From Candidatus Micrarchaeota archaeon (lineage in GTDB: Archaea > Micrarchaeota > Micrarchaeia > Micrarchaeales > CABMGC01): 64,000 bases of DNA. Every line of letters starts with the position of its first letter. Positions within the stretch are counted from its first letter, which is position 1. The position numbers and the translations under genes are program-made. The notes below the pieces were generated by a model. It was not told the origin of the DNA and searched no databases. It worked only from the letters and a program-made list of their open reading frames with translations. This document shows positions 1 through 64,000 of this stretch, piece by piece. The stretch covers positions 26,611 to 90,610 of the forward strand of contig DAHXMA010000025.1 in NCBI GenBank assembly GCA_027365725.1. Reading direction: 5' to 3'.

Positions 1-1461
1 TGCAGCCCTCACCTGCGCCATACCTGCAGGCATGTCAATGTAATCAGCTGCGCTTACCACTGCAGCTACCGCCTCCGAACCGGTTTTCATTAGCAGCTCA
101 AGGCAGCGGCTTACCTTTTCGCTTTCACCAATGCTTATGTCCCTAAGTATCGATGACATTGGGCCAATAAGCTCTGGCCTTGCCTCCTGTATGTCGCTCC
201 TTGCCCTTGCAACAGTTCCAGCCCCAACAATACTGCATAAAATATCCACGGCTTGAGCATCCCTTTCCCTAGTTTTAGACCTGTAAAGGGCAGAAAGCGC
301 ATATCTTTCCATATCCGCTCTGCTGAGATTGAGGCTGCTTATGTCTTCCCCCGAATAAAGCGAGTAGTATCTTACATCCCGCTCCGCTCCGTCGCGTATC
401 ATCTTTATAAGGTCAATGCCTGCACCAACCTTCGAATCCATAAGCACTGACGCCTGGCTGCTGTTTAGCAATATGCCTTGGGCAGCAAGCGCGCCAAACA
501 CCGCACCCATATAATCGTATTTTTCCACGGTCTCTGCCGTAGGCGGAGGTATTTTCACAGGCGATGTAAGATAGTTCATAACCGCGGTAAGGCTTTTCTG
601 ACCGGTTATCATCCTGTCGAATCCCCCAGAAATAAGCCTTGACATATTTGATCTGGAGGCTTTCGAAAAGTCGAAATGCGATGCAAATTCCGACACAAGC
701 CCGTTATCCATAGAGCTTAAAAGCCGTATCAGCCTTTGCATCCCTTCATCATCAACGGCCCACGAAGCTGTCTCAAGCAGTTTCCCCCTTTCCTTTACAG
801 CTGATATGTCATATGTAAAAAACGGTGCATTTTCGCTTTCATGCGCTTTGCTTGCGCCAGCTGCCATGAAATTTACTGCGGCTATAATCGTTTCAGTGCT
901 GTGGCCATTAGAAGCTATATTTAGTGCATCATAAAATATCTGGCGCGTCCACAGGCTGTCATATCTGTTCAAGGCAGAAGCGAGGCGGTTCATAACCTTG
1001 GAAATGTCCTCAGATTTCATTACATTGCAAAACATCATTGCATGCTCTTTGCCCTTTTCAGTCTTCGCGTGCATTGCCTCTGCAAGCAGGTGCATTTGCA
1101 TAATCTGCATCGATTCCATGCTGTACTTTTCTATCACGTCCAGGAATACCTGCGTAAGCTCGTAGTCGCCGCATGCCTTGCCAATCCTGTACAAATTGGC
1201 CGTCCTAAAATACCTATCCTCATACGAATCGCTGCCCGAACCTTCAACCAGCCTGCGTATCATGTCCTGGTCTCCAAAGCTTTTGTATAATTCAGAAACA
1301 GCACGGCAGAATTCCGCTCCACGCGTCACATACTTCCCGGCACGGCCTATCTTTTTGTCGTAATACTGCGCAATTTCTACCGCCTTTGCGGCAATGTCTG
1401 CGCCCAGTCCCTCAGGCATTTGCGCAAGACCTGCCAATCCGGATCTAGCTTTCAACGTCAT
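1..1461 (-). CDS. hypothetical protein, partial (N-terminal 487 codons; continues past window edge)
   Basis: Hand translation of the minus strand from ATG at 1461-1459 (MTLKARSGLAGLAQMPEGLGADIAAKAVEIAQYY...) is stop-free to position 1. It is absent from the ORF track, probably because it runs off the edge. Predicted helical; no family motif recognised. Confidence 0.6.
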   Translation of the reverse strand, partial: MTLKARSGLAGLAQMPEGLGADIAAKAVEIAQYYDKKIGRAGKYVTRGAEFCRAVSELYKSFGDQDMIRRLVEGSGSDSYEDRYFRTANLYRIGKACGDYELTQVFLDVIEKYSMESMQIMQMHLLAEAMHAKTEKGKEHAMMFCNVMKSEDISKVMNRLASALNRYDSLWTRQIFYDALNIASNGHSTETIIAAVNFMAAGASKAHESENAPFFTYDISAVKERGKLLETASWAVDDEGMQRLIRLLSSMDNGLVSEFASHFDFSKASRSNMSRLISGGFDRMITGQKSLTAVMNYLTSPVKIPPPTAETVEKYDYMGAVFGALAAQGILLNSSQASVLMDSKVGAGIDLIKMIRDGAERDVRYYSLYSGEDISSLNLSRADMERYALSALYRSKTRERDAQAVDILCSIVGAGTVARARSDIQEARPELIGPMSSILRDISIGESEKVSRCLELLMKTGSEAVAAVVSAADYIDMPAGMAQVRAA

Positions 1462-1581
1462 AGCTAACACATATCAAATATGAAAGGAGCCCTATCTGGT
1501 ATTTTAAGTTTGTCTCTAAATCCCGATCCAAGTAAATAGTACCATTATATTACTTTTCATATTTTAAATAAATACGTTAAG

Positions 1582-1791
1582 ATGCCCGGAAACGATGAAA
1601 AAACCCTGTTATTTGTTGCCGTTGGAGTGGTATTCTTCAGCATGCTAGCCATAGCCCTATTCCTGCTTGGCGCAGGCATACTGTTCTACGCTTCAGCCAT
1701 ACTGGCAATAATACTGGGATTTTACCTGACCCACAGCCTTTCGAAATCCTCAGCACAAGAGCCAAAGCACCATCGCAGAAAGTCCAGGTAG
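1582..1791 (+). CDS. small membrane protein (two predicted TM helices, basic tail)
   Basis: 69-aa ORF with two hydrophobic stretches (LLFVAVGVVFFSMLAIALFLLGAGILFYASAILAIILGFYL) and the tail HHRRKSR. It lies 7 nt upstream of topA. No family recognised. Confidence 0.45.
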   Translation: MPGNDEKTLLFVAVGVVFFSMLAIALFLLGAGILFYASAILAIILGFYLTHSLSKSSAQEPKHHRRKSR

Positions 1792-1797
1792 TGGCCG

Positions 1798-4056
1798 ATG
1801 AACAAGCTAATAATCGCTGAGAAGCCAAGCGTAGCTATCCGGATAGCCATGTCGCTAGGCGACGCAAAGCCGCGCTCAGAATCAGCAAACGGAATAAGGT
1901 ATTTTGTCATCCAAAAGGGCCAGGACCAGATATTCGTAGTTGCTGCAGCAGGCCACCTGTTCACTCTCAAACAGTCTGCGCCAGACCAGACTCCGGTCTT
2001 CGAGATAGAGTGGGTTGCCTCGTACAAGGTTAACCAGTCCTCCTACTTCACAAAGAAATACCTCGACGCGATAGAGTCTGTTGGCAGGCACTGCTCCTTC
2101 TTCATAAATGCATGCGACTATGACATAGAGGGAACCGTTATAGGGACCAACATAATAAAGCAGGTAGTCAACAAAAACGTAAACTCCGAAATACCCACTG
2201 AAAATGTAATGCGCATGAGGTTCTCCACCACGACGACGGCCGACCTTGTCAAGGCATACGAGAACCTTGAGGCATTTGACAGGCTGAATTACGACGCAGG
2301 AGAGGCGCGCCACAAGCTTGACTGGATGTGGGGAATAAACCTGAGCAGGGCACTTATGAGCGCCATAGCCTCAAAAGGCCTGAGGAAGACGCTTAGCATA
2401 GGCAGGGTTCAGGGCCCTACCCTTGGCATACTTGCAAAAAGGGAAGCCGAGATACGTGCATTCGTGCCGCGGCCTTACTGGAAAGTGGTGATAACCGCAA
2501 AGGGCATAGGATTTGAGGCAAAGGACAAGGAGACATTCGAGAAGGATGCCGCGGACAAAAAGCTAGATACGGCGCGCAAAGGCCCAGTATCAGTTGCATC
2601 TGTCGAATCTGAGGAGCGCTCAATGCGGCCATTTCCCCCGTTCGATTTGACTTCGCTGCAGCTAGAGGCAAGCAGGGTGTTTAGGATAGATCCTTCAAGG
2701 ACTCTTGCAGTGGCGCAGGCCCTTTATGAGCGCTCATACATCTCCTATCCCAGGACATCTTCGCAGAAGCTGCCGCATACCCTAAACCTGCAGCGCATAA
2801 TATCTTCGATGGCAAGGCAGCAGGCATACGCAGAAACTGCGCAAAAGCTTATGGCGCAATCAAGGTACAGGCCTGCAGAGGGATCAAAGGACGACGAGGC
2901 GCACCCTGCCATACACCCAACCGGCGAAGAGCCCAAGTCCCTTGGCGAAGAGGAGTCAAAGATATACGACCTAATATCAAGGAGATTCCTTGCGTGCTTT
3001 GCCGACTACTCAAAATCCGAGATAACCCGCGTAAGGCTGCTTGCAGGCACAGACGAATATGCAGCAAGCGGCGAGAGGATGATCAGCAAGGGATGGATAG
3101 AGGAATACCGCTACTTCAAGCCCAAGGAGCTGCAGATGCCGCAGTTCAAGCAGGGCGAGGCAGTGATTCCAGACTCCGTAGAGCTCAAGAGCCTCAAGAC
3201 GCTGCCGCCAAAGCGCTTCTCCAAGGCAAGCCTGATCTCGCTCCTTGAGAGCAAGGATCTCGGGACAAAGGCCACAAGGGCGGAGATAATAGACACGCTT
3301 TTCAGGAGGGACTACATAAAAGGCTCCAGCATAGAGGTGACCGAGTTCGGGCTAAGCATATACAATGCCCTTTCAGCATACTGCCCAAACATACTTTCCG
3401 AGCAGCTTACAAAGAAGCTTGAGTCAGACATGGAGAGGATACAGAAAGGCGAACGCAGGAAGGCGGAGGTCATAAACGAGGGAAAATCGATAATAACCGA
3501 GCTTGTGTCCGAATTCAGGGGCAAGGAGCAGCAGATAGGCGAGGAGCTTATGAAGGGGCTCAAAGGCAGTGAGAACTCCAGCCTTATAGGAATATGCAAG
3601 GTTGATGGGGGGAATTTGGTGCTTAGGCGCAGCAAGGCCGGGAAGACATTTATAGGCTGCGCAAATTATCCAAAATGCACAAACACCTACTCCGTGCCGC
3701 AGAACGCGAAGATAGTAGCGACAGGAAAAGTGTGCGAGCTCTGCCATACACCAAAGATAAAGGTGTTCAGGAAGGGCAGAAGGCCGTTCGAGATGGACCT
3801 TGACCCAAGCTGCGAAACTAAGAAGGCATGGGCGTCAGCAGAAGGCAAGCAGCCTGAGGTTAAGACTGCCCTTGAATTGGGAAAGGCGGCGCAGCATGTC
3901 GACGCAACGCAGCCGCCAGCAGCAAGCAAGCCGGCCAATATTGGCAAAGCCAAGGCACATGTGAAGCAAAGGAAGCCTGCAGCAAGCCGAAAGGGAAAAG
4001 CTGCAAAGAAGGCAAAAGGGACAGAAAAAGCTGCCCAGGCCGAGGCCAAGGTGTAG
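1798..4056 (+). CDS. topA: DNA topoisomerase, type IA (Topo I/III-like) with C-terminal zinc ribbons and Lys/Ala-rich tail
   Basis: N-terminal Toprim signature MNKLIIAEKPSVA. Typical type IA core (SIGRVQGPTLG, ISYPRTSSQKLP with the catalytic Tyr context). Cys4-type ribbons (CKVDGG...CANYPKC; CELCHTPK...DPSC). About 75-aa K/A-rich tail. Confidence 0.9.
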   Translation: MNKLIIAEKPSVAIRIAMSLGDAKPRSESANGIRYFVIQKGQDQIFVVAAAGHLFTLKQSAPDQTPVFEIEWVASYKVNQSSYFTKKYLDAIESVGRHCSFFINACDYDIEGTVIGTNIIKQVVNKNVNSEIPTENVMRMRFSTTTTADLVKAYENLEAFDRLNYDAGEARHKLDWMWGINLSRALMSAIASKGLRKTLSIGRVQGPTLGILAKREAEIRAFVPRPYWKVVITAKGIGFEAKDKETFEKDAADKKLDTARKGPVSVASVESEERSMRPFPPFDLTSLQLEASRVFRIDPSRTLAVAQALYERSYISYPRTSSQKLPHTLNLQRIISSMARQQAYAETAQKLMAQSRYRPAEGSKDDEAHPAIHPTGEEPKSLGEEESKIYDLISRRFLACFADYSKSEITRVRLLAGTDEYAASGERMISKGWIEEYRYFKPKELQMPQFKQGEAVIPDSVELKSLKTLPPKRFSKASLISLLESKDLGTKATRAEIIDTLFRRDYIKGSSIEVTEFGLSIYNALSAYCPNILSEQLTKKLESDMERIQKGERRKAEVINEGKSIITELVSEFRGKEQQIGEELMKGLKGSENSSLIGICKVDGGNLVLRRSKAGKTFIGCANYPKCTNTYSVPQNAKIVATGKVCELCHTPKIKVFRKGRRPFEMDLDPSCETKKAWASAEGKQPEVKTALELGKAAQHVDATQPPAASKPANIGKAKAHVKQRKPAASRKGKAAKKAKGTEKAAQAEAKV

Positions 4057-4058
4057 CA

Positions 4059-4634
4059 ATGTTCATATATCCGAGCATGTACAGGAAGCTAAAGCGCGGG
4101 CCGCAGGTAATACTGCCAAAGGACATAGGGATAATAATCTCATACTCTGGCATAGGAAAGGACAGCATATGCGCAGACGCAGGCACTGGCAGCGGCTGGC
4201 TTGCAGTAAGCCTTGCGCGCATATGCAGGCAGGTATACAGCTACGACACCCGCAGCGACTTCATAGCAATAGCAGAAAAGAACAGGGCAATGCTAGGCCT
4301 TGCCAACCTGGAATTCATAAATAGGGACGTCACGAAGGGAATTTTGCAGAAGGATCTGGACCTGGTTGCGCTTGATATGCCCGGCTCGGAAAAGGCCCTA
4401 TCAAGCGCAAGGAAGGCGCTCAAGCCAGGAGGCGTGGTGGCCGGGTACCTTCCCCACACAGAGCAGGTAAGCAAATTCGTCGCGCGCCTTGAGAAACTTG
4501 GGTTCTGGGACATACACACTGTTGAAGTGATAGTCAGGGACTTCATGGTTCGCAGCGAAGGCACAAGGCCTTCAACAAAGGGCATATGGCACACTGCGTA
4601 CCTTGTTTTTGCAAAAAAATCCCAATCAATTTAA
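4059..4634 (+). CDS. trmI: tRNA (adenine-N1)-methyltransferase, TrmI/Trm61 family
   Basis: GPQVILPKDIGIIISYSGI..., the SAM motif DAGTGSGWLAVSLA, and LDMPGSEKALSSARKALKPGGVVAGYLP...HTAYLVFAKK are collinear with archaeal TrmI. Confidence 0.8.
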   Translation: MFIYPSMYRKLKRGPQVILPKDIGIIISYSGIGKDSICADAGTGSGWLAVSLARICRQVYSYDTRSDFIAIAEKNRAMLGLANLEFINRDVTKGILQKDLDLVALDMPGSEKALSSARKALKPGGVVAGYLPHTEQVSKFVARLEKLGFWDIHTVEVIVRDFMVRSEGTRPSTKGIWHTAYLVFAKKSQSI

Positions 4635-5470
4635 ACCCTTCCTTTCAATATAAGGAATGCAAATACAACTATACGGTCGGTTTTCTGAATATTAAGAAGC
4701 ATCTCACAAAGGGCAATATTGCATTCATAGTCCTGGCTGCGGTAGCCGTAATATTCTGCATACAGTTCAGGACCACGATGCTTAGCACCTACGGCTTCTA
4801 TGAGCCTGACGGCTACTACTATTTCACGGCAATGCGCGCCATAATAAACAACGGCTTCAAATTCCCCCCTCTGCTCGCCATCTCCGGGTATCCCCAGCAC
4901 GCTCCGATAGCCGAGGCGCACGGGATATATTGGCTCACCCTCATACCCTACATTCTGCTCTCCCCGTTCAACATAAGCTACTATACCATAATGAGGTTAA
5001 TGCCTGTTGCATTCGCACTCCTTGACATGCTTGCTGCATGGCTCCTGTCAAGATACCTTAGCCGTGACAAGCTTTTCGGGGCATTTGTGCTTTTCTTCGT
5101 GGCACTTAGTATGGGCAACGCCGCAAGGACAAGTGCATTGATATACAGGGGAGACAGCTTCGTTACATTTTTCCTTGCAATAGCCCTTGTGCTGCTTATA
5201 GAGACATTAAGGCAGGAGGATGCAAGGAAGAAGGCAGTTTTAGCCGTAGCAACAAGCATTGCCCTGCTCGGATGCAACCTTGTATGGAACGGCGCATCGT
5301 TTGCGGATGCGACCTTCATAAGCGCATTCTTCGTAATAGCGGCATTTGCATTTGTATTCAGGAAGGAGAAGCTTTTTGAGAGCAGCAAGTACATGCTGCT
5401 TTCAATAATAATATGGTACATACTTGTAAATGCGTCAAGGGCAGCGGGGTTCATACCTGGTCAGCAATAG
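4586..5470 (+). CDS. aglB: GT-C fold oligosaccharyltransferase (AglB/STT3-like), N-terminal part ending at an in-frame TAG
   Basis: Polytopic membrane ORF with FYEPDGYYYF, an acidic first-loop motif like STT3/AglB/PglB. The start is uncertain because the track start overlaps trmI by 49 nt. It is in the same frame as ORF 5504-7069 and separated from it only by TAG 5468-5470. Confidence 0.55.
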   Translation: MAHCVPCFCKKIPINLNPSFQYKECKYNYTVGFLNIKKHLTKGNIAFIVLAAVAVIFCIQFRTTMLSTYGFYEPDGYYYFTAMRAIINNGFKFPPLLAISGYPQHAPIAEAHGIYWLTLIPYILLSPFNISYYTIMRLMPVAFALLDMLAAWLLSRYLSRDKLFGAFVLFFVALSMGNAARTSALIYRGDSFVTFFLAIALVLLIETLRQEDARKKAVLAVATSIALLGCNLVWNGASFADATFISAFFVIAAFAFVFRKEKLFESSKYMLLSIIIWYILVNASRAAGFIPGQQ

Positions 5471-5503
5471 ACAGGGCCGGAGTTCATACCGATTTTTGCA
5501 GTC

Positions 5504-7069
5504 ATGGTTGCGTTCTGGGCTATACTACTCTACCTGCCGCAGGTTCTTCCAGACGCATCGCGGAAATTGGAATATAGGATCGGGGTTGTCGTAGCAATAA
5601 TACTAATAGGCATAATACTTTTCGCTGTGCTGGAGCCAAGCGCGGTATATAGCATCTTTGTCGGCAACGGATTCATAGCTGCGCCAGGGTCTTTCGCATC
5701 AACAACGCAGGAGCTGCAGCCGCCGACATGCGAATTCCTGTACACGAGCTTCGGGATAAACATGTTCACGTCGCTGCCAGACCTTGCGATGGAGCTATCA
5801 TCCCTAAGCGGCCTGCAGTGCGGAACTGCTGCCGGATCCTTTTATTCGCTATGGACAGTGGCATACGGGGCACTTGGAATAATATTGCTGCTGATAACAT
5901 TCATACCTTACCTGTTTATGCAGGTATATGATTCATCCGGGTTCTTTGGCGGCAAGCCAAAGATAATGTTCAGCATCGAGGCGCCGATGCTGGTGATAAT
6001 GACATATTTCATAATAACTGCATATCTTGAAATGCATGCAATAAGGTTCAATTCCCTGCTTTCCATCCCGCTTGCGATAGTGAGCGCCTACACTTTGTAC
6101 TGGATAATTCTCATGGCTAACGGCACCAAGCTATTCTATCCAAACGGCAGATATGTTGCGCTTTTGGCGATGGCGATAATTGTTGCATACATATTCTATC
6201 AATTGTATTACTTCGCCGCCGTATATTCCAGCACCCTGTCCCCTGCTGACAGCATAAACCCGCAGTTCATATCCGCTCTGATGTGGCTGAAAGCGAATTC
6301 GCCTCCATCGAGCGTAGTGCTAACGCTATGGCCCGACGGCTCTGTAGTAGAGGGAGTGGCTAACAGGACAAGTGTCATGGACAGCGTCGGCTCGGAGAAC
6401 GGAAGCAAGGCCACGCCCTTTGCTGCATGGCTCTTCAATTCCTCCCCTGACCCAAGCTTCCTTACAAGTTCGATCGCCGGAAGCCCAAACTACCTGCTGG
6501 TAAGGTCGCCGTGGATGATAGAGACGCAGGGCATATATACAGAGGCAAACATAGGCACTAACAGCAGCGTGTACGGCTACGCCTCGCTGATATCATTTTC
6601 AGAGCAGTCACTGAATTCTACAACAAAGGCCATCGTAATGAGCCCCACGCCAGGCCAGACCTACCCAAGCGCAGTTCTCAAGCTTAGCTATTCAAACCCC
6701 AACGGAACCCTTGCATCGCTCTTCGGCTACCTGCAGGAGAGCCAGATACAGACTTCGCCGTTTAGCAGGGTCGTGCTTTCAGACTTCACCAACAACAATG
6801 TAACCGTGGTAGACCAGGGAGGCATAAACCAGACAAACGGAGAGACCCTTTTTGTGCAGTACTCGCAGGTGCCGCGCCAGAACCTGTTTTTGAACATCAC
6901 AACTGCGTATGTGTTCGGCCCCGCGATATCCCAGAGCAACCTTGTAAAGACCCTCTTCCTATGCGGAAGCAACTACTGCGCATGGGACAACAACAAGGCA
7001 TCCCTTCAGATTGTATACGCCAATTCGGATACCAAGATATTCAAGATAATATACAATTCAACATCCTGA
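5504..7069 (+). CDS. aglB: GT-C fold oligosaccharyltransferase (AglB/STT3-like), C-terminal part
   Basis: Further TM helices, then LTLWPDGSVVEG (a degenerate WWDYG-like motif), followed by a soluble Asn/Ser-rich C-terminal domain of about 270 aa. The codons between the TAG and the first ATG (TGPEFIPIFAV) contain no stop. Confidence 0.55.
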   Translation: MVAFWAILLYLPQVLPDASRKLEYRIGVVVAIILIGIILFAVLEPSAVYSIFVGNGFIAAPGSFASTTQELQPPTCEFLYTSFGINMFTSLPDLAMELSSLSGLQCGTAAGSFYSLWTVAYGALGIILLLITFIPYLFMQVYDSSGFFGGKPKIMFSIEAPMLVIMTYFIITAYLEMHAIRFNSLLSIPLAIVSAYTLYWIILMANGTKLFYPNGRYVALLAMAIIVAYIFYQLYYFAAVYSSTLSPADSINPQFISALMWLKANSPPSSVVLTLWPDGSVVEGVANRTSVMDSVGSENGSKATPFAAWLFNSSPDPSFLTSSIAGSPNYLLVRSPWMIETQGIYTEANIGTNSSVYGYASLISFSEQSLNSTTKAIVMSPTPGQTYPSAVLKLSYSNPNGTLASLFGYLQESQIQTSPFSRVVLSDFTNNNVTVVDQGGINQTNGETLFVQYSQVPRQNLFLNITTAYVFGPAISQSNLVKTLFLCGSNYCAWDNNKASLQIVYANSDTKIFKIIYNSTS

Positions 7070-7137
7070 CCGCGTGCAAATGCTAAATATAAATATAAGA
7101 CTTTACATACTAAAGGTTATTCATGCAGTGGTAAGGG

Positions 7138-10100
7138 ATGCGCATATTCTATATATTATTAATAGTCGTCCCAATCGCCATAGCTCTTTCGCAAAGCTCA
7201 GGGTCTTCTTCAGCAACTGCATACCTCACCTTCTCAGGAACTCCGCAGTCAGCGCAGTTCTCACAATCCGCATCGCAGCCGTATGCACTCTCCCCTGCAA
7301 AGCCGGTATATGAATATAACAACGCAGATGCGCTTTATCTGATAACCTGCCCGAATGCTCCAAGCAGCTCCCCATCAAGCCCCCAGCTTTTCAGCACAAC
7401 AGGCTCGCAGGTCTTTGGAGCATGGTACCTTGCAGGAAACGAGTGCCAAGCGCCTTCATCATCTTCCACGTATCCTGTATCAGTAAAGATAACCGATACT
7501 GTAACTTCCCCTCCGCCCCAGTCGCTGCCAACATCATACTCCTCCAGCGTAAACGTGATGCTGACAGGCGCAACGCACTTGTCATTGAGCAACATAGGCT
7601 TCTCCCCAGAGCTTGTAACCCCCACAGGCAATTTCATATCAACCGACTTCAATACCGACACATACATCTTCCACCTTGTCCCGGTGAACGGCCAGCAGGG
7701 CATATGGACATGGTATGGCATGTACGCGCAGCTTTCGCAGCTCGACAGCAAGCTTCCAATAACCGCATACGCAAACACGCAGGGCGTGTACGACTACAAT
7801 GCGATATGCGAATACACCTACTCCCTATACTCATCCGCAACCCTCGAAAGCATAAAGAACTATGACATGCCATTCTCAGGCGCGCAAAGCGCAACGATAA
7901 ACATAGGAATGCTCCCATATTTTGTGTACAATGCAAACGTAGTCAATCCAATGCCGTCTAACGAGTTCAACTACCAGATATCGTACGACATCTACAGCCC
8001 GCAGAACTACTACGCTCCAAAAGGCGTTGTAGAGCCATTCGGCATAAACTCAATAAGCCTGTTCCTCACCGGCTACAACGGCAATCTATCATACATGAAC
8101 AACAAGAACCAGCTGCAAATAACCCTCTCCAGCGCAGACTCAAACATAGGCCTTCTTATGCCACTAATCCCATCATCAAGCACGACAACTCCCTCGTCAG
8201 GCCAGTGCCCTAACCAGTACTACACCCCTTCTTACAGCCCTTCTGGCCCCGGCCACCAGCTGACATTGTCCCAGGTCATAGCATGCGCAAGCAATGCCGG
8301 ATTCACAGGAGGCGAGCTTGTTACAATAGTTTCAATGGCTTTCCAGGAAAGCAGCTTCCAGCCTGGAGACATGGAAGCAGTATACTGCGCAGCAGGAATA
8401 TTGCAGGAGGGCCATGGCAACTGCCCGTACCCCGAATCAACGTCATTCATATCAGGATATAGCCCTTTAACATGCAGCACATATGCACAATATGGCTGGG
8501 CAGGAGTATATTTCAATCCGACATGCGCATTCCAATGGGCGCATGCCGAGGTAAATGACCAGGGATTCTATCCATTCTGGGGCAGCTATGAGACAGGCGC
8601 ATACTGCAAATATGCTCCAAACGGCTTTACCGGAGTAACCGACCCGGCAGGAGGAATAACGGTCCCATGCAGCGGAGTAGACCAGAACCAGATACCTTCC
8701 TACTTAGGCTCATGGACCTCTAGCGGATATGTTTATTCAATGCCATCCAATTCGGCATCCGGAATAACTGCACATATAAGCACATTCGCACAGTCAGGCA
8801 CCACCGGAACTACGGGGCAGGACACGTACTCTATAACCATAAATCCAAATTCGATAACTGCAGATCCCAACGGGTACATATTCGTCCTAGGCACCAACCC
8901 CAACGCAGGCAAAGCAGGCAGCGGGCCTTCCCCAGGTGCAAGCTCATGCAACCAGAATCAAATATGCGCAGAAGCATTAACTCAGCTCGGCGTGCCGTAT
9001 TGTTATGGCGCAGAGTCCCCAAGGGGCTCAGATCCATTGATATATACGGACTTTTGCTCACCTTACGGAACAGGAGGCATAGTGACTGGAAGATCCGGAG
9101 GATTTGACTGCTCAGGGCTTGTAGACTGGGCAACTTCAGAAGCCGGATTGCCTGTCTTCGGCACCTATTCTCCAGGCACACATGGCCTTGCAACCACCGG
9201 AGAATTCACAAGCTCAAGTGTTATTCACATAACGCAGGCAGAGGCTCTTCCGGGCGATCTGGTTTTCTTCAATGTTCCAGGGGAAAGTCCCCAGCCATCC
9301 CACGTAGGCATATGCTATAACGTAGGCTGCACAGAGATGATTGCGGCTCCGCAGACAGGATATACTGTATACATAGGTTCTGTGTCAGGAGTTTGCGGCA
9401 TTTCGTGCATTGCAGGCTATGTCAGAGTAAAAGGAAGCAACGGCGCAGCGGCATCTCCGTATCAAGGTTATGCAACGCAGCCATCAAATGAAATAGGCCT
9501 GTCTGCTGCTGAGTTCAATCAAACCACATCGCAAAACGTATTTGCTGTGGCGCCTCCCCCTCCTTCCTCAAGCACGGCAGTAACCCCAGAGCAGCAATAT
9601 CTCTCTGAGATATCCACATCTGGCACTGCCATATTCGTGCTAAAGGCAATACCTCCGGGATATTACAATGCGACACTATACCAGCCAAACGACGTGCCGA
9701 ATGCAACTGACCCTTCAACATTCGCAACAAACTGGAATCAGTACTGGTCGAACCTTCAGATTCTCCAGTCCCAGAGCCTATATGTTGTGAATGTAATCTC
9801 CATAACAAAGCTACTTGCATCATCCCCGTCAACGCAGGGCCTTGACTTTTCCCCGATAAACATATCAAGCGACTCCTTCGGTGACATATACATCACCGGC
9901 GAGGCATCTGCACAATCTCACACCGTAGGGCGGTTCTCTACAGTAGTAAACTCGTATTCCCCATGGCTTGTCAAGATAACAAACACTCTGGGGAACGGCC
10001 CGATAGAGGTATCCGCGGCTCCGCTCTGCCCGTCAGGCCAGTCTAGCGTGCCAAGTGAGATATGCCCAAGGGCCTGGCCAGAAATTGCTGTCTCCCCTAC

Positions 10101-13100
10101 AGGATCACAGGTATACATAGCAAATTCCTCATCTGGATACATCCCGATATACAACGGAGGCACATTGGCATACTCGACGTACATCAGCCTAGACTTCAAC
10201 AACGACCAGGCCCTTTATACATCACTACTTTCTGGCCCGTCAGAGGGCGTGGCTGCAAACATAATAGACTACTTCCAGAACGGCGGCCTGTACAATATAA
10301 CAACCGACTGCGGCGGATCCGGCCAGCCTGCATGCACATCTGATGACAACAAGATGAAGGATATAATAAATACTTATAAGTCCACCCAATCATACAGCCA
10401 GGTAAAGGATCAGCTCGACCAGGTGGACTGGCCAAGCGGAAATTCCAATAACAACTACCATCATCCGCTTGGAATAGAGGATATAAACGGCTACCTTTAT
10501 GTGCTAGACGACTGGGCAGGCACAACTGGCTTATCCTGCAATTTCAATATAGGCGGCCTCTGCGCGCCTTTGACAAACACAGGCGGAATACTCTTCAACA
10601 TATTGGATCTGAGGGTCATAAACTCCAGCGGAGTTGATGTTCCTATAGTGCCTACATACTACAATGACCTCTGGTACTATACAAACTCAGACCAATACTC
10701 ACTTAAGAAGTTCACGGCCAACAGCAACAACCTTTACCCTCCTTTCGGGTGGATACTTTCTGCAAACGTAAGTGCGATGAAGGTAACGTCCTTCGGACTA
10801 TTCGCCGGGCCCCAGCCGCCGTTCATAAGCCTGTGCTCCGGAGACGCAAGCCAGTGCAGCAACCCTCCCTCAAACTATTACGGCACGCTGCTCCCCATAG
10901 GGCCGCCGCTAAAAGCATACGGCACATGCAACTTCCTTGGCGTTGGCCAGTCTGCGATATGGGCTTCAGACGTTGCATTCTCTGTCAACTACAACAACAC
11001 CGCAAGCATATACATCCCTTCAAGCGCAAACATACAGAATCCAGGATGCAGCTCTAACAAGAACTCCGAGCTGATCCTTGCGCACCTCAATCCACAGAAC
11101 TACACCAAGCAGATAGGCACGGCAAGCCCGATACCTTTCCAGAACGGGCTGAACTACAAATGCTATACTGGCGATTCCCAGATGTCAAGCTCAGCCACTT
11201 CGCAGGCAGAGTGTTCCTATGATCCAAACACACCAAAGCTATCCGGGCCTATATATCTGGCATCAAACCCATTCGAGTTCGATTCAAACTTCGGCGGATA
11301 CCAGGTGCTGGCGCTTGATGCAATCTACGGGTCCGCATTTTCCGGCGGCTCAGGGCCAAGCTCACAGATAGGCAGCGGCGGCTCCCTGAGCGGATACTCA
11401 AACAGCATATTGAACGGGCTCAGCGGCACAGTAAAAGGGATATCTGGCACAAGCTTTACCAACCTGAATTCGCTCCAGAACTTTCAGCAGAGCTATGCAA
11501 CATCGCTTAACAGCGTGATAACCGGCTACGCAGTGCTTCCATTCTCATACACATACCAGCTAAGCTGGTACATAAGCGACATAAGCCCTGTAGGGCCGTT
11601 GGCATGCGACAACATACCTTCATCTGTATCGAACCTTGAGGGACCTCAAACATCCACACAGACCATCTATGCTTCAACTGCTTCAAACCAGCAGCAATCA
11701 GGCAACCAAGAAGCATCCATAGAGGGAGGGCCTTCCTATGCAAGATCCGGGCTAAATACAACAGAATACTACAATGCGAGCCTGTATTCGATAATAATTC
11801 CGAGCCACATACTCTACAACATAATAAACAGCAGGCTGTTTGGCAAAACCTATGTCAATAGCACAATCAATGCCAAGACAAACGAGCAGGAGATCGTAAA
11901 TGCGACCACCCTTTACACATATGCCTCAAACATGTTCAGCCAAGGCGCCCTGCCCGGGTACGAAATATTCACGCAGCAGCCGCTGTCGCCTGCATGCAGC
12001 GGAGTCAAATGCGCAGCGCCGCTGGCAAACGTAAACAAGGCATACCTTGTCAAAAACCTATTTTCAACAGTGCCTTCGAACCCGTCTCTCATAACCCTGT
12101 TCAACTTCTTCAGGCTGCCTGTAGACAACCTGGCAATTTCGCTGCAAATGAACGGCACTCTGCCAGGAAGCTCTGACATAGCATATGGCTACCACAGGCT
12201 GGTATTTGTGTACAATGACCGCTTCAACAACACAGTATACATGCCTCTTGACGCTGACATAGCCAATCTTACAGAGATTGCATTGAATGTCACTCCAGAC
12301 GTCAACTCCATAAACGTAAACCAAACAACCATAGTTATAAACGGCACGGCTTTTTGGACTGTGCCGCTGACTACCAACACAGTGCCTCTCAAGGGAGGGG
12401 ACATATACCTGTACTATGATACAAATCTAGATTCCATAGGATACAATGCAGTGGACCAGAAATATCCAACCGATATCGCAGCGGCAACGCTATGCGCATT
12501 CACTTCAGACCATACTGGCGCATGCCAGTACGCAAATCCGGTGTGGACCGGGCTGCAGTACAACAGCAGCCTTCCAGAGGCGATATCCGGCACAAGATGC
12601 ATTGGCCAAGGATGCTTCCTAAACAACGGCCTATATCCTGACGGCACGCCATACATAAGCGCAAATGTCATAACATACAAGCCGTCGTTCAACTCCCATG
12701 GATACTGCTCTCCACCTGCGAACAGCCTGCTGCAGCCTATAAATGCAATATACACAATGTGCAATATTTATGCATCTGCGGCAGCGAATGCGAATATAGA
12801 CAACACCTGCCCGGCAAGCCCTCAGGGCAACACACAGTACTGCTATCCTCTCTATCACAACGGCACCGGAATTTGCACTTCCCAGCTTGGCCTAATAGGC
12901 ATATATCCTACCAATTCGATGGGATATTTCAATGCAAACATAGTTGCATGCGGATCTGCTTCGGCTACAATAATAGCGCAGTACTTCGGCACTCCGGCGC
13001 CAGAGCCCATATCCGCTAGCCAGTCTGCGCTTCCATATTCCGCTGACCCTTCATCATCGCAGTACCTGAGCTTCAAGACCGTGAATTATTCATGGACTCC

Positions 13101-13272
13101 GGTCCAGGTATCGGAGCCTGTACAGACAGGGTCGCTCCTGCTCAGCCTGGGAAGCATAAAATACCTGCCTGTGCTAGTGCTTGCCATAGGCGCAGCAATA
13201 ATACTGTACGGCGCAAAGAAGAGCAGCGGCAGAAGGCAAAGGCGCCGGTCCATGCGTAACAACAGGATTTAA
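7138..13272 (+). CDS. giant secreted, C-terminally membrane-anchored surface protein with SLT-like lysozyme module, NlpC/P60 peptidase module and propeller-like repeats
   Basis: 2044-aa ORF. The N-terminal signal-like segment is MRIFYILLIVVPIAIALSQS. The module SMAFQESSFQPGD...AAGILQEG spans nt ~8260-8630. The module GVPYCYGAE...GGFDCSGLVDWA...GDLVFF...PSHVGICY spans nt ~8962-9435. Repeats include GDIYITG, SQVYIANSSSGYIPIYN and INGYLYVLDDWAG. There are many NxS/T sequons and Cys residues. The C-terminal TM is YLPVLVLAIGAAIILYG, followed by KKSSGRRQRRRS. Confidence 0.9.
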   Translation: MRIFYILLIVVPIAIALSQSSGSSSATAYLTFSGTPQSAQFSQSASQPYALSPAKPVYEYNNADALYLITCPNAPSSSPSSPQLFSTTGSQVFGAWYLAGNECQAPSSSSTYPVSVKITDTVTSPPPQSLPTSYSSSVNVMLTGATHLSLSNIGFSPELVTPTGNFISTDFNTDTYIFHLVPVNGQQGIWTWYGMYAQLSQLDSKLPITAYANTQGVYDYNAICEYTYSLYSSATLESIKNYDMPFSGAQSATINIGMLPYFVYNANVVNPMPSNEFNYQISYDIYSPQNYYAPKGVVEPFGINSISLFLTGYNGNLSYMNNKNQLQITLSSADSNIGLLMPLIPSSSTTTPSSGQCPNQYYTPSYSPSGPGHQLTLSQVIACASNAGFTGGELVTIVSMAFQESSFQPGDMEAVYCAAGILQEGHGNCPYPESTSFISGYSPLTCSTYAQYGWAGVYFNPTCAFQWAHAEVNDQGFYPFWGSYETGAYCKYAPNGFTGVTDPAGGITVPCSGVDQNQIPSYLGSWTSSGYVYSMPSNSASGITAHISTFAQSGTTGTTGQDTYSITINPNSITADPNGYIFVLGTNPNAGKAGSGPSPGASSCNQNQICAEALTQLGVPYCYGAESPRGSDPLIYTDFCSPYGTGGIVTGRSGGFDCSGLVDWATSEAGLPVFGTYSPGTHGLATTGEFTSSSVIHITQAEALPGDLVFFNVPGESPQPSHVGICYNVGCTEMIAAPQTGYTVYIGSVSGVCGISCIAGYVRVKGSNGAAASPYQGYATQPSNEIGLSAAEFNQTTSQNVFAVAPPPPSSSTAVTPEQQYLSEISTSGTAIFVLKAIPPGYYNATLYQPNDVPNATDPSTFATNWNQYWSNLQILQSQSLYVVNVISITKLLASSPSTQGLDFSPINISSDSFGDIYITGEASAQSHTVGRFSTVVNSYSPWLVKITNTLGNGPIEVSAAPLCPSGQSSVPSEICPRAWPEIAVSPTGSQVYIANSSSGYIPIYNGGTLAYSTYISLDFNNDQALYTSLLSGPSEGVAANIIDYFQNGGLYNITTDCGGSGQPACTSDDNKMKDIINTYKSTQSYSQVKDQLDQVDWPSGNSNNNYHHPLGIEDINGYLYVLDDWAGTTGLSCNFNIGGLCAPLTNTGGILFNILDLRVINSSGVDVPIVPTYYNDLWYYTNSDQYSLKKFTANSNNLYPPFGWILSANVSAMKVTSFGLFAGPQPPFISLCSGDASQCSNPPSNYYGTLLPIGPPLKAYGTCNFLGVGQSAIWASDVAFSVNYNNTASIYIPSSANIQNPGCSSNKNSELILAHLNPQNYTKQIGTASPIPFQNGLNYKCYTGDSQMSSSATSQAECSYDPNTPKLSGPIYLASNPFEFDSNFGGYQVLALDAIYGSAFSGGSGPSSQIGSGGSLSGYSNSILNGLSGTVKGISGTSFTNLNSLQNFQQSYATSLNSVITGYAVLPFSYTYQLSWYISDISPVGPLACDNIPSSVSNLEGPQTSTQTIYASTASNQQQSGNQEASIEGGPSYARSGLNTTEYYNASLYSIIIPSHILYNIINSRLFGKTYVNSTINAKTNEQEIVNATTLYTYASNMFSQGALPGYEIFTQQPLSPACSGVKCAAPLANVNKAYLVKNLFSTVPSNPSLITLFNFFRLPVDNLAISLQMNGTLPGSSDIAYGYHRLVFVYNDRFNNTVYMPLDADIANLTEIALNVTPDVNSINVNQTTIVINGTAFWTVPLTTNTVPLKGGDIYLYYDTNLDSIGYNAVDQKYPTDIAAATLCAFTSDHTGACQYANPVWTGLQYNSSLPEAISGTRCIGQGCFLNNGLYPDGTPYISANVITYKPSFNSHGYCSPPANSLLQPINAIYTMCNIYASAAANANIDNTCPASPQGNTQYCYPLYHNGTGICTSQLGLIGIYPTNSMGYFNANIVACGSASATIIAQYFGTPAPEPISASQSALPYSADPSSSQYLSFKTVNYSWTPVQVSEPVQTGSLLLSLGSIKYLPVLVLAIGAAIILYGAKKSSGRRQRRRSMRNNRI

Positions 13273-13299
13273 TAATCAGAAAAGCCCAATTATATACAG

Positions 13300-14661
13300 G
13301 TGATTAATACGGATGGTGCGACGCGCAAAAGGCCCCAGGCGGGTGCGGCAGGTGCTAGGTCTGCGGCAGAGCCAATATCACAAAATCAGCAGGGCGTAGC
13401 TCAGCTTGGCAACTCTGCAATCGAGGAAGCCGTAAGGAAGACGGCATTAACGTCGTTTAGCGCAATAAATGATGGGCTTAAAAAGCTCGCTGACATTTCA
13501 AAGCAGGGAAGGCTAAGCACAGACGAGGCAAGGGCGCTTGAAAACGATATAAACAAAGAGGCCAGGCATGTGGGCGTGCTGATACGGTCTTTTGACAAGC
13601 TCCTGGCGCCAGGCATGGCCGATTCGATGATAAGGGAATTAAACAAGATGATGACAGACGGCGCCAAAGACATATACGGTACCGGTAATCATATCAGCTG
13701 GCATGACCTATCTGAGATATCAATGGTAAAAGCGCATATAACCGGCAGCGTCCTTGACCCAAGCGACATGGGCTCAGTGCTTAAAAACCTGGAAAATGCA
13801 GCGAAGGAATCCGTAATTGCGGCATTTCAAAAAACGAAAATAGACTTCGACGAAATGGAAGCCAAGTTCGTAGACCTGAAATCCGCACTCAGAGACATCG
13901 GAGGCCTAGGCCCTGGCAGGTCTGAAGTAATTGACGATGCAAACAAAGTTGCAATGCTCAGCGCAGGTCCTGTAAGCGATAATGACGGCAATAAAACAAG
14001 GACGGAATACCTGATTGAGGCCCGTCAGCTAAAAGATAAGCTAAGCGGCCTGCAAAGGGGCCAGGAATACGTAGACAACCTTGTAATGCAGGCATCTGCG
14101 CTTGCTGCTGCAGGCGAGCATTCAAGGGCAGGAAAAGCATACGAAAGCGCGCTGCAGCATATAAGCTGGCTTGAAAACGAAAAAGCAGCATCTCCATCCG
14201 CTGCTGACGTACTGCATGGTTTCAGGAAGGACATAATGTCATTAAAGCTGGAACTCAACGAAAGCGCGGCAAGCGAGTTCATGGCAGGAGGAACCATGTC
14301 AAAAGCGAAGAGGCACTATCTTGAAGCCGCAAAGCTCTCAGGAATAGGGGCAGATACTGAAAGGCAGCAGGATAATATTCAGGCGGCAGCAGGCGCAGAA
14401 GCAAATGCCAAACGTCATAATAAGGCCGCATCGCTATATATAAGGGCCTCATTGCTCTCAGCATCAAAGCCGGAGGAGGAATCAAAACTACTCATTCATG
14501 CTGCAGATGAATATGCCCTGATTGCAAACGGAGGAAAGGAAAAAGCGCTTCAACACTATGCCAAAGCAATAGATGCAGCAAGCAGATCGGAGAGCAAGGA
14601 AGCAGAAGACCTGAAAGCGATGGCAAGGGAAAAGATAAAAAAACTAGAGGATGCCAATTAG
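13300..14661 (+). CDS. hypothetical Ala-rich helical-repeat protein (TPR/SNAP-like C-terminal half)
   Basis: 453-aa ORF with a GTG start 28 nt after the giant gene and no signal peptide. It contains repeated A..Y..A helices (RAGKAYESALQHI, KAKRHYLEAAKL, KAASLYIRASLL, KALQHYAKAIDAA). The start codon is uncertain. Confidence 0.6.
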   Translation: MINTDGATRKRPQAGAAGARSAAEPISQNQQGVAQLGNSAIEEAVRKTALTSFSAINDGLKKLADISKQGRLSTDEARALENDINKEARHVGVLIRSFDKLLAPGMADSMIRELNKMMTDGAKDIYGTGNHISWHDLSEISMVKAHITGSVLDPSDMGSVLKNLENAAKESVIAAFQKTKIDFDEMEAKFVDLKSALRDIGGLGPGRSEVIDDANKVAMLSAGPVSDNDGNKTRTEYLIEARQLKDKLSGLQRGQEYVDNLVMQASALAAAGEHSRAGKAYESALQHISWLENEKAASPSAADVLHGFRKDIMSLKLELNESAASEFMAGGTMSKAKRHYLEAAKLSGIGADTERQQDNIQAAAGAEANAKRHNKAASLYIRASLLSASKPEEESKLLIHAADEYALIANGGKEKALQHYAKAIDAASRSESKEAEDLKAMAREKIKKLEDAN

Positions 14662-14681
14662 CCAATTAGGCTTCTTGCCAG

Positions 14682-14786
14682 TCACTCTTCAACATCGTCG
14701 TCTTCGTCTTCAAATTCCTCTTCGTCGAAGTCGTCGCTGTCCTCTTCGTCTTCTGCATCATCTTCGTCAAAGTCTTCTTTGGCCAT
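14682..14786 (-). CDS. candidate 34-aa poly-acidic micro-protein
   Basis: Hand-translated minus-strand ORF, MAKEDFDEDDAEDEEDSDDFDEEEFEDEDDDVEE*. It is below the ORF-track size cutoff. An AT-rich TAATAAAA-like box lies about 25-32 nt upstream. It is convergent with the 453-aa gene. Confidence 0.3.
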   Translation of the reverse strand: MAKEDFDEDDAEDEEDSDDFDEEEFEDEDDDVEE

Positions 14787-15003
14787 TCTTATCAACCAAT
14801 AATAACCTAAGCAACGTTTTATTAGAAAACTATTTAAACCTATTCATATCTGCATTTTACGGCCGTTACCAGCCAATATGCCCCTGCGCTATGCATGCAT
14901 TCAGCATATGCAAAATACGTTCCCGCCTGTGCCACCGCTATTAATTTATAAGCATTATTGCCTATATCTCAAATGCGTTGGCCAGTACTTCATATACGGC
15001 CAC

Positions 15004-15075
15004 GGGCTCTTAGCTCAACGGTAGAGCGTCCGCTTTGCAGGCGGAAGGTTGCGGGTTCGAATCCCGCAGAGTCCA
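15004..15075 (+). tRNA. tRNA-Ala (anticodon UGC)
   Basis: Cloverleaf folded by hand. The acceptor GGGCTCT/AGAGTCC carries the G3:U70 alanine identity pair. D arm GCTC..GAGC, anticodon stem TCCGC/GCGGA with loop TTTGCAG, T arm GCGGG-TTCGAAT-CCCGC, discriminator A. No intron and no encoded CCA. Confidence 0.93.
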
Positions 15076-15076
15076 C

Positions 15077-15099
15077 AAAACTTCTTAAAAAGAAGTTTT
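15077..15099 (+). terminator. perfect 8-bp hairpin ending in a T-run directly after tRNA-Ala
   Basis: AAAACTTC-ttaaaaa-GAAGTTTT starts 2 nt after the tRNA discriminator base. Its 3' arm ends in TTTT. Confidence 0.35.
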
Positions 15100-15178
15100 A
15101 TCAAGAAGCTGAGGGAAATTTAGGCGGCAAGCCCGCAAGTGGCGTACCACAAAACACATCCGCTTGAACTAAAGCTGC

Positions 15179-15358
15179 TCATTTCTTTGTCGAGATTCCC
15201 AACGCGCTGTATATCGGACAGGAGTTTACTGCGGAAGTTAATATGAACACCACTCCCAATATGCCCAGAACTATATATAGCAGCCCACCGTACAATAGCG
15301 CTAGCGCAATGAAAACAACACCCAATGCCGTACGAACGATCCTATCTAATCCAGACAA
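15179..15358 (-). CDS. small membrane protein, DUF2892 (YgaP C-terminal-like) family
   Basis: Hand-translated 59-aa ORF with a TTG start, (M)SGLDRIVRTALGVVFIALALLYGGLLYIVLGILGVVFILTSAVNSCPIYSALGISTKK*. The G-x-DR-x-x-R...two TM...CP-x-Y-x-x-x-G-x-S-T pattern is typical of DUF2892. It falls just under the track cutoff. Confidence 0.55.
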   Translation of the reverse strand: MSGLDRIVRTALGVVFIALALLYGGLLYIVLGILGVVFILTSAVNSCPIYSALGISTKK

Positions 15359-15492
15359 TTATAACCGGAGAGGACAGGCACGTAAAAATACAGCTCAGCG
15401 GCAAATAGGCGTTAATCCGAACAGGTCCTAACGCTTGCCTAAAAGGCCATTTCCTGCGTAATCAATTTAAATGTTTATAACATAATGCACGT

Positions 15493-17166
15493 ATGCCAGA
15501 TGCAGCTGATCCATCGCAGGCCGCTGCTGATGCCAGCAATGCGTCTAGCCCTGCACCTCAACGAAGGCAGCCTGCCAGCGGACGAGCCTCTCCTAAATTA
15601 TTAATCGCAGGAGTGGCAGTGGCTATAATAGCAATAGTGCTTATAGCAGCGTACCTGCTGCTGGGAAGCCACATTGCATCAGTTTCAAGGTATGCCCTGC
15701 TTGCTGAGACCCTCTCTTCTGGAAAGCAGGTTACACTGAGCAAAGTGCTGCAATTGCTAAACGTAAGCCTAATTCCAAGCAGCGCAGTAAATTCAAGCGT
15801 GAATGCAAACTACTCCGGCTCCGGAGGCGCTTCAGTTGTATACAGTGGCATTAACCTCAATATACCTTTCAGATACACTGCCTCAGAGCAGGCAAACGGA
15901 AGCTATTCCAGAACCGCAATACAGCTGAACACGCTCGGCACAAATATATCTGGCACATACATATCCACTCCAAGCGAGACGCTGCTATGTGGCAATCAAA
16001 ATCAGTCATACTCATTCCTTGCATCTGCAATATCTGGCTCGGGCTCTTCCGCATCGCCTGCCGAAAAACCTGACTACAAATGCATTCTATCAAGCTTCTC
16101 CAGATCGCCTTTAGCATCGTTAAATTCAAGCTCAATGAAAACCCTAAACTTGCTGATAAACTACGTAGGCAACAACACGTATATCAATGCCAGCAAGACC
16201 AGCTATTCAACCTACAAAGGCAGCAGCTGCATATATGTTGCAGGGCATATACACACCAACACGATTAATCTGGGCACACTGCTTGCCTCTTTATACAATA
16301 GTACGTCTCAAAATTCTTCAAGCGCCTCCGGTGATACCTTCGAATTAAGCGGACCGTACTCGGCGTGCGTATCTCCCTCGTCAGGAGCAGTGTACAACTT
16401 TAGCGTTTCTATTGCGGCAAACATCGAATATAAAGCATCTTCATACTCCTCTTCCGAATCAAATTTTAACGTCAGCTTATCTATCTCTGGAAATGCGACC
16501 TCCATAGGGGCGCCAGAGCCGTATTCTTTTATCTCCAATCCTCCGTACCCGATAATAAACGGGACCTGCTCAAACCAGAACCTGCTAATAGATCCAATGA
16601 ATTACCAATCCTCATTTTCCCCATATTACTATTCCTGCCAGTCTGTAGACCTTAATAGCACCGGAGGGCTCAGGCTTGTACTGTCACCTGAGCAAAACCC
16701 TTACGGATCGCTATATGGAAATTATTCAACGCCATCCGCAGCACAGACAAGCCCTGCAAGGATCCTGGGGCTTGCATGCAACTCCTATCAGAACGCGTTC
16801 CTGGCGCCAAATGCATCTTCGTATAAACCTGTAAATATTACCGTAAATCAAAATTCAGAGCTAACCTTGATATTCTCATGCCCCATTACCCCCGCAAACA
16901 AACTCGAGTATTCTGCAAGCTTGTACATAGTCACGCAGCAGAATGGCACATCTTTTAATTCGTATCCAGGGATGAACGGCACGTATTCACAGTCAAGCAA
17001 CATGAGCTATTTCCTTACTTCAATAACTGCCTTCCCTACAATATCAGGGCCGCTGGGAAGGAATGCCAACACGGGTCCAGTGTCAAGCCGCGTGGTGCTG
17101 CCACAGAGCCCTTCCTATAACTACACCTTCAATTTTACAACAACAATCCCTTACAATGCGACCTGA
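15493..17166 (+). CDS. N-terminally anchored Ser/Asn-rich extracellular protein (probable glycoprotein)
   Basis: 557-aa ORF. It has a Pro/Ala-rich cytoplasmic head, one TM (LLIAGVAVAIIAIVLIAAYLLLG), then a long S/N/T-rich region with many NxS/T sequons. TATA-like AATTTAAAT lies 21-29 nt upstream. Confidence 0.7.
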   Translation: MPDAADPSQAAADASNASSPAPQRRQPASGRASPKLLIAGVAVAIIAIVLIAAYLLLGSHIASVSRYALLAETLSSGKQVTLSKVLQLLNVSLIPSSAVNSSVNANYSGSGGASVVYSGINLNIPFRYTASEQANGSYSRTAIQLNTLGTNISGTYISTPSETLLCGNQNQSYSFLASAISGSGSSASPAEKPDYKCILSSFSRSPLASLNSSSMKTLNLLINYVGNNTYINASKTSYSTYKGSSCIYVAGHIHTNTINLGTLLASLYNSTSQNSSSASGDTFELSGPYSACVSPSSGAVYNFSVSIAANIEYKASSYSSSESNFNVSLSISGNATSIGAPEPYSFISNPPYPIINGTCSNQNLLIDPMNYQSSFSPYYYSCQSVDLNSTGGLRLVLSPEQNPYGSLYGNYSTPSAAQTSPARILGLACNSYQNAFLAPNASSYKPVNITVNQNSELTLIFSCPITPANKLEYSASLYIVTQQNGTSFNSYPGMNGTYSQSSNMSYFLTSITAFPTISGPLGRNANTGPVSSRVVLPQSPSYNYTFNFTTTIPYNAT

Positions 17167-17173
17167 GCAAGGA

Positions 17174-18175
17174 TCATTTTGCCTTGTCTATAAGCGCAAG
17201 CTTGGCAAGCATTGCCTCCAGCTGTATCCTCTCATTTGCGCCTTCAACTATCCTGAAATTATAGTCCCCTATGTTGCTTATAAGCTTCAGCTTTAGTTTA
17301 TCGTCAACGTCGAGGCTAAGGGCCTCCTTGTGGCACTGCACAAGCACGTCCTCCCCGCTCATGCCGTATGACAGTAGAAGCACATTAAGCTCATCTCTTG
17401 CCCTTGAGAAATTGCCATCAAGCGCATATCTTAGCATAGCAACAACTTCGTTGGGCCTTGCCTTAGAAGCTATGTCATATATCGATTTATCGGTTATCTT
17501 GCTGTTAAGTATGGCTGCGCCGTGCAGCGTGTTTGTTATCTTCCTCAGATCACCTTCGCTTACATATATGAGCGCCTCTATGCCCTTTTCATCTATTGAA
17601 ATATTCTCTCCCTTCACTATCCTTTCTATGTAAATGCGCATCTCCTCCTCTTTGAGGGGCCTGAACCTAAGGACAACGCACCTGCTTTGTATGGGCTCTA
17701 TTATTTTGCTTGCATAATTTGCGCTGAGTATGAACCTCGTCGTTGAAGAATACTTCTCCATTGTCCTTCGCAGTGCGTGCTGCGCCTCAGATGTCAGCGC
17801 ATCGGCCTCGTCCAGAAATATTATCTTTATCATGCCTGTTGACAACGGAAGGGTCTTTGCGAAATCCTTTACCCTCGTCCTTATTACGTCTATCCCGCGC
17901 TGGTCGCTTGCGTTCAGCTCCAAAAAGGCCTGTCGTATAGAATCCCCATACAGCTCATTTGCCATTGCCACTGCAGAAGTGGTCTTACCTATTCCGGCAG
18001 GTCCGGAGAATATCATGCTCGGGAAGCTTTTCTCTTTAACAAATGCCTTCAGCCGATCCACTATTGCACTCTGGCCGATTATGTCATCAAGCCTGCCCGG
18101 CCTGTACTTTTCAGTCCACTGCTGATCCAATAGCTCCAAGAAATCTACCAAGCAATAGCTATACGTTATAGTCAC
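17174..18175 (-). CDS. rfcS: replication factor C small subunit
   Basis: WTEKYRPGRLDDIIGQ, Walker A GPAGIGKTT, DEAD-like FLDEADAL and SRC motif QSRCVVLRF. The track start is GTG, so the exact start is uncertain. Confidence 0.9.
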   Translation of the reverse strand: MTITYSYCLVDFLELLDQQWTEKYRPGRLDDIIGQSAIVDRLKAFVKEKSFPSMIFSGPAGIGKTTSAVAMANELYGDSIRQAFLELNASDQRGIDVIRTRVKDFAKTLPLSTGMIKIIFLDEADALTSEAQHALRRTMEKYSSTTRFILSANYASKIIEPIQSRCVVLRFRPLKEEEMRIYIERIVKGENISIDEKGIEALIYVSEGDLRKITNTLHGAAILNSKITDKSIYDIASKARPNEVVAMLRYALDGNFSRARDELNVLLLSYGMSGEDVLVQCHKEALSLDVDDKLKLKLISNIGDYNFRIVEGANERIQLEAMLAKLALIDKAK

Positions 18176-18328
18176 CGCTACATTTTTATAAATAGTGGCG
18201 TAATGCTGGCAGTAAATTTCAATTGCCCTTTTAACGCAGCGTCATATTAGGAGCGACCTTTTCGTAGATAAGCTTTAAATACATACACAATATCAAGGTA
18301 TAATTGCGACCACAATTGGGTTAAGTAA

Positions 18329-18583
18329 GTGGGTTGGGTAAATAGAATGGGAACTGATAGCATAGTCGTAGGTGGAACCTACGATCTTAGAATAGCGGCA
18401 AAAGATGCGCGCGGAGAAGGAATCGGAAGGATAAACGACATGGTAGTCTTTATCAGGAACACAAAGCCAAGGCTTGGCAAGACGTACAAGGTGCGCATAA
18501 CAAATACTCACAAGAATTTTGCATACGCAGAGCCGATAGATAACAGCAAACCTTTTATAGGTAATGGTACTCTAATAATATAG
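18329..18583 (+). CDS. TRAM domain RNA-binding protein
   Basis: GGTYDLRIAAKDARGEGIGRINDMVVFIRNTKPRLGKTYKVRITNTHKNFAYAEPI matches the small archaeal TRAM fold pattern. An alternative ATG start lies at 18347. Confidence 0.7.
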   Translation: MGWVNRMGTDSIVVGGTYDLRIAAKDARGEGIGRINDMVVFIRNTKPRLGKTYKVRITNTHKNFAYAEPIDNSKPFIGNGTLII

Positions 18584-18629
18584 AATTCCTTATATTTAAT
18601 TTTATTTTTATTCTTCTAGATTCAGTGGT

Positions 18630-19271
18630 GTGTTAATGGTGAATAGAGACTTCTACGACGCTATAAAAAAGGGTACGACGACAGTTGGAATAGTTTGCTC
18701 TGATGGAGTTGCGATGGGTGCAGATTCAAGGGCTACAATGGACACATTCATATCCAGCTCCGAAGCAGTGAAAGTATACGGAATAAACGATGGGCTTGCA
18801 ATGACAATTGCAGGCGGGGTTGGTGACGCAGAGTATCTGGTCAAACTGCTGAAGATGCAGGATGAGATATACACGATGGAAGAGAAAAGACCCCTTACGC
18901 CTGCTTCAGCAACATCTCTCCTTTCCCTAATACTGCAGGAGAACAAGGCATTCCCGTTCTACGTGCAGCTGGTAATAGGCGGAATGAGCAAGGGTTCCAA
19001 TGAGATATATAACATTGATCCAGTAGGCGGGTACACCAAGGAAACAAGATTCACTTCAACCGGCAGCGGATCCCTTACTGCGCTAGGGTACCTAGAAGGC
19101 ATATATGAAAGCGGCATTACTACGTCAGAGGCTGCAAAGCACATAGCAAAGGCGCTTAAGATAGCAATGAAAAGGGACTCCGCGACAGGCGACAGCACAA
19201 AGATAATTACCATAACAAAGAAAGGATTCAAAGAATTTTCAAGAGAAGAAATAGAAAAACTTGTCAAATAA
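18630..19271 (+). CDS. psmB: proteasome subunit beta
   Basis: Short propeptide followed by the active-site TTTVGIVCSDGVAMGADSRAT, plus GSGS and the family-typical length. ATG at 18636 is the likely start. Confidence 0.9.
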   Translation: MLMVNRDFYDAIKKGTTTVGIVCSDGVAMGADSRATMDTFISSSEAVKVYGINDGLAMTIAGGVGDAEYLVKLLKMQDEIYTMEEKRPLTPASATSLLSLILQENKAFPFYVQLVIGGMSKGSNEIYNIDPVGGYTKETRFTSTGSGSLTALGYLEGIYESGITTSEAAKHIAKALKIAMKRDSATGDSTKIITITKKGFKEFSREEIEKLVK

Positions 19272-19328
19272 CTGCTTACATGACAACCAGACTGCATCTT
19301 TAAGCAACCGTGCGTATTTTGTGATATA

Positions 19329-21269
19329 GTGAACCAGGAAGAGTATAACAAAGAAATACTTGATAAAGTCAGCAGCATGATCCCTTCAGATGCAGGCGCT
19401 TCGAGCGTCGACTTTGAGGGCCCAGACGTTGCAGTGTATGTAGACAATATGGCTGCAATCTACCGTGACGAGAGCATAATAAAAAATATATCCGCGTCGG
19501 TCAAGAAAAGGCTTATAGTCCGCAGCAACCCGTCAAAACTAATGGAGCCTGAGGCTGCTCTAGAAAAGATAAAGGCGCTAATACCTCCAGATGCTGGCGT
19601 ACAGCCGGAAGGCATAAGGTTTATGCCTGATTTCTGCGAAGTGTACATAGAGGCGCTAAAGCCCGGATTAGTGATAGGTAAAGGAGGATCTACTTTAATG
19701 CAGATAATACGCGACACCAACTGGGTGCCAAGGGTCCTTCGCCTCCCAACGATGAACAGCGATGTCATAAAGGGAGTGAGGCAGCTCATGTTCAAGGAGA
19801 GCGCATTCAGGAAGAAATTCCTGGGATCGCTAGGGAACAAGATAAACACCATCGGAACTAAAAGCGAGTGGATAAAGGCAACTGCGCTTGGCGGATTCAG
19901 GGAAGTGGGCCGCAGCAGCCTGCTAATAGAGACAAACAGGTCAAAGATACTCATAGATTGCGGTATAAGCCCTGAACCAGGAATAAAGGGAAGCGATGCA
20001 AATTCATCCGGAGAAAACAAGGCATATCCGTATCTGGACAGCATGAACATAACGATAAACGACCTAGACGCAGTCATACTTACGCATGCCCACATGGATC
20101 ACATGGGTTTTGTGCCATACCTGTTCAAGTTCGGATACACGGGACCTGTATACTGCACTCCGCCGACAAGGGACCTTGCTGCGCTGCTGCTCTACGACTA
20201 TAACCGGCTAGTAATGAAGATGGGCGGCTCTCCGCTCTATGGGGAAAAGGACATACGCACAATGCTAATGCACATGATCACAAGGGACTATGGAGAGGTG
20301 ACAAACGTCACAGACGAGATAAAGCTTACATACCATAATGCCGGCCACATACTGGGAAGCGGAACCGTGCACCTGCACATAGGCGAAGGGATGTACAATA
20401 TAGTAAGCACCGGGGACATGAAGTACGGTTTCACCCGCCTGCTTGACGATGCCGATGTGAGGTATCCCCGAGTTGATGCGCTATTTATTGAAAGCACATA
20501 TGGGGGCCCGAATGACATAACCTCGAACAGGAAGCAGGCAGAGCTTGAGCTCATGGACGCTATAAAGAGCACAGTCAAGGCAGGCGGCAAGGTTCTGATA
20601 CCTCTCTTCGCGGTAGGAAGGAGTCAGGAGCTGATGCTTGTGCTTGAAAGCTACATGATTAACAATCCAGAATACAAGCTTGATGTGCCAATATATCTAG
20701 ACGGCATGATACTTGAGGCAAGCGCAATACACACGGCGTACCCAGAGTATTTGCGCATGGGCATACAGCAGAGGATACTTAGCAACAACTCTCCATTCGA
20801 AAGCGAAATATTCGAGGTCGCCAAGGGCGAAAGGAGTGAGATACTGGACAAAGGGCCATCTGTAATACTTGCCAGCGGGGGGATGCTCAACGGCGGCGCA
20901 AGCCTGGAATACTTCAAGTGCATGGCAGAAGATCCGAAGAATATGGTGATATTCGTTGGATATAACAGCGTAAGCTCGCTTGGGCGCAGGATCCAAAACA
21001 AGCTAAGCGAAATAGCCCTACCCGGGGAAGACGGCAAGATGCTGCAGCTTAAGATAAACTGCCAGATACGCACGGTTGAAGGGTTTTCCGGCCACAGCGA
21101 CAGGCGCCAGATAATAGACTTCGTCAGGAACATGCGGCCTTCGCCTCGCAAGATATTTACAATGCACGGGGAGGAGTCCAAGTGTGAAGACCTGTCAAGG
21201 ACGCTTGGAAATATAATGCACGCTGAATCAAGAGCGCCAATGGACCTTGACTCGATACGGTTCAAGTAG
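19329..21269 (+). CDS. aCPSF1-type beta-CASP ribonuclease (KH domains + metallo-beta-lactamase), archaeal termination/3'-end processing factor
   Basis: N-terminal KH-like repeats (VIGKGGSTL), MBL motif LTHAHMDHMG, and beta-CASP C-terminal motifs (FSGHSDRRQI, TMHGE). 646 aa, GTG start. Confidence 0.88.
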   Translation: MNQEEYNKEILDKVSSMIPSDAGASSVDFEGPDVAVYVDNMAAIYRDESIIKNISASVKKRLIVRSNPSKLMEPEAALEKIKALIPPDAGVQPEGIRFMPDFCEVYIEALKPGLVIGKGGSTLMQIIRDTNWVPRVLRLPTMNSDVIKGVRQLMFKESAFRKKFLGSLGNKINTIGTKSEWIKATALGGFREVGRSSLLIETNRSKILIDCGISPEPGIKGSDANSSGENKAYPYLDSMNITINDLDAVILTHAHMDHMGFVPYLFKFGYTGPVYCTPPTRDLAALLLYDYNRLVMKMGGSPLYGEKDIRTMLMHMITRDYGEVTNVTDEIKLTYHNAGHILGSGTVHLHIGEGMYNIVSTGDMKYGFTRLLDDADVRYPRVDALFIESTYGGPNDITSNRKQAELELMDAIKSTVKAGGKVLIPLFAVGRSQELMLVLESYMINNPEYKLDVPIYLDGMILEASAIHTAYPEYLRMGIQQRILSNNSPFESEIFEVAKGERSEILDKGPSVILASGGMLNGGASLEYFKCMAEDPKNMVIFVGYNSVSSLGRRIQNKLSEIALPGEDGKMLQLKINCQIRTVEGFSGHSDRRQIIDFVRNMRPSPRKIFTMHGEESKCEDLSRTLGNIMHAESRAPMDLDSIRFK

Positions 21270-21298
21270 CAGAAAATTGCAGAATGCAATGCGCTTAA

Positions 21299-21820
21299 CT
21301 AGCGAATAAAGTGGGCAGCAGCATACCCTATCATTGAGTAGCCAAGCACCTGATACTGGGCGACCATGTAATTGAGCCTGCTTATATTCGCATCCCAATT
21401 CAGCATATGGTGTTTAGGTGCGTCCTGCTCTTTATTTTCTTGCCCACCAATGGCCTGGTGCTTTTTTATCATCCGCCATTCAAGTGCGCCTACAGCGCAA
21501 TAAACAGCGGCAAGTGCGCCAGCAGCAAAATCCGGGCTTGTATTTATTCCAAGCCCGACTCCAACAAGCGTATACCCTCCAATATTCTCCATAAGCAGGA
21601 TTGCCGGCCTGGCAAGAGGCCTGTCTGGGTGGTTTTTCCAGTAAATGAATGTGCTTTTAAGATGGTGTGTAGGCGGTATTGCCATGCTTGCATAATTTAT
21701 TGCCTTAGAAACGCCCTCACGCCTAAAAATATTCTTAAGTGTGCGTCTATGCGCCTCTTCGCTATTTTTAGCACCTGACTTTTCAGAAATTTTGCCCTCT
21801 ACGGCCTGAACCCTTTCCAT
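21299..21820 (-). CDS. hypothetical protein (possible membrane protein)
   Basis: 173-aa ORF with hydrophobic segments (GGYTLVGVGLGINTSPDFAAGALAAVYCAVGAL; QVLGYSMIGYAAAHF). No family recognised. Confidence 0.5.
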   Translation of the reverse strand: MERVQAVEGKISEKSGAKNSEEAHRRTLKNIFRREGVSKAINYASMAIPPTHHLKSTFIYWKNHPDRPLARPAILLMENIGGYTLVGVGLGINTSPDFAAGALAAVYCAVGALEWRMIKKHQAIGGQENKEQDAPKHHMLNWDANISRLNYMVAQYQVLGYSMIGYAAAHFIR

Positions 21821-22175
21821 TTAAATCGCCAGCAACTCGAATAAGGAAGATAGGCGCAAATATGATATAAATAGGTTTGCCAAGGCCCCTTTCGCACAAT
21901 TATACTTGGCGTGTATGCATAATGCCAAAGTGAAGAAAAGGTTTAAATATCATGCAACTCTCAAATACTTTGTCAGGTAATCAGGCCAATTCAATGTTGA
22001 TATTCATGAGATACGAAAGCCCATACGCTTCAAGCCAAGCATTACGCCAATTTGCCCTATTTCTAAGAGCCTTTGCCCAGACATTCCTGATATTGGGCAT
22101 ATCCATAGAAGCATAGCGGCCGGATAAAAACGCTTTCAAGGCCGCCATGCAATTACAATATGCTTAGATTCAAAA

Positions 22176-23552
22176 GTGAAAAATATGAACTACGACGAAA
22201 TGAAGAGAGAATACATAAACGGTTTTAGCAAGAACAGGTCCAAAGGCTTTACTATAGGATTAGAGGGCGAGTACGTCGCAGTTTACTCTGACAAGGGCAA
22301 GAATGCAGGCATGTTTGGGCATTCGATAAGGCACGATGATGTAGTAAGACTTATGGACGCTGTAGCAGCATCAGATAGCAAATGGCAGAAGACCGAAGGA
22401 GGGTACGGACTGGAGATGAAATTAGGCGGATATACCGTTGCGCTTGGCACAGATTTCGGCAGCGGCACAATTGAACTGGGATTGCCTCCTGTAAAATCTC
22501 TAGCAGAAGGAATGCGTATGCTAAATAACATACTGCTTCCGATAATTAATGCTGCAGACTCATGCGGCATAACTATACTGGGTCTTGGCACGAGTCCACT
22601 TTCATATGCCGCACCAAATTTAATGATGAAAAAGGAGAGATACAAGGTTCTTACAGAGGTGATGCACCCTGGCGTATATCTGCAGTCTATAACTGCTGCA
22701 AATCAAGTCCACATAAGCTTTGATGATTGCAAAGCGCTGGAGGCCATGAACATGTATAATGGCTTTGCCCCAGCATTAATAGCGCTTGCAGGCAACGGAG
22801 CAATAAAGGAGGGAAAGCCTTCAGGATATCAGGATTTTCGCGTAAGGGCGTGGGATCTGGTAAACTTGAGAAAGTTTGGAAAAATGAACCAGTCGCGTAA
22901 AGGCATAGCGCCAAGAATGCACAGCATATCCGAATATCTGGACAACATATCCGAATTCACACCAATAATGACCCTGCGCGATGGTAAATACATAATGTTC
23001 CACGACACGAAGCGCTTTTCAGACTTCCTTTCAACCGGCAATGCAACAGTTTCATCGCCCCTTGACACCCAGTCCACGTTCCAAATAAGCCCGCGGCTTG
23101 TAGATGCATATTTCATGGAAGGTACAGTCTGGTGGGAAGCCCGCCTGAAAAGCGTATATGGCACTGTGGAAATCAGGGCAGCATCGCAGCAGCCTGACTT
23201 CAGCTCGATAATTGCGTTGGCTGGCCTGCACCTTGGCCTTGCGGCCAACATGGAAAGCGCTTCTGATCGTGTATCCTATGTATCGCATAGCGATCTTGTC
23301 TCAGCGAGGAGGGACGCGGCAAAAGTCGGAATGTCTGCAAAGGTAGGAAAAGAGCCCATATCTACAATGGTACGCGACATGCTTGACATATCACGCACAG
23401 GGCTTGCAAAGATAGGCGAGGATGCATCTGCTCTGGAGCCACTGTACGAGCGCGTTAGCAGGGGCCGCAATCCTGCAGCAGAATCGCTAGCCATGCTAAG
23501 GCGTGATGGAATAGAAAAGCTGATAAAGCATTCAAGGCTAAAGGCAATGTGA
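22176..23552 (+). CDS. glutamate--cysteine ligase family 2 (YbdK-like carboxylate-amine ligase)
   Basis: FTIGLEGEYVAV (equivalent to the GxExEF motif), GTIELGLPP, and WWEARLKSVYGTVEIRAASQQP (equivalent to WWDVRP...GTVEVR) are GCS2 hallmarks. GTG start, with an ATG at 22185. Confidence 0.7.
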   Translation: MKNMNYDEMKREYINGFSKNRSKGFTIGLEGEYVAVYSDKGKNAGMFGHSIRHDDVVRLMDAVAASDSKWQKTEGGYGLEMKLGGYTVALGTDFGSGTIELGLPPVKSLAEGMRMLNNILLPIINAADSCGITILGLGTSPLSYAAPNLMMKKERYKVLTEVMHPGVYLQSITAANQVHISFDDCKALEAMNMYNGFAPALIALAGNGAIKEGKPSGYQDFRVRAWDLVNLRKFGKMNQSRKGIAPRMHSISEYLDNISEFTPIMTLRDGKYIMFHDTKRFSDFLSTGNATVSSPLDTQSTFQISPRLVDAYFMEGTVWWEARLKSVYGTVEIRAASQQPDFSSIIALAGLHLGLAANMESASDRVSYVSHSDLVSARRDAAKVGMSAKVGKEPISTMVRDMLDISRTGLAKIGEDASALEPLYERVSRGRNPAAESLAMLRRDGIEKLIKHSRLKAM

Positions 23553-23565
23553 TTACGGTAATGCG

Positions 23566-24279
23566 ATGATAATAGACGCACATACACACATCGGCGCAGA
23601 TCTAGACATGCAGCGCCAGGATCTTAGCGGCCTCCAGGCAAACATGCGCAAATACGGCATAGACAAAGCAATAGTGTTCCCTTTCAATGAAAAAGGCAAC
23701 CTAGTTAAAGCGAGCTTACGCATACTGCGGCACAGCAGCCAGTCAATCTTGCCATTCCTCAGGTTCGATCCTAAAACGATGAGTGTGCGCGAACTCCAGC
23801 TCTTACTTGATGAAAATGATTTTTACGGAGTGAAACTGCATACAAGGAGCCAGGATTTCAATCCCATTTCCAAGCGCTACTTTCCTCTTTATGAAGTAAT
23901 AGAAGACCATGGCATACCCTTGTTATTTCACACTAGGAAGGAGAAGAACCGAAATTCTGACCCTGACCGGGTGGTCATGCTTGCAAGGCACTTTAGCAAT
24001 CTTAATATAATAATAGGGCATTTCGCTGCAGCATCACATGTAGCTTTCGATGAAATCCAGAAAAGGAAAAACCTTTTTGTAGAGACGTCAATATTTTCCT
24101 CAAATTATCTTATAAACCACGTGTCAAGGAAGATAGGCAGTAACAAAGTGCTCTTCGGATCCGACGCTCCATATTCGGACCAGGAGATAGAGCTTCTCAA
24201 AGTAATGAAGTCCGGGCTTGGCAAAAAGGATATGGACAGGATATTATGGAAAAATGCGGCCAGGTTGCTTAATGTATAA
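23566..24279 (+). CDS. amidohydrolase-fold metal-dependent hydrolase (TIM barrel)
   Basis: N-terminal IIDAHTHIG metal-binding motif, later IIIGHFA and LFGSDAPY, typical of amidohydrolase_2-type proteins. Confidence 0.65.
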   Translation: MIIDAHTHIGADLDMQRQDLSGLQANMRKYGIDKAIVFPFNEKGNLVKASLRILRHSSQSILPFLRFDPKTMSVRELQLLLDENDFYGVKLHTRSQDFNPISKRYFPLYEVIEDHGIPLLFHTRKEKNRNSDPDRVVMLARHFSNLNIIIGHFAAASHVAFDEIQKRKNLFVETSIFSSNYLINHVSRKIGSNKVLFGSDAPYSDQEIELLKVMKSGLGKKDMDRILWKNAARLLNV

Positions 24280-24309
24280 CCCTATTTAATACTTAAGCTC
24301 AAAATAATA

Positions 24310-25809
24310 ATGCAAAACACCTATTCTGCAGGATCCCTGCAAAATATTGCTTTTGTGGTGTATATGATGAAAACGAGCGGCATTGAGATAGGCTTAAGCT
24401 ATAACGATGTGCTTCTTGTCCCGCGCAGATCAGCAATTGCGTCAAGGGGCGCGATAAGCACCGAGAGCAGGCTTATGCGCGGAATAACAATAAAGATACC
24501 AATAATAACGGCAAACATGGACACTGTTACCGAGTCAGGGATGGCCATAGCAATTGCAAGGGAAGGAGGGCTTGGCGTAATACACCGCTTCATGGACATA
24601 GAGCGAGAGGCTTCGGAAGTGGCAAGGGTAAAGAGAGCAGAAGCATACATGATAGATAAGCCCTACAGTATATCCGCAACGTCAAGCATAGGCGATGCCA
24701 GGGAGATGATGTCAATGCACGGGGTAAGCGGCCTGCTGGTTGTTGACAAAAGCAACAGGCTAATGGGCATAATCTCTGACAGGGACATACGCTTTGCAGA
24801 AGACGAAAAGGCCGCAGCCTCAACGGCAATGACAAAGAGATCAAGGCTCATCGTGGGAAAGCCGGGCATAAGCATAGCAGAGGCAGTAAGAACCCTAGAT
24901 TCCCACCGGCTGGAGAAATTGCCAATAGTCGATAGCAGCAATAAGGTCGTAGGGCTAATAACATCAAAAGACATATACAAGCACACAAAATCAAGCATAT
25001 CCGCAAAGGACAGCAAAGGCCGGTTGCTTGTAGGCGCAGCCATAGGGATAAAAGGCGACTACATAGAACGCGCTACGGCTTTATGCGATGCCGGTGCGGA
25101 CCTTTTAGTGCTTGATGTAGCCCATGGCCATACCGACAGTGTAATATCCGCGATTAAAGCAGTAAAACGCGAAATAGGCGGAGTCAAACTTATTGCAGGA
25201 AATGTTGCGACAGCCGAAGGCGTAGACGATTTGGCAGCTGCCGGTGCAGACTGCGTTAAGGTCGGCATAGGCCCAGGCGCAGCGTGCACCACCAGAAGGG
25301 TTACCGGCGCCGGAATGCCTCAGTTCACCGCAATTGTAAATTGCTACGATGCCGCAGTGCGCAAAGGGATAAGCATAATAGCCGACGGCGGAATAAAGGA
25401 TTCGGGAGATATAACGAAGTCGCTTGCAGCAGGCGCCTCAGCGGTTATGGCGGGCAGCCTATTTGCAGGTACTGAAGAGAGCCCCGGATACTTTGTAAGC
25501 AGGCGAGGCGTGAAATACAAGGCGTACCGCGGGATGGCTTCCCTTGGCGCAAACATATCACGTAAGAAGCTGGATAAGATGGACATAGACCCAGAAGAGA
25601 TAACTCAGATAGTTCCAGAAGGGGTGGAATCTTCGGTCCCTTACCGCGGAACTGTAAAAGAAGTAGTGTCACAGCTTGTAGGAGGCATAAGATCAGGGAT
25701 GAGCTATTGCGGCGCGTCGAATTTAGATCAGCTTAGGAAGAACGCAAAGTTCATACGCCTTACTGAAAGCTCCCAAAAGGAGAGCTACGAGAAATTAGAG
25801 CAGTACTAA
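24310..25809 (+). CDS. guaB: IMP dehydrogenase (with CBS pair)
   Basis: [13 protein letters not shown], a CBS region, catalytic loop [29 protein letters not shown] and EGVES. TATTTAAT lies 20 nt upstream of ATG 24310. Alternative ATG at 24364. Confidence 0.92.
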
Positions 25810-25818
25810 AGCAGCTGG

Positions 25819-27144
25819 CTAGTCCAGAGTCCCTAGGCTGTCCAGGCCAAGTTTATGCAAGGCCCGTTTCTGGTTGTCGTAGTAGTCCCTGCAAAACTCG
25901 TTTATGCTGTGCAAATCCCGCACTCCCAGCTCGTTAAGCTTTCGCAGTGCCTGCGCCCGCCTGTTTTCCTCAGCGATTATCTCGGAAGGGGTCCTGCCGC
26001 TTGCTTTTGAAAGCACATCGCGGTATGTAACGCTCGGCAGTATGTCTGAAGACGTGTGCGTTTTGTAGTCGTATGTATAAAGGTCAGACATGAGAACCTG
26101 CGTTTCAACCCCTGAAGTTTCTGAAACCTGCGTGATTCTTCTCATTTTTTTATGATCGGCATTTACCTGTGATACCACTGTAAAGGCATCAACAAGCGGT
26201 ATAACTTCCTTGTTTATACGCATAGGGTCACGCTCCAGCCTTGTTACCATATCCCTTGTGGTGTGGGCATGCATAGTGCTCATAACCGCCTTGCCTATGC
26301 TCATTGCAGTAATCATGTCTGTTGCTTCCTTCCCTCTTACTTCCCCTATTATTATAAGGTCCGGTCTCATCCTAAGCGAATTCTTGAGCAGGTCTTCAAG
26401 GTTTACCTCAGGGCTCGTCTCAAGCCTGACACAGTTTTCCTGGGTGCTCGTGTTCAACTCGTATGTTTCTTCAAGCACTATTATTCTTGCCTCAGGCCTG
26501 AAGAAACTGAACATCGCGTTCAGCAGGGTGGATTTTCCGCTTCCAGGCATTCCACCTATTAGCATATTCGCAGGCCGCACTCCAAGCCCCTCTGCGTACA
26601 GCCAAAACCTTGCAGCCAGCTGGAAACTTAGCTCGCCATAGTTGACAAGATCTACTATGCTGTATGCATTCGGCTTGAAATTCCTTATTGTAATGTCCTG
26701 ACCGAGAGGCGAATCGACTATGTTGCATCTTGATCCGTTTGGAAGATGGACGTCGAATATGTGCCTGTTTGCAACGGCGCTGGTGGCATAAATCTTAAGC
26801 TTCTTTACGAATTGCTCTAGCTCCTCTGCAGAATTTATGCGTTCAGGCACCTTCTGCGTGCCTATGGTGCTTTCATATACAAATATGTTTGTTGTATTGT
26901 TTACCATTATGTCTTCAACGTTGTCGGCGTACAGGTATTTGTCTATTGGTTCAAATGTTTTTGCAGCTTTTACTACCTGATCCGTTTTCTGCCTGTCAGC
27001 CGCAGGGTCAAGGGCCTTAACAACGCTTTCTATATATCTGTATATGTCCTCTTCATTGTGTATGTTCCCCAGGCGGCCTTCAAGCCGCTCGAATACCTTG
27101 AGCTCAAACGCGTCAGGTTTTGCATTATCCATCGGATGACCCAC
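25819..27144 (-). CDS. type II/IV secretion-family ATPase (FlaI/PilB/VirB11-like)
   Basis: Walker A GGMPGSGKSTLLNA, Asp box/Walker B region RMRPDLIIIGEVRGKEA, and His box TMHA. The likely true start is ATG 27132 (MDNAKPD), with a TATA-like TTTATATT about 17-30 nt upstream. Confidence 0.85.
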   Translation of the reverse strand: MGHPMDNAKPDAFELKVFERLEGRLGNIHNEEDIYRYIESVVKALDPAADRQKTDQVVKAAKTFEPIDKYLYADNVEDIMVNNTTNIFVYESTIGTQKVPERINSAEELEQFVKKLKIYATSAVANRHIFDVHLPNGSRCNIVDSPLGQDITIRNFKPNAYSIVDLVNYGELSFQLAARFWLYAEGLGVRPANMLIGGMPGSGKSTLLNAMFSFFRPEARIIVLEETYELNTSTQENCVRLETSPEVNLEDLLKNSLRMRPDLIIIGEVRGKEATDMITAMSIGKAVMSTMHAHTTRDMVTRLERDPMRINKEVIPLVDAFTVVSQVNADHKKMRRITQVSETSGVETQVLMSDLYTYDYKTHTSSDILPSVTYRDVLSKASGRTPSEIIAEENRRAQALRKLNELGVRDLHSINEFCRDYYDNQKRALHKLGLDSLGTLD

Positions 27145-27274
27145 TGCCCTTTAATATAAAGCGGTTTGGTATTTAAATTCCTTTCCGAGCATCGCAGCTG
27201 CAAAAGTAGCAGGGCTTGCTGAAGATAAACATCATTCAAGCGCGCTCTGTGCAGTGTATTTAACCTAGTGCATT

Positions 27275-27769
27275 CTAGCCTTCGATATTCCTTCTAAGCC
27301 GCATAAGCGCCTCTGAGCCTCTCTTCAAATCCATTTCCTGAAGCCGCTTCTTATGCTCGGGGTGAAATCGCTTTAGATATTTTGCAACATTCTCTTTGCC
27401 ATGAGATTCGGCAAGTTCGTATGCGTCATATCCTCCAATGTTTTTTAGGCCGGTAAGGGCGCCATAATTTACCAGGGTCATAACCATATGCATATCTCCG
27501 TTCATAACTGCGAACATAAGCGGAGTGAATTTATTGGCTGTTGCAACATTAGGATCCGCTCCCTTTGAGATCAGCAATGAAACGACGTCAGAGTTGCCCT
27601 TTTTTGACGCTATGCAAAGCGGCGTATACCCCTCCAAATTCTTGCAATTTACATCTGCCCCCAACACTATTGCAATTCGGGCCTTCAACACATCATTATT
27701 ATATGCTGCGTAATACAGCTCTATATCCCTAACCCTCATCTCCGAATTACTCCTCCTCCTAAAAGCCAT
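27275..27769 (-). CDS. ankyrin-repeat protein
   Basis: At least three ANK repeats: GYTPLCIASKKGNSDVVSLLISKGADPN, KFTPLMFAVMNGDMHMVMTLVNYGA, and GYDAYELAESHGKENVAKYL. Confidence 0.85.
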   Translation of the reverse strand: MAFRRRSNSEMRVRDIELYYAAYNNDVLKARIAIVLGADVNCKNLEGYTPLCIASKKGNSDVVSLLISKGADPNVATANKFTPLMFAVMNGDMHMVMTLVNYGALTGLKNIGGYDAYELAESHGKENVAKYLKRFHPEHKKRLQEMDLKRGSEALMRLRRNIEG

Positions 27770-27835
27770 TCTATCTACAAGCCCAAACTTATTGCGCTCA
27801 CATATTTATTACTTTCCCGAAAAGCCCAGCAGGGT

Positions 27836-29008
27836 ATGGGCCTATACGCTGCTTTGCAGAGAACACTTAAAAAATCACGCAGCAATCCTTTAACAATGGA
27901 AAATTCAAGCCATCGGCCGCATCGCAAGGAGCTTAGCACATACGAAAAATATGGGGACCTAAGCCGGATATTAAGGGACAGGGCATCAGTATTGGGGCAG
28001 GATCTAAGGGCAAGCGGCTCAAGCAGGATTACTGAAATCGAAGAAGAGAGCAAAATGGCCTCCCACTTTCGCATATATCGCCGCACTATACTAGATTTCC
28101 CAGTAAAAGACATACGCAGTCTAGTAAGCCTTTATAGGATAAATCTGGAGCCTTCCCCTCAAAATGTGCATGTAATCTGGGTGTTTAGCGACTACGGAAA
28201 ATATATCAAAAACCACATTGACTATCTTGAAGAAGCAGGATTGCTTAAAAATGACGATAGCAGCGTTTTCGGCAAAGTTCCGGATTATGTGCTTAAGAAG
28301 ATAATCAACGACCCTCTTATATATAAGAAGATTAACGAAGCGCTAGTAGAAGCTTATGCCGAAGCCTTAAGCTTCTACAATTGGAAGCATCAGCCGCGTG
28401 GGATTGTAGTAAGCACCATGCCACGCGGGGTCATTGCAATGGTAAGCCCATATAATTTTGCAGACTACGGGAACGACGGACTTGGAGTTGTGATCAATTT
28501 CCCCGCTGTGCTAAAACTTTTCATGGGGAGCCAGATGGACAACACTTCGGCTCTGCGCGAGAATATTTCGCCTATATTCGTCCACGAAATAGCGCATATG
28601 CATAACCACGCCGGCCGTGACGGAGAGGCAATTCCTATATGCGCAGAGCTAATGCTTGCGCCCGGAAATGCAAATGATATAAACTTGCTTCTGAAATTCG
28701 TAGACAGCATACGCAATATAGTTACAGGTAACAAACGCTTGGAGTCATATCCGTATGAGCGTGACGTATATGTCGGAGTCATATTGGCAATGGACATGTA
28801 TGCCAAAGTAAACCCGAAGATTAAATCAATTTTCAATTCGGATAGCTCAAAATACAAATTGAATTCGATAGCCAGGGCACTGCGCGTAATTACAAAAGAA
28901 GATGAGTTCAAGGCAAAAGAAATGGGGCTCGTAGATAAATTGCTGTCGCTGTCAACTGCGCAGGTTAAGGAAGAGTTTGAGAAGGCCGCAATACTGCACA
29001 GGAGATAG
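27836..29008 (+). CDS. hypothetical protein with HExxH motif (putative zinc metallopeptidase)
   Basis: 390-aa ORF. The only recognisable element is FVHEIAHMHNH followed by ICAELM. The start is uncertain. It is divergent from the ankyrin gene. Confidence 0.5.
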   Translation: MGLYAALQRTLKKSRSNPLTMENSSHRPHRKELSTYEKYGDLSRILRDRASVLGQDLRASGSSRITEIEEESKMASHFRIYRRTILDFPVKDIRSLVSLYRINLEPSPQNVHVIWVFSDYGKYIKNHIDYLEEAGLLKNDDSSVFGKVPDYVLKKIINDPLIYKKINEALVEAYAEALSFYNWKHQPRGIVVSTMPRGVIAMVSPYNFADYGNDGLGVVINFPAVLKLFMGSQMDNTSALRENISPIFVHEIAHMHNHAGRDGEAIPICAELMLAPGNANDINLLLKFVDSIRNIVTGNKRLESYPYERDVYVGVILAMDMYAKVNPKIKSIFNSDSSKYKLNSIARALRVITKEDEFKAKEMGLVDKLLSLSTAQVKEEFEKAAILHRR

Positions 29009-29019
29009 CACTTTGACTG

Positions 29020-29679
29020 TCAGGACTTTATCGCATCGGCATTCTTCAGCCCGCTAAGGCTTGCAAGCGCGTTGTACGTAGCCATTGCCATATTGTACTT
29101 ATCCCTTGTCCTGCCTTTGGAGAAGGTCCACATGTCCTTCACTCCGGCCAGTTCCAGGACCGACCTTACTGTAGCGCTAGCAGCTATCCCTACCCCTCTT
29201 GGTGCAGGTTTTAATATGATCTCTGCGCTTCCGCACTTTGCCCTTGCAATTATCGGTATGCTGTGCCTTGTGCCGCAGTTGCATTCCCACGAGCCGCAGG
29301 CAAGCCCAACTGAAACCATATGCCTCTTTGCATCGCGTATGCCTGTTTGTATTGCCGGTTTGGCTTCTACATCCTTTCCCACTCCCATTCCTACATGGCC
29401 GTTTCTGTCCCCCATTATTACAGTAGCCCTGTATTTCTGCTTCCTGTTGTTTTTTGTCATCCTTTGAACTGAAGCTATCTCTATAACATTGTCCTCAAGC
29501 TCCGGCAGAAGGGCATCTATTATCTCTACTTCCTTTATGGGTTTGCCCATTGCAAAGACCTGTTCTATGCTTGTGACCTCGCCATTCTTAACCATGGCAC
29601 CTATCTTTGTACGCGGCTTCCACTCTGCCAGATTGGATCTGTGGTCCTCTTCATTCCTCTGTGCTTTATAATATGCCAA
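29020..29679 (-). CDS. rps5p: 30S ribosomal protein S5 (uS5)
   Basis: SVQRMTKNNRKQKYRATVIMGDRNGHVGMGVGK and GSWECNCGTRHSIP...KPAPRGVGI are typical uS5 blocks. Confidence 0.93.
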   Translation of the reverse strand: MAYYKAQRNEEDHRSNLAEWKPRTKIGAMVKNGEVTSIEQVFAMGKPIKEVEIIDALLPELEDNVIEIASVQRMTKNNRKQKYRATVIMGDRNGHVGMGVGKDVEAKPAIQTGIRDAKRHMVSVGLACGSWECNCGTRHSIPIIARAKCGSAEIILKPAPRGVGIAASATVRSVLELAGVKDMWTFSKGRTRDKYNMAMATYNALASLSGLKNADAIKS

Positions 29680-30264
29680 TTAATCACTCGATAGCGTTGC
29701 TCCTTTCAATATGTTTGACTTTGCCTCTTCAAAGGACTTTTTAAGTCCACCTATGTCTTTATACGAAGAGTAATGGTTCTTGTACTTTGCCGCATCCTTT
29801 GCCTTCATCTTAGATATATACTCAGTGTTAGAACAATTGTAAACCTTCTCATCAATGCTTATGCTGTTGCGTATCTTAAGCCCTCCATCTTCGCATCCTT
29901 TCGCGAAGACAAACGGCACAGATAGCCTTACCGGCGATGAAAGCCCTATGTCGAGTATATGTTCATTTGATGCCTCCTTTCCCGCCTTTCTTGAAAGAAG
30001 TAGCCCTGTCAGGTATGCTGTGGGCCTGTTGCTATGGCTTGGCCATCCAAGTTTTTCCAGCTCAAAAGAGTCGGCGTGCGCAATTACAATATCTCCCTTT
30101 GGGGAATACCTGATAACCTGGCCTATTATGCGCCTGTTGCTTCTCCTTACAACTACTCTATCAATTCCTCCCTTAACAAGCGCCAGCCTCTTCTTGTAGT
30201 CCGTAATTGACTTTGCCCTTCTCCTGAACTTAATATCTTTTATAGCGCTCTTCATAATGGTCAC
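29680..30264 (-). CDS. rpl18p: 50S ribosomal protein L18 (uL18)
   Basis: RRRAKSITDYKKRLALV...VVRRSNRRIIGQVI...NRPTAYLTGLLL..DIGL. Position between L19e and S5. Confidence 0.9.
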   Translation of the reverse strand: MTIMKSAIKDIKFRRRAKSITDYKKRLALVKGGIDRVVVRRSNRRIIGQVIRYSPKGDIVIAHADSFELEKLGWPSHSNRPTAYLTGLLLSRKAGKEASNEHILDIGLSSPVRLSVPFVFAKGCEDGGLKIRNSISIDEKVYNCSNTEYISKMKAKDAAKYKNHYSSYKDIGGLKKSFEEAKSNILKGATLSSD

Positions 30265-30752
30265 TCGTATTCCTTACGTATCTTTTCGTTTATGGCTTTA
30301 ATTTCTTCATCCGTTACTTCAATACCAATCTCACGCAGGTGGAGTATCATATTGGCCTTTGTTGCATATTCGTTGCCCTTTGTATGCCTGTAAAAACTCT
30401 GGAAAGTCTTTGAATCTATCTTTCCCATTCCTCTGAGTTCCGATAGCAGCCTGCGCTGGGACCTTATCTTCTTTTCCCAGGTTCTTCCGGACCTTGCGTT
30501 TGCAGTCCCTCTGCGCCTGCCCGGACCTCTGCGCCTGCCTTCTTGCCTTGCAAGCTTAAGCATCTTGGACCTCGAGCTTGCGTTGTGCTTTTCCTTTGTT
30601 GCATATATGCTGCCCTTCTCTATCAGCTTGCGCACATCGTCTCGGGTGAGCGCTTTCTCTGCGTCTGCCACAGAGCCTGGCATTATCCTTATGGCGGTCT
30701 TGCCCCTGTTCAGAATCTGCGCCGCAGCGCGTTTTGCAAATGCAACTCCCAT
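30261..30752 (-). CDS. rpl19e: 50S ribosomal protein L19e
   Basis: KRAAAQILNRGKTAIRI..., LTRDDVRKLIEKGSI and RRRGPGRRRGTANAR. It overlaps the L18 start by 4 nt. Confidence 0.9.
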   Translation of the reverse strand: MGVAFAKRAAAQILNRGKTAIRIMPGSVADAEKALTRDDVRKLIEKGSIYATKEKHNASSRSKMLKLARQEGRRRGPGRRRGTANARSGRTWEKKIRSQRRLLSELRGMGKIDSKTFQSFYRHTKGNEYATKANMILHLREIGIEVTDEEIKAINEKIRKEYE

Positions 30753-30759
30753 AAAATCA

Positions 30760-31110
30760 TCAATTTAATATCCTTATTCCCTTGCTCTGCGCAAGCTTTG
30801 AAAGTTCAGCTCTTTTCCTAGAAGAGATGTCGTGCGAAAACCTTGCGCCATATCCTGGCATGCCCATAACCGCAAGCAATTCAGATCTGTTATGAACAAG
30901 CATCTCAAATGAGCCGTCCTGCCTGGAATACCTAAGCACGTCGCTGTTTTTGTATCCTATCTTTGGCACTGGTCCTCTGTTCTTTTTCTTAACTCTGCGC
31001 TTGTTGTCTATTCCGCGCTGATGCCTCCATCTGGCCTTGACTCTCTTCCTATTCGGTGCACCAAAGTTCGGAACCCTAAATTTAGGTCTTTCCCTTTTTT
31101 CCATAATCAT
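30760..31110 (-). CDS. rpl32e: 50S ribosomal protein L32e
   Basis: RWRHQRGIDNKRR...PKIGYKNSDVLRYSRQDGSFEMLVHN. Confidence 0.9.
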   Translation of the reverse strand: MIMEKRERPKFRVPNFGAPNRKRVKARWRHQRGIDNKRRVKKKNRGPVPKIGYKNSDVLRYSRQDGSFEMLVHNRSELLAVMGMPGYGARFSHDISSRKRAELSKLAQSKGIRILN

Positions 31111-31631
31111 TCCTCAAGGTTTACATAAAGCCCGTCCTGAAACACACGCGTATCGTATCCACGTGCGTAGCAGCCCTTACGTATGTTTGCGATTGTCTGA
31201 CCTACCTCATACTTGTCCACTCCCTTCACAGTTACGTCCTGCCCCTTTACTTCAACCTTTGTGCTTCCAACTATGTCTATTTCCCTAGGAACTTTCTCTC
31301 CGAAGAGGTTCTTAAGTAAAACTTTGTTGTTACGTATCTCTATTGACATAGGGAAATGTGCGAAAAGCACCTTCATCTTCACTTCAATACCTTCCTGTAC
31401 GCTTTTTACTGCGTCAGATATCTCTGTCTTAAGCGCAGTAGATGCAAATGACGATTTCTTGACCAGGCTCTTTACCTTAACTCCGTCAACAATTATCTTG
31501 TTTCCCTCAACTTTTACTGCAACGAACTTTGTATTGGCGCGCTTTATCACAGAGCCAAGCTTGCCTTTTATTATAACATTTTCTCCATCTACAGAAACGT
31601 TAACTCCGCTTGGTATCTCAATCTCGTACAT
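31107..31631 (-). CDS. rpl6p: 50S ribosomal protein L6 (uL6)
   Basis: IEIPSGVNVSVDGENVIIKGKLG..., a two-domain repeat, and conserved operon position. Confidence 0.9.
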   Translation of the reverse strand: MYEIEIPSGVNVSVDGENVIIKGKLGSVIKRANTKFVAVKVEGNKIIVDGVKVKSLVKKSSFASTALKTEISDAVKSVQEGIEVKMKVLFAHFPMSIEIRNNKVLLKNLFGEKVPREIDIVGSTKVEVKGQDVTVKGVDKYEVGQTIANIRKGCYARGYDTRVFQDGLYVNLEE

Positions 31632-31640
31632 CCAAAACCA

Positions 31641-32033
31641 CTAATACACGTATGCTATCAGTCTTCCTCCCGTATTCTTCTGCTTTGCTTCCTTGTTTGT
31701 CATTATCCCCTGCGGGGTTGATACTATCAGTATGCCGAAGTCCTTGCTCGGAATATACCTCATCTCGTATTTCTGCAGCTCCCTAGCAGATACCGGGTAC
31801 CTTGGTTTTATCACTCCGATGTCATTTATCCTCTTTGAAAGAGTTATCTTTATCGTCTTGAATTTTCCCTCCTTTACCTCTTCGTATTTTGTTATGTAGT
31901 TGTTTGACTTCATAGTATCCAGCACTGCCCGCATGAGCCTGGTTGACTGGACGGTGCACTCATACATGCCTGCATTCTCATACACTTTTATCTTGTTTAT
32001 AGCATCAGCAAATACATCTACCATTGCAATCAC
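31641..32033 (-). CDS. rps8p: 30S ribosomal protein S8 (uS8)
   Basis: DVFADAINKIKVYENAG...VSTPQGIMTNKEAKQKNTGGRLIAYVY. GTG start overlaps the S14 stop (GTGA). Confidence 0.92.
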   Translation of the reverse strand: MIAMVDVFADAINKIKVYENAGMYECTVQSTRLMRAVLDTMKSNNYITKYEEVKEGKFKTIKITLSKRINDIGVIKPRYPVSARELQKYEMRYIPSKDFGILIVSTPQGIMTNKEAKQKNTGGRLIAYVY

Positions 32034-32188
32034 CCATATTTATCAAAGCCTATGTGCGGGCCCACTTCCCTGAAGCATCTCCTGCAAAGCACGAGCCTGT
32101 ACGACCTTATAAGCGCACGCGAAGATCCGCAAATCTTGCACTTGCGCTTTCCCCTGCCCTTGAAACGAGAGTCGTAGTTAATTTTCAT
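32030..32188 (-). CDS. rps14p: 30S ribosomal protein S14 type Z (uS14, zinc-binding)
   Basis: Hand-translated 52-aa ORF missing from the track: MKINYDSRFKGRGKRKCKICGSSRALIRSYRLVLCRRCFREVGPHIGFDKYG*. It has CxxC...CxxC and sits in the canonical position between L5 and S8. Confidence 0.9.
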   Translation of the reverse strand: MKINYDSRFKGRGKRKCKICGSSRALIRSYRLVLCRRCFREVGPHIGFDKYG

Positions 32189-32195
32189 GCCATCA

Positions 32196-32717
32196 TCACT
32201 CTTGCCCTACCTTTGCATTGAAATTCTTTTCAAGGTAGGCCTTTATGCTATCGTCAGGTATTCTCTTATGCTTTATCCCCATTTTAGACCTCTTCCTTTT
32301 CCTGTTTTCCACACGCCTTCCCTTCCTTGTGAACGATGCATTCACGTTAAGCCCCAGCATGCCTATCTTCGGGTCGTATTTTACTCCTGAAAAGTATATG
32401 TACTCTTTCACTCCGAAGCTCAGGGAGTTGTTCGATATAGCCGAGCTACCGATTGCGCCGTCGTTTGCTTCAAGCGCCTTCATCAGCATCTTCGTTGCAT
32501 CCTCGTTCCTTAGCGTTACCATAGCGCCTATCGTCTGCCCCTTCCTTATCTTAAGTTCAGGCACCCTCCTCTTAGATACGGTCTTTACCGGCTTGCATCC
32601 GGAAAGCTTCTCAAGCAGCATCTTAGCATTCTGAAAAAGGTCCTCGTTAGATCCTATCCCTATGTTTAGCACTACTTTATCTATGTATATGGATTCCATA
32701 AGGTTAGCTCCAGGCAT
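32196..32717 (-). CDS. rpl5p: 50S ribosomal protein L5 (uL5)
   Basis: IDKVVLNIGIGS..., VTLRNEDA and GVKEYIYFSGVKYDPKIGMLGLNV. Confidence 0.92.
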   Translation of the reverse strand: MPGANLMESIYIDKVVLNIGIGSNEDLFQNAKMLLEKLSGCKPVKTVSKRRVPELKIRKGQTIGAMVTLRNEDATKMLMKALEANDGAIGSSAISNNSLSFGVKEYIYFSGVKYDPKIGMLGLNVNASFTRKGRRVENRKRKRSKMGIKHKRIPDDSIKAYLEKNFNAKVGQE

Positions 32718-32719
32718 AA

Positions 32720-33400
32720 TCAGTCACCTATTACCATTACATTGTCAAGCAGCGTTTCCGCGGTTCCGCTCTTGCCCTTTATCTCCACCGTAGCGTCCCT
32801 GAGTGCGGTCCCAGGTTTTATTGCGCTTATCGTTCCCGTATCTGAGGCATGCACTCCCTTAACTATAAGGCATTTTGCCCCGGCCTCGAGCTTTATAACC
32901 TTATCAACCTTCCCATTCCCTATGACCACCGAATCGTTTACGTGCACGTTTCCAGGCGACTGCATTACTACGCCATTGTACAGTCTTATCATTTCCTTAT
33001 TGCCCTTTGAAATGTACTTTCCCACGACCTTCAATACCTGCTTCGATTCGGAGCCTCTTTTATCTATGCTCATCATTCCGCGGTTCCCCACGCTTATTAA
33101 GTAAGTCTCATTTCCGCTCTTCGGCTTTATAACGTCCCCAAATCCTACAGGGAACCGCTCGTCCTTTATAACCTTGCCGTTTACCTCTACGTTGCCCCTA
33201 CGTATGACATTGCGCGCTTCCTTGCTGCTGCCAACCATGCCAAGCTTTTCCTTTAGCACAGTTGATAGAGCTATGCTGGTTGCGCGCGTATGCCTTCCGG
33301 CATTTGGCTTGATTATGTATGCATCTACCTTTTTAGCAACATGCATATATCTCGGCGAAGCCAGCCTTTTAATGTGTCTATTGTTTCCTTTGTTGCCCAT
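32720..33400 (-). CDS. rps4e: 30S ribosomal protein S4e
   Basis: MGNKGNNRHIKRLASPRYMHVAKK..., with an S4/KOW-like core. The track ORF extends to 33427, but ATG 33400 fits the family N-terminus and avoids overlap with L24. Confidence 0.9.
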   Translation of the reverse strand: MGNKGNNRHIKRLASPRYMHVAKKVDAYIIKPNAGRHTRATSIALSTVLKEKLGMVGSSKEARNVIRRGNVEVNGKVIKDERFPVGFGDVIKPKSGNETYLISVGNRGMMSIDKRGSESKQVLKVVGKYISKGNKEMIRLYNGVVMQSPGNVHVNDSVVIGNGKVDKVIKLEAGAKCLIVKGVHASDTGTISAIKPGTALRDATVEIKGKSGTAETLLDNVMVIGD

Positions 33401-33404
33401 CCAA

Positions 33405-33788
33405 TCACTTCGAGATCCTTGCCGCATCCACCTTGGCCTTCCTCAGCTTGTCGGAGAGGTCGAGATCCGTTATGTACACGCTAGATGCGCTTATAGGTAT
33501 TGCAAGTTCCTTGCCCTTGGCGTTTTTCTTTACTATTCCATCTACTGCTATTGTGCCCCTGCCCAGGTCCACAGACAGAACCTTTCCCGAAGCCCCTTTC
33601 CTAGATCCTGCCATAACCTTAACCGTATCGCCTTTGCGCACCTCAATGCTCCTTCTGCGTATGCCAAGCTTGGAAATCAGCTCCTTAGCAATGTGCGCAT
33701 TTACAAAATTCTGCCTTATGTGCATTGGCGCATTATATCTAAACTTCCTCTGTTTCCTAGGTTTCGAGCTTTTTATCATAATAATCAC
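33405..33788 (-). CDS. rpl24p: 50S ribosomal protein L24 (uL24)
   Basis: SSKPRKQRKFRYNAPMHIRQ...KGDTVKVMAGSRKGASGKV (KOW motif). GTG start overlaps the L14 stop. Alternative ATG at 33779. Confidence 0.9.
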   Translation of the reverse strand: MIIMIKSSKPRKQRKFRYNAPMHIRQNFVNAHIAKELISKLGIRRRSIEVRKGDTVKVMAGSRKGASGKVLSVDLGRGTIAVDGIVKKNAKGKELAIPISASSVYITDLDLSDKLRKAKVDAARISK

Positions 33789-34186
33789 ACAATCCTCGAG
33801 GCAACCCCGGCAACCTTGACGAACCTTTCCACCACTTCCCTTGCCATAGCGCCTTTTACCTCTGTGCCTATCGGCAGGTTATCGTCCCCAAGCATTATTC
33901 CGGCGTTGTCCTCAAACCTGATCCTCATGCCGTTTGACCTGCGTATGGCAGCCCGCTGCCTTATGACGACCACCCTCACTGGCTTTTTTAGGTATGTCGC
34001 AGTGCCTTTCCTCACACTTGCAGAGATAAGGTCCCCTACGCCTGCAGCGCTCATCTTTCCGTGCCTGCCGTCAGTCTTCCCTATCACGTGTATCATCCTA
34101 AACTCATAAGCCCCGCTGTTGTCTGCGCAAGTAAGAGTTGCGCCAGGAACAAGCGTTTTAAGTATTCTTGAGGATACGCCTTTCAT
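33785..34186 (-). CDS. rpl14p: 50S ribosomal protein L14 (uL14)
   Basis: LTCADNSGAYEFRMIHV...VVIRQRAAIRRSNGMRIRFEDNAG. ATGA overlap with S17. Confidence 0.93.
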   Translation of the reverse strand: MKGVSSRILKTLVPGATLTCADNSGAYEFRMIHVIGKTDGRHGKMSAAGVGDLISASVRKGTATYLKKPVRVVVIRQRAAIRRSNGMRIRFEDNAGIMLGDDNLPIGTEVKGAMAREVVERFVKVAGVASRIV

Positions 34187-34479
34187 TCAATCCGCCCTTT
34201 TATAATTCCGGTAACGACAAACGACTTTGTCTTGCTCAGCCTTCTTGTCTCGGCTATTTTTACCAAGTCGTCCTGCTTTGCTGAGATGCATTCAGGATTA
34301 TGCGCAGGTATGCGCGATCTCTTCCTTAGAGACCTTTCATATTTGTATACGTACCTGTTGTAATTTACCTCAACAATCACGGTTTTCTTTGCCTTGTCGC
34401 TTACAACTAGCCCTTCTAGCTGCATTCCCCGGTATTTCTGCCCGCCATGCACGGGACATCTCGCGTCTGAACACTCCAA
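34183..34479 (-). CDS. rps17p: 30S ribosomal protein S17 (uS17)
   Basis: GLVVSDKAKKTVIVEVNYNRYVYKYERSLRKRSRIPAHNPECI..GD.V.I.ETRRLSKTKSF. Confidence 0.9.
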   Translation of the reverse strand: MECSDARCPVHGGQKYRGMQLEGLVVSDKAKKTVIVEVNYNRYVYKYERSLRKRSRIPAHNPECISAKQDDLVKIAETRRLSKTKSFVVTGIIKGRIE

Positions 34480-34481
34480 TT

Positions 34482-34775
34482 TTACACCTTCCTTGCCTTG
34501 TAGAACTTCATAGATTTCTCTATCCGTTCATGCGGCCTAAAGCCTATCTCCCTGCCTTTTACGTCGAAATGCGAAGAGCCGTGATAAAACCTAAATGAGG
34601 ACACGCGCTTAATCAGGCGCCTGCTTTCACCGCCGGTGTCAATCAGCAGCGTGTTCTTCGTCTCGTCAATCACAATTCCTGAAATGCCCTTCTGCTTTCT
34701 GTCCAGGGATCCTATTACCTTTGCCTTAAGCCCTATTAACTCATTAAGGACTATATTCCTGTTATTATAATCCAT
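34482..34775 (-). CDS. rnp1: RNase P protein component 1 (Rpp29/Pop4)
   Basis: LIGLKAKVIGSLDRKQKGISGIVIDETKNTLLIDT, and the canonical archaeal position upstream of S17. Confidence 0.8.
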   Translation of the reverse strand: MDYNNRNIVLNELIGLKAKVIGSLDRKQKGISGIVIDETKNTLLIDTGGESRRLIKRVSSFRFYHGSSHFDVKGREIGFRPHERIEKSMKFYKARKV

Positions 34776-34798
34776 GAATTAATCCATAGGCAAAGAGC

Positions 34799-34806
34799 TT
34801 TATAAA
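34799..34806 (-). promoter_or_regulatory. TATA box (TTTATAAA) for the Rpp29-S17...S5 operon; probably a leaderless transcript
   Basis: Palindromic TTTATAAA lies 23 nt upstream of the Rpp29 ATG (34775). No purine-rich SD-like element lies between them. Confidence 0.45.
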
Positions 34807-34932
34807 TAAGTAGGTATTTAATCCTTTCTCACGCCCTGCCTCCGCTCTTTCAAGAGCAAAACTGCGCAGAGCATCCGCAAAAATGCCCAAAGCCGCTTCA
34901 GGCCCAAGGCGCGATCGCCTGGCCGATCACCC

Positions 34933-36168
34933 TCACATTATTTTTTTGTAAAGGCCTTCAAAGAACTGTTCGCATTCATCAAGCCTGCCTGCTTTCATAA
35001 CAACAAATTCGCCGTCTCCAACCCCAAGGACATCCTTTACATATTTGGACTCTTCAGATATCGCAGCGTGCGAATCTGTATACAGCCCGTATGAATCATT
35101 GTCGCTATATGCGCCTGCGACATTTTTTGCATGTTCCCCGCCAAGCTTTATCGCAAGGACGCGCCCCCCGTCTTTTATTGCAGCGCGTATTCCAACCTCG
35201 CCTGTCTCAGCGAATATCCCTGTAACATCAAATATTGCCATACGCCGTATATCGCCATTTTTGCTGCTAGCAATATATCTCCCTCCAACCCTGTCAAATC
35301 TCTGTATTATTATTCCAATGCCTGCGAGCAATGCTATTGCTATGTAATAGGGCTGTATTGCTTCCCCAAGGAATGCGGCTGCAAATAGAAATGTTATGAA
35401 CGGCGAAAAGAAGTATATGTTCGCAACTACCGTGGCTTTTACAGGCCGCAGGGCTATAAAGTACATGAAAAAGCTGAATACGTTGAAGAAAGCCCCAATG
35501 TAAAGCATTGAAATGATATGAGACGCATTAAACTGCGGGAAAGGCATGCCGTACAGCAAAGCAAGCACAGCAAATAGCACAAGCATGGTAACCGAAGAAA
35601 GCGCTATAACCGCGCCTATGTCAAATACATATTTCTTTATCAGTATCATCGAAAGCGCATATCCAAGTGCCATAAAAACAAGGAACACCATTATCCCAAT
35701 ATTGCTGTTCTGGAATATGCCTAGCAGGCTGCCTCCGCTTATCCCGATATATATGCCGGCGAACGCAAGCACAAGCGCAACAATCTGATACCTAGATAGC
35801 CGCTCCCTGAGCATTGGCGGAAGCAGAAGCAGCATCAGCAGCGGCGACATCCTGAATATCGCAGTTGCCAAGGAAGCGCTTATGAATTTTTCAGCATAAG
35901 CTATCCCAAATTCTATCGGCAAATAGCTTACTATGCCGGTGAAGCACACTATTGCAATCTTCCTGTAGTCTTTGAGTATGTCTGCAAGCTCGCCGGTCTT
36001 TTTGCGGTATGCCAGAAATGCAAGCGATACAGCAGAGGACACTGCGTACACTCCAAAGAAGAAATCATATATGTTCGTGGTTTTTGCCGCAGTAAGCAAT
36101 ATGGGAAGCAGCGCCCCTGACACCAGCGTTATTAGCAGAAGCGCATATGCCTTCTTTTTCATGTCCAT
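34933..36168 (-). CDS. EamA/DMT-family permease fused to an unassigned ~115-aa cytoplasmic C-terminal domain
   Basis: About ten hydrophobic helices in two similar halves (typical of EamA). The soluble tail is RYIASSKNGDIRRMAIFDVTG...VMKAGRLDECEQFFEGLYKKIM (nt ~34933-35285). Confidence 0.65.
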   Translation of the reverse strand: MDMKKKAYALLLITLVSGALLPILLTAAKTTNIYDFFFGVYAVSSAVSLAFLAYRKKTGELADILKDYRKIAIVCFTGIVSYLPIEFGIAYAEKFISASLATAIFRMSPLLMLLLLPPMLRERLSRYQIVALVLAFAGIYIGISGGSLLGIFQNSNIGIMVFLVFMALGYALSMILIKKYVFDIGAVIALSSVTMLVLFAVLALLYGMPFPQFNASHIISMLYIGAFFNVFSFFMYFIALRPVKATVVANIYFFSPFITFLFAAAFLGEAIQPYYIAIALLAGIGIIIQRFDRVGGRYIASSKNGDIRRMAIFDVTGIFAETGEVGIRAAIKDGGRVLAIKLGGEHAKNVAGAYSDNDSYGLYTDSHAAISEESKYVKDVLGVGDGEFVVMKAGRLDECEQFFEGLYKKIM

Positions 36169-36278
36169 GCTTCTAGATTTGCGATATCGATTTAAATACC
36201 TTACAAAAATCTACAATTTTTATATAATGCGCTGTTATTCTGCTACTATATTTAAATCTTCTCAGGCAATATGACAGC

Positions 36279-37316
36279 ATGGACGATACCGGCTACACGT
36301 TCGAGAGCGAATTCGACAAAAGGTATGGCCTGCTTACTAGAAAGCTTATACGATTAATATCCGAAGATTCAAGAGCCCCCATACTTGAGCTTTCAAATGT
36401 CCTTGGCGTTTCGCGCAGAACGGTAAGGGAAAGGCTGATAAGAGCCGAGAAGGACCTTGGCATAAAATACACAGCCGAATTCAATGAAAATGCGCTTAAC
36501 CTGACAAACCCCCACCTCATACTGGCAAAATTTACAAACAAGCCGGACTGGGACGAGGTATCCCGCATACTTTCTTCATCCTATGTTCCGCAGCTTGCAG
36601 TTGTCATGAAGGGAAAATATGACCTGCTAATATATGCAAATGCTGTTACAAGCGCCGAGTACGTTTACTGGGACAAGAGTACTCAAATAAAGCTTTCCAA
36701 ATATGGCGTATCCTGGCACCCTTCTGACGTTGCACACAAGCAGCTAGGGTACTTTCCATTGAGAAACGAGCTAATAGATAGGCTAGAAATGGATCCAAAG
36801 CGCAAGGAGATGCTCAAGCTGATAAATAGCAACGCGCGCATAACCTTCAGCGATATATCCAAGCGGATAGGCATGCACTTCAATACAGTTGCATATAATT
36901 TCAACAAGCTTATGGCTTCAGGAAAGGTAAAGAGATTCACAATAGCAATAAGCCCTCCAAAAGACCTTACCATAATCTCGCTTTTCAGCAAGTACATTCT
37001 CTCGGACGGGTTCGAAGACGATGCGGGAAGAATACGGAAAGTGTATACAACAAGCGGCACGGACTATCCGCTAATTAGCAGATACCTTATGTGTGCCCAA
37101 CTGGTGGGAAGCTACGATTTCTTCAACATGGGCATATTCGACAGCTATGATGTTGCATTCAAGCAGGCAATATTGCAGTACAAGGACATAATGAAAAGGC
37201 ACAAGGCACATGTTGAGTACGGCTGCGTTGAGCGTGTAATACTCGGAGCTCTGCCTCTAAGGAGCATCGACACGAAGGGCGAATATAACATAATAAAATG
37301 GACAGTTCACCAGTAG
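36279..37316 (+). CDS. transcriptional regulator with two Lrp/AsnC-type winged-helix HTH modules
   Basis: TRKLIRLISEDSRAPILELSNVLGVSRRTVRERLIRAEKDLGI and a second copy, MLKLINSNARITFSDISKRIGMHFNTVAYNFNKLMASGKVKRF. ATTTAAAT lies 20 nt upstream. Confidence 0.6.
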   Translation: MDDTGYTFESEFDKRYGLLTRKLIRLISEDSRAPILELSNVLGVSRRTVRERLIRAEKDLGIKYTAEFNENALNLTNPHLILAKFTNKPDWDEVSRILSSSYVPQLAVVMKGKYDLLIYANAVTSAEYVYWDKSTQIKLSKYGVSWHPSDVAHKQLGYFPLRNELIDRLEMDPKRKEMLKLINSNARITFSDISKRIGMHFNTVAYNFNKLMASGKVKRFTIAISPPKDLTIISLFSKYILSDGFEDDAGRIRKVYTTSGTDYPLISRYLMCAQLVGSYDFFNMGIFDSYDVAFKQAILQYKDIMKRHKAHVEYGCVERVILGALPLRSIDTKGEYNIIKWTVHQ

Positions 37317-37440
37317 AAAAACCAAATAGCTCCTATGGCCATCACAAGCGCGCAACATCTCTCAAAAACGCATAAGCCACATTGCTATTTTAGTAAATTG
37401 CTGCCCAATTGCCGCGGCCCAGCAACATTAATATACCAGA

Positions 37441-38163
37441 ATGCAGCCTCTTTTTTTAATGACATATACAAAAACGCTTAGCCATCAAATCAAGAAGCTC
37501 GACGTTGCTCTTCCGTGGCTTGCCGCACTGGAATTTGCAAAGGAGGCAGGCGGGCTGCCTACCAACATACAATTTGAGCATGCAATTAGCGACAATAACA
37601 AACCGTTTAACTTTGATGAGCGCTCGTGGTGGACGAGTAGCATTATAGCATACCCTGAAAGCGGCAACGTTTTCATTAAAGGCAAGGATATAATAGATTC
37701 CATACCGAAAGATAGGGTATGGGTTCTGCCTGCATCATGCCTGCCAGGTGAGGTTTTCGAATCCCAAGACAAACGCATTTGCATATTAATGGATTATTAC
37801 AACATAACCGTAACCGACTCCAAGGTAGTCATAGAGCCAACCCCCGGGACTATGCGCATTCTATCAGGATTTATCCAAAAGTCCGGCAAGAGCGGGGTCA
37901 AAGATCCAGAAACCGGAATCCCGCTGGTTCCTAATGCTGAAAAAAATTTCGAAACTGGCAACGTCAAAACTGCCATAAACTGCAATATATACCGTTCAAA
38001 TTGCCAGAGAGTAATACCAATATCCAGGGGTCCGTGGAAGGAAAGTGTAAATGCAGACTTAGGCGCCACAGACCCTCTTAATGTATCTTCAATCAACTTT
38101 GGTTTGGATGACGAGTTGCAGAACCTGCACTTAAGGCTATCACGCCTGAAAAGGGTGAGATAG
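37441..38163 (+). CDS. hypothetical protein, paralog A of a tandem pair (unknown family)
   Basis: 240-aa ORF with no signal or TM. By eye it aligns with the next gene over most of its length (GG...ISD...WWT..IAY..G..F..G.DIID...WVLPAS.LP...VVIEPTP...ILSGFI). Confidence 0.65.
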   Translation: MQPLFLMTYTKTLSHQIKKLDVALPWLAALEFAKEAGGLPTNIQFEHAISDNNKPFNFDERSWWTSSIIAYPESGNVFIKGKDIIDSIPKDRVWVLPASCLPGEVFESQDKRICILMDYYNITVTDSKVVIEPTPGTMRILSGFIQKSGKSGVKDPETGIPLVPNAEKNFETGNVKTAINCNIYRSNCQRVIPISRGPWKESVNADLGATDPLNVSSINFGLDDELQNLHLRLSRLKRVR

Positions 38164-38164
38164 A

Positions 38165-38884
38165 ATGGCGATGAAATTGCAAATAAAGGGCAAGCCAGTA
38201 ATCCTAGACAAATCTACTTCGAGTGCAAAATGGGTTGACGCCCAAAAATTGTTCAGAAATAGCGGCGGCATAGCTTCGAACCTAGCAATCGACGATCTAA
38301 TATCTGATCGAGGCAATAATGGCGTATCTTGGACAGGGCCTAGGTGGTTCTGGACCGGCAATGTGCTTGCATATACTGCAATAGGCGAGCCGTTCCGCAG
38401 CGGAATTGATGTGGTAGATAAAAACGGAACATTTGTTTTGCCTGCCTCAAGCGTACCTGCGCATGCGGTAGGAATCCCAAACGTAGGCCTATTCATATAT
38501 CCTGAAAACGTCATTGAAAACACGGGCCGCGTAATAATAGAGGCTACGCCAAAGAATATAGTGGTTCTAACGAATTTCATAACAGAGGTAGATGGCTGGG
38601 GCAGGGCTGATCGGTCAACTGCTGTGCCTGTACGCGATGATGAAGGCCTTGTAGAAGCTGGGGAAAAAAGGCTACTATCGCGTATATCGGGGCAGGGCGT
38701 AAGGCCAATAGCACGCGCAGTTTGCAGTTTCAGCACGGACAAATTCACAGTGCATGCAGGGTTTGAGCAAAAAAGCGATCTAATGGCGTTGTCGATATAT
38801 TTCGATACGTCAGAGTTTACAAAGGAAGGAAGGAAATCATTAGAAAGGCTCAAAAGGCAACTTCTGTCATTACATAGAACGTAA
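38165..38884 (+). CDS. hypothetical protein, paralog B of a tandem pair (unknown family)
   Basis: 239-aa ORF starting 1 nt after paralog A. Shared blocks are SGG...ISD, WFWTGNVLAY, GIDVVD, FVLPASSVP, VIIEATP, VLTNFI and a basic helical C-terminus (LERLKRQLLSLHR versus LRLSRLKRVR). Confidence 0.65.
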   Translation: MAMKLQIKGKPVILDKSTSSAKWVDAQKLFRNSGGIASNLAIDDLISDRGNNGVSWTGPRWFWTGNVLAYTAIGEPFRSGIDVVDKNGTFVLPASSVPAHAVGIPNVGLFIYPENVIENTGRVIIEATPKNIVVLTNFITEVDGWGRADRSTAVPVRDDEGLVEAGEKRLLSRISGQGVRPIARAVCSFSTDKFTVHAGFEQKSDLMALSIYFDTSEFTKEGRKSLERLKRQLLSLHRT

Positions 38885-39049
38885 AACTTTTTGCTAGTTT
38901 TCAGAAGTTTGCTTACAACCTGCCTTTTGCTCTGTCATGGCAAAGTGCCAAGCATATTCAATTACAGTTTCAGCTGCGCGCTCCATGCCGCATTAACACA
39001 AAAGCCCAAAGCCCTTTGGCAGACCTGTGCAATTTGCCATATGCCCTGT

Positions 39050-40642
39050 CTATTTCTTCTCACGATGCAATGATCCATGCCTGCCCGCTGCGCTAGCGGC
39101 CTTCCTCCTGCGGTAAACTGCAAAGACCGCAATCACTATCACAGCAAAAATAAAAATGTCAGTCAAATAGCTGCCACCTTGCCCAGAAACATTTATGTAA
39201 TAGTTCTGCGAGCCTGAGTACTGCTGGCTGCCAGATCCAGAAGGCTGCGACCACTGCTCGTACAATGTTATCGGGTACTGCCCAGGGCTTGCCTGCGTAT
39301 TGACGTTCACATAAAAAGTTATTGCAGTAGACTGCCCCGGCTCCAGCGCGCTTACGTACGCATTCGGGTTTACTTGCGATATCGGATATATTGTCTGCAA
39401 GCTAAATACTATCGACTGCGCTTCTTCGTTTCCAGTATTCTTAACATCAAGCGTTACAGGCACATAAGTGCTTCCTACTGGCACGCCTCCCGCAACCTCA
39501 GTAACATTGAATTGAGCTATCGGCTGCAATGTTATTGGTATCATTTCGGTTTTGGTAAATGTCTTATTATAGTCAGAATTCTGGTAGCTGACCGAAACCG
39601 GAAGGTAATACCTGCTACTGTTTGCGTTTTTGTTCGCAGTTATGAATAGCGATGCGGATGCCGAAGAACCAGCGTTTACAGAGCCTACCAGCTCCCTTGA
39701 AGCCGAGTCGCCTACAGTTATGTTGCTGTTGCTAAGCGCAGATATGGTAACGTTTTTAGCCGCTCCGCTGCCTATATTCTGCAAAGAAAGCAGCAGCGTC
39801 TGGTTCGTGCCAGGATACAATGCTGGCGGGCTTGCATCTTCTATCCCAATTTCAATCTCTGGGGACCCGATGGATACGCTTATAGGCACCATTTCATTGT
39901 ATGTATACTCCGATCCATATTGATCATGGTATGTAAGCATAACCGGCAAGTCTGCATAACCTCCCTTAAGCGTAGTGTTTGCAAGCAGCATTGCTGAGGC
40001 CACGGCTGTGCTGCCAGGGCTTATAGTACCCAAGTTGAATTTCGCACCTCCCGCTATGCTGAAATTGTTTGAGTTACTCAATGTAATGCTTGTATTTGTG
40101 GCATTATCCGTTCCAACGTTAATTATGCTTATACCAACCGCAGACTCTGACCCTGGAGATATGGCTTCTGTAGGGTTTGCCGCAACATTCAAATCCGGCA
40201 CGCCTCTTATGTAAAACGATATTGGCATTGATGCAGAAGAGGTCTCTTGCACATTGCTATTGCCGGAAGTCGTCTGGTACGTCGCCTCAAGATCAAGAGA
40301 ATATGTACCAGATTTTACATCTTTTGGCACATGCAGCGTATATGTGAAAAGGTATGTCCCACCGTACATCCCTGTCGGCACAGTTGTAAGCAGCTGCGTC
40401 ATCGCAGGGGAATAATTCAGCAGCGGGTAGCTTCCAGTGAGCTCAAGATTGACATTGGTAAGCTCAGAAGTGTACGAATTGTAGAGCTGAAACGATATAG
40501 TGGCATTGCCTCCGGCGTACACCGGTTGCGGAGTAACATCAAGGTTTGCTATCGAAAGCGCGCCGGACTGCGCACTAGCAATCCCAAACTGCAAGACCAG
40601 CACTGTAGCCATAACTGCCAAAAACGCATTCATGTGTTTCAT
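39050..40642 (-). CDS. secreted, C-terminally anchored repeat protein (COG1361/CARDB-like S-layer-domain, ABC-transporter-associated)
   Basis: Signal peptide MKHMNAFLAVMATVLVLQFGIASAQS. About four ~110-aa beta-rich repeats (ANLDVTPQPVYAGGNATISFQLYN..., ISPGSESAVGISIINVG..., LYPGTNQTLLLSLQNIG..., VPVGSTYVPVTLDVKNTG...). C-terminal TM plus RRRK. It lies last in the ABC operon. Confidence 0.75.
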   Translation of the reverse strand: MKHMNAFLAVMATVLVLQFGIASAQSGALSIANLDVTPQPVYAGGNATISFQLYNSYTSELTNVNLELTGSYPLLNYSPAMTQLLTTVPTGMYGGTYLFTYTLHVPKDVKSGTYSLDLEATYQTTSGNSNVQETSSASMPISFYIRGVPDLNVAANPTEAISPGSESAVGISIINVGTDNATNTSITLSNSNNFSIAGGAKFNLGTISPGSTAVASAMLLANTTLKGGYADLPVMLTYHDQYGSEYTYNEMVPISVSIGSPEIEIGIEDASPPALYPGTNQTLLLSLQNIGSGAAKNVTISALSNSNITVGDSASRELVGSVNAGSSASASLFITANKNANSSRYYLPVSVSYQNSDYNKTFTKTEMIPITLQPIAQFNVTEVAGGVPVGSTYVPVTLDVKNTGNEEAQSIVFSLQTIYPISQVNPNAYVSALEPGQSTAITFYVNVNTQASPGQYPITLYEQWSQPSGSGSQQYSGSQNYYINVSGQGGSYLTDIFIFAVIVIAVFAVYRRRKAASAAGRHGSLHREKK

Positions 40643-40663
40643 TTTTTCACCATATTAATCATA

Positions 40664-41809
40664 TCATTCTATAGTAGGCTTGAATGTTTTGAATGCAAGC
40701 GCGGCAAGCGCAAGCGTGAATATTATGAGTATGCCCATATCTGTTATCAGTTGGCTTGTAGATATGAAACCCTGCATTATCACGGCCCTGTTAATATCTG
40801 TGGCATAAGTCAACGGGTCTATTGCTGACACAGGAGCCAGCCAAGAAGGCAGGCTGGATATTGGTGTTATGCCCCCTGATATGAACCACAGCGGAAGCCC
40901 TACTGCCTGGGCAAATATGGTATACGCGTCTACGCGCGATACCCGTGAGGCAACTACCATTGACAAAGCACCGAAGCCGAGGCCTATTATGACCGTCACT
41001 GTTATTATATACAGTATTGCAACGACTCCCATTGCAAGCGTAACTCCAAAAAGCATCCCTATAAGCAATGCCAGAAGCGCAGATATAAGCCCCTGCATTG
41101 CGCTTGACAGCATCCTGCTTATTACTATCGCATTCTTGTTTATGGGAGTTATAAGGAATGCCTTTATTATCCCAAGCTGCTTATCTGACAGGTATGCTAC
41201 TCCTCCTCCAAAAAGGGCCGCAAACACCACTACCATTGCCAGCAAGCCGCCTGTAAGAAAAGTCAAGTAACTTGATGTGGTCGAATAAAGCGCGTTTGAT
41301 GATATCTCGGAGTTAGTTTTTTGCGGCACAGCGGCTGCCGTTGAAGATACCTGTCCAATGGCTGCCGCCGTGGCAACTTCCCCAAAATGCTGCGCATCCT
41401 GCGTTATCGTTGGCAGGACCTCGCTTATTACCGTAGGCTGAGTGTTAGAATAATAGACCTGCACTGCGGGATTGCTGCCGGTTTTACTGGGAAAATTCGG
41501 AAGTATTATCACTATAAGCTGCACATTGCCAATCTGCAGCATGCTAAGCGCATCCTGTTCGTTTGTCGCAGAAACTATCTGCAACGTCTGATCTGCCTGC
41601 AGGCTGTTTATAAACTGCATGGACTGGGCGTTGTTTGCGTAATTTACAACCGCTATTGGAACATTCCTTACCGCAGTGCCGATATTGCCAAAAAATACTA
41701 TTATAACCAGCGGAAATATCACCGACCTCATAACATTCGTCCTAAGGTTTGCCTTGAATATGAGTAATTCCCTCTTGAACAGAGTTCTAGATTCCCTTGC
41801 AAGCCCCAT
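40664..41809 (-). CDS. ABC-2 type transporter permease
   Basis: 381 aa with one N-terminal TM, a large extracytoplasmic loop and then five C-terminal TMs, the architecture of ABC-2 permeases. It lies directly downstream of the ATPase. Confidence 0.75.
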   Translation of the reverse strand: MGLARESRTLFKRELLIFKANLRTNVMRSVIFPLVIIVFFGNIGTAVRNVPIAVVNYANNAQSMQFINSLQADQTLQIVSATNEQDALSMLQIGNVQLIVIILPNFPSKTGSNPAVQVYYSNTQPTVISEVLPTITQDAQHFGEVATAAAIGQVSSTAAAVPQKTNSEISSNALYSTTSSYLTFLTGGLLAMVVVFAALFGGGVAYLSDKQLGIIKAFLITPINKNAIVISRMLSSAMQGLISALLALLIGMLFGVTLAMGVVAILYIITVTVIIGLGFGALSMVVASRVSRVDAYTIFAQAVGLPLWFISGGITPISSLPSWLAPVSAIDPLTYATDINRAVIMQGFISTSQLITDMGILIIFTLALAALAFKTFKPTIE

Positions 41810-41813
41810 GAAA

Positions 41814-42821
41814 TCATCTGCGCATTATATTTGACCTTGCAGAAGTGTATTCCGCGCTTGCAGAATCACGCATGCCCGATCCAGTCAGCTTTATGAAAAC
41901 ATCATCCAATGTGGGCAGATGCACGTTGACCGAAGCTACCAGCAGTTTCTTTTTGTCAAGAGCAGTAAGCATTTCAGTAAGCGTCTTCGGATCCCATTTT
42001 CCCATAACTGCGTCTACCCGGTCTCCCCTTACAGTGGGGTTTGCCTTAAAATGGGCTTTTATTATAGCTGCGGCTTTCTGCGCCTGCAATTCGTTTTCCA
42101 TTGTAATCTCCATGATCCTTCCCTGGCCAACCATCTTTTTGAGTTCTGACGCTGTGCCTATTGCGCGTATTACTCCATGGTCTATTATGGCTATCCTGTC
42201 GCAAAGCGCATCTGCTTCCTCAAGGTATTGCGTTGTAAGTATTATCGTGACCCCCATCTTAACGAGGTCCTTTATATGGTTCCACATGCTTACCCTGTTT
42301 TGGATATCCAGGCCAGTAGTAGGCTCGTCAAGTATAAGTAAAAGGGGATCCTGTATCATGGCCTTTACCAGCGCAAGTCGCCTTTGCATTCCTCCAGAGA
42401 AAGTGCCCGCCTTCTTATCTGCAAAGTCAGAAAGCTCAGCCTCTTCAAGCGCCAGGTTCACCTTTTCATTTATTTTATCTGCAGGCACATGGTACAGCTC
42501 CGAAGCAATCTCAAGGTTTTCCCTTGCAGTGAGATCTCCGTCAACCACCGTTTCCTGCGTCATAAGACCCATCTTGCTTTTTACTTTTTCTCCGCCGGAC
42601 TCTATCCCCATCCCGTTTATAACTATCCTGCCCGAAGTTGGTTTAAGGAGGCCCAGCACCATATTTATTGTGGTGGTCTTGCCTGCTCCATTTGGGCCTA
42701 GTATACCGAATATCTCCCCCTGTTTGATCTCAAGGCTTATGCCTTTCACCGCAGTGAAATCGCCGAACTTCTTGACAAGGTCCTTTATTTGCAGTACGTA
42801 CTCAGTCATCGAATTCCTCAT
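41814..42821 (-). CDS. ABC transporter ATP-binding protein (DrrA/CcmA-like)
   Basis: Walker A GPNGAGKTTT, Q-loop, signature FSGGMQRRLAL, Walker B LLILDEPTTGLD and H-loop. Confidence 0.9.
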   Translation of the reverse strand: MRNSMTEYVLQIKDLVKKFGDFTAVKGISLEIKQGEIFGILGPNGAGKTTTINMVLGLLKPTSGRIVINGMGIESGGEKVKSKMGLMTQETVVDGDLTARENLEIASELYHVPADKINEKVNLALEEAELSDFADKKAGTFSGGMQRRLALVKAMIQDPLLLILDEPTTGLDIQNRVSMWNHIKDLVKMGVTIILTTQYLEEADALCDRIAIIDHGVIRAIGTASELKKMVGQGRIMEITMENELQAQKAAAIIKAHFKANPTVRGDRVDAVMGKWDPKTLTEMLTALDKKKLLVASVNVHLPTLDDVFIKLTGSGMRDSASAEYTSARSNIMRR

Positions 42822-43173
42822 TCACAAGTCTTTTCATTTCCTTTATCATGCCAAGTAATATTCTGTCCTTGTTCCTTACAACAGCATTGCCCTTCTTTGT
42901 CATGGCAAATACTTTGTTTATCTTGCTGCCCTTTACGGTAGGGCGGCTTTTAATATATCCCCCTTTTTCTAGAGAAGAAGTCATATTGTATATGTCATTT
43001 TTGCTGACATTGCCAAATATTCCATATCCATGCACGCTCTCAAGCGATTTTATTACCTTCATAATTTCGTAGGGGTACGTGCGGTGGCTTCTTATATAAC
43101 TAAGCATCATCAGCTTTAATACCCCGTTTTTAAGTTCCTTGTCCGGATAAGCAAAGCCTCTCGAAGCCTTCAT
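42802..43173 (-). CDS. PadR-family transcriptional regulator
   Basis: LKLMMLSYIRSHRTYPYEIMKVIK...LEKGGYIKSRP...KVFAMTKKG is a winged-helix PadR pattern. It is the first gene of the ABC operon, with TTTAAATTTA 15-25 nt upstream of the ATG. Confidence 0.75.
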   Translation of the reverse strand: MKASRGFAYPDKELKNGVLKLMMLSYIRSHRTYPYEIMKVIKSLESVHGYGIFGNVSKNDIYNMTSSLEKGGYIKSRPTVKGSKINKVFAMTKKGNAVVRNKDRILLGMIKEMKRLVNEEFDD

Positions 43174-43389
43174 TTCAAAGCACTAGATTAAATTTAAACT
43201 AGTTTAGTAATCAACCATTTAGCTATAAAAACCTTCCTGCAATATCCGTCCGCTGTGCGTTGCCAACTTCCAACCCTTGGCCAGGCGCGCCACAGAGCGA
43301 ATGCAGCCATTATGCATTCAAGGCCTGCAGCTCCGGCTCCAGGACCGGCAGGTATGCCACTTAATAATATTATTAAGCAATAAAATAGC

Positions 43390-44289
43390 GTGAAAAGCCA
43401 CAGCATAAGCATAATAATACCCACAATAGAGGAGGAGAGCGTATTCGATCTTGTCAAAGATCTGCGCAATTCCCTTGGCCGCAACATAGAGATAATAATA
43501 GTTGACAAAAGCAGCAAAGAATATCATGAAAGGCTATTTTCAACCGGTGCCATTGTAATAAGACAGAGCGATCGGGGCGTTGAGAATGCGATAATGACGG
43601 GTCTGCGCAAGGCAAGCGGCGAAATACTGGCAAGCATAGATGCCGACGGCACGCACGATATATCCGGAATAGCAAAGGGTATAGCGCTGATTAAATCCGG
43701 TAAAGCGGATTTAGTGCTCGGTAATCGTATGGGCGGAATTGAAAAAGGCGCCATGGACTTCTACATAATGGCAGGAAACTATGCAATAAGCAGGATATTT
43801 AGCCAACTGTACAGGGCCCGGGTACACGACGTGCTTACCGGCCTTTTCGTAATGAGGCGGGACTCATTTGATCTGATACGGGACGTAACGCCATATAGGG
43901 CAGGCATAGCTTTTTTTGCAATCGAGCTTGCAAGGCTTGGATGCAAGGTAAGGGAGGTAGACATAAGATATTATAAGAGGAGGTATGGAAAGTCTAAATT
44001 GACAAGGTCAAAGCTTGCATATGGTGTAAATGTGGCATCTCATCTGCTGCGCCAGCTTAGAGACTACAGCCCGCTACTAATCTTCGGCGGCATAGGCATA
44101 TTACTTGCAGTTATAGGCGCCGTGCTCGGAATCAGCGTACTTGCAAATTACCTGTCCACCGGAATATTCGCCCAGACTGGCAGGGCCCTCGTAGCATTCA
44201 TGCTTGTTACACTGGGTGTCCTCTTCGTAATAGCCGGCCTTATATTAGACATGCTTTTGGAGATTGAAAAGAGGCTTTCTAGGAAGTAA
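43390..44289 (+). CDS. family 2 glycosyltransferase, dolichyl-phosphate sugar synthase-like with C-terminal TM helices
   Basis: ISIIIPTIEEES, IIIVDKSS, SIDADGTHD (DxD), and two C-terminal TM helices as in Dpm1/AglD/GtrB-like enzymes. GTG start immediately after an in-frame TAA. Confidence 0.75.
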   Translation: MKSHSISIIIPTIEEESVFDLVKDLRNSLGRNIEIIIVDKSSKEYHERLFSTGAIVIRQSDRGVENAIMTGLRKASGEILASIDADGTHDISGIAKGIALIKSGKADLVLGNRMGGIEKGAMDFYIMAGNYAISRIFSQLYRARVHDVLTGLFVMRRDSFDLIRDVTPYRAGIAFFAIELARLGCKVREVDIRYYKRRYGKSKLTRSKLAYGVNVASHLLRQLRDYSPLLIFGGIGILLAVIGAVLGISVLANYLSTGIFAQTGRALVAFMLVTLGVLFVIAGLILDMLLEIEKRLSRK

Positions 44290-44698
44290 CCTTGTCTTGG
44301 TACTTCAACGATATTGCAAGCAGGCCTATTACGCACAGGTGCACCGCAGTGCAATATACGCATATTGCTTTGAGCACATACTCAGTTGATATAAAATAAA
44401 GTACAAACGCCAGCCCTACTCCGTTAAGCAGAAGCATCTGCTCCCTGCCAAAATACTTGTATATAAAAATTATCTCTATAGCAAAGAAAACGATGCCAAG
44501 AACTGCGTTTGGCACACCGAATATGGTGGAATACTGGCTTGAAAGCACAGTGCCACAGTTTATTATACCGGTATCCGGACAAGCCACTGGGGTTGACGTA
44601 TACCTTATGAATGTAAGGTAAGCGCTAATCGCAATGCCTATAATTGACATTGACAGCGCCGCAGTTTTTGCGTTCAAATCAGGTACCTTTAGATCCAA
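44279..44698 (-). CDS. vitamin K epoxide reductase (VKOR) family membrane protein
   Basis: Loop cysteines [25 protein letters not shown], and the active-site CVYC in the last helix bundle. Alternative ATG at 44650. Confidence 0.8.
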
Positions 44699-45500
44699 GC
44701 GCGTTGAGCGTTTCGGTTACATATGGCTGCGAGCACACGCTTTCTGGAGTATCATTTGTAATCTTGCATATCTCTGCCGTGAATACGTCTGCGGATCCTA
44801 CTATGGATTGAGATATGGAAGAGTTTGTGTCTGTAAGGTTAGAAAGTATTCCATTCCAAGTGTATCCTGCAACTATCTCCGGGTCCAATGGCGCGCCAAG
44901 CTGTATAGATTCGTTTGCGAAATCTACAAAGGGTATGCCGCCACCCGGATTATACTTTGAAAAAATGCTATTCTCTAAAGGAGTAGGCTCTTGCAGGTTC
45001 TGGAATCTGCTTCTAGTCGTTGTCTCTACGCTCACGAATACTATGTAATTGCTTGTGTATGTTGAATTGTAAAATGTGAATGTAGGCGTATTTGGAAACA
45101 CATCTGATGCGTTCGAAGCCATGTAATGCAGGTTGTAGAAATTGCCGAATCTCATCAAGGCTATTATCATACCCCACCTTGTTATTGCGCAATACGGGCA
45201 ATACTCGGCCCCTATATAAAGGATTTCAGGTTTCCCTCCACTTTCTAGCGCCGGCGCGCTGATGCTCGTGGGGAACCCAGAAACGCTGCCAATGCCTATC
45301 TTATCGCTAACGCTGCTTGGAACATTAAGAAGGGACATTGCCTGCTGCGAAACAGGTTTTCCTAACTCTGAATTTATGTAAGAGGCATTGCTCTGACCTG
45401 AAAAGCTTGTCAGGGCAAGTGCTGCAAACACTATAACAATTATTGCAATAACTGCAACATATGCTGTTTTCTTTTTCACTGAGCCACCAAATAATTTCAT
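44679..45500 (-). CDS. DUF929-family thioredoxin-like exported protein (CxxC)
   Basis: Signal-anchor [28 protein letters not shown] and [26 protein letters not shown], the DUF929 hallmark. The start is moved to ATG 45500, 30 nt from a TATA box. The track ORF extends to 45551. Confidence 0.7.
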
Positions 45501-45529
45501 ATATTTTGATATTACCTCTAAACTATTGA

Positions 45530-45539
45530 AATTTAAAGC
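45530..45539. promoter_or_regulatory. shared near-palindromic TATA element (AAATTTAAAG) between divergent genes
   Basis: It lies 30 nt from ATG 45500 (minus strand) and 31 nt from ATG 45570 (plus strand). Confidence 0.4.
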
Positions 45540-45569
45540 ATTGCGCATCAAATAGGAAACGTGTAGTAA

Positions 45570-45800
45570 ATGATATATGCAATAGTTACGTCACTTGACC
45601 GTGACCACCTGTCAGCAACTCCAAACGAAGATGTTGACCTGGAGAGCCTTATAGGGAAAAAAGTCCAGTACGTAGACAAGAGCGAAAAGATATGGCCCGG
45701 AACAATAATTTCGGTAGAGGACCCTTTCGTAATAGTAAAGTTTGATGAATTCCCTTCCGGATTGGGCCAAGGGCAGATGCTAGAGATTTTAGATGAATGA
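45570..45800 (+). CDS. hypothetical small protein (beta-barrel-like)
   Basis: 76-aa ORF with a well-placed TATA box. Sequence [47 protein letters not shown]. Family not recognised. Confidence 0.5.
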
Positions 45801-45853
45801 CGCTAATGCTGCAGAGCCCTATTGCAGTATAGGCGGATACTAATCCGAACCTA

Positions 45854-46096
45854 TCACTTTCCGCAAAGGATCTCAAGCATTCCAATCGCAGCTATCCTTT
45901 CTGCGGTTTCCTTTAGGGCACTTTCAGGTCTTTCCTCGTTGCCAGAGAAACTTTCCAGCATTTCAAGGACATCCTGCCTCGACTCAGGAAATGCGACAGC
46001 AAATTCCTCAAGGCCGCATGTAATGCCCAAAGGCTCTTCGCTTCTCTGAAAAACCTGCATTCTAGCCATTGTTTTTTGGTCCATCCCCATCCCCAT
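45854..46096 (-). CDS. hypothetical small acidic protein
   Basis: 80-aa ORF. TTTAAATA box (plus-strand coordinates 46116-46123) lies 20 nt upstream of its ATG. No family recognised. Confidence 0.4.
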   Translation of the reverse strand: MGMGMDQKTMARMQVFQRSEEPLGITCGLEEFAVAFPESRQDVLEMLESFSGNEERPESALKETAERIAAIGMLEILCGK

Positions 46097-46115
46097 ATCT
46101 ATTATGGTTCAGTGA

Positions 46116-46123
46116 TATTTAAA
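46116..46123 (-). promoter_or_regulatory. TATA box for ORF 45854-46096
   Basis: TTTAAATA on the minus strand, 20 nt upstream of ATG 46096. The spacing matches other promoters in the window. Confidence 0.35.
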
Positions 46124-46212
46124 CCTTTTGTGCTATTTTATCAAAAGTTCCGCTATTCAGCTTTCAGTAATTAAGATGTGAATTTTGGAACGGCTGAAAT
46201 AGCATGTCGCCG

Positions 46213-47799
46213 CTAAAGCCTTGACTGTTTTTTCGGCTCTGATCCAAGTTTAGCCTCAAGGCTTGCATTAACGATCTTTATAAGGCTCATCATCTTTTCC
46301 TCCCTCTGCTGGGATATGCGCAGGTATATCTGGTCTCGAGTGCCACGTGCAACAATTATATACACCTCTCCCACGTCCGACCTTCCAGTCCTGCCTCTTC
46401 GCTGTATGTTCCTTATCTCATTGGGTATAGGCTCGTAAAATATCACAATGTCAACTCCCGGAATGTCAATGCCCTCCTCGCCTATAGAGCTAGCAACAAG
46501 AACATCAAAATTGCCTTCCCTAAAACTCTGTATGACTCTTTTTTGCTCCTCCTGCGTAACCCCTTCCTTCTTTCCAACAAATGCCTCTGCTTTTATGCCC
46601 TTTTTGCGTATATGCTCAGTAAGCATCTTAACCGTGGATCTGTATTGCGCAAACACCATCGCTTTTCTTCCCGCATTTTTCTCAAGCAGTTCTACGAGCG
46701 CGTAAACCTTTGGATGCTCTTCGCCCGCGCCGATCGCCCTGATTGCAAGTTCCCTGGCTGCGATTATGCGCTGGCTTTTGAGCAGGGATTCAATGCTCCT
46801 GCTTTTTTTGTCTTTGGCATATAGGCCGTTCATATAGCTGAGGAACGGGCCTATTCCTTCAGTAAGCACAAGGTCATATGCATGGTTGAGGTTAAGCAGC
46901 TTAGAATATGCGGCCATAGCTCCCATCCTATAGTTTGGCGCCTGTATCTGCCTTATCTGGTTTCCAAGGTCGATGAGCCTGCCCTTGGGCATGAATTCGA
47001 GCTTGAACCTGAGCAGGCCCATGCTGTTCAGGGTCTTAAGGCTTGCGTCCATCTCCGGTCTAAGCAATCCTGCTATTGCATTTATCCTATCCCCTATGTC
47101 AACATATACAATGTGTATATTCTTCTGCATAACATAATTGACAACGTCTCTATCATATGATGTCCTAGCCTCAATATGTCTTATTCCAAGAGACCCTACA
47201 AGCTCATTTATCCTTTCCCTTTTGCTTCCTGGGGATGCAGTAAGCCCTACCACTAGGACGTTGCGCACAATGCACTCATTAGCTACATACGTGTACGCAT
47301 ATTTACCCACTGCTCTATGGCATTCATCGAAAATAACCGAGCCGAATCCGTCAATAGACAAAAGCCCCTTCCTTAAGTCATTTGCCACTGTCTGCGGGGT
47401 AGCTATTATGACTTCCGCACTGTTTTCCTGCTCTGACCTTAGCTTTTTGCTTATAGTGCCTGTGAGAAGCAATACATTTTCCTTTGGTACTTTAAGAAAC
47501 CTTGACACCGTTGCATAATGCTGCTCTGCAAGCGGTTTTGTTGGTGCAAGTATCATCGATTTCTTCCCGGAGGACAACGTATTTGCTATAATGCTTATGC
47601 CTATGAATGTCTTTCCAAGCCCGGTAGGCAGCACCACAAGCGTGTTGCCGTGCGCATATATCGACTTTATTATATTTAGCTGGTATTCCCTGAATTCAAC
47701 GCCATCGAGATTTACCAGGTTCTTTGTTCCGCCAAGCATGAGCCATCTCGGGTCTGCTGCTAATTTGTCAACCACTAGATTACCGCGCAACTGTTTCAA
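46213..47799 (-). CDS. Hef/FANCM/Mph1-type SF2 helicase, helicase-only (no XPF nuclease domain)
   Basis: FREYQLNIIKSI, motif I LPTGLGKTFIG, motif II DECHRAVG, TASPG, an insertion of about 200 aa between the RecA lobes, then VATSIGEEGIDIP-like ASSIGEEGIDIPGVD and QRRGRTGR. It ends 528 aa in without an ERCC4 motif. Confidence 0.8.
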   Translation of the reverse strand: MKQLRGNLVVDKLAADPRWLMLGGTKNLVNLDGVEFREYQLNIIKSIYAHGNTLVVLPTGLGKTFIGISIIANTLSSGKKSMILAPTKPLAEQHYATVSRFLKVPKENVLLLTGTISKKLRSEQENSAEVIIATPQTVANDLRKGLLSIDGFGSVIFDECHRAVGKYAYTYVANECIVRNVLVVGLTASPGSKRERINELVGSLGIRHIEARTSYDRDVVNYVMQKNIHIVYVDIGDRINAIAGLLRPEMDASLKTLNSMGLLRFKLEFMPKGRLIDLGNQIRQIQAPNYRMGAMAAYSKLLNLNHAYDLVLTEGIGPFLSYMNGLYAKDKKSRSIESLLKSQRIIAARELAIRAIGAGEEHPKVYALVELLEKNAGRKAMVFAQYRSTVKMLTEHIRKKGIKAEAFVGKKEGVTQEEQKRVIQSFREGNFDVLVASSIGEEGIDIPGVDIVIFYEPIPNEIRNIQRRGRTGRSDVGEVYIIVARGTRDQIYLRISQQREEKMMSLIKIVNASLEAKLGSEPKKQSRL

Positions 47800-48060
47800 A
47801 GTCAGGCAAGAGCTAATAGCTATTTAAAATTAATAAACCCTGTCGCCTAAGCCTTAGAATGAGGTGCCCGCTGCCCGCACGCGCCCTGCCTGCAAAGCGT
47901 AAAATAGCAATGCCCAGCAAAAAGGCACGGATCAGGCACAAGAGCAAACCCTTGCAAAAGCAGCTATATTAGAGAAGTGACTTCAGCGGTTTTATTTCAT
48001 ATTGCATCGCTCAAAAGCAGGCTTATAAATTCAGTTGTTCAAAATATATATGAAATATTT

Positions 48061-48777
48061 ATGAAACTAAATAACATATACAAAAAGCACATAGAGCCGC
48101 ATTCTCATCCAACATTCCTTTCCAACTTCATATTAGGTAGTCAGGACGGCCTGGTGAATGTACTTGGCATACTTTTAGGATTATCTGCGGCAACCACTGA
48201 CATAAGGCTGATTATAGTAGGCAGCCTAGCTGCACTTGCAGCGGAGTCAATATCCATGGGCGCAGTTGCATATACGTCAACTTTGGCAAGACACAAGCAC
48301 TATCTAAAGGAGGTGGAGCGTGAAAAACGCGAAATGAAGGAAATGCCGAAAGCCGAGCGCAAAGAAGTAGAAGTCGTGCTAAGTGAATGGGGATATGCCG
48401 GGAGAAAGCTCAAGAGCATGACTGAAGGAATATGCTCAAATCCCAAGGCAATGCTAGAGTTCATGATGGCTTTTGAGCTGAAGCTTTCGCCTGTGTCAAA
48501 ATCAGAAGCTAGGTACAGCTTTACCACAGTACTGCTTTCAACCATATTTGGCTCTAGTCTGCCTCTAATACCATTCCTGGTCTCAGGTAACATTCTATAC
48601 GATGTGATATTTTCTGTAATTCTGAGCGGATTTGTATTGTTCATTATAGGATACTACGAGGCAAAAGTTACTGTCGGGTCGCTATGGCGCAGCGGCCTGC
48701 AGATGCTTGCAATAGGCCTTTCTGCCGGAATAGTAGGGTATCTAATAGGTCATTTCCTGGGAGCAACGCCTGTATAA
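48061..48777 (+). CDS. VIT1/CCC1-family iron/manganese transporter
   Basis: FILGSQDGLVNVLGILLGLSAAT, a central acidic cytoplasmic helix region and C-terminal TMs. Start set to ATG 48061, with CTTATAAAT 31 nt upstream. The track ORF begins at 47977. Confidence 0.75.
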   Translation: MKLNNIYKKHIEPHSHPTFLSNFILGSQDGLVNVLGILLGLSAATTDIRLIIVGSLAALAAESISMGAVAYTSTLARHKHYLKEVEREKREMKEMPKAERKEVEVVLSEWGYAGRKLKSMTEGICSNPKAMLEFMMAFELKLSPVSKSEARYSFTTVLLSTIFGSSLPLIPFLVSGNILYDVIFSVILSGFVLFIIGYYEAKVTVGSLWRSGLQMLAIGLSAGIVGYLIGHFLGATPV

Positions 48778-48790
48778 ATTCCACCGAAAA

Positions 48791-49585
48791 TCAAAGCTTC
48801 TGAGAAAGGAATCCTATTACAACATTCCAGGAATCCTTTGCCGCACTCTCATTGTAGCTTTTTGCAACACTGCTGAAGAATGCATGGTGCGCTCCAGGAT
48901 ATATCTTGTATTCAAAGCTCTTCCCTGCAGCTTTCATCGCTTTCTCAAGCTCAGGAACCTTATCCGTTATCCTGTGATCTTCCCCTCCGTACAGGCCAAG
49001 CACAGGGCAACGTATATCAGCAATCTTATCAGGGGGAGGATTTTCTCCGTAAAATATCACCGATGCCTTTAATTCCCTAATACTGCATGCAAGTCTTCCT
49101 GCAAGCGTCCCTCCCATGCAGAATCCTAGGCATCCTATCCTGTTCCTGTCCGCCGCTTCATTTTCCGAAAGCCATCTAAAAGCAGCTTTCAGGTCCTCTA
49201 TGTTTGTAGAATAGCTCCTGTTTGTCATCCAGCTCCATGTGCGCTGCACCATCTGTCTTTCGGATTCTGGAAGATCTGCCATCTTCGATTTTACGAAATC
49301 CTGGTTCCTCTGCTCTGAGGGAGGTATCGACATGATGAAAGCCATCGACTTCTCTATCTCTTCTGGGGAGGGGTTTCCAGGCCTGCTGTATAGGTGCGGT
49401 GCGATAACAGCATACCCTTCCGAAGCAAACCTGTTAGCTATGTCTCTGAGGTTGTCGCTCAGGCCAAATATGTCATGTATAAGAACGATGCCCGGCAGCC
49501 TGCTTCCGCCTCTGGGCGCGGCAAAATACGCCCTTATCTGCGCCCCAGCGCTATGATAATTAATTTCCTTCTTTTCAATTTCCAT
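48791..49585 (-). CDS. dienelactone hydrolase-family alpha/beta hydrolase
   Basis: PGIVLIHDIFGL, nucleophile elbow GFCMGG and C-terminal YPGAHHAF. An SD-like GGGGGT lies 4 nt upstream of the ATG. Confidence 0.8.
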   Translation of the reverse strand: MEIEKKEINYHSAGAQIRAYFAAPRGGSRLPGIVLIHDIFGLSDNLRDIANRFASEGYAVIAPHLYSRPGNPSPEEIEKSMAFIMSIPPSEQRNQDFVKSKMADLPESERQMVQRTWSWMTNRSYSTNIEDLKAAFRWLSENEAADRNRIGCLGFCMGGTLAGRLACSIRELKASVIFYGENPPPDKIADIRCPVLGLYGGEDHRITDKVPELEKAMKAAGKSFEYKIYPGAHHAFFSSVAKSYNESAAKDSWNVVIGFLSQKL

Positions 49586-49743
49586 TCAACCCCCTACAAA
49601 ATAGCATCTGCAACTGCAGATCCAATCAAACAATTATTCATTAATATTTATAAAATCATAGCTGGAAAGCTCGGCCCCTATGTCAAGGCTAAATAAAAAG
49701 TATCAAAAAAAAGGCATATAAATGCAGGCTGCTAATTAAGATT

Positions 49744-50202
49744 ATGGACACAATGCTTAGCAAATACCCCCAATCCAACTACATATTGGCGGCAAATTCA
49801 TCTGAAAAATGGGAAAACTCAAAACTTACCAAAGAAGAGGAAGATGTCATAGTACGCAAGCACACAGAAAGGCCATTTACAGGAGAGTACGATGATTTTT
49901 TTGAGCCAGGGGTATATGTGTGCAAAAGATGCGGAGCAGAGCTTTACAGGTCTGAAAGCAAGTTCGATGCAAGGTGCGGATGGCCAAGCTTTGACAAGGA
50001 AATTGCAGGAGCAGTTAAAAGGCTTCCAGATCCAGACGGGATAAGGACCGAGATAGTTTGCGCAAGCTGCGGCGCCCATCTGGGCCACGTCTTTGTAGGA
50101 GAGCGGCTAACTGCAACAAACACAAGGCACTGTGTCAATTCGATTTCCCTAAAGTTCGTGCAAACAAAAAAAGGCGGCACACCTGGCAATATATCCAAAT
50201 AA
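49744..50202 (+). CDS. msrB: peptide-methionine (R)-S-oxide reductase
   Basis: Zinc CxxC pairs (CKRCGAELY, CASCGAHLGHVF), GWPSF and catalytic RHCVNS. Confidence 0.92.
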   Translation: MDTMLSKYPQSNYILAANSSEKWENSKLTKEEEDVIVRKHTERPFTGEYDDFFEPGVYVCKRCGAELYRSESKFDARCGWPSFDKEIAGAVKRLPDPDGIRTEIVCASCGAHLGHVFVGERLTATNTRHCVNSISLKFVQTKKGGTPGNISK

Positions 50203-50254
50203 AATTCCAACGCCATATTCACAATGAATATAATGCCAAACAAACCAGATCTTT

Positions 50255-50422
50255 ATGGAGAAATATGACAAAGAGTTTTTGGATTACATGGAAAAGAAGT
50301 ATAATATAACCCTAGAAAAGGCTACAACAGGCAGCGAGATTGAGATAATACGGTTTGCTGCTGCCTGTGATGTATGGAAACAGGCCAAGAAGACATATCA
50401 GGGAAAGGACGTATCACCGTAA
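50255..50422 (+). CDS. candidate 55-aa small protein between msrB and msrA
   Basis: Hand-translated ATG ORF, MEKYDKEFLDYMEKKYNITLEKATTGSEIEIIRFAAACDVWKQAKKTYQGKDVSP*. It fills the msrB-msrA gap. No other support. Confidence 0.25.
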   Translation: MEKYDKEFLDYMEKKYNITLEKATTGSEIEIIRFAAACDVWKQAKKTYQGKDVSP

Positions 50423-50425
50423 CCG

Positions 50426-50962
50426 TTGGTTGACTTGGACAGTAAAAATAGGACAATAGTGCTCGGCGGAGGATGCTTTTGGTGCACCCAGGCAATATTT
50501 GACATGTTCAAGGGCGTTGTCAAGACAACGCCCGGGTACGCCGCAGGCCATACAAAGAATCCTACATACGAGCAGGTGTGCAGCGGTAAAACGGGCCACG
50601 CCGAAGTCATAAAGGTGGAATACAACCCCAGCGTGGCAAGCCTAGAGAAGCTACTTGAGATATTCTTTGCTGCGCATGATCCGACTTCGGTCAACAAGCA
50701 GGGAGATGACATTGGGGCGCAGTACCGTTCCATAATACTATACGAAGACGAGCAGGACCTGAGGATAATAGAGGCTTACATAAAAAGCATATCTGGCAAT
50801 TTCAACAAGCCAATAGCCACCGAGGTCAAGAAGCTGGAATATTTCTTTCCATCTGAAGATTACCATAAAGACTACTACAAGCTCAACCCTCTACAGCCGT
50901 ATTGCATGTTCGTAATCCGGCCAAAAGTGTCAAAGATAAAGAAGGAATTCGGGCTAAAGTAA
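50426..50962 (+). CDS. msrA: peptide-methionine (S)-S-oxide reductase
   Basis: VLGGGCFWCTQAIF active-site motif, GHAEVIKVEYNP and QYRSII. Non-ATG (TTG) start in the track. Confidence 0.9.
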   Translation: MVDLDSKNRTIVLGGGCFWCTQAIFDMFKGVVKTTPGYAAGHTKNPTYEQVCSGKTGHAEVIKVEYNPSVASLEKLLEIFFAAHDPTSVNKQGDDIGAQYRSIILYEDEQDLRIIEAYIKSISGNFNKPIATEVKKLEYFFPSEDYHKDYYKLNPLQPYCMFVIRPKVSKIKKEFGLK

Positions 50963-50970
50963 AGCCGCCT

Positions 50971-51492
50971 TCAATCGTAAGCCATCGGCAGGAGCTCGGA
51001 TATTTTCATAACAAGTATATTATTCATCCGCATGTCTGACATTATCACATCGATGTCTCTCCTAGATGGCTTTGTGAATTCGTATATGAACTGGCGGCAT
51101 GGGCCACACGGCGTAAATATATATCTCTTCTGCGTTTGCCCATCGTGCTTCTTTCTGCCTATTACCGCTATTGCTATAAATCTGCGCATGCCTTCGGAGT
51201 TAGCCTTTACTATGGCCGCCCTTTCTGCGCATATGCTGTTCCATTTCGCCTTATTTGTAACGTTTGCGGCAGACACGACCTTCCCATTTGCTGCAAGTAT
51301 TGCAGCGCCAACCTTTGTCTTTGTGTACGGATTGTATCCATTTTCTATGGCCTCCTTTGCGCTTAGCAGCAGCTCCTTGTATCTATCTGGCAGTGCCGAA
51401 AAACTTGTAAATCCTCCCTGCCTTCTAATTTGTAAGTCTCTCACAAAACCAAGGATAATCTGCCGCGAAAAAATTATAAACAAGCCGTCCAA
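50971..51492 (-). CDS. cdd: cytidine deaminase
   Basis: Zinc ligand motifs CAERAAI and PCGPCRQ. The N-terminal extension and start are uncertain. Confidence 0.8.
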   Translation of the reverse strand: MDGLFIIFSRQIILGFVRDLQIRRQGGFTSFSALPDRYKELLLSAKEAIENGYNPYTKTKVGAAILAANGKVVSAANVTNKAKWNSICAERAAIVKANSEGMRRFIAIAVIGRKKHDGQTQKRYIFTPCGPCRQFIYEFTKPSRRDIDVIMSDMRMNNILVMKISELLPMAYD

Positions 51493-51626
51493 AAACAGAG
51501 TTCGCCAAACGCGCAGGTTTCGGGTATGCAGGTAGCGCCATACGGCATATGGCTATAAAAATGTTTGATATTATATAACTCTGTTATAATCTTAGAATAT
51601 GCATTGGCATACTTGTAGGTCTACAA

Positions 51627-51965
51627 ATGGATAACTATGAAAAAGCAGCGAAGGAAATTGTGCCAGCCGCACGCGCAATGATAGCACGGCAGCTGAGCGA
51701 AAAATACAACATGACAGAGTGCCGCATAGCTGCAGTTTTGGGAATAGCCCAGGCTGCGGTAAGCAAGTACCTAAACAGCAGGCAATCCGAAGTAACAAAG
51801 GCGCTATACGCAAGAATAAGCGATTCAAACATAACCAATTATATTGAGAAGATAGCTGCAGGAGATACAAAATCGCTGAACATGTGCATATGTTCGATAT
51901 GTTGCTCGATAAATGATTTTGGATGCAGTTTCTCTTCATTTAAGAGCGGCAAGGCGCAAAAGTGA
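51627..51965 (+). CDS. HTH transcriptional regulator with C-terminal Cys cluster (candidate Fe-S sensing regulator of suf)
   Basis: HTH region TECRIAAVLGIAQAAVSKYLN, and C-terminal CICSICCSINDFGC (nt ~51885-51926). It lies immediately upstream of sufB on the same strand. Confidence 0.6.
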   Translation: MDNYEKAAKEIVPAARAMIARQLSEKYNMTECRIAAVLGIAQAAVSKYLNSRQSEVTKALYARISDSNITNYIEKIAAGDTKSLNMCICSICCSINDFGCSFSSFKSGKAQK

Positions 51966-51969
51966 GCAA

Positions 51970-53382
51970 ATGACAAACGAAGGCTTGGAAGAAGTGGTCG
52001 AAAGGAAGGAGTACGTAGAAAAATACGGCTTCTATCAGGACGTTGAATACGAAGATTTCCCAAAAGGTCTTTCAGAAGATGTAGTGCGCAAGATATCCAG
52101 GCTCAAGCACGAGCCAGAATGGATGCTTGAAAAAAGGCTTACCGGGCTTAAGGTCTTCTACAGCAAGCCCATGCCAAAATGGGGAGCCGACCTCAGCGGA
52201 ATAAAATTTGATGATTTTTATTATTTTATGAGCGCAAAGGCGAAGGAGTCCAATAAATGGGAAAACGTTCCGGAAGACATAAAGCAGACGTTCGACAAGC
52301 TAGGCGTTCCAGAAGCAGAGAGAAAGTTCTTCTCTGGCGCAGAGGCTCAGTTCGACAGCTCAGTGGTGTACTCACACGTAAACGAGGAGCTTGGAAAATT
52401 AGGAATAGTATTTACAGATACAGATACTGCGGTAAAGAAATACCCAGAACTCATGAAAAAATACTGGGGCAGCGTTATACCCCCGTCAGATAACAAGTTC
52501 GCCGCGCTGAATACAGCCACATGGAGCGGCGGAAGCTTCATATATGTGCCAAAAGGCGTAAAGGTGCCCATGCCGCTGAATGCTTACTTTAGGATAAATG
52601 CGAAGAATTCCGGCCAGTTCGAGCGCACGCTGATCATAGCCGATGAGGGGGCAGACGTGACATACCTGGAAGGCTGCACCGCGCCGGTATACGCCCATGA
52701 CGCACTGCACTCCGCAGTAGTAGAGCTTATTGCCCTTGAAGGTTCCCACATAAGATATGTTACGATCCAAAACTGGTCCAAGAATGTGTATAACCTCGTT
52801 ACGCAAAGGGCACACGTCGCCAAGAACGCCAAGGTGGAGTGGATAGATGCAAACATAGGCAGCAAGATAAATATGAAATACCCAAGCATATTTCTGCAGG
52901 GCGAGGGAGCAAGCGGCGAAGTGCTGTCAATAGCAATTGCCGGGCAGTCACAGGTTCAGGATTCAGGGGGCAAAATATATCACCTTGCAAGTAACACCAC
53001 GTCAAAGATAATATCCAAAAGCGTTTCAAAGGGCAGCGGCGTAACTACTTTCAGGGGTCTTCTCCACGTCGCAAAAGATGCAGAGAATGTCAAATCGCAC
53101 GTATCATGCGATGCCCTCCTGCTTGACGAAAATGCAAAAACAAACACCTACCCATACAACCAGATAAACCGCAATGATGCCATGATAAGCCATGAGGCAA
53201 AGGTAGGCAAGATCAGCGATGACGAGATATTCTATCTCATGTCAAGGGGAATATCAGAGGACGATGCAACAGCCATGATCGTCCTGGGCTTCATAGAAGA
53301 CCTGACAAAGGTCCTGCCAGTGGAGTACTCCCTTGAGCTCAAAAGGCTGATAAAACTGGACACCAGCAAAGGAGTAGGATAA
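51970..53382 (+). CDS. sufB: Fe-S cluster assembly scaffold protein SufB
   Basis: Family blocks are present throughout (YGFYQDVEY, FERTLIIADEGADVTYLEGCTAP, AKVGKISDDEIFYLMSRGI). Start set to ATG 51970, after the regulator stop. The track ORF starts at 51913. Confidence 0.92.
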   Translation: MTNEGLEEVVERKEYVEKYGFYQDVEYEDFPKGLSEDVVRKISRLKHEPEWMLEKRLTGLKVFYSKPMPKWGADLSGIKFDDFYYFMSAKAKESNKWENVPEDIKQTFDKLGVPEAERKFFSGAEAQFDSSVVYSHVNEELGKLGIVFTDTDTAVKKYPELMKKYWGSVIPPSDNKFAALNTATWSGGSFIYVPKGVKVPMPLNAYFRINAKNSGQFERTLIIADEGADVTYLEGCTAPVYAHDALHSAVVELIALEGSHIRYVTIQNWSKNVYNLVTQRAHVAKNAKVEWIDANIGSKINMKYPSIFLQGEGASGEVLSIAIAGQSQVQDSGGKIYHLASNTTSKIISKSVSKGSGVTTFRGLLHVAKDAENVKSHVSCDALLLDENAKTNTYPYNQINRNDAMISHEAKVGKISDDEIFYLMSRGISEDDATAMIVLGFIEDLTKVLPVEYSLELKRLIKLDTSKGVG

Positions 53383-53412
53383 GCACAGCACTGTGCAAAA
53401 AAGGTAAAACAA

Positions 53413-54666
53413 ATGTCTTCACACAAAGAGTTCCTGGCAGACGCCATGTCGCATTACGAGTCCCTGCCAAACGAGACAAATGAGATATATAAGAAGTATC
53501 AGGTAGACCTTCCGCTCAGGTTTGCAGAAGCAGAGCTGCCATCAGACTCAAAGAGTCACGCAGCCGAAGCGGACTCAGTATGCTCAGAAATCGAATCTGC
53601 CACCAAAATAAAATTCGATGCAATAATATCAAGCCATTACGCAAAATCAAACAGCCCAGAGGTGCGCATATACGGAACTGACGACGTGGACAAAGATGCG
53701 CTCATGTCAAAGATGTTCAAGAGCAGCGAGGATAAGCTTGCCGCATTTGCAAACGCCAGCTCAAAGCACTTCATATTTATAGAACGAGCAGGTGCAAATA
53801 AACAAGGCCTAAATATGCTTTTCGTGAACACCTGCAACCTTTCGTCCCAGGTGTTTTTCAATGTTGCACCAGGTTCAAAGCTGGAGCTGTTCGAGCTGCA
53901 TGTGTCTTCAAAGGACTGCAAAGGCATTGCGTCAACTCTTCGCGAAGTTGTGGTGCCAAAGGAATCCGAAATAGAGATAAACTCAATCCACAATGAGAAC
54001 GAGGGAACCGATGTAGTCAGCCTGTGCAAATGCCGTACAGATGAGAAATCCAGGTTCAGGGCAAATTTCGTATATGTTGGCGGAAGGAATACAAAGACTA
54101 AAAACATTGCGGACTCGGCGGGCCAGCAAAGCAGCGTGGACATAAGCGAACTTGCATACGGCAGCGGTGACCAGAAATTCGACCTTACGACATTCATAAC
54201 AAACTCAAAGCCCTATAGCATTGCAAGACTAGAATCCGGAGCCGCACTGGAGGGAAAGTCACACTGCATGCTTAAGGGGTTTGCAAAGGTTGACAACGGC
54301 GCCAAGGGATGCCTGTCAAAAATAACAGAGCGCGGCATACTTCTTAGCAGGGACGCGCGCGTAGACGCTCTCCCTGACATGGCTATAGACTACAGCAATG
54401 AGGTAAAAGCGACACACTCCGCGGCAACTGCCCCAATAGATAGGGAGGCGCTGTTTTACCTCGAATCTCGCGGACTTGACGAAAAGCAGGCGCGCAGCAT
54501 GTACATAATAGCTTTTCTTGGAAAATATGTTGCAGGCATGGCTGGAGGAGTGCCACACGAGGCTGCAATGTCAATAATGCTAAACAAGCTTGACAAGAGC
54601 CCTTACACGGCAATGCCAAGCCTGACTACAAAAGGAGCTTGGATATCAAGCAGGCGAAATGCATGA
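53413..54666 (+). CDS. sufD: Fe-S cluster assembly protein SufD
   Basis: C-terminal beta-helix block (GKSHCMLKGFAKVD..., NEVKATHSAATAPIDREALFYLESRGL), paralogous to SufB. Position between sufB and sufC. Confidence 0.85.
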   Translation: MSSHKEFLADAMSHYESLPNETNEIYKKYQVDLPLRFAEAELPSDSKSHAAEADSVCSEIESATKIKFDAIISSHYAKSNSPEVRIYGTDDVDKDALMSKMFKSSEDKLAAFANASSKHFIFIERAGANKQGLNMLFVNTCNLSSQVFFNVAPGSKLELFELHVSSKDCKGIASTLREVVVPKESEIEINSIHNENEGTDVVSLCKCRTDEKSRFRANFVYVGGRNTKTKNIADSAGQQSSVDISELAYGSGDQKFDLTTFITNSKPYSIARLESGAALEGKSHCMLKGFAKVDNGAKGCLSKITERGILLSRDARVDALPDMAIDYSNEVKATHSAATAPIDREALFYLESRGLDEKQARSMYIIAFLGKYVAGMAGGVPHEAAMSIMLNKLDKSPYTAMPSLTTKGAWISSRRNA

Positions 54667-55400
54667 TACTGGAAATAAAAAACTTGAGCGCAGAAGTGGA
54701 GAAGCGTAGCGTGCTTAAAGGCCTCAATCTGAGGATTGGCGAAGATGAGCTGCATGTGCTTATGGGGCCCAACGGCTCAGGCAAGACCACCCTTGCAAAA
54801 GTAATAATGGGACATCCTCAGGTAAGGATAACCGGAGGAAGCATAACGGCTGACGGAAAGGAGATAAATGACATGCCTGTCAACGAGAGGGCCAAGCTGG
54901 GCCTATTCCTAGAATTTCAAAACCCTGTTGAGATAGAAGGGCTAGGCATTGTCAACTTCCTCAACTCTGCAAGGGGCGCCCTAAACAAGGAGAAGATTGG
55001 CTACAAAGAATTCATGTCTGAAATAAAGCAGAACTCCGACAGGCTTAAGCTAAGGGACGACCTCCTGGGGCGGTCGCTCAACTATGGGTTCTCCGGCGGC
55101 GAAAAGAAGAAGATGGAGATACTCCAGATGGCAATGCTTAAGCCAAAGCTCGCGATACTCGATGAACCGGACTCTGGCCTAGACATAGACGCGGTCAAAA
55201 TAGTGGCTGAGAACATAAACGAGTTCAGGAAAAAGAACAGGTCAAGCGTGCTGCTCATAACCCACTACAGCCGCATACTAAACTACATGGAGCCGCAGTT
55301 CATACACGTGATGGACGACGGCAGGATTGGCAGGGAGGGGGGAAAAGAGCTTCTTGCCGATATAGAGAAGACGGGATACGGGACGGATGATGCAGAATGA
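54663..55400 (+). CDS. sufC: Fe-S cluster assembly ATPase SufC
   Basis: LEIKNLSA, Walker A GPNGSGKTT, signature FSGGEKKK, Walker B ILDEPDSGLDIDA and ITHY. ATGA overlap with the sufD stop. Confidence 0.92.
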   Translation: MILEIKNLSAEVEKRSVLKGLNLRIGEDELHVLMGPNGSGKTTLAKVIMGHPQVRITGGSITADGKEINDMPVNERAKLGLFLEFQNPVEIEGLGIVNFLNSARGALNKEKIGYKEFMSEIKQNSDRLKLRDDLLGRSLNYGFSGGEKKKMEILQMAMLKPKLAILDEPDSGLDIDAVKIVAENINEFRKKNRSSVLLITHYSRILNYMEPQFIHVMDDGRIGREGGKELLADIEKTGYGTDDAE

Positions 55401-56644
55401 CATCAATTGACGTCGATAAAATACGGATGGACTTCCCGATACTGAGCACCAAGCAGAACGGCAAACCGCTGGTATACCTTGACAGCGCCTCTACGTCGCA
55501 GAAGCCGCTAAGCGTCATAGAAGCAGTTGGCGACTATTACAGGACTTATAATTCAAACATACACCGCGGCATTTACAAAATATCGGTAAAATCCACAGAG
55601 GCGTACCAGAGATCAAAGGAGCTTGCGGCAAAGCTGATAAATGCAGATTCATATGAAGATATGATATACTGCAGAAACACCACAGATGCAATAAACATAG
55701 CTGCACTCTCCTATGCAGAGCCCCTAATAGAAAAGGGAGACCACATACTGATAACGGAAATGGAGCACCACAGCAACATAGTCCCGTGGATGATGCTTGC
55801 CCGCCGCAAAGGCGCAATACTCGACCATTCCCGCCTGCTTGACAAATCCTTCGTCGACATGGAAGATTTCCGGGCAAAACTTGAGCTCAAGCCAAAGATG
55901 GTGGCATTCACCCACGCGTCAAATGTGCTAGGCACAATAAACGACGCCAAATCAATGACCAAAATGGCACACGAATACGGCGCCACTGTCCTGCTCGACG
56001 GGGCACAGTCCGTGCCTCACATGAAGGTCGATGTCAAATCCATAGACTGCGATTTCCTGGCATTCTCAAGCCATAAAATGCTCGGCCCCTCTGGCATAGG
56101 GATACTGTATGGAAAAGGCGATCTGCTGGAGAAGATAACCCCTGCAATAGTGGGCAGCGACATGATACGCTCTGTTACGTTCGAGTCTGCCGAATGGAAC
56201 GAGCTGCCATGGAAATTTGAGTCTGGAACGCCAAACATAGAGGGCGGAATAGGTTTTGGAGCTGCAATAGAGTACCTCGAAGGAATAGGCATGGATAGCA
56301 TACGCAATCACGACCTAGAGCTTACGGGATACGCACTTAAGAGGCTCTCCGAAGTAGACGGCATAAGGCTCTACGGGCCGGGGGAGAAGGATCTTTCAAA
56401 GCGTGTCGGCGCCATATCGTTTGGTATGGAAGGCGCGCACCCGCACGATATAGCAACTGTACTTGACAGCGAGGGCATTGCGGTAAGGGCCGGTCACCAC
56501 TGCGCCATGCCGCTTGTTAATTCGGTGCTCAAGCAGCCCGCAGTTACAAGAATGAGCTTCTACCTGTACAACAAGAAAGAGGAGATCGACCTGGCAGTGG
56601 ATGCGCTAGAGAAGGTAAAGAAGGTTTTGAGAATAGGCGCCTGA
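55397..56644 (+). CDS. sufS: cysteine desulfurase, SufS-type (class V aminotransferase)
   Basis: IHRGIYKIS, EHHSNIVPW, PLP-lysine context FSSHKMLGPSGIG and catalytic-loop RAGHHCAMPL. ATGA overlap with the sufC stop. Confidence 0.9.
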   Translation: MTSIDVDKIRMDFPILSTKQNGKPLVYLDSASTSQKPLSVIEAVGDYYRTYNSNIHRGIYKISVKSTEAYQRSKELAAKLINADSYEDMIYCRNTTDAINIAALSYAEPLIEKGDHILITEMEHHSNIVPWMMLARRKGAILDHSRLLDKSFVDMEDFRAKLELKPKMVAFTHASNVLGTINDAKSMTKMAHEYGATVLLDGAQSVPHMKVDVKSIDCDFLAFSSHKMLGPSGIGILYGKGDLLEKITPAIVGSDMIRSVTFESAEWNELPWKFESGTPNIEGGIGFGAAIEYLEGIGMDSIRNHDLELTGYALKRLSEVDGIRLYGPGEKDLSKRVGAISFGMEGAHPHDIATVLDSEGIAVRAGHHCAMPLVNSVLKQPAVTRMSFYLYNKKEEIDLAVDALEKVKKVLRIGA

Positions 56645-56648
56645 TTGC

Positions 56649-57290
56649 CTATGAGCCTATATAGTCCTGTCTTGATATTACCATGACTATTATGTCCTCA
56701 AAATCCATGCTGCTCCTGCGCTCCGAGGCAACATACAGCCCAGCGCCTATTACTTCATCCACAAGCATGTCAACATTTCCAACTGAGCTTACTGCAAGCA
56801 CAATTTCCCCGCCCTCCTCCATGAATCCAGGCGCCTGCTTAACGAATTTTATTGCAACTTCCACCCCAGACTCGCCTCCGTACCAGGCATTGGCCAATTT
56901 ATCGCCTTTTCCTTCAGGAAGATAAGGCGAGTTGAACAGGATCAAATCGAATTTGCCAGTCACATCTGAAAAAAGATCGCTTTTGACCACGTCGCACTGT
57001 GCATAAAGCATGTCCCTGTTTGTTTCTATATTCCTCCTGCACAGCTCTATTGCATTGTCATCCTTATCAGCAAAAACTACTGCTGAAACATTGGGTTTGG
57101 ATGCAGCATAAAGCCCCAGGATGCCACTGCCGCATCCCATATCCAGGACCCTGACACTCCCTCCAAGCTTCTCAAGCTCCCCCGAAATTACCTCTGCGCA
57201 TAAGATGGAATCCTCTGCAGGGTCATATACTTTCTCATTTGTAAGTATTTCAAGCCCTTCATATTCCATGCCATTTATCTTGTTGGTCAT
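56649..57290 (-). CDS. class I SAM-dependent methyltransferase, HemK/Mtq2-like (N5-glutamine type)
   Basis: VLDMGCGSGILG (motif I) and FDLILFNSPYLP (an NPPY-type motif). Start set to ATG 57290. The track TTG start is at 57332. Confidence 0.7.
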   Translation of the reverse strand: MTNKINGMEYEGLEILTNEKVYDPAEDSILCAEVISGELEKLGGSVRVLDMGCGSGILGLYAASKPNVSAVVFADKDDNAIELCRRNIETNRDMLYAQCDVVKSDLFSDVTGKFDLILFNSPYLPEGKGDKLANAWYGGESGVEVAIKFVKQAPGFMEEGGEIVLAVSSVGNVDMLVDEVIGAGLYVASERRSSMDFEDIIVMVISRQDYIGS

Positions 57291-57320
57291 AAATATATAC
57301 CTTTCACGCCAGAGTAGTAG

Positions 57321-59117
57321 TTGGTCGCACAAGATGCGGCGGCGCAGTGCATGTTATTCGATGAACTATCACAATATTACGTGAAACTTGAGGAAACGTC
57401 TTCCAGGCTCGAAATGGTAGATATACTCTCTGACATGTTTTCAAGGGCAGTTCCAGAAGAAATAAGCAGCATTATCTATATAACCCAGGGCGTGCTGGGT
57501 CCTTCATTTGAGGGCCTGCAGGTCGGCGTTGCTGAAAAGTTCGCAGAGTCTGCAATAGCAATGGCAAGCGGGTATCATGCAGAAGATGTTGTAAAGGCCT
57601 TCAGAAAAAGCGGCGATTTGGGACTATGCGCAGAAGAATTTATTAAAAAAAGCAAGCTTCGTTCACTTTCAAAAAAGCAGCTTAGCGTAGTAGATATTTT
57701 CCGGTCAATGCTAAAGATAGCAAACACATCCGGCACAGGAAGCCAGGCAGGAAAGATAAAGATACTAGTCGAAATGCTGACTTCGTCATCCCCAATCGAG
57801 TCAAGATACATAATCCGCTTCGCGTTGGGAAAGCTAAGGCTAGGCGCAGGCGATGCAACCATAATAGAGGCGCTGTCAAAAACATATGCAGGCAGCAGAA
57901 ATTCAAAGCCCATATTCGAGAATGCATATAACATATGCAGCGATCTGGGAAAAGTAGGTGAAACTGCAAGCAAAAGCGGCGTAATTGGCGTTGGCAAAAT
58001 AAGAGTAACGCTGTTCAGCCCCATTCGACCTGCGCTGGCAGAGCGCCTGCCTACCGCAGAAAACATACTTGAAAAGATGGGCGGTAAGTGTGCAGTAGAA
58101 AGCAAGTACGACGGGCTTCGGGCGCAGGTGCATATGAGCCGCGGCGGGCGCAGGGCCAGGATATTCTCCAGGAATCTTGAGGACATAACCGAGATGTTTC
58201 CTGACATATGCAAGGCCGCTTTTTCTGAAATCAAGGCGGACAGCATAATACTGGAGGGCGAAGCGATATCCTATGATGATATTACTGGCGAATTTAGGCC
58301 TTTTCAGGAGACTATCCAGAGAAAGAGAAAGCACGGCGTTCAGGAGAAAAGCGAGGAGCTTCCAGTGCATCTTTTCGCGTTCGACCTGATGTACATTGAC
58401 GGAGAAGACCTTATGGCAAAACCGTATGAAGAAAGGAGGAAAAGGCTAGAATCTGCAGTAAGCGGCGCCGGGCTCATACGTTTCTCAAACAGGATAATTG
58501 CGACATCGGCCAAGCAGATAGAGGAATATTTCAATAATGCTGTCGAGCAGGGCCTGGAAGGCATAGTCGCAAAGGATATGGGCTCCGTTTATGTGGCCGG
58601 GGCCAGAAAGTTCAGCTGGATAAAGCTGAAAAGGAGCTACAGGGGAGAGCTTTCAGATACCCTTGACCTTGTCATATTGGGCTATTATCTTGGGAAAGGC
58701 CAGAGAACGGAGTTCGGCCTAGGAGGGCTTCTTGCAGGCGTTTACAACGAAAGCAAGGATACTTTTGAGACAGTATCTAAAATAGGCACAGGCTTTAGCG
58801 AGAAGCAGATGTCGTCCCTTGGAAAATCCCTAAGGGCGATACGGCTTACCAAGATGCCGGCAAGGGTTGAGTCCGTAGTTGCGCCAGATTTTTGGGTCGA
58901 GCCCAAATACATCGTCACTGTAAGGGCCGACGAGATAACCCGCTCTCCGATGCATACATGCGGAAAGACGCAGCAATCCGATGCAGGCTATGCACTCAGA
59001 TTCCCAAGGCTTGTAAGCGACGGCATAAGAACTGACAAGTCCGCGGAGGATGCCACAACAACAAAAGAGATAATAGAGATGTTCAATTTGCAGCGTAAAG
59101 TCAGAGTGAGCAAATAG
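57321..59117 (+). CDS. lig: ATP-dependent DNA ligase
   Basis: Adenylation motif I ESKYDGLRAQVH, then EGEAI, FAFDLMY, EGIVAK, WIKLK, and C-terminal OB-fold LRFPR. TTG 57321 is 21 nt from an ATATATA-rich box. Alternative ATG at 57351. Confidence 0.92.
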   Translation: MVAQDAAAQCMLFDELSQYYVKLEETSSRLEMVDILSDMFSRAVPEEISSIIYITQGVLGPSFEGLQVGVAEKFAESAIAMASGYHAEDVVKAFRKSGDLGLCAEEFIKKSKLRSLSKKQLSVVDIFRSMLKIANTSGTGSQAGKIKILVEMLTSSSPIESRYIIRFALGKLRLGAGDATIIEALSKTYAGSRNSKPIFENAYNICSDLGKVGETASKSGVIGVGKIRVTLFSPIRPALAERLPTAENILEKMGGKCAVESKYDGLRAQVHMSRGGRRARIFSRNLEDITEMFPDICKAAFSEIKADSIILEGEAISYDDITGEFRPFQETIQRKRKHGVQEKSEELPVHLFAFDLMYIDGEDLMAKPYEERRKRLESAVSGAGLIRFSNRIIATSAKQIEEYFNNAVEQGLEGIVAKDMGSVYVAGARKFSWIKLKRSYRGELSDTLDLVILGYYLGKGQRTEFGLGGLLAGVYNESKDTFETVSKIGTGFSEKQMSSLGKSLRAIRLTKMPARVESVVAPDFWVEPKYIVTVRADEITRSPMHTCGKTQQSDAGYALRFPRLVSDGIRTDKSAEDATTTKEIIEMFNLQRKVRVSK

Positions 59118-59134
59118 CATTCAAAGGCGTGTAA

Positions 59135-59488
59135 ATGGCCGTACTTAAACGAATAGATCCGATATCTATGGGAAAAATGGCAGCGATAGTGTACTCAGTG
59201 TTAGGGCTACTGTTTGGAATAGTTTTCAGCCTGTTTGCAGCTTTGCTGTCCGGAGTAACATCTAGTATTGCAAGCACTGCACCATCCCAATCCTTGCCTT
59301 CGCTTCCAGTCCCGTTGCCTAATCTTAATCTAGGCCCGCTATTGGTATTTGCAGGGGTATTTGGGATAGTTGTATCCGCAATATTTGCAGGCATATTCGG
59401 CTTTATAATCGGCGCTGTAGGAGCAATCCTGTACAATTTCATAGCATCTAAGTTCGGAGGCATATCAATAGAAATATCCGACAGGTAA
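59135..59488 (+). CDS. small membrane protein (DUF3566-like architecture)
   Basis: 117 aa. KMAAIVYSVLGLLFGIVFSLFAALL...GAVGAILYNFIASKFGGISIEI resembles the two-TM DUF3566-type domain. The assignment is tentative. Confidence 0.5.
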   Translation: MAVLKRIDPISMGKMAAIVYSVLGLLFGIVFSLFAALLSGVTSSIASTAPSQSLPSLPVPLPNLNLGPLLVFAGVFGIVVSAIFAGIFGFIIGAVGAILYNFIASKFGGISIEISDR

Positions 59489-59489
59489 A

Positions 59490-59804
59490 TCAGATTGCGC
59501 CTTCCCTTCTAAGTATGGCTGCCTTAATCTTCTTTCCTCGCCCGCTGCTTCCAGAGTAGCTGCCAATATCGCCGTCGCTGCGCACAACCCTGTGGCACGG
59601 TATTACGATTGGCAGCGGATTATTCTTAAGGGCAGTGCCAACCGCACGGAATGCCTTAGGCTTGCCAATTGCCTCGGCAATCTGCTTGTATGTCCTTGTC
59701 TTCCCCCTCGGTATGTCAAGGGTTGCCCTAAGCACGTCAAATTCAAACCTGCTTATCTTAAATTTTCTAAGCCTTTCAATGGCCGCCTTTTTTGACACGC
59801 TCAT
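59490..59804 (-). CDS. ogt: methylated-DNA--protein-cysteine methyltransferase (Ogt/MGMT, C-terminal DNA-binding domain only)
   Basis: IPRGKTRTYKQIAEAIG...RAVGTALKNNPLPIVIPCHRVV with the PCHRV active site. Start set to ATG 59804 (104 aa). The track ORF extends to 59924. Confidence 0.85.
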   Translation of the reverse strand: MSVSKKAAIERLRKFKISRFEFDVLRATLDIPRGKTRTYKQIAEAIGKPKAFRAVGTALKNNPLPIVIPCHRVVRSDGDIGSYSGSSGRGKKIKAAILRREGAI

Positions 59805-60009
59805 GATGCATTTTATGTAAGGAAATTTAATATACTGTTGCAGGCAGGGCCAAAAACCTGAAATAAGCAAAATTAATTTTGCAAGCAATTTGCATTTAAA
59901 TGCAATTTTATTGCCAAATTTCATATCCTAAAAGTCAATATTATTTACTCTGATATATGAAATAATACATACAGTTACTGCTATTCTCTACTAAAAACTT
60001 TAGAAAAGC

Positions 60010-60017
60010 TATTTAAA
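60010..60017 (+). promoter_or_regulatory. TATA box (TATTTAAA) upstream of ftsZ1
   Basis: 33 nt upstream of ATG 60051. The same CTATTTAAAC string also occurs at 14829-14838. Confidence 0.4.
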
Positions 60018-60050
60018 CGTATTTGTGTTAACTCTTAATTAGGCGATAAC

Positions 60051-61097
60051 ATGGTAGAATTTGGAAATGAATTCCAGGGTAAGAGCGAGGAGGGAGCAAG
60101 CGGTTCCCCACAGATAAAGATAGTTACAGTTGGCGTTGGCGGCGGCGGCAACAACACGATAAACAGGCTTCTAAAGGTTGGAGTGAAGGGAACAGATTTG
60201 GTTGCAGTAAATACTGATGTAACTCACTTCAAGATAGTTGATGACAGGATAAAAAAGATACTTATAGGAAAGAGCCTTACACGCGGCTTAGGCGCAGGCG
60301 GCGACCCAGAAGTAGGGACCAAGGCGGCAGAAGCTGACAGGCAGGTGCTGGAAGAGGTCCTGAGCGGGGCACAGCTCGTATTCCTTTGCGCAGGAATGGG
60401 CGGAGGCACCGGCACAGGCGCAATACCTGTCATAGCCCAGATAGCAAAGGAGCAGGGGGCGATAGTAGTATCAATGGTAACATACCCATTCGATCTTGAA
60501 AGGGTAAGGAAAGTAAAGGCTGAGGACGGAATACAGAAACTTAGGAAATTCAGCGACAGCGTCATATTGCTGGACAACAACAGGCTTGTAAAGCTTGTTC
60601 CTAACCTTCCAATGAATGAGGCATTTGCAGTTGCAGATGACATACTCGCAAAGGCAATAGGCGGATTGGTGTGGACGATAACCCAGCCAAGCCTGATAAA
60701 CATAGACTTTGCCGATGTGAGGTCCATAATGGGAAGCGGTGATGTGGGCTTCATCTCAGTAGGAACTGGAAAGGGCAACGACAAGGTGGGATCCGCAGCA
60801 GAATCTGTGCTGAAAAACAAGCTCCTTGATGTAGATTTCGAGAATGCAAAAGGCGCTCTGATACACATATCCGGCGCATCTGACCTTAGCCTTGGAGACG
60901 CGATAAAGGCCGGAGAGATCATAACCGAAAGGATGGATCCAAAGGCTAACGTAAAATGGGGCGCTAGGATAATACCGGGCTATGAGGGGCAGCTGGAGAT
61001 AGTTGCCATAGTAACCGGGGTGCGCGGCTCGAGCATTGTCGGCAAGTTTGCCGACAGCCCGCAGCAGGTAAGGTATGGTGGCCTGGACATGATATGA
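60051..61097 (+). CDS. ftsZ: cell division GTPase FtsZ (paralog 1)
   Basis: GVGGGGNNTINR, tubulin signature GMGGGTGTGA and T7 loop NIDFADV. Confidence 0.93.
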   Translation: MVEFGNEFQGKSEEGASGSPQIKIVTVGVGGGGNNTINRLLKVGVKGTDLVAVNTDVTHFKIVDDRIKKILIGKSLTRGLGAGGDPEVGTKAAEADRQVLEEVLSGAQLVFLCAGMGGGTGTGAIPVIAQIAKEQGAIVVSMVTYPFDLERVRKVKAEDGIQKLRKFSDSVILLDNNRLVKLVPNLPMNEAFAVADDILAKAIGGLVWTITQPSLINIDFADVRSIMGSGDVGFISVGTGKGNDKVGSAAESVLKNKLLDVDFENAKGALIHISGASDLSLGDAIKAGEIITERMDPKANVKWGARIIPGYEGQLEIVAIVTGVRGSSIVGKFADSPQQVRYGGLDMI

Positions 61098-61125
61098 TGT
61101 CCTTGCCTTATATTTGGTGACCAGT

Positions 61126-62145
61126 ATGACAGACCAGTTTGACTACGACTCCTTCACTCCGAGGATAGCTGTTGTTGGAGTAGGCGGGCAGGGAAGCAAC
61201 CTAGTGAACAGATTGTTCAGCTACGGAATAAAAAGCGCGGATACGATAGCGGTGAACACGGACATAGGGCACTTGAACATGATAAAGGCCAACAAGAAGA
61301 TCCTGATAGGCAAGGACATAACAAATGGCCTTGGTGCCGGAGGATTTCCTGAAGTGGCCGCAAAGTGCGCCGATGTGAGCAGGGGAGAGATAGAGCAGGC
61401 TCTCGAAGGGTACAACCTTGTCTTTGTTGCAGCAGGAATGGGCGGAGGCACGGGCACGGGAGCCGCACCAATAGTGTCAAGAGTGGCAAGGGAGCTTGGC
61501 GCCACAGTGGTTGCAACCGTTACATATCCATTCTCACTTGAGCGTAGCAGGAGACTCAAGGCAGACTGGGGGCTGGAGCAGCTTAACAAGGAAGCAGACT
61601 GCACTATAGTGGTTGAAAATGACAAGCTTTTGTCATATGTGCCAAATCTTCCAATAGAAAAGGCATTCGAGGTCGTTGACAATGTTACCGGCAATGCGGT
61701 CAAGGGAATAGCCGATTGCATAACTCTGCCAAGCCTTATCAACCTTGATTTCGCGGATCTTAAGAATGTGGTAAGAAATACCGGGACTGCGGTAATAAGC
61801 CTTGGGTATGGAAGGGGATCAGACAGGGTTGAGCAGGCGATAAGGTCGACCAGGACGCATCCTCTCCTATCAGTAGACTATGACGGGGCAAAGGGTGGCC
61901 TCATACAGGTAGTGGGGGGCACGAGCCTGACCATAAGCGAGGCAACCCTAATAGGCGAAGGCGTCACAGACGGCGTAGCAGGCAATGCCAATGTCATATT
62001 CGGGGCAAGGATGCTTCCTGAGCTTAAGGATGAGATACGCGTCATGTCTGTTATAACCGGAGTAAAGGCAAAGTTCGGAGAGAGGCAGGAGCGCGAGGAG
62101 CGGGCGACAGCACTTAACATAGACACAATAGAGCGGATCTACTGA
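61126..62145 (+). CDS. ftsZ: cell division GTPase FtsZ (paralog 2)
   Basis: GVGGQGSNLVNR, GMGGGTGTGA and NLDFADL. ATG 61126 is in frame with the track TTG start at 61114. It lies 17-29 nt after ftsZ1. Confidence 0.9.
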   Translation: MTDQFDYDSFTPRIAVVGVGGQGSNLVNRLFSYGIKSADTIAVNTDIGHLNMIKANKKILIGKDITNGLGAGGFPEVAAKCADVSRGEIEQALEGYNLVFVAAGMGGGTGTGAAPIVSRVARELGATVVATVTYPFSLERSRRLKADWGLEQLNKEADCTIVVENDKLLSYVPNLPIEKAFEVVDNVTGNAVKGIADCITLPSLINLDFADLKNVVRNTGTAVISLGYGRGSDRVEQAIRSTRTHPLLSVDYDGAKGGLIQVVGGTSLTISEATLIGEGVTDGVAGNANVIFGARMLPELKDEIRVMSVITGVKAKFGERQEREERATALNIDTIERIY

Positions 62146-62269
62146 GGCTGCAATCTTAATTCGGATCGGCCGCGCAAAATGCACGGCCATTTTCTTGTTT
62201 TTAGCGCATCTTAGTCCGTTTAAGCATAGTAAGTTTTTTAAATTTGAATTTGCATGAAATTAACGTGAT

Positions 62270-62677
62270 TTGTTGCCAGACGAGATAACATACGGCTCAA
62301 TGAAGGACCTAAGGCCGGGAAAGTTCCTGCTTATAGACGGGGTCCCGTGCAGGGTGGTTGAGATAGATGTATCCTCTCCAGGCAAGCATGGCGCGGCAAA
62401 GATGCGCATAACTGCTGTAGGCATATTTGACGGGCAGAAGAAGACGCTGCTGAAGCCTAGCTCAGCAGACATAGAGGTGCCTGTCATAAACAAGAAGAAG
62501 GCGCAGGTTGTTTCGATAACGGAGAATATGGCACAGCTCATGGATCTTGACAGCTACGAGACCTATGAGGTGCCAATACCCGAAGAGCTCAAGGCGTCTT
62601 TAAAGCAGGGCTCGGAAGTCGAGGTAATGGAGAGCATGAACAGGAAGGCAATATCAAGAGTAATGGGTGGCGGCTGA
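62270..62677 (+). CDS. eif5a: translation initiation factor 5A (aIF5A)
   Basis: LRPGKFLLIDGVPCRVVEI and hypusine-site SSPGKHGAAKMR. TTG start. TTTTTAAAT box at ~62236-62245. Confidence 0.9.
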   Translation: MLPDEITYGSMKDLRPGKFLLIDGVPCRVVEIDVSSPGKHGAAKMRITAVGIFDGQKKTLLKPSSADIEVPVINKKKAQVVSITENMAQLMDLDSYETYEVPIPEELKASLKQGSEVEVMESMNRKAISRVMGGG

Positions 62678-62983
62678 ATGGAACTTAAGATAACAAGCGA
62701 TAGGGACAACGAACTACTTTCAAGGCGTGAAATAACTGCGCATGCATCATATGCGGACAAGACACCTGCAAAGGCAGAGGTGAAGGAAGAGCTGTGCAAG
62801 AAGCTAAACCTTGACCCGAACCTTGTCGAGATACGGGAAATCCGGCAGCAATACGGTTTAAGGGCCAGCGACATAACCGCATATTCTTATCATAGCAAGG
62901 AGGCAATGGATAAGCTATCAAAGAAGAGGGGGGCAAAAGGGGCAAAGCCAAAGGCCACAAGCGGCGCAACGGCTAGCGCATAA
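62678..62983 (+). CDS. rps24e: 30S ribosomal protein S24e
   Basis: DRDNELLSRREITAHASYADKTPAKAEVKEELCKKLN...YGLRASDITAYSYHSKEA. Confidence 0.88.
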   Translation: MELKITSDRDNELLSRREITAHASYADKTPAKAEVKEELCKKLNLDPNLVEIREIRQQYGLRASDITAYSYHSKEAMDKLSKKRGAKGAKPKATSGATASA

Positions 62984-62995
62984 GGGTATGATAAT

Positions 62996-63148
62996 ATGGC
63001 AGAGGATAAAAAGAAAAGCGCACCAGGATTCAAGTATACTCCCGCAAAGAAGTTCTGCCCCAAGTGCGGGGCAAGAATGGCTGCGCATTCGGATAGGTAT
63101 GCATGCGGCAGGTGTTCATACACAGAGTTCACCGGCTCAAAAGGTTAG
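62996..63148 (+). CDS. rps27ae: 30S ribosomal protein S27ae (zinc ribbon)
   Basis: Hand-translated 50-aa [53 protein letters not shown], with CxxC...CxxC. It is not in the track, whose ORF 62988-63179 is in another frame. Confidence 0.85.
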
Positions 63149-63151
63149 CCG

Positions 63152-63853
63152 ATGCCTTACAAAAAGCGCAAGCGCATAAGCAATGCGCGCATATTTGCCA
63201 GGGCAGCGGTTTCATTCCTCATATTCATAGCGATATACTTCCTGCTATCCATCCTACTTACCGCATTCGTGTATCTTCTTTATGCATCCGGGTACATCGG
63301 GTACAACAACTATAACTTCCTTCTGGACGTTGCAGCACTGCTTCCCCTTTCAATAGCCGTTTTTGTATACATGCGCCTGTACAAGCGCATGAGCCTGCAA
63401 AAAATAAAGTCGGCTCTGGGTTTTGTGCCAAAAGGCATTGCAGCAAATGTAGCAATAGGCATCCTGATATTCCTAGTCATACTGGCATTTGAGATAGCAG
63501 TGGGCCTTGCAAGCGCAGCTACAAACGTGCCGATAAACACAAACGCTGACCTTGTATTTGCCGGAGCGCCCATGTGGTTCTATATCTTCGCTGCTGTAAT
63601 AGAGCCCATAAACGAAGAGATAATGTTCAGGGGATTCCTAGTGCCTAGGCTTGGCGTCATCTTAAGCGCGCTCATATTCGGCGCTGCCCATTATTCATAC
63701 TATTCCACATTCGGCATAGAGGTCATAGCCGCGTTCATATTCGGCACAATGGCTGGATATGTGTTCAAGAAGAAAAAATCAATATATCCAGGAATAGTTG
63801 CGCACATACTTGTCAATTCGCTTGCAGTGTTGGCACTTATCGGTGGAATTTAG
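63152..63853 (+). CDS. CPBP-family intramembrane glutamic endopeptidase (CAAX protease-like)
   Basis: EPINEEIMFRGF (EExxxR), FGAAHY (FxxxH) and AHILVNS (HxxxN) within a polytopic protein. Confidence 0.85.
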   Translation: MPYKKRKRISNARIFARAAVSFLIFIAIYFLLSILLTAFVYLLYASGYIGYNNYNFLLDVAALLPLSIAVFVYMRLYKRMSLQKIKSALGFVPKGIAANVAIGILIFLVILAFEIAVGLASAATNVPINTNADLVFAGAPMWFYIFAAVIEPINEEIMFRGFLVPRLGVILSALIFGAAHYSYYSTFGIEVIAAFIFGTMAGYVFKKKKSIYPGIVAHILVNSLAVLALIGGI

Positions 63854-63855
63854 CT

Positions 63856-64000
63856 ATGGCTGGGCCTGCTGACTTCAAGATAATCGTCGTTCAGCCAAGG
63901 TACCAGATAAACCTGGGATATATAGCAAGGGTGTCAAAGAACTTCGGCATAAGGCAGCTCTATCTGGTAAACCCCAGGACAATTATCGGAGAACGCGCAC
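63856..64000 (+). CDS. SpoU/TrmH-class RNA methyltransferase (TrmJ-like), partial N-terminus
   Basis: ATG 63856, MAGPADFKIIVVQPRYQINLGYIARVSKNFGIRQLYLVNPR..., resembles the N-terminus of SPOUT methyltransferases. It runs off the window. Confidence 0.5.
   Translation, partial: MAGPADFKIIVVQPRYQINLGYIARVSKNFGIRQLYLVNPRTIIGERA

Follow-up and report, generated by a model that had tools for sequence, protein, structure and literature searches.

A giant membrane-anchored surface protein of Micrarchaeota with lysozyme-like and NlpC/P60 modules, a candidate for contact-dependent breaching of peptidoglycan

The window analyzed here, a stretch of 64,000 nucleotides from a contig of the tiny symbiotic archaeon Candidatus Micrarchaeota, encodes a 2044-residue surface protein in which two enzyme modules are inserted into a long anchored scaffold. 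With moderate confidence, the protein is regarded as a contact-dependent display protein that breaches peptidoglycan, both its substrate and its biological role being what we infer. The enzyme-bearing surface protein suggests that, where they touch bacteria, some Micrarchaeota cut the cell wall. What the results presented below directly support are the identities of the domains, the conserved catalytic residues, the signals of topology, the distribution of the family and the modular architecture with two sites. The genetic context is archaeal, since genes for RFC, the proteasome and FttA lie within the window. The nearest relatives of the protein belong to Micrarchaeota MAGs, 24 giant homologues were collected, and an identical copy is recorded on contig DAHXPI010000016.1 of GCA_027364395.1.

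Table 1. Coordinates of the giant gene, its modules and its upstream neighbor within the window
Feature	Position	Strand	Description	Basis
Polytopic membrane protein	4586..7069	+	syntenic, 5' of the giant gene; interrupted by an in-frame TAG at 5468-5470	
TATA-like AT-rich stretch AAATATAAATATAA	7083..7096	+	42-55 nt 5' of the ATG	read from sequence
Whole giant gene	7138..13272	+	2044 aa; type-I topology; ectodomain ~1975 aa	ORF list and translation
Predicted N-terminal signal peptide or signal anchor, MRIFYILLIVVPIAIALSQ	7138..7194	+		Kyte-Doolittle hydropathy
N-domain	7270..8142	+	residues 45-335; unknown fold; membrane-distal	conserved in family
Lysozyme-like (SLT_3-related) module	8203..8733	+	residues 356-532; insertion site A; six invariant Cys	family alignment and profiles
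Glu404 codon GAA	8347-8349	+	candidate general acid	
Beta-strand motif NPNSITADPNGYIFVL	8842..8889	+	residues 569-584; divides the two insertion sites	conserved
NlpC/P60 (C40) papain-like module	8941..9438	+	residues 602-767; insertion site B	Pfam, PDB, Foldseek, AF2
Cys658 codon TGC (GFDCSG)	9109-9111	+	candidate catalytic nucleophile	N-terminus of predicted helix (AF2)
His722 codon CAC (SHVGICY)	9301-9303	+	candidate catalytic base	start of predicted strand (AF2)
Ala736 codon GCG (EMIAAP)	9343-9345	+	third triad position	alignment to 6b8c
C1	9640..10767	+	residues 835-1210; divergent YVTN/NHL-type beta-propeller	family profile
C2	10768..12174	+	residues 1211-1679; beta-rich, conserved, unknown fold	family conservation
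C3	12175..13167	+	residues 1680-2010; Cys-rich, membrane-proximal, most conserved, unknown fold	
C-terminal TM helix	13135..13215	+	residues ~2000-2026; G1998 and G2005 family-invariant	hydropathy
Basic cytoplasmic tail, KKSSGRRQRRRSMRNNRI	13216..13269	+	18 residues, Arg-rich, directly after the TM helix	

The initial annotation had described a single 6.1-kb ORF with a signal-like helix, a C-terminal TM segment and an Arg-rich tail, and translation and hydropathy bear out this layout, the frame running from an ATG to a TAA. The peptides quoted there and the codon positions of Glu404, Cys658 and His722 are exact in the translation. Only two segments, residues 1-24 and ~2000-2026, are strongly hydrophobic. 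Kyte-Doolittle 19-mers above 1.6 start at residues 1-6 and 1998-2010, and the single further window, at residue 744, is barely at the threshold. The composition (45 Cys, many of them invariant; K+R 2.8%, D+E 5.4%) is rich in Cys and low in charge, which would fit the extracellular protein of an acidophile. NxS/T sequons, said earlier to be numerous, amount to 24 against ~30 expected from composition and show no enrichment. Upstream, the order topoisomerase, methyltransferase, polytopic membrane gene and giant gene is kept in approximately ten close relatives, and the AT-rich stretch ahead of the ATG is possibly the giant gene's own promoter. The polytopic membrane protein, previously taken for AglB, matches no Pfam family, the sole lead in that direction being an STT3 motif match that is not significant; a GT-C/AglB-like identity is possible.

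Residues 602-767 are a bona fide member of the NlpC/P60 family, as first proposed. In Pfam the module reaches 35.4 bits (cut-off 23); its sequence matches in the PDB are 6b8c (E 1.3e-6), 7cfl and 9ubf. Foldseek retrieved 4hpe, 8auc, 9ubf, 8er5 and RipA/RipB with E from 1.8e-7 to 1e-4 and a best TM of 0.82, for a model with AF2 pLDDT of ~90 across the module. Solved peptidoglycan DL-endopeptidases are the top matches in both sequence and fold, while NlpC/P60 proteins of phages, CHAP lysins and tail proteins match likewise. The replacement of the third triad residue was also read correctly: Ala736 aligns with the His of "..IHAP" in 6b8c, whereas orthologues with a readable motif carry Asp or Glu at this position, so the peptidase of the 2044-residue protein may be attenuated. 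It should be considered here whether the modules have little or no catalytic activity and bind walls as an adhesin, the protein being a mere anchor to bacterial or other surfaces in the manner of inactive RipD. Besides Ala736, a weak NCBIfam match of the module to the model of inactive RipD points that way, and the catalytic folds might themselves do the binding, as LysM, SH3b and PG_binding, the canonical peptidoglycan-binding domains, were not detected in the protein. We regard this explanation as quite improbable, because Cys as nucleophile, His as base and the Glu-Ser pair of the lysozyme-like module are strictly retained here and in relatives. Cys and His are kept in all nine giant homologues in which both motifs are readable. 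Furthermore, actinobacterial NlpC/P60+SLT proteins share the MIAAPQ variant, which argues that Ala736 is not a private decay, and the Asp or Glu of the orthologues likewise stands against loss of function.

The lysozyme-like module is real at the level of the family and weak as a single sequence, to judge from profile comparisons. Described initially as a family-1 lytic transglycosylase or goose-type lysozyme, it kept its lysozyme-like character, with E404, S405 and all six Cys invariant in the family alignment. The canonical family-1 SLT or goose-type identity was rejected: the single sequence reaches 14.9 bits for SLT_3 in Pfam, under the cut-off of 27, the A-Y-N-x-G motif is absent, and Foldseek gave no significant fold match (phiKZ gp144, E 3.6). 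Across 15 family members, Pfam detects SLT_3 in nine, Phage_lysozyme2 in seven and SLT in two. The family profile recovers genuine SLT_3 proteins with E from 1e-9 to 1e-8 and, at E 0.002, places E404 on the Glu35 of C-type lysozymes; AF2 models Glu404 at the end of a helix followed by short strands. The module therefore belongs to a divergent, disulfide-rich, SLT_3-related lysozyme-like family. Stand-alone domains of this family occur on contigs that also bear thermopsin genes and probably derive from other acidophilic archaea.

The remaining ~1500 residues outside the enzyme modules form a conserved scaffold composed of the N-domain, a YVTN/NHL-type propeller, C2, C3 and the TM anchor. More than 1300 residues had initially matched nothing; they turn out to be a Micrarchaeota-wide scaffold that mostly lacks enzymes. 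No Pfam match to the N-domain was found in any of 17 members, nor any PDB sequence match; C2 matches nothing in Pfam or the PDB and has low AF2 confidence; C3, with 31 invariant columns across 17 species, has no meaningful match in either database. The beta-strand motif corresponds to a Pfam SBBP match at residues 565-586 (20.9 bits). It lies immediately ahead of the start of C1 in insert-free relatives, and in most relatives that bear inserts the glycosidase and the peptidase flank it. The NHL/YVTN-like strands noted earlier gain support at the family level, since the C1 profile matches 1l0q, the surface-layer YVTN propeller of Methanosarcina mazei, with E 1.5e-12, as well as hydrazine synthase beta, PknD and Pizza NHL designs. 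Foldseek matches of C1 to propellers are weak and come from a low-confidence model, the scaffold as a whole being poorly predicted (pLDDT 51). This likeness to a Methanosarcina surface-layer protein, together with several ~2000-residue surface proteins bearing YVTN propellers reported for Mia14 (PMC5498576), could indicate an S-layer or purely structural envelope protein in which the hydrolase modules are incidental passengers. Such a role is very improbable: the identified S-layer protein of Micrarchaeota is different, at ~101 kDa with a PF05123 S-layer domain (bioRxiv 10.1101/2021.04.28.441871), and no PF05123-type domain was found by Pfam in the 2044-residue protein. Moreover, the conservation of the catalytic residues and the repeated exchange of hydrolase modules at fixed sites argue for selection on the enzymes.

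At least 113 species genomes, nearly all of them labeled Micrarchaeota, encode scaffold relatives, and the family is close to a signature of this phylum. Of the 61 complete members, 34 are insert-free and the other 27 carry inserts of 158-917 residues. Since most occurrences of the scaffold lack an enzyme, the modules are accessory inserts rather than the core of the protein. Domains of murein-hydrolase type were present in 15 of the 20 inserts scanned, namely NlpC/P60 (up to 62 bits), SLT (43), Phage_lysozyme2 (up to 63), SLT_3 and weak M23, with PF01551 (M23) precomputed for homologues P0012 and P0013. In the clade with the giant gene these modules are shuffled at two fixed insertion sites, where relatives contain lysozyme-like plus NlpC/P60, lysozyme-like plus M23-like, SLT or Phage_lysozyme2. 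The unrelated enzyme families at these sites share only murein as a substrate and usually combine a glycosidase with a peptidase; this pairing, cited initially as typical of envelope-breaching enzymes, is present here and recurs in relatives.

Analysis of these arrangements allows a mechanism to be proposed. Outward from the membrane, the TM anchor, C3, C2, the propeller C1 and the distal N-domain would form a stalk for adhesion or cell contact, with the two enzyme modules of this lineage inserted close to its distal end. The putative lysozyme-like glycosidase or lytic transglycosylase, with Glu404 as general acid, lies between the N-domain and the conserved propeller strand, and the NlpC/P60 cysteine peptidase (Cys658/His722) in the loop following that strand. 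The pair would thereby be kept at a distance from the envelope of the archaeon itself; because this envelope lacks murein, no immunity protein would be needed. On contact with a bacterium, the two enzymes would cleave both glycan strands and peptide stems of its peptidoglycan, possibly for wall breach, harvest of wall fragments or killing of competitors. A contact tool against a bacterial or archaeal partner had been suggested at the outset. Two modules of envelope-hydrolase type, with conserved catalytic Glu, Cys and His, on an anchored extracellular archaeal protein are borne out, while target, activity, peptidoglycan substrate, contact dependence and purpose are what we infer. Ala736, the sub-threshold lysozyme-like module, the lack of a canonical wall-binding domain and the poorly predicted scaffold are points against a murein-breaching role.

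The hosts of cultivated Micrarchaeota are wall-less Thermoplasmatales (PMC8975820, PMC5498576), so the known symbiosis needs no murein target. The modules might instead target something other than murein, in an archaeal partner or in the biofilm matrix, and remodel the contact site with Thermoplasmatales. The lysozyme-like domain would then cleave GlcNAc-containing glycans (glycocalyx, EPS, N-glycans), and NlpC/P60 would act on molecules of the host surface, be it as amidase, acyltransferase or phospholipase. Consistent with this, the known hosts display galactose/mannose glycans and the surface is remodeled at the contact site (PMC8975820), the glycosidase module is highly divergent, the peptidase triad is non-canonical, and the secreted stand-alone lysozyme-like homologues adjoin thermopsin genes, which leaves room for a non-murein glycan. 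We nevertheless consider it unlikely, since the significant neighbors of the peptidase are all peptidoglycan endopeptidases or phage lysins, and SLT, Phage_lysozyme2 and M23-like domains, interchangeable at the same sites, are murein-specific families. The acyltransferase or phospholipase alternative, raised initially as well, received no positive support, similarity to LRAT/H-REV107-type acyltransferases being absent among the matches.

The proposed breaching of peptidoglycan accords with two kinds of protein already described. One comprises very large DPANN proteins that contain lytic-transglycosylase domains and for which an attack on bacterial walls has been proposed (PMC8204110, PMC9723730), the other archaeal peptidoglycan hydrolases shown to kill bacteria (PMC12352652, PMC4241558). 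The former, fam00969 (2021, PMC8204110; Vigneron et al. 2022, PMC9723730), are likewise extracellular, reach ~3000 residues and carry a glycosidase domain of the lysozyme superfamily with proposed binding or degradation of bacterial walls. They are described as specific to Woesearchaeota/Pacearchaeota, whereas nearly all scaffold homologues recovered here are labeled Micrarchaeota; unlike fam00969, the present family adds a peptidase as second module, uses two fixed sites and includes many enzyme-free members. SPEARE proteins of Nanohaloarchaeota (Hamm et al. 2019, PMC6642349) are also giant, mostly extracytoplasmic DPANN proteins with a C-terminal TM anchor that combine enzyme and adhesion parts as proposed tools for host interaction; however, their serine protease, LamG and conserved cytoplasmic restriction-endonuclease region are absent here, where the tail comprises only 18 residues. 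Predatory Omnitrophota, small-celled episymbionts or predators, have giant genes implicated in cell-wall degradation, whose very long surface proteins likewise carry wall-degrading domains (bioRxiv 10.1101/2023.11.21.568195); these are bacterial and far larger.

Archaeal peptidoglycan hydrolases (PLoS Biol 2025, PMC12352652; Aciduliprofundum GH25 lysozyme, eLife 2014, PMC4241558) share with the present protein murein-hydrolase domains of the bacterial kind, murein-less archaeal hosts, domain shuffling and patchy distribution. Those described are small secreted proteins of modular build that combine one catalytic domain with a wall-binding one, whereas the 2044-residue protein has two catalytic modules on a membrane-anchored scaffold and no recognizable wall-binding domain; Micrarchaeota are absent from the main text of PMC12352652. 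The nearest sequence and fold neighbors of the modules come from the bifunctional hydrolases of bacteria and phages, which comprise SLT+NlpC/P60 or CHAP proteins of the T4SS PrgK/TcpG type, phi29 gp13 (lysozyme+M23), phage tail-associated lysins and actinobacterial NlpC/P60+SLT proteins such as P0043. Here, too, a glycosidase of the lysozyme superfamily is paired with a cysteine or metallo endopeptidase. While these hydrolases belong to secretion machines or virions, or are small secreted proteins, the protein of this study is archaeal, follows the order glycosidase then peptidase, and carries both modules inserted in a propeller-bearing stalk.

The giant protein is encoded by a single ORF of 2044 codons that runs from ATG to TAA, as read from the ORF list and the translation. 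All peptides quoted in the initial annotation are present in this translation, and the codons that it assigned to Glu404, Cys658 and His722 are exact. Only two strongly hydrophobic segments were detected by hydropathy, one at the N-terminus (MRIFYILLIVVPIAIALSQ) and one at residues ~2000-2026, which precedes KKSSGRRQRRRSMRNNRI. The topology is accordingly type I, with ~1975 residues in the ectodomain and 18 in the cytoplasmic tail. Charged residues are scarce (K+R 2.8%, D+E 5.4%), and many of the 45 cysteines are invariant among relatives. Low charge together with 45 cysteines is what one expects of the extracellular protein of an acidophile. The many NxS/T sequons that had been remarked upon do not represent an enrichment, since 24 are observed and ~30 are expected from composition.

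Positions of the giant gene, its domains and the features that flank it
Feature	Nucleotides	Strand	Residues	Remarks
Polytopic membrane gene	4586-7069	+		827 codons; syntenic; directly before the giant gene in the kept order
First ORF of the divided membrane gene	4586-5470
In-frame TAG	5468-5470
Second ORF of the divided membrane gene	5504-7069
Giant gene	7138-13272	+		2044 aa
N-domain			45-335	Scaffold
Lysozyme-like module			356-532	Insertion site A
Glu404 codon	8347-8349		404	Candidate catalytic Glu
First conserved strand			569-584	NPNSITADPNGYIFVL; Pfam SBBP site
NlpC/P60 module			602-767	Insertion site B
Cys658 codon	9109-9111		658	GFDCSG
His722 codon	9301-9303		722	SHVGICY
Second conserved strand			835-	LKAIPPGYYN; start of C1
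C1			835-1210	Scaffold
C2			1211-1679	Scaffold
C3			1680-2010	Scaffold
Downstream ORF	13300-14661	+		453 aa; no family match
tRNA-Ala(TGC)	15004-15076			Between the two downstream ORFs
Downstream ORF	15493-17166	+		557 aa; no family match

The neighbours of the giant gene in the window are archaeal housekeeping genes for topoisomerase I, a GCD14-type methyltransferase, the RFC small subunit, proteasome beta and FttA. An identical protein is recorded on contig DAHXPI010000016.1 of assembly GCA_027364395.1, and the closest loci are MAGs labelled Micrarchaeota. In the isolate SKS1.bin82 (locus L006), the RFC protein and the topoisomerase are 88% and 71% identical to those of the window, respectively. 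The order topoisomerase, methyltransferase, polytopic membrane protein and giant gene is conserved in ~10 close relatives, which indicates that the giant gene is a chromosomal resident rather than a passenger of a mobile element. The membrane gene is divided into two ORFs by the in-frame TAG, and in the public record it is called as a single 827-aa product. Homologues have Leu or Phe at this codon, and the change from TTG to TAG is one substitution; the TAG probably reflects either a nonsense mutation or a fault of the assembly. Stop-codon recoding was rejected because TAG terminates 9 of the 25 long ORFs of the window and homologues encode Leu or Phe there. The placement of aglB upstream of the giant gene was not confirmed, as the Pfam scan of the membrane gene returned no family even at E<=1 and its best PDB match, the C-terminal domain of yeast STT3 near WWDYG (here LWPDG), was non-significant (E 0.44). 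With the exception of one weak match, the two downstream ORFs are not conserved beside the giant gene in relatives.

The whole-protein search recovered 24 giant homologues of 1560-3266 aa, in which conserved N-terminal (~45-335) and C-terminal (~835-2044) residues enclose a variable middle. In a scan with one genome per GTDB species, 113 genomes encode a relative of this scaffold. Most of the 78 loci retained carry the label Micrarchaeota, Micrarchaeia or Micrarchaeaceae; the remaining labels are four Marsarchaeota (L017, L034, L041, L049), one "bacterium" (L038) and a few "uncultured archaeon", and the five named loci may represent mislabelled bins or contamination. HMMs of the conserved blocks were used to dissect 61 complete members. 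Between the N-domain and C1, 34 of them have only a linker of 48-112 aa, and the other 27 carry inserts of 158-917 aa. N-terminal extensions of 850-1330 residues precede the N-domain at eight loci (L025, L035, L038, L042, L044, L053, L057, L073), and precomputed Pfam annotations of proteins similar to these members list PKD (P0021) and PF17830/PF23195 (P0017, P0020). At L064, block C3 is interrupted by ~700 residues.

The NHL/YVTN-like strands noticed downstream of the enzyme modules were supported by the family profile of C1, which matched the YVTN propeller of a Methanosarcina mazei surface-layer protein in the PDB (1l0q, E 1.5e-12), followed by hydrazine synthase beta (1.8e-6) and by PknD and the Pizza NHL designs (1e-5 to 1e-3). 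The single sequence gave only SBBP in Pfam, at 20.9 against a cut-off of 20.5. On the strength of the profile, C1 is assigned as a divergent YVTN/NHL-type beta-propeller. No useful match was obtained for the N-domain, C2 and C3 in Pfam scans or profile-versus-PDB searches. The more than 1300 residues in which nothing had been recognised thus belong to a phylum-wide scaffold, which occurs mostly without any enzyme. An AlphaFold2 model of residues 810-2009 was of low confidence (pLDDT 51), and its Foldseek matches to propellers and alpha-2-macroglobulin, all at E>1e-3, are a hint only. That the giant protein is the S-layer protein was rejected, since the S-layer protein of Micrarchaeota is a different, PF05123 protein of ~101 kDa (bioRxiv 10.1101/2021.04.28.441871); Pfam gave no match to PF05123 in the 2044-aa protein at E<=1.

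The first enzyme module had been described as a family-1 lytic transglycosylase or goose-type lysozyme, with the pattern E-S ... G-[LI]-[LM]-Q and a candidate catalytic Glu. The motifs and the Glu are conserved, but the family label fails. The motif A-Y-N-x-G, which characterises family-1 lytic transglycosylases, is not present in residues 356-532 of the translation, whereas E404-S405 and GILQ are, and Pfam gave no match to PF01464 (SLT) in the window protein. Foldseek of the two-domain model, in which NlpC/P60 matches dominated, returned phiKZ gp144 as the sole lysozyme-type match, at a non-significant E of 3.6; the pLDDT of the module is mixed (55-92). The single sequence scored only 14.9 bits for SLT_3 (PF18896), under the cut-off of 27, and found only a chance T-cell-receptor match in the PDB. 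The module shares 47-51% identity with stand-alone secreted proteins of 210-260 aa, and many giant homologues carry the domain at the same place. In an alignment of 15 sequences, Glu404, Ser405 and six cysteines do not vary, and G-I/L-L-Q varies very little. Pfam scans of 15 family members matched SLT_3 in nine (best E 4.5e-6), Phage_lysozyme2 in seven and SLT in two. L035 exceeds the SLT_3 cut-off at 29.8 bits. When the family profile was aligned with C-type lysozymes (E 0.002), Glu404 fell on their catalytic Glu35 and GILQ on their GI(F/L)Q. Comparison with an SLT alignment in hhalign also matched the E-S and G-L-M-Q motifs, over 35 columns only (E 0.0035, probability 9%). An exhaustive search of 1.8 billion representatives with the profile recovered 635 proteins at E<=1e-3; eight small proteins scanned from the range E 1e-9 to 1e-8 were without exception genuine SLT_3 proteins (33-80 bits), and their alignments cover most of the domain. 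In the AlphaFold2 model, which covers residues 355-790 and is numbered here by segment, helix 37-50 ends with Glu404 and short strands come after it, a lysozyme-type arrangement. Taken together, the assignment that holds is to a putative lysozyme-like domain that is divergent, is related to SLT_3 and keeps the catalytic Glu.

Small secreted stand-alone members of the lysozyme-like family include P0025 (L002, 6001-6633), P0026 (L083, 547-1182), P0027 and P0028. On the contigs of such genes, thermopsin and sedolisin-type protease genes adjoin, which suggests that the carriers are other acidophilic archaea, possibly Thermoplasmata.

The second module is an NlpC/P60 core, as had been proposed. Pfam matched NLPC_P60 (PF00877, MEROPS C40) at residues 620-750 with 35.4 bits against a cut-off of 23, and scores in relatives reach 62 bits. 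Solved NlpC/P60 enzymes were matched by phmmer in the PDB, led by 6b8c (E 1.3e-6) and followed by 7cfl, 9ubf, RipA-type proteins and CwlO. The pLDDT is ~90 across this domain, and the predicted structure is a papain-like alpha+beta fold superposable on solved members. The top Foldseek matches in the PDB are all peptidoglycan hydrolases, with 4hpe (E 1.8e-7), Cg1735, 9ubf (TM 0.81), 8er5 (TM 0.82), RipA, RipB and CwlO among the matches of the module; phage NlpC/P60 and CHAP lysins and tail proteins were found among viral models. Cys658 aligns with the GFDCSG of 6b8c and begins helix 304-314 of the model, and His722 aligns with HVAI and begins strand 368-372. In nine family members both motifs are readable, and all nine keep the Cys and the His.

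The third member of the catalytic triad in NlpC/P60 enzymes is a polar residue (His, Glu, Asp, Asn or Gln) that orients the catalytic His. In the window protein this position is occupied by Ala736, aligned with the His of "..IHAP" in 6b8c, so that the suspected replacement of the third His (EMIAAP) was borne out and no polar residue stands there. The same position presumably corresponds to the third-residue Glu of RipA ("..LEAP"). Where the motif is readable in giant orthologues, the residue is Asp or Glu. MIAAPQ, with Ala at this position, is not unique to the window protein, since actinobacterial NlpC/P60+SLT proteins that rank with the nearest NlpC/P60 relatives have it too; in alignment A5 it is shared by P0043, P0057, P0066, P0074 and others, which are of Geodermatophilaceae type and ~320 aa long. 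Because profile, fold, Cys and His match but the third position is Ala, the module is classed as an NlpC/P60 member whose triad is atypical and possibly attenuated, and Ala736 may lower peptidase activity in the window protein. Because of Ala736 it is also possible that the modules only bind, as a pseudoenzyme, an explanation opposed by the strict conservation of Cys, His and Glu-Ser.

Pfam scans of 20 inserts gave matches in 15. NlpC/P60 scored up to 62 bits, Phage_lysozyme2 47-63 bits and SLT 43 bits; SLT_3 was over the cut-off once and weaker several times, and M23 was weak and under the cut-off. Precomputed annotations of P0012 and P0013 also list PF01551 (M23). In a C3-based tree, cassette-bearing members cluster in the clade that contains the window gene, with further cases scattered elsewhere. 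Content is shuffled within this clade, comprising the lysozyme-like module alone, with NlpC/P60 (window, L010, L012), with an M23-like module, or with SLT and an M23-like module; Phage_lysozyme2 with or without lysozyme-like and M23-like modules; and SLT alone. At L033, two lysozyme-like modules are followed by NlpC/P60 (giant residues 592-1168), and at L018 two NlpC/P60 modules stand in tandem (giant residues 42-191 and 265-412).

The positions of the inserts can be read from insert-free members, in which a strand "..P.SI.A.PN.YIYVLN.." is followed within ~10-25 residues by "..L.VLRLIP.GYYN", the start of C1. In the window protein the glycosidase module precedes the first of these strands and the peptidase lies between the two, a layout shared by most relatives with the exception of L007/L008, L033 and L039/L044. 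From this layout we infer two insertion sites, the second of which would fall within the loop of a hairpin in the first blade of the propeller. At L039 and L044, the lysozyme-like module is located within block C1 instead of before it.

As described above, an anchored extracellular stalk carries two modules with conserved catalytic residues, and unrelated murein-hydrolase families have been exchanged repeatedly at the same sites. Characterised members of the enzyme families to which the two modules belong attack peptidoglycan in its glycan and in its peptide parts. Both modules would presumably be active. Their substrate would be bacterial murein, because SLT, Phage_lysozyme2, NlpC/P60 and M23 enzymes have no other substrate in common. 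Action would probably occur on contact, since the modules are tethered to the producer and lie near the membrane-distal end of the stalk, and the archaeon, being without murein, would need no immunity protein. Candidate purposes are the breaching of a bacterial host or prey, the scavenging of wall sugars and peptides, and the killing of competitors.

All cultivated Micrarchaeota depend on wall-less Thermoplasmatales (PMC8975820, PMC5498576), and murein hydrolases therefore have no obvious use for them. This host range keeps alive the alternative that the modules act, where the archaeon touches such hosts, on a substrate other than murein; so do the strongly divergent glycosidase module and the thermopsin genes that adjoin its stand-alone homologues. 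No finding points positively to a substrate of this kind, and the exchangeability of the partner modules favours murein. A broader reading may be considered, although we regard it as rather improbable: the scaffold would be the partner-contact organelle of Micrarchaeota, the clade with swappable cassettes at two fixed sites of the first propeller blade attaching to, feeding on or killing bacteria instead of or besides wall-less Thermoplasmatales, and, as part of the same doubtful reading, it would serve as a natural "plug-in" platform for display, with the type of host or prey reflected in its cassettes.

The peptidoglycan-cutting modules shuffled by one clade on a phylum-wide scaffold offer a testable handle on possible contact between some Micrarchaeota and bacteria, which could be prey, hosts, competitors or a source of the amino sugars that Micrarchaeota cannot make. 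Furthermore, the N-domain, C2 and C3 are defined as three domains whose fold is unknown and which are conserved in more than 100 species. The lysozyme-like family, stand-alone and embedded, appears acid-adapted and disulfide-rich and is therefore a candidate source of acid-stable muralytic enzymes. In the searchable literature, including that on Micrarchaeota with NlpC, lytic transglycosylase or lysozyme, no description was found of this Micrarchaeota-wide scaffold family, of its two-site murein-hydrolase cassette, of the two-enzyme membrane-anchored format, or of the disulfide-rich lysozyme-like family, also stand-alone.

Several known systems bear comparison. Four surface proteins of ~2000 aa with YVTN propellers have been reported in Mia14 (PMC5498576), and predatory Omnitrophota possess giant wall-degrading genes (bioRxiv 10.1101/2023.11.21.568195). 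The killing of bacteria has been demonstrated for archaeal peptidoglycan hydrolases (PMC12352652, PMC4241558); this recently shown class is extended here to a membrane-anchored, giant format with two enzymes, which would be missed by searches that require a wall-binding domain. Large extracellular proteins with lytic-transglycosylase domains in Woesearchaeota and Pacearchaeota have been read as tools against bacterial walls (PMC8204110, PMC9723730). Unlike fam00969, the giant lytic-transglycosylase proteins of DPANN that were described as specific to Woesearchaeota and Pacearchaeota, the scaffold homologues recovered here are labelled Micrarchaeota, with few other labels. Membership of the SPEARE proteins of Nanohaloarchaeota (PMC6642349) was rejected, as Pfam found no LamG, serine protease or type III restriction-enzyme match and the tail has only 18 residues. 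The logic of an anchored giant is nevertheless common to the SPEARE proteins and the window protein.
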